21,783 bases of DNA from Fimbriimonadales bacterium (GTDB lineage: Bacteria; Armatimonadota; Fimbriimonadia; Fimbriimonadales; JABRVX01), in contig BTVI01000046.1 of the NCBI GenBank assembly GCA_045862955.1, positions 1 through 21,783 of the forward strand, read 5' to 3'. Below are positions 1-21,783 of this stretch, in pieces. Below the pieces are notes generated by a model. It did not search any database and was not told the DNA's origin. It was given only the letters and a program-made list of their open reading frames with translations. Made by a program: the position numbers and the translations under genes. Position 1 is the stretch's first letter. Each line of letters opens with the position of its first letter.

Positions 1-141
1 CCGTGGTAAAGGCGGACGGGACGCCTGGCAGAGCCAATGCCGCCATGCTCGGCCCATGGAAGGTGGTGGTCCCTACCTGGGGCTCTAGGGCCCCAGCAGC
101 CAGCGCACGGGTCGGGGCGCGGCCAAACCCCATCCGCCGTC
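1..141 (+). repeat. Terminal direct repeat, left copy (identical to 21643-21783)
   Basis: Direct comparison shows the first 141 nt equal the last 141 nt. Confidence 0.95.
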
Positions 142-672
142 ATGCTGAGCCTGTCGAAGCATGACGGGGAGAGCCGCGAGGTTGCGTGGTATGATGCTGC
201 GTTCGCGGCAGGTGGCCGTCATGCTTCGACAAGCTCAGCATGACGTAAGGCTCAGCATGACGGCGCTTGGGGGTCCGCTGAGGGGTGCGTCATGCTTCGA
301 CGGGCTCAGCATGACGGGGTCGGTGGTGGAGGGTGGGTGGATGCTTCGACATGCTCAGCATGACGGTCTCGGAGGATTGAACGCTGTCACTGCCCGAGCC
401 TATCGTGGTGGTGATGGATTAGGAGTCCGTCATGCTTCGACGGGCTCAGCATGACGTAAGGCTCAGCATGACGGTGTAGGAGGGTTGAACGCTGTCACTG
501 CCCGAGCCTATCGTGGTGGTGATGGATTAGGAGTCCGTCATGCTTCGACGGGCTCAGCATGACGGGGTCGGTGGTGGAGGGTGGGTGGATGCTTCGACAA
601 GCTCAGCATGACGGCGTGACGACAGGCTCAGCATGACGTAAGGCTCAGCATGACCACAAGTTCAGCGTGACG
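1..672. repeat. Mosaic cluster of REP-like palindromes (GTCATGCTGAGCYTGTCGAAGCATGAC family) with conserved linkers
   Basis: About a dozen full or half copies of the 27-bp imperfect palindrome in both orientations (e.g. 139-165, 218-244). Includes a 108-bp tandem duplication (~377 and ~485). The linkers recur at 19.4-20.4 kb and 21.4-21.8 kb. Confidence 0.9.
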
Positions 673-790
673 GTGTGGGATGCCCGACCCTCCCCACTGC
701 GAGGCGTGAGGGATAGGTCAGCGCCGCGGCTGCTGGGAGAGGTAGGGGCAGTAAAGAGATAGCATAGGCCGGGTGGTGACCGCGGCGTCG

Positions 791-3040
791 CTAGAAGTCT
801 ACACCCGTGCTCGTATCGAGGGGCTCACCCGACACACCTAGGCCGAAGTCCGAGCGGTAGGGCAGCGCCTTCAGTCGGATAGCGAACTGGAAGTCCTGCC
901 CTCGCCGGTAGCCGGTCAATGTGTTGCGGTAGCCGATCACCGCTTCCGCACAGTGCAGGTCATAGGTGAGCTGGAACTGCTGGGTGTCGAACTGCTTCAA
1001 GTACCCATTGTATAACAGCAACAGCGAGGTCTTGAGGCGTCCCAGGCGAAGACCCTCTAGGCGAAAGTTCGCATTCCCCCATCGTTCCAATCTGCCGTCG
1101 TAGCGAGCCTCCGCTTGCAGCGTCGTCTCGCCGAGCCGCCACGCACAGGCTAGCCGCGTAGTGCTCCACAGCTGCTCACGTGGATCATACGAGGAAGTCA
1201 CGAGTGCAAAGAAGTCGTCCGATGGCCGGTAGCGTAGGGCGGCACCTATCGTGTTCCAGGCGACCTGGCCGCGCTTCTCTTGCAGAAGGTCGTATCCGCC
1301 ACCTGCCCGAAACGTCAGGCCCCCTGCAAAGGGTATCTCCAGCAGCGCAGTCGCGATGTTCGTTTCGCCGCGACGGTCGAAAGAGAGCGGGGAGTAGCCG
1401 TAGGGGCGTGTGTAGCGATAGCGCAGGATGATGCCCTGTGCGCGTTCCCCAGACGACAGTCCATAGCGACTCTCGATGGTTTGGTTCAGCACGTACTGTG
1501 CGGTACCATCACTGTGGAACGACTGCGCGAACTCAGAGCTGTAACCGAAGGACAAACCCTTGCCCGTTTTCGTACTCTGGGATGCACGTGCCCCGAATCC
1601 TTCGCGGACAACGCGGACGTTTCGAAAGCCGTCTACGTACTCTCCGACGCTCGCCTCGAGAGCGACCCTCGGCTCGCTGCGCCATCCTAACAGCCTACTC
1701 GTGTCCGAGCGTAACGTCAGCACCGGTGTGCGCTCGAACGAGGTACGATAGGTGGTAGTACCTCCGATGGGCACGAGACGCTGATAGGTGAGGTCCGCGT
1801 CGAACGTCCTCGCAGCGTAGCGCAGACCCAGGTTGACGTCCGCCTGTTCGCGCTGGCTTAGGGTCACGCCTGCGCGCTGGGTCTCGAAGTTCGTGTAGGC
1901 GATGCGCGAGGTAGCGGAGAAACCACCACCCAATCGCCTGTTATCGGCAAGGGCTATCGTGCGGTTTCCGGACGAGTAATCACCGCTATCGTTGCGAGAA
2001 TCGCGATAGTCTAGCGAGGAGGAGCCGTAACGCAAACCGATGGAGCCGTCCAATCGGCGCGTTTCCGGGAAGTTCGCATAGATGTTACGACTGATCCCCA
2101 GTCGCGAACTGAAGCCCAGCTTGCCGATACGCTCGTTATGGGTGAAGTCACCAGTCAGAGTGTTCTGACCTCGTTGCTGATCATAGAGGTTGTATACGTT
2201 GTACCCGCCCTCTCCCGCTGCATACTTCCACACCTGTCCGAGTCCCAGCCCCAGTCCCCGCTTCTCCATAGCTTCCGCGCGAACGGTGGCACGCTGCTTA
2301 CCGAGAAGGTTGGCGTCGAATCGGGACTTGACATACACTCCCTCGAACTGCGAGCGTCCGACGTCTGGCAGGTAACCGTTGTAGTTGGGGCGGTCTAGGG
2401 GTAGGACGAAGTGTGGAAGCGTCAGTAGCGTGCGGTCGAGCGCGCTGATCCTAACATCTCTCAGTATGGCGCGGTCTCCGGGGGTGACCTCGATCGCTCG
2501 CGCGCCCAGGTGGAAGTGAGGGTGGTCCAACGAGCAAGTGGTGATGGAACCTCCGTCGAGTACCACATGCTTCTCCCCACCCTCGGATCGCTCCGCGGCC
2601 CCATACAGATTCGAGAGGAGCCTGCCATCGAAGAAGCTGGGCCGAAAGTCGGCAGATCCATCCAGGAATCGGTAGGTCCTCTCGCGGAAGTCCACCCACA
2701 CTTCATGGCCGGTGACCACTTGGTCCACGCCGCGAAGTGTGACTTCTCCCCGCAGAGTGAACTGCTCGGTTTCGGTGTCTCCCGCAGCCTCATTGGCTCG
2801 CACGGTGTAGCCACGATATTGGAACTCCACACCGTCGCTGGCGGTAACTTTGGACCCTACTACCTTTATGGAGCCGAAGCGCTTCCAGTAAATCCGTTCC
2901 GTGTCCTCCAGCGAAGGGTCTGGGGCTCCCAGATCGTACTGCTTAGGGGGCGGCGGACGAAAGCCGCTCGGCTGCAGCGGATTGTCCTGTGCGTACACGA
3001 CTGACGTAAGTAGCAGCGAGATCCAAACGACCGCTCTCAC
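791..3040 (-). CDS. lptD: LPS-assembly protein LptD-like outer-membrane beta-barrel (~749 aa)
   Basis: GTG start at 3040 overlaps the lptF/G stop (GTGA) and gives a signal peptide (MRAVVWISLLLTSVVYA). Has an OstA-like N-terminal region, the LptD-typical ITTCSLDHPHFHL motif, alternating beta-strand pattern and terminal Phe. Adjacent to lptF/G. Confidence 0.75.
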   Translation of the reverse strand: MRAVVWISLLLTSVVYAQDNPLQPSGFRPPPPKQYDLGAPDPSLEDTERIYWKRFGSIKVVGSKVTASDGVEFQYRGYTVRANEAAGDTETEQFTLRGEVTLRGVDQVVTGHEVWVDFRERTYRFLDGSADFRPSFFDGRLLSNLYGAAERSEGGEKHVVLDGGSITTCSLDHPHFHLGARAIEVTPGDRAILRDVRISALDRTLLTLPHFVLPLDRPNYNGYLPDVGRSQFEGVYVKSRFDANLLGKQRATVRAEAMEKRGLGLGLGQVWKYAAGEGGYNVYNLYDQQRGQNTLTGDFTHNERIGKLGFSSRLGISRNIYANFPETRRLDGSIGLRYGSSSLDYRDSRNDSGDYSSGNRTIALADNRRLGGGFSATSRIAYTNFETQRAGVTLSQREQADVNLGLRYAARTFDADLTYQRLVPIGGTTTYRTSFERTPVLTLRSDTSRLLGWRSEPRVALEASVGEYVDGFRNVRVVREGFGARASQSTKTGKGLSFGYSSEFAQSFHSDGTAQYVLNQTIESRYGLSSGERAQGIILRYRYTRPYGYSPLSFDRRGETNIATALLEIPFAGGLTFRAGGGYDLLQEKRGQVAWNTIGAALRYRPSDDFFALVTSSYDPREQLWSTTRLACAWRLGETTLQAEARYDGRLERWGNANFRLEGLRLGRLKTSLLLLYNGYLKQFDTQQFQLTYDLHCAEAVIGYRNTLTGYRRGQDFQFAIRLKALPYRSDFGLGVSGEPLDTSTGVDF

Positions 3041-4113
3041 TCCACCCTCCGCATCGCGATCAGCGCTGCAAGGAAGAAGATTGCGTTGGGTGCCCAGGCT
3101 GCTACGATAGGCGGTATCACTCCCGGTTCGCCCAGGATCTTGCTGAACAGCAGTAACAGGTTGATGTGCGCGAAGACCACTAACACGGAAAGAAGCACGC
3201 CCGCGAAGCCACCGCTCCTCGCGAATGCCAAGCTGAAGATGGGTCCGAAAAGGGAGAAGATAACGCACGCGAAGGGCACGGCGAGTTTGGTGTGGTACTG
3301 CACTTCCTTCGCGCGCACGTCGCGGCCCGCCCGGCGCTCTTCTTCGATCAACTCACCCAGCTTCTTTCGCGTAAGCTCGTCGGGCTGCGGGGCTCCCACG
3401 ATGTCCTGCAACGGCACGCGACCTTCGATCTCCATCCGCTCGATCTTCTCGAAGTGCAACAAGCGACCACCTGCGCCGAAGACCCAGGTTTGGGGGTCGT
3501 GCAGAATCCAGCGCCCGTTGTCATACACGGCTCGCGGTGCGCGCGTGATAGTCACCTCTTTCACGCCTTTGGGACGGAATGCGGTGACCTCTTGCACCTC
3601 GAACACACGGTCGGAGCGCTGCTGAACGAAACCGAGACAGAAGATGAACTCCCTAACACGCAGCACCGTGTTCGGCGCGAGGCTGGGCTGACTCTGCATC
3701 AGCGAGATTCGAAAGAAGAGCTGTTTGAACGCCGAGCCCGATCCGGGAACGACCGCTTCCTGAAACCAGTAGGTAAGGCCGAACATGAATAGTCCCATCA
3801 CTACGTATGGCAGGAAGATGCGGCGGACGCTGATACCCGCCATCCGCATCACCAGCACCTCTTGGTCCCGTGCTAGGCGACTGACGGCCATCGCCGTGCC
3901 CACCGCCGTGGCGACCGGGGCGGCGATCACTAACAAGAACGGAAGGCGAAAGAGGATCAACTGCAGGACGGCCAGCATGCCCACCTTGCGGTCGAGGAGC
4001 AGCGGGCCGAACTCCGCCAGCAAGCCGCCGGTCAGCAGCATGACTGCGGCAGCAGCACCGATGCCGAAAGGTAGCAAAGTCTCACCGATGAGGTAGCGGT
4101 CGAGACGTCTCAT
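3037..4113 (-). CDS. LptF/LptG family LPS export permease (358 aa)
   Basis: Start MRRLDRYLIGE. Has SRLARDQEVLVMRMAGIS, a periplasmic beta-jellyroll region, KLAVPFAC and the C-terminal PPIVAAWAPN motif. ATGA overlap with the upstream gene. Confidence 0.9.
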   Translation of the reverse strand: MRRLDRYLIGETLLPFGIGAAAAVMLLTGGLLAEFGPLLLDRKVGMLAVLQLILFRLPFLLVIAAPVATAVGTAMAVSRLARDQEVLVMRMAGISVRRIFLPYVVMGLFMFGLTYWFQEAVVPGSGSAFKQLFFRISLMQSQPSLAPNTVLRVREFIFCLGFVQQRSDRVFEVQEVTAFRPKGVKEVTITRAPRAVYDNGRWILHDPQTWVFGAGGRLLHFEKIERMEIEGRVPLQDIVGAPQPDELTRKKLGELIEEERRAGRDVRAKEVQYHTKLAVPFACVIFSLFGPIFSLAFARSGGFAGVLLSVLVVFAHINLLLLFSKILGEPGVIPPIVAAWAPNAIFFLAALIAMRRVE

Positions 4114-4904
4114 CGCGTGATGATACGCCACACGAGCAGCGCTCCGCCGATTGCCAGCAGGGCGATGATGGGTATGGCAAGAGCGGACTTCATGGTAGCG
4201 CCCACCATCGGGGCGAGGAAGATGACAGCGAGCGCGACCGCCCAGATGCGTAGCAGCTTGCCCGGAGCGGACTCGGGAAGCCACCTGCCGCCGGCGATGA
4301 GCACTAACACCATGCCGCCGCACCGCTTGCACAGGATGTCGCCTGGGTCGTTCGCATAACGGCAGTTAGGGCAGGAGTTGGGATGGTCGTGCGGGTCGCC
4401 CTCCACACTGCGGCGCACCCATTGCAGCATGCGCTTCTCATCGTTCATGTATTGCGGGGCCGCTGCCACCGCCCGCTCCAAGAAGATTGCCGCAGATGCG
4501 TTGAGGTTGGCTCGGTGACAGGATCTGCCGAGATCGGCTAAGGCAGAGGGGTTGTTGGGGTTAGAGACGAGCGCCTTGCACGCCTTCTTCATGCGCTCGA
4601 TGTCCAGTGTCTTGTGCGCTTGCTTGTTGATGAAGTTGGTCGCCAGCGGAGCGCCGATAGCCGAGATCCAAAGGGCTGCCGACGCACTGGCGGTGACCCA
4701 ACCCTCGGGATGGAAGGTGCCGAAGGCTGCCAGACCGATCGCCGCGCCGATTCCGAGTGCTGCCTCGACCCCTCCTACGTCCGCCGCCACCGAGCGAAGA
4801 AAGAGATGATGAATCCAGTAGCCTGCCGGCGCCCAGAGCAGCACCGCCTTCAAGAACAGGACGGCGGGTGTGTAGTCTATGGCAAGTGGCATCTCGATGG
4901 GCAT
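4110..4904 (-). CDS. Hypothetical membrane protein with TPR-like segment and CxxC-x10-CxxC zinc ribbon
   Basis: Three N-terminal hydrophobic segments, TPR-like ALVSNPNNPSALADLG...LERAVAAAP, CPNC...CKRC, two C-terminal TM segments. Translationally coupled to lptF/G. Confidence 0.75.
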   Translation of the reverse strand: MPIEMPLAIDYTPAVLFLKAVLLWAPAGYWIHHLFLRSVAADVGGVEAALGIGAAIGLAAFGTFHPEGWVTASASAALWISAIGAPLATNFINKQAHKTLDIERMKKACKALVSNPNNPSALADLGRSCHRANLNASAAIFLERAVAAAPQYMNDEKRMLQWVRRSVEGDPHDHPNSCPNCRYANDPGDILCKRCGGMVLVLIAGGRWLPESAPGKLLRIWAVALAVIFLAPMVGATMKSALAIPIIALLAIGGALLVWRIITR

Positions 4905-4993
4905 CTCGTTGAATCTTATCGTCTGCGAGCGAGCAGTCCTGCACGACGGGCCCGGTTTTCGATGCGGATGGTTGCGTGCCGAGCGCGTGGGTT

Positions 4994-5377
4994 GTCACGC
5001 AGAGAGCACAAAGAGCCGCAGAGATCGCAACCGGACCATGGCTTCGGCTCTTGACCTTGTCGTCTTGGAGGTGTCGCATCCGCCACGCCCGGGGGCTTGG
5101 ATGGTCACGCAGAGAGCGCAAAGGGCCGCGAAGATCGCAACCGGCCCATGGCTACGGCTCCTGCCCTCGACGTCGTGGGCGTGTTGCATCCGCCGCGCTC
5201 GGGGCTTGGATGGTCACGCGGAGAGCGCCGAGTGCCGCAGAGATCGCAACCGGACCATGGCTACGGCTCCTGCCCTCGACGTCGTGGGCGTGTCGCATCC
5301 GCCACGCTCGGGGCTTGGATGGTCACGCAGAGAGCGCAAAGGGCCGCGAAGATCGCAGAGTGCCGCGAAGATCGCAA
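4994..5377. repeat. Intergenic tandem repeat, ~109-110 bp unit, about 3.5 copies
   Basis: GTCACGC(A/G)GAGAGC unit starts at 4994, 5104, 5213 and 5322, with point divergence between copies. Confidence 0.9.
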
Positions 5378-6037
5378 CTACACAGATGCCGGCTCTGAGC
5401 TCTTCCCGGTTTCGGGCGCCTTCGTGCCGCCGAAACGGAACTTCGGCTCTTCCCCGCGGAGCAGACGCCGGATATTGGCTCGGTGGTTGACGATCAGCAA
5501 GAGCGCAATCACCAGAATCAGAGCGCGAACGGAGGTCGCTGAAGGCAGGGCGAGAACCAGCACGGCCGCGCTCAGCGCTCCGAGCATCGAGGCCAGAGAC
5601 ACCCACCGCGTGACGGCAAACACCACCACGAAACAGGCCAGAGCGACCCCGGCAACGAGTGGCGTCGCGCCAAGCAGCAGCCCCAGCGCGGCCGCCACGC
5701 CCTTGCCGCCGCGAAACCCTAGAAACGGCGAGAAGGTGTGGCCCAGAACCGCAGCGGCACCGCCAGCGACCGCGAGGTCCGGGCCCCCTACAATCCGGCC
5801 GACAAACGCCGGAACGGAGCCCTTTGCAATGTCCAGCAGAAGGACGAGGGTGCCGATCTGCGGGCCGGCGCACCGAAACACGTTGGTCGCACCGATGTTG
5901 CCGCTCCCCACCGTCCGAATGTCCACGCCCTTCAGCAGCTTGCACAGCCAAAAGCCGAACGGGAGCGAGCCTAAGAGGAAGCCACCGATTACGAAGCCGA
6001 CATACTGCAGCAACCGGGCAGAGTCCACCTCACCCAT
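5378..6037 (-). CDS. plsY: Glycerol-3-phosphate acyltransferase PlsY
   Basis: Motifs GSLPFG, DIRTVGSGNIGATN, DIAKG, GHTFSPFLGFRGGKGVA and HRANIRRL. Confidence 0.97.
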   Translation of the reverse strand: MGEVDSARLLQYVGFVIGGFLLGSLPFGFWLCKLLKGVDIRTVGSGNIGATNVFRCAGPQIGTLVLLLDIAKGSVPAFVGRIVGGPDLAVAGGAAAVLGHTFSPFLGFRGGKGVAAALGLLLGATPLVAGVALACFVVVFAVTRWVSLASMLGALSAAVLVLALPSATSVRALILVIALLLIVNHRANIRRLLRGEEPKFRFGGTKAPETGKSSEPASV

Positions 6038-6078
6038 CGCCTATCGGGTTCTCCTCCTGCGGTCTCGCTCCTTCGCGG

Positions 6079-6927
6079 CTACTCTGCCTTGCTCGGGCTC
6101 CTGCGAAGTTTGTCTAGCTCATACAACTCGGGTCTGCGGTCGGCCAGCGGCTCCGACTCGAACTCGCCGGGCTTGACGATCACGCGTTTCTGCCTCGCCT
6201 TTTCGGGGTCTATGGGTGCAATCACTAGGGCCTCGTCGGCATGATCCGCGTATGCGATGGGCTTGCCGTCGAAACCCCAGATGCCGCTCTTTCCGATGAA
6301 GCGGAAGCCGGCTTCCTCGCCCACGCGGTTAGAGGCTATGACGTAAAGGCGGTTCTCGTTAGCGCGGGCGGGAGCGAGGAAGTGAGGCGAACTCTCTGCC
6401 CCCTCGGGCCAGTTGGTGGGGACCAGAATGGCATCCGCGCCTCGAAGGGCGAGCGACACGCCCGCCTCGGGGAACCGCAGGTCGTAGCAGATGAGAATGC
6501 CGAAACGCCCGAGCGGCGTGTCGAACACGGGTAAGGTAGAGCCTTTGTCCGCAAATCGGTCCAGCCCAATCCAGGGCAAGTGGGTCTTGCGGTAAACGCC
6601 TAGCAGGCCTTTGGGGCCGAGCAGCGCGGCGCTGTTGTAGAGGCCGGGCTCACCACGTTCCGCAAAGCCGATTACGGCGTACACTCCGAGCCGAGCGCAC
6701 TCGTCGGCCAGCGACCGAATCTCCGGACCGTTGGCGGCCAGCGCGTGGTTCAGCGCCGTTTCGCGGTCGGGGAAGCCATACCCGGTGAGCGCGCACTCGG
6801 GGAAAACGACTAGCCTGGCGCCGCGCTCGGCTGCGTCCCGGAGCAGTGCGATGACGCGGGTGACGTTGCCGTCGACTTGGGCGTAGTCAGGTGCGAACTG
6901 AACGGAGGCGACAACTAGCTCTGGCAT
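6079..6927 (-). CDS. Carbon-nitrogen hydrolase (nitrilase superfamily)
   Basis: Glu-Lys-Cys triad motifs VFPECALTGY, YRKTHL and ICYDLRFPE, plus the C-terminal DRRPELY. Confidence 0.95.
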   Translation of the reverse strand: MPELVVASVQFAPDYAQVDGNVTRVIALLRDAAERGARLVVFPECALTGYGFPDRETALNHALAANGPEIRSLADECARLGVYAVIGFAERGEPGLYNSAALLGPKGLLGVYRKTHLPWIGLDRFADKGSTLPVFDTPLGRFGILICYDLRFPEAGVSLALRGADAILVPTNWPEGAESSPHFLAPARANENRLYVIASNRVGEEAGFRFIGKSGIWGFDGKPIAYADHADEALVIAPIDPEKARQKRVIVKPGEFESEPLADRRPELYELDKLRRSPSKAE

Positions 6928-6932
6928 GAAGG

Positions 6933-7379
6933 CTAGCCTACCGCAGGAGACGGCTCAATGTAGAAGAGCACTTCGCCGGACTGCACCAAAGCCCCGTTCT
7001 CGCGAGTGATCTTGGACACGACCCCCGCAATCGGGCTCACCAGCTCGCTGAAAACCTTGTTGGCTTCCAACAGGCAGAGCACTTCGCCTTCGTCTACCAG
7101 GTCGCCTTCCTCGACGAAGGGTGGCTCGTTGGGTCTTCGTGAGCGGTAGAAGACGCCCGTGAACGGCGATTCGACCGGCTCGCCGCTCGGCGGAGTTTCC
7201 GCGGGTGGAGGCTCCGGCACGGCAGTGAGCGCGGGCACCACTGCCTCGTGCTCCAAAGGCTCCCGGCGGATGCGGATGCGTACCTTGCCTTCCTCATAGC
7301 TCAGCTCGGTGAGGCCGTGTTTGTGCAACAGAGCGGCAAGGTCTCGAAGGGTTTGAGCGTGGTTCGACAGGTCCTTCAC
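6933..7379 (-). CDS. accB: Biotin carboxyl carrier protein (AccB-like) with variant biotinylation motif EANKV
   Basis: Probable GTG start at 7379. Has the AccB-type N-terminus (LAALL..HGLTELSYEEG), Pro/Ala linker, SPFTGVFYR..P..PPFV and the GALVQSGEVLF tail. Confidence 0.8.
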   Translation of the reverse strand: MKDLSNHAQTLRDLAALLHKHGLTELSYEEGKVRIRIRREPLEHEAVVPALTAVPEPPPAETPPSGEPVESPFTGVFYRSRRPNEPPFVEEGDLVDEGEVLCLLEANKVFSELVSPIAGVVSKITRENGALVQSGEVLFYIEPSPAVG

Positions 7380-7412
7380 GGCGCTTGGAGCATTATGACC
7401 CGGAATCGAAAG

Positions 7413-7446
7413 AAAAAAAAGGAAGGCAGAAAGTCTCCGCCCTCCT
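7413..7446 (-). terminator. Rho-independent terminator
   Basis: Minus strand reads GGAGGGCGGAG-ACT-TTCTGCCTTCC (GC-rich stem with GU pairs) followed by T8. Confidence 0.8.
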
Positions 7447-7473
7447 AAGGCATACGCCCCAACCTGGATGGTA
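7413..7473 (-). ncRNA. Candidate ~60-nt small RNA or attenuated leader
   Basis: Bounded by the promoter and terminator above. No family recognised. Confidence 0.45.
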
Positions 7474-7478
7474 CGCAT

Positions 7479-7527
7479 ATGGTATCAGAAGATCGGCTCC
7501 ATGTCAAGTCCGGTGCACGATTTTTTT
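7479..7527 (-). promoter_or_regulatory. Strong sigma70-type promoter
   Basis: TTGACA (7502-7507), 17-bp spacer, TGn-TACCAT (7479-7484), and an upstream A7 tract (7521-7527) resembling an UP element. Confidence 0.8.
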
Positions 7528-7676
7528 CCGAGTGTTTCTACCGGGTCGTGGGATGGTGGACCATCGCCCGCATGCCAACCAGGCCAAGTCCTCCCGTACT
7601 TTCGCCGTCCCGGCGATCCGTGTTGTCTGGCGGGACGCCGGAATTACGCTGTGGCGGCGTAGCGGTAGGACGGGTT

Positions 7677-8066
7677 CTAACTCCCGTCCTCGCCGAAGGC
7701 GGCGGGGTAGTGGAGGACCGTGGGTGGCCCGGGACCGAGAGTGACCCCGATCACGTCGAAGCGGCGGGGCCTTTCCTCCTCGCTCGGATAGTCCCAGGCA
7801 GCCGCCAACAGCTTGCGCCGCTTGCTCAAAGGGAACCACTCGGATGGGGACACTGCGGAGGGGCGGCTCCGCGTCCGAACCTCGACGAACACCAGCGTTT
7901 CGCCCTCTTCGGCAACGATGTCCAGCTCGCCGGTCGGTCCCCGCCAGTTACGGGCGAGCACTCGTAAGCCGCGGCTCTCGAGGTAGCGCGCCGCGACCTC
8001 CTCTCCGATCCTACCGACGGCCTTCTTCCGCTCCCCTTTCTTAGGCACCGCGCGTTCCCGCTTCAT
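7677..8066 (-). CDS. yraN: YraN family (UPF0102) putative endonuclease
   Basis: [12 protein letters not shown]...LARNWR...GELDIVA...LVFVEVRTR...RFDVI. Downstream of rnhB as is common. Start is ATG 8066 or GTG 8048. Confidence 0.92.
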
Positions 8067-8664
8067 CAACTTCCGTAAGCGCGAGGACCAGCTGCTCGCC
8101 GCATATGGGGGCAAACGAGCGGCGGTGCTCGGGGCAAGGGCCGAGTCGGCGGAGCGCCTCGATGTGCTGCTGGCAGTGGTAGCCCTTGTGTCGCGCAAAG
8201 CCGTAGCCCGGATATCGGTCGTCCATCAGCACCATGAGCCGGTCCCGCCAGACCTTGGCGAGAATGGAAGCTGCGGCGATGCACGGCTCGGAGGCGTCGC
8301 CGTCCACGATGGCGGATTGGGGTAGACCTAGACGGGGAATAGTCCTGTTGCCGTCCACGAGGCATCGGTCGGGTGCAACCGCGAGGCAGCGTATCGCGCG
8401 TCGCATCGCCGCGAAGGTGGCCTGCAGCACGTTCAGCCGATCCACTTCCGCCGCGCTCGCGATCCCGACGGACCAAGTCAGCGCACTCGCCCGGATCTCG
8501 GTCTCGAGTTGCACTCTTCTGGCGTGCGTCAAGGTCTTGGAGTCGCGCAGGCCCTCGATGGGCCGGTCGGCATCGAGGATCACGGCGGCTGCGAGCACGG
8601 GACCGGCTAGCGGACCGCGCCCCGCTTCGTCCACTCCAGCGACCAAGCCGTCACTCGTGCGCAT
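8041..8664 (-). CDS. rnhB: Ribonuclease HII
   Basis: [40 protein letters not shown] and HRRSF motifs. Confidence 0.97.
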
Positions 8665-8704
8665 GGTCTCGCGCTTCCCGCCCTAAGGCTTCGATTCCTG
8701 CCGG

Positions 8705-11700
8705 CTACACCTGAATGGGAGTGCTTTCGCGCCGCCGGAACACCTTGCGACCGAGCCAGTTACTGAAGTCGTCCACGATGGTGTAGCTGCATGGGATGAC
8801 CAGCAGTGTGAGCAGCGTGGAAAGCGTCATGCCACCAATGATGATGATGCCAAGGGTAGCGCGGAACTCCGAGCCCCGGCCGAGCGCGAGAGCGATCGGC
8901 AGCATCGCCAGAACGAGCGCCAAGGTGGTCATCGAGATGGGTCTCAGACGTATCGGCCCCGCCTCCACCAGCGCTTCTTCCCGCCCTCTTCCCCGTCGCC
9001 TCAAGGTGTTAGTGTAGTCCACCAGCAGAATCGCGTTCTTCCCTACCAGTCCCACGAGCATGATGATGCCGACGAAGCCGACGATGTTGAGCTCGTAGCC
9101 TGTCACGATGAGCGAGAGTAGCGCTCCGGCAAGCGCCTGCGGCTGCGACAACATGATGATGAAGGGATACAGCAAGTTGTCGAAGAGAGAGGCCATCAGC
9201 ATGTACACGAGGATGAGTGAAAGTAGCAGAGCCCTGAACAGGTATCCCTGCTCGTCGCCCATGACACGATTCTCGCCTTGCCATGCTTTGGTCACTCCCT
9301 CCGGCGGTAGGTTCAGCTCGGCCAACTTGGCATCAATCACCCGCTGCATGCTGCCGGGGTTGTAGCCTGGCAACAGCTGCGCCGTAACCTGCACTTCGCG
9401 CTGCTTGTCGCGACGCGTGATCTTGGTCGGGCCAAAGGCAGACCTGGGAGTAGTTAGGTCTCTCAGTGTAAGCAATCCGCCGTCCTGCGAAAAGGCTACT
9501 GGTACCGTCTCGACCAGGCGCACGACGTTCCGGTCTTGTTCGGAAAGGCGCACGCGTATCGGGTACTCCTGGCCGTTCTCGCGGAACTTGATCGTGTCGT
9601 CGCCCTCGTAGGCGATGCGCATGGCGCTACCCAGCTCTTCGACGCTTACACCCAGGTCGGCCATGCGAGTGCGATCCACATACGCGCGTATCTCCGGCTT
9701 TCCTGGCTTCGTCGAGATGTCGGCATCCACCACGCCTGGTATCTCCGAGATGGCATCACGCACTTGCTCCGCAGTCTTTCCTACCAGGTCCACGTCCTGT
9801 CCGTACAGGGAGATAATGATAGGTGCGCCCCATCCCCAACCGCTCACTGCGCTCACGGTCAGCGTGCAGTCGGGGATGCGTCCGATCTTCGCGCGCAGCT
9901 CGTCTGCGACGATGGTGTCTGGCCGGATGCGTATGTCCGGACCGGTTCTGCCGAGTAGCTGCTCGCCGAAGCTTCGCTTGTCGTTCAGGACCACGCGAAG
10001 TTGTGCTACCTGCGAGCCCGACTCGCCGGAGCCGAAGAATCCGCTAGCCGTCGAGCCGATGCTGGAGAACACGTACTTCACGTCTTTGGTCGCCATCGCG
10101 ATCTTCTCGACTCGTTCCACCTCGCGCCTGGTGGAATCCAGTGAGGTGCCGGCGGGGAACAGCATATTGATGGACACGTTGGCGGCGTCCGAGCTGGGAG
10201 CGAACCGGAACTGGAAGATTGGTTGCCCTTTCGCGTGACCTAGGAAGGTGCCGAAGAGCATGGAGGCTGCAAACATCCCCGCCCACATCGCGAACAGTGC
10301 TCCGGCACGGAACCACTCCGGACGACGACGTAGCACGGAGATGAGTGCTAACAGGGCCGCGATGCCGAGAAGGTACATGGCAATCGCTGACACGACGCCC
10401 ACGGAGGCCGCATAGGTGGGCATGAACGAGCCGGCGATCAGGAAGAAGACAGAGAACAGCACGCCGGCGCCCAGGAAGACGGTAAGCCAGCGGTGTCTAA
10501 GCGCAGCGGCCAGAGAGGCGCGGTAGGCTCTCGTGCAAGCTCCCCACACTCGCTCGAACAGCCCGAAGAAGCCGCTGACGTTCTCGAACTGCTCACCCGT
10601 CCGATACCATCGGGCGGCAAGCATCGGCGTGACGGTGAACGAGACGAACAGCGACAGCAGCGTCGCCGTCGCCACCGTGATACCGAAGCTCCGGAAGAAC
10701 TGCCCCACGATACCACCCATCAGCGCAATCGGGATGAACACCACGACGTCTACCAGCGTGATGACAATGGCAGCGAGTCCGATCTCCATTCGCCCGTTCA
10801 GAGCCGCCTGAGGTGGTGGCTCGCCCATAGTAAGGTGCCGGTAGATGTTTTCCAACACCACGATGGCATCGTCCACCAGGATTCCGACTGCCAGAGAGAG
10901 GCCGAGCATCGTCATGTTGTTGAGGGTGAATCCCAACGCCTTAATCAGCATGAAGGTGGCAAGGATACAAGTCGGAATGGCGATCGCGACGATAATGGTT
11001 CCTCGCAGGTTGTGCAGGAACAGAAAGATAATGCCTATCACCAACGCGATGCCGACATATAGGCTAACCTTTAGGTCGGTAAGACTCTCTTCGACGCGCT
11101 TCGCCTGGTCTTCGATGATGGTGAAAACGATGTCGGGATACTGCTTGTTTAGCTCCTGGATCTCCGCCTTGACGGCCCTGGAGATGTCCACAGCGTTGCC
11201 TTGCGTCTGCTTTTGGAAGATCATGGCAATGCTGTCGTTTCCGTTCAGCCTCGTCTCCGTGGTCCTCTCGGCGACGGAATCCGTCACCTCGGCGATGTCT
11301 GATAGCCGAATCACGGGCCCCTTTGCCATCGGATTGGCACGGTTCTGAAGCTGGATGCGCAGATTGCGAAGCTCGTCTATGGTGCGAAACTCGCCGTAGA
11401 CACGTACCGTGTACTCACGGTTGCCCTCGATAGAGCGCCCAGCGGGGACGTTGAAGTTGGCCGCACGAATGGCACTCCACACACGCGTGATCGGCAGTCC
11501 GTAGGCGATTAGCTTCTCCCTGCTAACCGAGACTTGTATCTCGCGCTCGTCGCCTCCCGTGACTGCGATGGCACCGACTCCGTCGATGCGGCTGAACCGG
11601 TCCTTGAGGACGCGGTCGGCGAGGTCTCGCAACTCTGCAGAGGGGCGCGTCGAGGACACTGTCATGTACAGGATCGGCTGGCTGGTCGTCTCGAACTTCT

Positions 11701-12085
11701 GAATGGTAGGTGTCAGGGCATCTCGCGGCAGGTCGGCTCGAATCGCTTCCACCTTCGCGCGCACGTCGTTGAACGCAACCTCTACGTCGGTACCAACGTC
11801 GAAGGTCGCCAGAACAACGGCCGCACCTTCCTGGGAGGTAGATGTTAGTTCCCGCAGTCCGGCGACGGAGCTGATGGCGTCTTCGACCTTGCGTGCAACG
11901 AGGGTCTCCACCTCCTCCGGGCCCGCGCCGGGGTATGCCACCACTACCGTAACTGCGGGGAAGGAGACCTCCGGCTGAAGCTCCACTCTCATCGTGCTAA
12001 GTGCCAACCCCCCTAGCACGATGGAGCCTAGCATCAGCATGAGAATAAAAATAGGCCGGTTGATGGCCAGTTTGGTAAGCCACAT
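8705..12085 (-). CDS. RND efflux permease (AcrB/AcrD/AcrF family), 1126 aa
   Basis: AINRP start, proton-relay motifs GILVDDAIVVLENI and GKNAILLVD, RLRPISMT, two large periplasmic domains. Confidence 0.97.
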   Translation of the reverse strand: MWLTKLAINRPIFILMLMLGSIVLGGLALSTMRVELQPEVSFPAVTVVVAYPGAGPEEVETLVARKVEDAISSVAGLRELTSTSQEGAAVVLATFDVGTDVEVAFNDVRAKVEAIRADLPRDALTPTIQKFETTSQPILYMTVSSTRPSAELRDLADRVLKDRFSRIDGVGAIAVTGGDEREIQVSVSREKLIAYGLPITRVWSAIRAANFNVPAGRSIEGNREYTVRVYGEFRTIDELRNLRIQLQNRANPMAKGPVIRLSDIAEVTDSVAERTTETRLNGNDSIAMIFQKQTQGNAVDISRAVKAEIQELNKQYPDIVFTIIEDQAKRVEESLTDLKVSLYVGIALVIGIIFLFLHNLRGTIIVAIAIPTCILATFMLIKALGFTLNNMTMLGLSLAVGILVDDAIVVLENIYRHLTMGEPPPQAALNGRMEIGLAAIVITLVDVVVFIPIALMGGIVGQFFRSFGITVATATLLSLFVSFTVTPMLAARWYRTGEQFENVSGFFGLFERVWGACTRAYRASLAAALRHRWLTVFLGAGVLFSVFFLIAGSFMPTYAASVGVVSAIAMYLLGIAALLALISVLRRRPEWFRAGALFAMWAGMFAASMLFGTFLGHAKGQPIFQFRFAPSSDAANVSINMLFPAGTSLDSTRREVERVEKIAMATKDVKYVFSSIGSTASGFFGSGESGSQVAQLRVVLNDKRSFGEQLLGRTGPDIRIRPDTIVADELRAKIGRIPDCTLTVSAVSGWGWGAPIIISLYGQDVDLVGKTAEQVRDAISEIPGVVDADISTKPGKPEIRAYVDRTRMADLGVSVEELGSAMRIAYEGDDTIKFRENGQEYPIRVRLSEQDRNVVRLVETVPVAFSQDGGLLTLRDLTTPRSAFGPTKITRRDKQREVQVTAQLLPGYNPGSMQRVIDAKLAELNLPPEGVTKAWQGENRVMGDEQGYLFRALLLSLILVYMLMASLFDNLLYPFIIMLSQPQALAGALLSLIVTGYELNIVGFVGIIMLVGLVGKNAILLVDYTNTLRRRGRGREEALVEAGPIRLRPISMTTLALVLAMLPIALALGRGSEFRATLGIIIIGGMTLSTLLTLLVIPCSYTIVDDFSNWLGRKVFRRRESTPIQV

Positions 12086-12099
12086 AGTCCGAACCCCCC

Positions 12100-13596
12100 T
12101 TAGCGGCCGGATTCCGCTGGACGCCCTTGCTCTTCGGTCCCGGTGTCCTGTCGTTTTTCGAGCTGGACCTTGCCGCCGTCCACTAACATGTCTGCGCCCT
12201 TGACTACCACTTGCTCGCCAGGCTCCACTCCGATCACCTGCACCACGTGAGCGTTGCTAAGGCCCAGTGTGATGGGGCGCTTCTGGGCGGTGCCACCCTT
12301 CACGACGAAGACCACCGGCTCACCACCCCGGGACACCACCGCATCCTTCGGCACCACGACTGCCGAAGGTATCCGGCGCACGGCGATCTCGCCCCGAGCG
12401 AACATCCCGGGTCTGAGTGCGAGCCCCCCACGGTCCAAAGCGACGCGGACCGTGAACAACCTAGCCTGGTCGTCGCCAACCGGGCGCAGGGCTGCTACGC
12501 GGCCGGTCAACGTGCGGCCCGGATACGCATCCAATCGCACGGTTACGGGTTGACCGACGCCGATGTTGGCTAGTTGAGTCTCCGAGACATTGCCTTCGAA
12601 GTACACGCTGCCGAGGCTGACAATGCGAAGGATAGGCTGGCCCGGCATGGCCATCTGCCCCGGGTGGCCCATGCGGCTTTCCACTTGACCGCTGACGGGG
12701 CAGTAGATGCGGGTGTTCTCCAGTTGCTGGTTCGCGAGTTGTACTTGGGCACGGGCTTGCGCTACTGCGGCTCGGGCGGCTGCCACCTGCTCTTGCTTAA
12801 CAACATCGGTGGTGCGAAGCTCCTTGGCTTGAACCAGCTGCTGCTCCGCCTGTCGGACCGCTTGTCGCGCGGCCTCGATGTCCTCCTGACGTGCGCCTTC
12901 CTTGACCAGACTTAGGGTGGCCTGCGCGGCCTCGTACTGAGCGCGCGCGGTGTCCATTCCGGTTTTCGCGGCATCGAGCTGCTGCTTGCTCACTGCGTCC
13001 TTGGCGTAGAGATCTGCGATGCGTGCGTGGTCCGCTACCGCCAGGTCCCACGCTGCTCTGGCGGCATCGACGGCCTTCTGCGCCTGTTCGATCTCCTGTC
13101 TGCGCGCACCCTCTTCCAGTTTCTTCAGCGTTGCGCGCGCTTGTGCCAGCCCAGCCTCGGCCGCGCGGATCGTGGCCTCGGTGACCACGGGGGAAGACCG
13201 TGCTCCCGCCTCGGCCTGTGCGAGTGCCGATCGCGCCGAAGCGAGTCCCGCCTCGGCCTGCCGCAGCTGGGTGAGGAGCTCGTCCGTCTCTTGCGTCGCG
13301 ACAAGCTGCCCGGCGCGCACCGCGTCGCCTTCACGCACGAACACGCGAGCGAGGCGCCCTGCGATCTTCGGGCTGAGGGTCAAGTCGTCGAGTGCTGCAA
13401 GGCTTCCGGTTATCTCCACCGTCTCCACCATCTCTTGAACCCTGGCGGGTTCCAGACGGACGACCGTGCGGGTTTCCGGCTTGGCAGGGCCGGCGGACGG
13501 AGCCTGCTCGGGCTGCACCTTCGCGGGACCGCCGCAGCCTGCTAGTGCGAGCACCAGTGCTGCCGGCAGCAGGAAAGGGGTTCTCTTCAGCGACAT
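12100..13596 (-). CDS. RND periplasmic adaptor (MFP), lipoprotein with long coiled coil
   Basis: Lipobox LALAGC, lipoyl half-motifs (PKIAGRL..V.VREGD.V, I.CPVSGQV), LRPGMFA and VVPKDAV. Confidence 0.95.
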   Translation of the reverse strand: MSLKRTPFLLPAALVLALAGCGGPAKVQPEQAPSAGPAKPETRTVVRLEPARVQEMVETVEITGSLAALDDLTLSPKIAGRLARVFVREGDAVRAGQLVATQETDELLTQLRQAEAGLASARSALAQAEAGARSSPVVTEATIRAAEAGLAQARATLKKLEEGARRQEIEQAQKAVDAARAAWDLAVADHARIADLYAKDAVSKQQLDAAKTGMDTARAQYEAAQATLSLVKEGARQEDIEAARQAVRQAEQQLVQAKELRTTDVVKQEQVAAARAAVAQARAQVQLANQQLENTRIYCPVSGQVESRMGHPGQMAMPGQPILRIVSLGSVYFEGNVSETQLANIGVGQPVTVRLDAYPGRTLTGRVAALRPVGDDQARLFTVRVALDRGGLALRPGMFARGEIAVRRIPSAVVVPKDAVVSRGGEPVVFVVKGGTAQKRPITLGLSNAHVVQVIGVEPGEQVVVKGADMLVDGGKVQLEKRQDTGTEEQGRPAESGR

Positions 13597-14910
13597 CTAC
13601 ACATCCTCCGATCCGACCGCGCGCTGCAGTTGCGCGTAGGCTTGCAGGTAGTCGTATCGTGCGTTCAAGGCGTTCAGCTTGGCCTGCGTTAGGGCGAGCT
13701 CGGCATCGCTCACCTCGAGCTGTATCGCCAGTTCGTTCTTGTAGCGGAGCTGGGCCAGCCGCAGCACTTCTTCGGCTTCTGCTAACGCGGCCTCGGCAGT
13801 GACCAGCCGCTCGGACGCCTCCTGCACCGATAGCAGGGCTTGCTTCACCTGCAGGGTCACTCCCAGCTTGGCTTCTTCGAAACCGGCCCTAGCCTTCTCC
13901 ACGTCCGCCCTGGCCTGCCCGACTCGAGCCTTCGTGATGTTGCCGTCGTACAGCGGGAAGGAGAGCACCGCGGCACCCGTGTAACGCTCCTTGCGATTGT
14001 TGAAGAGGGTGGTGCGGAAGTTGTAGTCGCCGACCACTGACAAGGTGAGCGACGGCATCATGCCTAGTCGCTCCAGGCTGAGGACCGACTCTTGAACACG
14101 CGTTACCCACTCGAGCTGTCGTAACTCGGGTCGCTTCTCCAGTGCCTCCGCGGTCAGGTCTTCTAGCTTCCCCTTGCACTGAGGGAGGTCGCCCGCCGGG
14201 GCCAGCTCGAAAGGCGTGTCCACCTCGCGAGCTAACACGTTGTTGAACGCCGCCTTCGCGAGTGCCACGGCGTTACGTGCCGAGATCAGCCCCTGGCGGT
14301 TTTGTGCTACCTGCGTCTTCGCTCGCAGCACGTCGATCTTGCTCGCGGTACCCGCCTCGACCTGGGCTTCCGCGACGCGCTGCCGCTCCTCGGCGTTCTT
14401 GACGGCCTCTTCGGCGATGGCCACTGCGGCCTGCGCACGCAGCACGTTGTAATAAGCGAGCTTGACGCGCAACGCTACCTCGGCTTCCTCGGCGCTCAGG
14501 CCCGCGCGCGCGGCGGTCTCGTACGCCTTTGCGCCACGCACGCCGATGCGCTGCTTGCCAGAGATGTCCACGGCTTGGCCGAGCACCACCTGTGCCGTCC
14601 GCGAGTCCTCGGGCTGGATGACGATGGACTGGGTGATCGGATTGCCTTCCGGGTCCTGTCCTGGGAACTCCGCCGTGGTCTTTCTGTCGAAGCGCGTGTA
14701 CGTTGCCGAGCCGGTGACCTGAGGGCGCATGGCTGCGTAACCCTGATTGACTTGCTCGCGGCTCTTCGCGAGTTCGGCGCGCGCCCGACGGACCGACAAA
14801 CTATTCTCCAGGGCGATTCCGATCGCTTGGTCGAGGGTGAGTGTCTGAGGGGCTTGCTGTAGCGCAACGGTGCAGAGCGCCGCGACCGTGGCTACCATTC
14901 CGAGAACCAT
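13597..14910 (-). CDS. TolC family outer-membrane efflux protein
   Basis: ATG at 14910 with GGAGGAG SD and signal peptide. LTLDQAI..AL..S, AYYNVL, PLYDG and A.L....ARYDY repeats. Confidence 0.93.
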   Translation of the reverse strand: MVLGMVATVAALCTVALQQAPQTLTLDQAIGIALENSLSVRRARAELAKSREQVNQGYAAMRPQVTGSATYTRFDRKTTAEFPGQDPEGNPITQSIVIQPEDSRTAQVVLGQAVDISGKQRIGVRGAKAYETAARAGLSAEEAEVALRVKLAYYNVLRAQAAVAIAEEAVKNAEERQRVAEAQVEAGTASKIDVLRAKTQVAQNRQGLISARNAVALAKAAFNNVLAREVDTPFELAPAGDLPQCKGKLEDLTAEALEKRPELRQLEWVTRVQESVLSLERLGMMPSLTLSVVGDYNFRTTLFNNRKERYTGAAVLSFPLYDGNITKARVGQARADVEKARAGFEEAKLGVTLQVKQALLSVQEASERLVTAEAALAEAEEVLRLAQLRYKNELAIQLEVSDAELALTQAKLNALNARYDYLQAYAQLQRAVGSEDV

Positions 14911-14912
14911 CC

Positions 14913-15182
14913 CTAGTGCTCCTCCTGCTTGGATTCCGGTGCTCCTTTGCGTTCCAGGTCCTCGATTCCTTTCGCCAAGAGGTCGAGAAAGGAGCGCACA
15001 TCGTCGATCTTGCACATCATGATCCCGGCGTAGACGGGATGCCGCATTACCAAAAGCTTGTCTCCAGGGTTGTAACCTAACTCGTGCCGCGCCTCCGCCG
15101 GGATGACGACCTGCCCTCGCTCCCCGACGGTGACGGACCCGTAGAAGTGCTTGTCACAACTGAACTGCTCGTGATTCACCAC
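14913..15182 (-). CDS. AbrB/MazE/SpoVT family DNA-binding protein
   Basis: GSVTVGERGQVVIPAEARHELGYNPGDKL signature and SD GGAAGGAGG. Confidence 0.92.
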   Translation of the reverse strand: MVNHEQFSCDKHFYGSVTVGERGQVVIPAEARHELGYNPGDKLLVMRHPVYAGIMMCKIDDVRSFLDLLAKGIEDLERKGAPESKQEEH

Positions 15183-15210
15183 GGGCCCTCCTTCCGATTC
15201 GCACGAGGAG

Positions 15211-15253
15211 TCATGCGATTCATGCGAATTATACGGCCTTCGCGCGCATGCGA
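15211..15253 (-). promoter_or_regulatory. Efflux operon promoter: -10 TATAAT with three TCGCATG repeats
   Basis: TATAAT at 15228-15233 on the minus strand. CATGCGA occurs at 15212, 15221 and 15247. No good -35. Confidence 0.55.
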
Positions 15254-15299
15254 TGCGGCTACCGGGCGCGGCGTAGGCTAATGGGCCCGCCTGCAGCGG

Positions 15300-15914
15300 C
15301 TACACGTCCCGAATGACGAGCAGGCGAATGGGAATGCCGACCACCTCGTGCTCGCCGACAGGGATGTCGGGATACCTAGGGTTGCGGCTACGTAGCACGG
15401 GTCCCGATGGCATGTCCACCCAAAGCTTCACCACGGGGCACCCCTCTACCTGCACCACGACTGGGTCACCGCTCTTCACCATGAACGACCGCTTTACAGC
15501 CACCAGCGCACCGTGCGGAAAGTCGGGGTCCATCGAGTCGCCTTGCACGCGAACGAAGAAGTCCGCCCCGCGTGCGAACTCCTCGGGCACCACGGCCGTC
15601 TGGGGTTCCAGAAGCGCCTCGCCCTGGCCCGCGAGACAGGTGCCCTCGACCGTCACCTCTATGAAGGCTCCGGGTGGCGAGGCGAGGTCGGCCAAGTGGT
15701 CGTAGCCTGCAGCTCGCAGCCATAGTTCGCGTGGCTCTCTCAGAGCCTGCGCGAGCCGGAGCACTACTTCCGGTGAGGGCACCACCTGCCCCAACATCCA
15801 GTTGGACACGTAGGACGGGTTAACCCCCGCGAGCGCGGCGAGCTTGCGCTGACTTAGCCTACGCTCTCGCATCACTCGCTCTACTTCGGCTAGGAACCGC
15901 TCTGCTCTCGGCAC
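15300..15914 (-). CDS. CI/LexA-like repressor (XRE HTH + S24 peptidase), ~204 aa
   Basis: HTH LSQRKLAALAGVNPSYVSNW, Ala-Gly cleavage site (CLAG), catalytic Ser (GDSM) and Lys (VVKL), L.S.NPRYPDI. Probable GTG start at 15914. Confidence 0.92.
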   Translation of the reverse strand: MPRAERFLAEVERVMRERRLSQRKLAALAGVNPSYVSNWMLGQVVPSPEVVLRLAQALREPRELWLRAAGYDHLADLASPPGAFIEVTVEGTCLAGQGEALLEPQTAVVPEEFARGADFFVRVQGDSMDPDFPHGALVAVKRSFMVKSGDPVVVQVEGCPVVKLWVDMPSGPVLRSRNPRYPDIPVGEHEVVGIPIRLLVIRDV

Positions 15915-15976
15915 TGCTCCAACCCCCTTCGTCGGCCCTCTGGGTTCCCGCCCTCGGCGGGCCCCAACTCGTCCTC

Positions 15977-16051
15977 CATGCCCTGGCCCGCGTCCTCCGT
16001 CCTGCTCCCCCTGAACGGACAGGATGAAGCCGAGGACCGCGCCAGGGCATG
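15977..16051. other. Long imperfect hairpin in the repressor 5' leader
   Basis: 11-bp perfect arms CATGCCCTGGC/GCCAGGGCATG with inner GTCCTC/GAGGAC and TCCTG/CAGGA pairings. Confidence 0.7.
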
Positions 16052-16065
16052 ACAACATCGTTCCC

Positions 16066-16119
16066 ATTCTACCCCTGGGTATTGACTACAGTCAACATTT
16101 ATGGTAGACTAATGTCTAC
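16066..16119. promoter_or_regulatory. Divergent promoters overlapped by two palindromic operators
   Basis: Plus strand: TTGACT(16082)-17-TAGACT(16105). Minus strand: TTGACT(16095-16090)-18-TAGAAT(16071-16066). Palindromes TTGAC-TACA-GTCAA and GTAGAC-TAAT-GTCTAC in an AT-rich patch. Confidence 0.8.
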
Positions 16120-16146
16120 ATCGTTTGCACGGATGAGGGGGCGTCA

Positions 16147-16389
16147 ATGGTTTTCGTTTGCGAGGCATGCCACAAGGAGCACTCCTCCTGGAGCAGCCTT
16201 TGCCCCGAGTGCCGGGAGTTCCTCGACCGATTTCAGGGACTGGTCGCCGAGTTCGAAGACCCGGTCCCTGCGCTGAGGCAATACTGCTCCGACGAGCTGA
16301 ACTGGATCGTATTCGACGGAGACGACGACTTCGACATGGACTGCCTGGCCCGCATGAGGCGGCTGCACGACGAGGGAGTGCGCCCGTGA
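16147..16389 (+). CDS. Small zinc-finger protein (CxxC-x10-CPxC) with acidic C-terminus, 80 aa
   Basis: SD GAGGGG. FVCEACHKEHSSWSSLCPEC. First gene after the rightward promoter, with GTGA overlap to the next ORF. Confidence 0.7.
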   Translation: MVFVCEACHKEHSSWSSLCPECREFLDRFQGLVAEFEDPVPALRQYCSDELNWIVFDGDDDFDMDCLARMRRLHDEGVRP

Positions 16390-16733
16390 CGCGGGTCGGC
16401 CGCAAAGCGAAGGGGACCGGAGTCGCCGGGGGGTGCGCGAACGGGGACGGCGCACAGGCTCCGGCCCCTTCGCCTCCCATGCCTCTCACGGTGGAGCACG
16501 CCTTTCGCCGAATAGCGGACGCAAGGGGTTTGGCGGAGGGCGACCTGTTCACGCGGGTGGTAGAGGCCGGGTTGGTATCGCAAGCCGAGCAGGGCCAGGG
16601 TTGGGCGGTCAAGCTGCTGCTCGAAACACTAATTGCGGCACCCGCCGACGAAGAGGTCGCGCGCCCGCTCAGCCCGGAAGCCGGTCAGCGCATCTACGAA
16701 ATACTGCTGCAGGAGCGAGCGCTTGACCGCTAA
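16386..16733 (+). CDS. Hypothetical protein, putative terminase small subunit (115 aa)
   Basis: GTG start overlaps the upstream TGA, and the 3' end overlaps the terL start. Helical ..GWAVKLLLE.. segment. Function inferred from position only. Confidence 0.55.
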   Translation: MTRVGRKAKGTGVAGGCANGDGAQAPAPSPPMPLTVEHAFRRIADARGLAEGDLFTRVVEAGLVSQAEQGQGWAVKLLLETLIAAPADEEVARPLSPEAGQRIYEILLQERALDR

Positions 16734-18090
16734 CGGTGCGTTGGCGTTGGCCGCGCTCTCCTCGATGGCGGTGTATGCGCGCGAAGTACATGGCATTCAG
16801 CCATCTGCGCATCACGAGGTGTGGATCAGAGCGTTGGAAGGTCCGGAGCCTCAGCGAGTGCTGATCACGGCGCCGCCGGAGCACGGCAAGTCCACGTGGA
16901 TAGCTGTCGTCTACCCCGCGTGGCGGTTGGCCAGGGACCCATCGCAGCACATCGTGCTTACCTCGGTGACGGACGCGCAGGCCGAAGACAGGGCGGACGC
17001 AGTGGCCGGTACGGTGCTCTCGGCACCTTACCGTCGTCTTTTCCCGCACGTGCGCAAGGGCAGCCGATGGACGAGGGGTGACTGGGACCTAGCAAGGCCC
17101 CGAGTGGACGACAAGGACTCGACGCTGTTCGCTTGCGGGGTGGGTAGTTCCACACTGATCGGACGGCGAGCAAGCTGTATCGTGATAGACGACCCGATGA
17201 GCGAGGAGACCGCACGAAGCCCTGCAGCGCGCAGACACCTGGCAACCTGGTGTAGACGAACCCTACTAACGCGTGCGGAGCGAGGCGCAAAGATCGTTTG
17301 CATCATGACGCGCTGGCACCAAGACGATCTCGCGCCAGTGCTCATTCAGGCCGGTTTCACACACATCGCAATGCCCGCAGAGGGGTATTGGGGTGAGGGA
17401 ACGGCGCTATGGCCGGAGCGCTTCCCGATGGAGTACCTGGAGGGTCGGCGGCGCGACATGGGCAGCGCACTCTACAACTGTATGTACCTGGGTGATCCTA
17501 GCGGTCTGGAAGGTCGCTTGTTCAAGCGGGAGTGGTTCGAGGTGGTGGATCGTCCACCTGCGTTGCGACGTATCGTGTGTGGCTGGGACCTGGCTACCAG
17601 CGAACGCACCGAGGCCGATTTCACGGTGAAGACTACGCTCGGTCTGGGAGTGGACGGTGTTACGTATGTGTTGGACCTTTGGCGCGCTCGCAGGGAGTTC
17701 CCCATCGTGAGGCGCGAGATCGCCGAGCAGGGCATGCGCGATAGGGCCGACGCAATAGCGGTAGAAGCCAATGCCTTCCAGCTTGCCGCGGTGCAGATGC
17801 TGAAGCGAGAAGGGCTGCCGGTACCGCTGCTTCCGATCTCGGCGGATCGTGACAAGGTGAGTAGGGCGCTGGAGTGGATAGCAGCTGCAGAGTCGGGTCT
17901 GGTGAAGCTGTTGCGTGGTAGCTGGAACGATGATTGGCTGGCGGAGGTGTGTGGTTTTCCGGATGCGCCTCACGACGATCAGGTAGACAGCTTCGGAGTA
18001 GCATGGAGGGCGCTGCGCCGGTACGTGCCCGAGGAACGGACGATTCGTGCGGGTCAGGAAAGGCTGATGTCGGCACAGGCAGATTGGTAG
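16723..18090 (+). CDS. Phage terminase large subunit (~455 aa)
   Basis: TTG start with AGGAG SD. Walker A ITAPPEHGKST, Walker B IVIDDP, coupling motif IMTRWH, nuclease acidic residues GWDLA, DF and HDDQVD. Confidence 0.95.
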   Translation: MTANGALALAALSSMAVYAREVHGIQPSAHHEVWIRALEGPEPQRVLITAPPEHGKSTWIAVVYPAWRLARDPSQHIVLTSVTDAQAEDRADAVAGTVLSAPYRRLFPHVRKGSRWTRGDWDLARPRVDDKDSTLFACGVGSSTLIGRRASCIVIDDPMSEETARSPAARRHLATWCRRTLLTRAERGAKIVCIMTRWHQDDLAPVLIQAGFTHIAMPAEGYWGEGTALWPERFPMEYLEGRRRDMGSALYNCMYLGDPSGLEGRLFKREWFEVVDRPPALRRIVCGWDLATSERTEADFTVKTTLGLGVDGVTYVLDLWRARREFPIVRREIAEQGMRDRADAIAVEANAFQLAAVQMLKREGLPVPLLPISADRDKVSRALEWIAAAESGLVKLLRGSWNDDWLAEVCGFPDAPHDDQVDSFGVAWRALRRYVPEERTIRAGQERLMSAQADW

Positions 18091-18097
18091 GGGGAGG

Positions 18098-19297
18098 ATG
18101 ATGGGTAAGAGCAGGCTGTTAGGAGACAGGACGCCACACCTAATGGGATCGGTCTTGCAGTCTATGCGTTATCCGGTGGGAGCCGCGATGGAGCCCATCG
18201 CGGGATACGACGATCTACGTCGCCGGTGGAGTGTGTTGCGGAAGATGGAGCGGGACCCGGTAATCGCTGCGGCCCTAGCGGTGAAGAAGTGGTTGCCGAT
18301 CGGTGATGGGTGGCGTGTGAATGCGGCTGGACCGGATGAGAACAGCCGGGAGCGAGCGGCCTTCATGCGCTGGGCGTTCCAGCAGATGCAGGGCACGGTA
18401 GAGAATCTGATCTCCGATGTGTTGGACGCCGTGGGAATAGGGTTCAGCGTGCTGGAGAAGGTGTATCGCGTGGTGGACTCCGGACCTTATGTAGGCCGAG
18501 TGGTGCCGCTCCGCTTCGTGCCGAAGGACCCTGCCACCGTCGGCTTCGAGATGGACGAGCGAGGCGACGTGCGCGCTATAACTGTCACGGTGCCCGGTGT
18601 GTGTCGTGCAAGGCCCTACCCGCCTGAGAAGTTCGTGCACTATGCCCACGAACCTCGGTATGGAAGCCCCTATGGCAGCGGCGACCTACTGCGCGCGTAT
18701 CGCTCGTGGTGGTCGAAGGACAACGCACTGAAGTGGTGGGCAGTTTATGTCGAGAAGTACGGCATCATCCCTCGCGTTGCCATGTATGAAGACGGGGCGA
18801 GTGCCGAGTTTCAGCAAGAGCTCTTGGACCAGCTGCGGGTGTCGGCGGCGAACACCGAGTTCGTGCTACCACGCTCGGTGCAACTCCAGCTGCTGCAACC
18901 TACGGGAGATGGCACGGCGTTCGAGCGCTTCGTACAGTATCATGACAAGGAGCTGGCGAAGGCGGTGTTAGGCAACACGTTGCTGCTCGACGAAGGTCAC
19001 CGCGTAGGCAGTCTCGCTCTTGGACGAGTTCATCAATCGGTGGTGGAGTCCCGTGTGCGCAAACTGAAGCGGGAGATCGAGGACCGGGTGATGGGTGAGC
19101 AGGTGATACGACCGCTGATCGAGCTGAACTACGGTGATAGCGAAGCCATGCCGCGCTTCGCTCTGCCCGAGCCCAGTCGCGAGGACGTAGCGCGCCTATC
19201 GGAGGCGATCGCGAAGCTGACCAAGGCGGGGGCAGTAGACGCGCGCGAGCCCTGGATCCGTGACCTCCTCGGCTGGCCGACGAGGGCGGAGGAGTAG
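18098..19297 (+). CDS. Phage portal protein, DUF935 / Mu gp29-like (399 aa)
   Basis: MERDP.I.AAL, GFSVLEKVY, SPYGSG.L...Y..W..K....KWW..YVEKYG.P, KAVLG.TL, GS.ALG.VH, LI.PLI.LN. Directly after terL with GGAGG SD. Confidence 0.9.
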   Translation: MMGKSRLLGDRTPHLMGSVLQSMRYPVGAAMEPIAGYDDLRRRWSVLRKMERDPVIAAALAVKKWLPIGDGWRVNAAGPDENSRERAAFMRWAFQQMQGTVENLISDVLDAVGIGFSVLEKVYRVVDSGPYVGRVVPLRFVPKDPATVGFEMDERGDVRAITVTVPGVCRARPYPPEKFVHYAHEPRYGSPYGSGDLLRAYRSWWSKDNALKWWAVYVEKYGIIPRVAMYEDGASAEFQQELLDQLRVSAANTEFVLPRSVQLQLLQPTGDGTAFERFVQYHDKELAKAVLGNTLLLDEGHRVGSLALGRVHQSVVESRVRKLKREIEDRVMGEQVIRPLIELNYGDSEAMPRFALPEPSREDVARLSEAIAKLTKAGAVDAREPWIRDLLGWPTRAEE

Positions 19298-19364
19298 GTC
19301 TCGCAGGCTCCCTCGCCTTCGCCACTACGAGTGGTGGGTGGCAGGGCCAGCCGTGGCAGTACTT

Positions 19365-20430
19365 GTACCGTCATGCTGAGCCCAGGGAGGGTGGTGGCGC
19401 CGACTGGGGGCTCTAGGGCCCCAGCAGCCTGCACACGGGTCGGGTCGCGGCCAAACCCCATCTGCCGTCATGCTGAGCTTGTCGAAGCATGACGGGGAGA
19501 GCCGCGAGGTTGCATGTTATGATGCTGCGTTCGCGGCAGGTGGCTGTCATGCTTCGACAGGCTCAGCATGACGGGGTCGGTGGTGGAGGGTGGGTGGATG
19601 CTTCCGCGGGCTCAGCATGACGGGGTTGGTGGTGTACGTGGGGGCGGGGCGGCTTGCCCCGGCAGGGTGCGGCGAGCGGCTGTCATGCTTCGACAGGCTC
19701 AGCATGACGGAGTCGGTGGTGGAGGGTGGGTGGATGCTTTCGCGGGCTCAGCATGACGACCGTTACGATGGTTGGACCTGCAGGAGCTACCGTGGTAAAG
19801 GCGGACGCGACGCCTGGCAGAGCCATTGCCGCCATGCTCGGCCCAGGGAGAGGGGAACCCCGACCAGGGGGTGTGTGGATGCACTGCAACCGCCCCTCTA
19901 ACCGACTGAAGGCATGGCCCCCCCGGAGGTGTGTGCAGGTACCATCAGCCAGCGCGCATGTCGGGGCGTGCATAACGCTCGTGCCCCGTCATGCTGAGCT
20001 TGTCGAAGCATGACGGGGAGAGCCGCGAGGTTGTATGTTATGATGCTTCGTTCGCGGCAGGTGGCCGTCATGCTTCGACGGGCTGAGCATGGCGATGTAC
20101 CTGTTTCCACCTCATCACCCGGGCCTTCAGGGCGAGTCAGCGACACACCCTCCGCTCGGTGCTAGTTCTCACCTCTCGTAGAGGACGGGTTACTGGCGAC
20201 GCCACGTTGAGCATGACGTTTCCAGTGCCCTATCGTTCTTCGGTGATGAGGTTTGGGAGGAAGAGGAGCCGATTGCGACCTCCGAGAACGCAACAACCGC
20301 ACCCCCGTCATGCTGAGCTTTGCGTCATGCTGAGCCTGTCGAAGCATGACGCCGGATGCCGCGACCGCAGCACCTGAAGTCGGTGACGTGCTGCCTGCGT
20401 GTGCATGCTTCGACAGGCTCAGCATGACGG
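19365..20430. repeat. Mosaic cluster of REP-like palindromes and linkers
   Basis: Inverted REP doublets at 19467-19572, 19988-20093 and 20324-20428, plus single units. Linkers shared with 1-672. Confidence 0.9.
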
Positions 20431-20798
20431 TCTCGGAGGGTAGAACGCTCTCACTGCCTCACCCTCTGCGAGTGGTGAGGTGCGATCTGGCTATCATCCT
20501 GAGACGACGCAGGCACGCAGGGTGGCGAACGCGGGCCCGTCGTCCCGCTGGAGCGCACGCTGACGCTGAGGGCTAAAGCCGTCCCACCTCGCGCGACCGA
20601 GGGACCCCCTTTCTCGCTCCTCTCACGCAGCGCGTCCGGCACCGGACGCACCTGAAAAGGTGGCTACGGGTCACCCCCCGAGAGCAGGCCGCACGCGTTG
20701 GGACCGGCGACCGCTCCCTCGGGATGACAGGCTCAACGCCGGGCCGATGGTTGCTCGGCGGTCGCACGGCGTGCCCTTTCGCTGCCAGAATAGCGGTC

Positions 20799-21350
20799 AT
20801 GCCGCATGGTCCCGCCATTCGAAAGAAGACCGTGCTGCGCAAGGAGAGGAAGGCCTTCGAGGCGCAGCATCCGCCGCAGAAGCACCTCGCATTCCTGCTA
20901 CAGGATTGGCAGGACGGCTACAACGTAGGTGGTATGTTTCGCGTCGCGGCGGCATGTGGCGCACGAGAGCTGGTGCTCGTGGGTCGCACACCTACTCCAC
21001 CCCATCCGATGATCGGTGTCACGTCGATGGGAATGCACCGGCGCGTACCGTTCCGCAGGTTCGAAAGGTGGAGCGAGGCGGTGCCCGTATTGAGAGGGGA
21101 GGGCTACTCGCTCATCGCGGTCGAAGTGGCGGAAGCCGCGGAGCACTACATGGCATTCGAGTATCCTCGGAAGACTTGCTTGGTGTTAGGATCGGAGGGC
21201 GCCGGCATCGGCGGCAATCTGATCAGGGAGTGCGATGCCGCCGTGTATATCCCGATGTACGGGAAGGGGCGCTCGCTCAACGTGCACGTCGCGGGTGCAA
21301 TCGTGGCCTTCGAGCTGATGCTGCGTGGCACCGAGGGACCCCAGCGTTAG
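20799..21350 (+). CDS. TrmH/SpoU family (SPOUT) RNA methyltransferase, ~183 aa
   Basis: D..NVG.MFR.A, VLGSEGAGI, IPMYGKGRSLNV.VA. ATG 20799 preferred over the upstream extension. Confidence 0.93.
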   Translation: MPHGPAIRKKTVLRKERKAFEAQHPPQKHLAFLLQDWQDGYNVGGMFRVAAACGARELVLVGRTPTPPHPMIGVTSMGMHRRVPFRRFERWSEAVPVLRGEGYSLIAVEVAEAAEHYMAFEYPRKTCLVLGSEGAGIGGNLIRECDAAVYIPMYGKGRSLNVHVAGAIVAFELMLRGTEGPQR

Positions 21351-21385
21351 CGAGATTCTTGCGCCCTCGGCGTAACACAGCCAAT

Positions 21386-21783
21386 CCGTCATGCTGAGTC
21401 TATCGTCATGCTGAGCTTGAGTTCATGGTGAGCCAGTCGAAGCATGACCCTGCTGTCAAGGTGACCCTGGCCTCATGCTGAGCCTGACGTCATGTTGAGT
21501 GTATCGTCATGCTGAGCCTGTCGAAGCATGACGGCGGATGCCGCGACCGCAGTACCTGAAGGCGATGACGTGCTGCCTGCGTGTGCATGCTTCGACAGGC
21601 TCAGCATGACGATCGTGACGATGGTTGGACCTGCAGGAGCCGCCGTGGTAAAGGCGGACGGGACGCCTGGCAGAGCCAATGCCGCCATGCTCGGCCCATG
21701 GAAGGTGGTGGTCCCTACCTGGGGCTCTAGGGCCCCAGCAGCCAGCGCACGGGTCGGGGCGCGGCCAAACCCCATCCGCCGTC
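21386..21783. repeat. REP mosaic cluster including the right copy of the 141-bp terminal repeat (21643-21783)
   Basis: Several GTCATGCTGAG units. The doublet 21506-21610 matches 20324-20428. The end matches 1-141. Confidence 0.9.

Follow-up and report, generated by a model that had tools for sequence, protein, structure and literature searches.

A candidate two-locus, phage-derived particle system with predicted LexA-type control in the Armatimonadota

A 21,783-nt stretch of DNA from a Fimbriimonadales genome (hereafter the window) contains a phage-type repressor gene, rep, facing an operon (16147-19297, +) that encodes an orphan zinc-ribbon protein (ZnF), a 115-aa open reading frame (ORF), a large terminase subunit (TerL) and a Mu-type portal (Table 1). 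A first, sequence-only reading of the window had described a CI-like repressor divergent from a tightly coupled operon, and both parts of this description were borne out. Rep combines HTH_3 and Peptidase_S24 domains, while the GTG start of the 115-aa ORF at 16386 overlaps the ZnF stop codon (GTGA), and intervals of only ~31 nt and 7 nt separate the ORF from TerL and TerL from the portal.

The long rep reading frame (15300-16067, minus strand) matches HTH_3 at 1.2e-10 and Peptidase_S24 at 4.3e-15 in Pfam, and phrog_4 at 1.2e-24. Rep is 93% identical in a sister species, with conservation from residue 47 of the long frame onward; the real gene is therefore placed at ~15300-15929. Its translation contains the motifs G-D-S-M and V-V-K-L and an A-G dipeptide, which by analogy we take to be the Ser/Lys dyad and the cleavage site, respectively. 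With an N-terminal DNA-binding domain, an S24 domain, and this putative dyad and cleavage site, the protein has the makeup of an S24-type repressor, and it is the only lysogeny-type gene left in the element.

The first two genes of the operon are orphans. ZnF carries a CxxC-x10-CxxC pattern whose four cysteines are invariant in four of four sequences, and its sole Pfam match, Zn_ribbon_6 at 0.0027, falls under the cut-off; searches among 5.8e9 and 1.84e9 proteins recovered its own cluster alone, and a fold comparison gave no match. The 115-aa ORF is 41% identical to its counterpart in a sister genus, where an ATGA overlap occupies the equivalent place. It had been labeled TerS-like, a label that stems from position alone: Pfam, PHROG, NCBIfam and PADLOC returned no match, and its AF2 model is poor (pLDDT 54). 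We retain it as a candidate small terminase subunit because of its position and translational coupling.

The proposed identities of TerL and the portal, on the other hand, were upheld by strong profile matches (Table 1), to which TIGR01630 adds an above-threshold match for TerL (64.5 bits). The TerL start is likely the ATG at 16765. As for the accompanying claim that catalytic motifs are intact, GKST and IVIDD in TerL are present along with the two Rep motifs; the alignment of GKST and IVIDD with the Walker A and B motifs of T7 gp19 is weak (E 0.003). In a partial list of population variants, the portal has five nonsynonymous and four synonymous changes, and TerL has zero and three. As the sequence-only reading had noted, a tRNA scan of the window was empty, and profile scans detected no family of integrases, capsids, tail proteins or lysis proteins.

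Table 1. Features of the window, and the head-tail locus on a second contig (C27) of the same genome (G000).
Feature	Position	Strand	Remarks
rep (CI/LexA-like; XRE-type HTH + S24 peptidase)	15300..15929	-	~209 aa
rep promoter, predicted	16066..16095	-	TTGACT-18-TAGAAT; consensus scan 10/12
Packaging-operon promoter, predicted	16082..16110	+	TTGACT-17-TAGACT, TG preceding -10
Palindrome TTGAC-TACA-GTCAA	16082..16095	.	covers two back-to-back -35 hexamers
Perfect GTAGAC-N4-GTCTAC palindrome	16104..16119	.	over packaging -10/+1 region; probable LexA (SOS) box
ZnF (orphan zinc-ribbon protein, 80 aa)	16147..16389	+	acidic C-terminal half; candidate regulator
115-aa ORF	16386..16733	+	small-terminase position; basic N-terminus, helical C-terminal part
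TerL (large terminase, ATPase + RNaseH-like nuclease)	16765..18090	+	phrog_38 1.7e-94; Terminase_6C 4.6e-10
Mu-type portal	18098..19297	+	PF06074 2e-69, profile positions 2-335 of 336; phrog_113 2.6e-70
REP-type palindromic repeat array	19300..20720	.	core GTCATGCTGAGCYTGTCGAAGCATGAC; all assemblies break inside
Terminal 141 nt	21643..21783	.	identical (100%) to window 1-141; contig closes on itself via repeats
Head-tail locus (whole span given), head part	G000:C27:25515-38067		Mu-like protease/scaffold, 144-aa head protein (p144), gpT capsid, gp36-like adaptor
Head-tail locus (whole span given), remainder	G000:C27:25515-38067		Amidase_2, 139-aa protein (p139), 738-, 974- and 396-aa tail-end proteins (p738, p974, p396)

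Beyond the portal, the window enters repetitive sequence. The REP core has ~1196 matches genome-wide and is borne by 43 of the 188 contig ends; no Logan contig in four runs from four studies spans the array at 19475-19491, and the assemblies of both the window genome and the sister species break 0.2 kb past the portal. In the sister species, trmH adjoins the end that corresponds to the other end of the window. The trmH flank previously assigned to the operon is doubtful on these grounds and on that of the shared 141 nt, and the junction running from the portal through REP repeats to trmH probably arose as an artefact during assembly.

The packaging genes had been viewed as a stand-alone module whose structural genes lie elsewhere. 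They do lie elsewhere, in the same genome, and the module is accordingly not alone: an operon of Mu-like head, tail and amidase genes sits between dnaE and miaB (Table 1). The gpT capsid was recognized through PF10124 (1.5e-48, on the sister-genus orthologue) and the gp36-like adaptor through PF07030 (7e-16), while the gpI protease match is weak; together with the Mu-type portal, capsid and adaptor give the element the components of a Mu-like head. The Mu F head-morphogenesis protein (PF04233) was found in none of the three genomes carrying the element. None of the families recognized is of the tape-measure, sheath or baseplate kind. The sole Mu-family resemblance of the tail proteins is a sub-threshold GpP-like stretch, and a REP element is inserted within the tail operon. 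No integrase or replication gene was seen adjacent to either locus or to the copy in the sister genus, and no transposase or early region was seen beside the element genes.

Carriers of the element are confined to one clade of three genomes: that of the window, the sister species (G001) and the member of a sister genus (G002). Of 228 Fimbriimonadia genomes, three have a Rep orthologue, and it is these that also have a close TerL (at least 71%); since they form a single clade, the co-occurrence of Rep and the element counts as one event. The synteny that had been suggested as a check is present in the sister species, where both blocks lie on one contig, ~20 kb apart, in the order portal-TerL-ORF-ZnF, rep-abrB-efflux ... 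trmH-miaB, tail...head, dnaE. Housekeeping genes fill the interval; in the window genome, the corresponding stretch encodes LptF/G, PlsY, BCCP, RNase HII and an RND pump. In the sister genus, the packaging and head-tail blocks are contiguous (16.3 kb) with host genes on both flanks, and rep is unlinked to them.

The two loci appear to be tied together by a common regulatory sequence, as the sequence-only reading had anticipated in proposing a search for a shared operator at an orphan structural cluster. The packaging promoter, kept in both relatives, and the head-operon promoter both bear GTAGAC-N4-GTCT(AC). The latter promoter matches the consensus at 12 of 12 positions and has the box in its spacer; after it comes a conserved leader that contains an intrinsic terminator. 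All three genomes keep the promoters, the boxes and this terminator. The box at the packaging promoter is one of three perfect sites in the window genome and the sole perfect site in the sister species, and the sister genus has a copy with one mismatch at the equivalent place. In all three family genomes recA is preceded by this box, as are dnaE2 and the genes for a Y-family polymerase and a radical-SAM protein, and, order-wide, it is found ahead of recA in 19 of 30 genomes at 9 or more of 10 core bases (25 of 30 at 8 or more). Its place before recA, dnaE2 and the polymerase gene makes the LexA box of the host its most likely identity. Raw counts at up to one mismatch show no excess over a reversed-pattern control (11 against 10 in the window genome, 9 against 16 in the sister species and 14 against 7 in the sister genus, where at least 6 of the 14 lie in a repeated promoter cassette with no SOS gene nearby), and the case for the box depends on where its sites are located. 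No published description of an SOS box for this order was found in the literature searched.

A canonical LexA (LexA equivalog) is encoded on contig C29, and its own promoter has only a degenerate box. The operon had been thought to be gated by a RecA-cleavable repressor. With a box common to recA and a canonical LexA in the genome, the gate is probably LexA; rep is unlinked in the sister genus, and the CI-like repressor becomes a putative second lock. The palindrome over the two -35 hexamers may serve Rep or LexA as a second operator; it is the same in the sister species and non-palindromic in the sister genus.

Substitution rates (NG86, window genome against sister species) place the element genes alongside host genes, which answers the call for a dN/dS check. 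The ratio is 0.050 for TerL, 0.058 for the portal, 0.045 for rep, 0.11 for ZnF, 0.09 for the 115-aa ORF, 0.038 for gpT, 0.041 for p144, 0.067 for p139, 0.11 for p738, 0.10 for p974 and 0.11 for p396, and spans 0.04-0.13 over every role-assigned element gene save the amidase (0.17); the host genes dnaE, acrB and miaB give 0.049, 0.042 and 0.073. For the 11 listed element genes dS is 0.62-0.98, except ZnF at 0.32, and for the host genes 0.66-0.76. Ratios of 0.04-0.11 at host-like dS make a purely neutral remnant unlikely in this genus. No internal stops occur in the element genes of the sister species, and the flanks are syntenic at dS ~0.8. Between these two genomes, the tail-end proteins (738, 974 and 396 aa) are 84-88% identical and the head and packaging proteins 92-94%; between the window genome and the sister genus, element proteins are 49-74% and host proteins 48-83% identical. 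Element GC3 (0.70-0.84) surrounds the genome mean of 0.742 (sd 0.054). Within the genus, these comparisons point to vertical inheritance under purifying selection. The sequence-only reading had named a full prophage in close relatives, or pseudogenes in sister strains, as evidence against itself, and part of this exists: the contiguous sister-genus copy has a TAG stop at codon 116 of its p139 homologue, a frameshift in a run of eight G and a TGA stop in its p974 homologue, and no amidase. In that genus, then, decay of the element may be under way.

Taken together, the packaging block is a candidate for one half of a particle kit inherited vertically, and under selection, in a small sludge family of Armatimonadota. 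The element combines packaging with structural genes, no replication or integration module was found, and its two loci share a box through which they may be co-regulated. Because both halves of the split set carry a recA-type operator, we favor, with moderate confidence, a two-locus phage-derived set that is induced by DNA damage through a LexA-type switch and makes particles resembling gene transfer agents (GTAs) or PBSX, rather than prophage debris. In an undamaged cell, LexA would occupy both boxes and Rep perhaps the neighboring palindrome. RecA-stimulated self-cleavage would release both operons, and a further factor, possibly ZnF, would be needed for read-through at the terminator in the leader. 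The portal would be the platform for head assembly, and TerL, paired with the 115-aa ORF as its small subunit, would load the heads by headful. With a split gene set in which neither a replication nor an excision module was found, the packaged DNA would be mostly that of the host, and the amidase would release the particles. More tentatively, and with a good deal of doubt, the element could be a GTA of independent, Mu-like origin, with SOS-wired loci (two, or three with rep in the sister genus), read-through of the leader by means of ZnF, and, upon DNA damage in a subset of cells, delivery of chromosome fragments to kin.

Among the alternatives, the most serious, though in itself unlikely, is a domesticated kit whose particles kill related cells in the manner of PBSX, as tailocins do, and deliver no DNA. 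SOS wiring and a lysis enzyme would suit such particles, as would the faster divergence of the tail-end proteins relative to those of head and packaging, and PBSX itself is described as GTA-like yet acting as a tailocin (PMC12946183). However, the constraint on TerL and the portal equals that on the capsid, which suggests that filling with DNA is important; between killing and transfer the sequence itself does not distinguish. Somewhat less likely again is a cryptic, functionless remnant of an old prophage with a Mu-like head, stripped of early genes, cut in two by repeat-mediated rearrangement and not yet degraded. The lesions and missing amidase of the sister genus, the REP elements that have invaded the locus, the lack of the Mu F protein across the three genomes and the orphan status of ZnF and the 115-aa ORF all fit decay, but the host-like rates, the uninterrupted genes of the sister species and the regulatory signals preserved in all three genomes do not.

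The repeats past the portal, where both assemblies of the genus break, could hide the missing modules of a still-active temperate phage or inducible element, to which the CI-like repressor and endolysin would belong. We regard this as improbable, as housekeeping genes intervene between the packaging genes and the head and tail genes ~20 kb upstream of them, the flanks are syntenic, composition is host-like, and the contiguous sister-genus copy runs into host genes with no integrase seen there. A role in phage interference, an idea raised in the sequence-only reading, or as a satellite module, with the capsids of an infecting phage taken over in either case, is highly improbable. It draws its sole support from a terminase and portal without a capsid inside the window, whereas the genome itself has a matching capsid and tail operon with the shared box at its promoter, ZnF, the 115-aa ORF, TerL and the portal match no PADLOC defence family, and integrase and replication genes were found neither in the window nor beside the C27 locus.

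Few GTAs are known outside the Alphaproteobacteria, according to PMC12946183, and PMC11841831 describes them as hard to distinguish from prophage debris. The damage-induced set favored here would make a well-defined test case from a phylum that has received little study, with two loci, host-like rates and a predicted direct LexA switch on both promoters, and would yield a probable SOS box for the order as a by-product. The window stretch is present in runs from 12 studies, and the phylum is common in sludge and bioreactors.

In multilocus GTAs, genes at two or more loci are described as passing down with the host and answering to its regulators (PMC11841831; PMC5026251). Like RcGTA, CcGTA of Caulobacter and VSH-1, the element has split phage genes for packaging and structure, and we could find in it no module for replication or integration. 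By family assignment it differs from them in its PF06074 Mu-type portal, PF10124 gpT capsid and T7-like TerL; it also resides in Armatimonadota and is predicted to be controlled directly via LexA-type boxes at both loci. By definition, a GTA particle takes up random host DNA and cannot contain its own full gene set; for the element, uptake of host DNA is a prediction. For CcGTA, a factor-binding element between -35 and -10 and a terminator that must be bypassed are described (PMC11150451). In BaGTA of Bartonella, an antiterminator from one of two loci is reported to act at a terminator in the long attenuating leader before the capsid operon (10.1101/2024.11.20.624540), and an antiterminator acting across loci in this way is likewise reported for CcGTA (PMC11150451); the element resembles BaGTA in its two loci and in a leader with a terminator before the capsid operon, but no Q21-like antiterminator was recognized, ZnF has no fold match, and no run-off replication module was seen. 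The head module resembles that of Mu in its portal, gpT capsid, gp36 adaptor and weak gpI protease match, and differs in lacking the F protein in all three genomes and in showing no adjacent transposase or early region. In GIL01, host LexA is reported to bind SOS boxes in a phage promoter (PMC4551915), the arrangement predicted here, although GIL01 is a replicating phage and the element is chromosomally split with no replication module found. PBSX of Bacillus subtilis and FpGTA of Faecalibacterium, defective or domesticated particles from outside the Alphaproteobacteria, are likened to the element by description and not by homology. PBSX is SOS-induced through its repressor Xre. FpGTA is described as two operons ~125 kb apart, one with tail and lysis genes (PMC12946183). 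Unlike either, the element carries a box in common with recA, and host LexA would therefore act on it directly.

The five genes that the sequence-only reading placed at the flagged region of this contig, which is one entire contig of a 94-contig, 3.36-Mb draft genome (G000), are borne out by family and profile matches and by conservation: a repressor gene (rep), an 80-aa zinc-ribbon ORF (ZnF), a 115-aa ORF, the large terminase TerL and a portal. The start of rep was placed where it is because the long ORF is conserved with the sister species, G001, from residue 47 onwards only. The 'TerS-like' label of the 115-aa ORF has its position as sole support; its AF2 model reached a pLDDT of 54 and was for that reason left out of the fold search. 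TerL found no match in the PDB by single-sequence search, and a profile search returned T7 gp19 matches only, all weak. PADLOC matches were limited to HTH-type ones, on rep, and no tRNA was found in the window. Upstream of the packaging genes lie an RND efflux operon and genes for LptF/G, PlsY, a CN hydrolase, BCCP, YraN and RNase HII. The gap between the genes for Rep and TolC contains a small MazE/AbrB-type ORF (14913-15182, minus strand; PF04014 at 7.6e-06) that is conserved in G001 and shares its strand with the efflux operon; it could be transcribed as a single unit together with rep and the pump.

Features of the packaging block (window) and of the head-tail block (contig C27 of the same genome, in listed order)
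Feature	Location	Strand	Match or remark
rep, HTH_3 + Peptidase_S24 repressor	window, about 15300-15929	-	phrog_4 at 1.2e-24
ZnF, 80 aa	window, 16147-16389	+	four invariant cysteines
115-aa ORF	window, 16386-16733	+	GTG start overlaps ZnF stop
TerL	window, likely 16765-18090	+	phrog_38 at 1.7e-94; Terminase_6C at 4.6e-10; TIGR01630 above cut-off
Mu-type portal	window, 18098-19297	+	PF06074 at 2e-69, whole profile covered
327-aa protein (p327)	C27 block		weak Mu gpI / head-protease matches
144-aa virion protein (p144)	C27 block		phrog_1731
gpT capsid	C27 block		phrog_371 at 1.2e-53
Two small ORFs	C27 block		
Mu gp36-like adaptor	C27 block		PF07030 at 7e-16
Amidase_2	C27 block		6.8e-31
139-aa protein (p139) and two small overlapping ORFs	C27 block		
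738-aa, 974-aa and 396-aa proteins (p738, p974, p396)	C27 block		

The module had been described as stand-alone, with structural genes expected elsewhere in the genome; the expectation held and the description did not. In G002, from the sister genus (the three genomes together forming family f1), an insert of 1.1 kb separates ZnF, the ORF, TerL and the portal from genes for proteins of 320 aa and 144 aa and for a Mu gpT capsid. A search of G000 with these proteins located their orthologues in a block on contig C27 (25515-38067), in which head, tail and amidase genes all lie on one strand. The C-terminus of the 974-aa protein is BNR-like, at a match below cut-off. The operon starts 222 nt from a divergent dnaE, and two ORFs (262 aa, with no assignment; 295 aa, PEP-CTERM) separate its end from miaB. 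Within the tail operon, a pair of REP-type palindromic elements (C27:33465-33945) separates the genes of the 738-aa and 974-aa proteins. The 262-aa ORF, which follows the tail-fibre gene (C27:38350-39138), shows a dS of 0.10 between G000 and G001, against 0.3-1.0 in every other gene, an unusually strong conservation of silent sites.

In G001 both blocks are carried on a single 58.6-kb contig, with the order portal, TerL, ORF, ZnF / rep, abrB-like gene, TolC, MFP, AcrB, some 8 kb of housekeeping genes, trmH, miaB / tail to head / dnaE. Gene order in the window and in C27 is collinear with this contig, as the proposed check of synteny in a related genome had asked. About 20 kb thus separates the two blocks, which have equal orientation and core host genes between them, and the 36-kb span from head genes to portal was rejected as a single prophage with cargo since the intervening genes are housekeeping ones. 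In G002 the entire set is contiguous over about 16.3 kb, and its neighbours are MurJ and a secreted protein at one end, a cyclase and epimerases at the other; orthologues of these neighbours are scattered over many G000 contigs. No integrase, replication gene or amidase was seen at this contiguous locus, and the G002 rep lies on a different contig, away from the element.

The REP-rich flank with trmH stood in part. In the contig, the portal is indeed followed by 1.4 kb of REP-type palindromes, trmH and further REPs, but the join to trmH is probably an assembly artefact. Positions 1-141 of the window are identical to positions 21643-21783 (141 nt), which indicates that the assembler closed the contig on itself through REP repeats, and in G001 trmH lies beside miaB, adjoining the counterpart of the window's start. 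Contigs from four independent DNA runs of four studies all stop at 19475-19491, and the G001 contig likewise ends 0.2 kb past the portal. The REP core has about 1196 matches in G000 and is present at 43 of 188 contig ends. The circle, which contains housekeeping genes, is very unlikely to be a real replicon.

Among 228 genomes of the class, TerL relatives of at least 71% identity occur only in the three f1 genomes; TerL matches at E <= 1e-20 were found in 28, the next best after f1 being 38% identical. Orthologues of rep are present in the identical trio (3/228), a co-occurrence that is one clade and counts as one event. A scan of genome contigs confirmed one of 147 stretches (G002), and a metagenome scan confirmed 40 loci among 204 stretches: one close (91%, on a 1.8-kb contig), one at 50% identity and all others at 38% or below. 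In G173, G031 and G172, which belong to other families, the region around TerL has no portal or head genes in common with the element.

Within the genus, the genes are unlikely to be a neutrally decaying prophage remnant. Between G000 and G001, TerL, the portal and rep give NG86 dN/dS values of 0.050, 0.058 and 0.045, ZnF gives 0.11 and the 115-aa ORF 0.09, and on C27 the ratio is 0.038 for gpT, 0.041 for p144, 0.067 for p139, 0.11 for p738, 0.10 for p974 and 0.11 for p396, with dS of 0.62-0.98 in these 11 genes except ZnF (0.32). The host genes dnaE, acrB and miaB give 0.049, 0.042 and 0.073 (dS 0.66-0.76). Values are higher in the remaining C27 ORFs (p327 0.13, amidase 0.17, p120 0.19, p160 0.61), including p125, p232 and p220, whose 0.30-0.42 come with called starts that are too long. 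No internal stops were found in the element genes of G001, element proteins are 49-74% identical between G000 and G002 (host proteins 48-83%), and element GC3 is host-like. Together with the collinearity, these sequence comparisons speak for long vertical inheritance under selection within the genus. Against a function kept throughout the family stand three lesions in G002: the p139 homologue is interrupted at codon 116 by a TAG stop, and the p974 homologue has both a TGA stop and a frameshift within eight consecutive Gs. Population variants, in a partial list too incomplete to weigh, comprise five nonsynonymous and four synonymous changes in the portal and none and three, respectively, in TerL.

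The two loci share a promoter signature. A perfect palindrome, GTAGAC-N4-GTCTAC (16104-16119), overlaps the packaging promoter (TTGACT-17-TAGACT) at -10/+1, and the head-operon promoter, which matches the consensus at 12 of 12 positions (TTGACA-17-TATAAT, with TG), carries GTAGACGCATGTCTGG in its spacer; both boxes are kept in G001 and G002. The perfect 16-mer occurs at three sites in G000, the other two before a dnaE2-like polymerase gene and a glyoxalase-like gene, and at a single site in G001, the packaging promoter. Copies with one mismatch stand before recA, mraZ and the genes of a Y-family polymerase and a radical-SAM protein (SplB-like on our reading). The box lies upstream of recA in all three family genomes, and across the order at least 9 of 10 core bases are matched there in 19 of 30 genomes and at least 8 of 10 in 25, where by our own estimate a chance match would arise in about 1% of cases per 400 nt. 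As a canonical LexA is also encoded (C29; TIGR00498 at 196.7 bits), this is probably the LexA box of the order, although the promoter of lexA itself has a degenerate copy only. Genome-wide counts at up to one mismatch (11 in G000, 9 in G001, 14 in G002) are taken as not above those of the reversed pattern (10, 16 and 7), and at least 6 of the 14 G002 sites fall within a repeated promoter cassette.

Further boxes and palindromes were seen. Putative SOS boxes precede the glyoxalase-like gene (C33:30025), mraZ (C1:64584) and a 189-aa ORF adjoining hrcA (C1:27204), which may be unusual regulon members. In G031, of another family, a box with a perfect core, TAGACATATGTCTA (contig C4, position 19826 of locus L151), is located some 1.9 kb upstream of a TerL that is unrelated (32% identity), and phage regions of the class may commonly carry direct SOS boxes. 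The G002 cassette is present in at least eight copies (L087, L090, L093, L099, L104-L107; about 1480-1560 in each), with a small hairpin, AAAGAG, a TAGAC-N4-GTCTA-type box at the -35 position (TTGAC/GTCAA variants in two copies) and a TG-extended -10, TGGTACAAT in most. A conserved non-coding stretch without an ORF follows several copies, and the G002 head-operon promoter has its upstream part in common with the cassette. The copies may represent a family of small RNAs or of mobile promoters that has no name yet. At gathering score, Rfam gave no match on nine sources, these cassettes and the head-operon leader among them. A second, related palindrome, TTGAC-TACA-GTCAA, lies at the packaging promoter of the genus, where it covers the -35 hexamers of rep and ZnF, which stand back to back; it is absent from G002, where rep is unlinked; as a guess, it may be the Rep operator. 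In G002 the rep orthologue is immediately preceded by a palindrome with 17-nt arms (C12, about 3225-3265; L114), a possible operator or terminator.

In the likeliest mechanism, LexA, perhaps with Rep, would keep both promoters closed until RecA, activated by DNA damage, stimulates self-cleavage of the repressors; the Rep translation contains G-D-S-M, V-V-K-L and an A-G dipeptide. Both operons would then be transcribed. The head operon has a leader of about 200 nt, in which G000 and G001 share some 97% identity as far as an intrinsic terminator with a 14-bp stem. G002 keeps this terminator with other letters in its stem, and some factor would have to carry polymerase past it. The orphan zinc-ribbon protein would be the sole antitermination candidate in the operon. 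Word-index search found one protein (96% identity), and HMMER against 1.84e9 representatives gave six matches at E <= 0.001. A single match, full-length at 80 aa, belongs to the cluster of ZnF itself; the remaining five, short stretches in proteins of 717-5721 aa, are regarded as spurious. Its AF2 model (pLDDT 66.7) had no Foldseek match in PDB or BFVD at E <= 0.001, and neither these sequence searches nor Foldseek linked it to known antiterminators. Heads would assemble on the portal, TerL would fill them and the amidase would open the cell; the cargo would be mostly host DNA, because no replication or excision genes were found and the gene set is split. Four runs filed as RNA-Seq, two of them probably DNA, gave scattered pieces of 151-413 nt at depth 2-4 on rep, ZnF, TerL and the portal, which may reflect DNA carry-over.

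The element thus combines Mu-type head genes with a T7-like terminase. PBSX particles kill, according to PMC12946183, and sequence cannot tell such killing from DNA transfer. We found no report of a gene transfer agent (GTA) in Armatimonadota or Armatimonadetes among the papers listed by a literature search and judged by titles and the starts of abstracts. The working description of GTAs in PMC11841831, namely packaging and structural genes only, in several loci and of independent origins, is one that the element, known here from its genes, fits, and the gene set is a GTA candidate. For the proposed two-tier, two-locus logic, BaGTA (10.1101/2024.11.20.624540) and CcGTA (PMC11150451) offer precedents.
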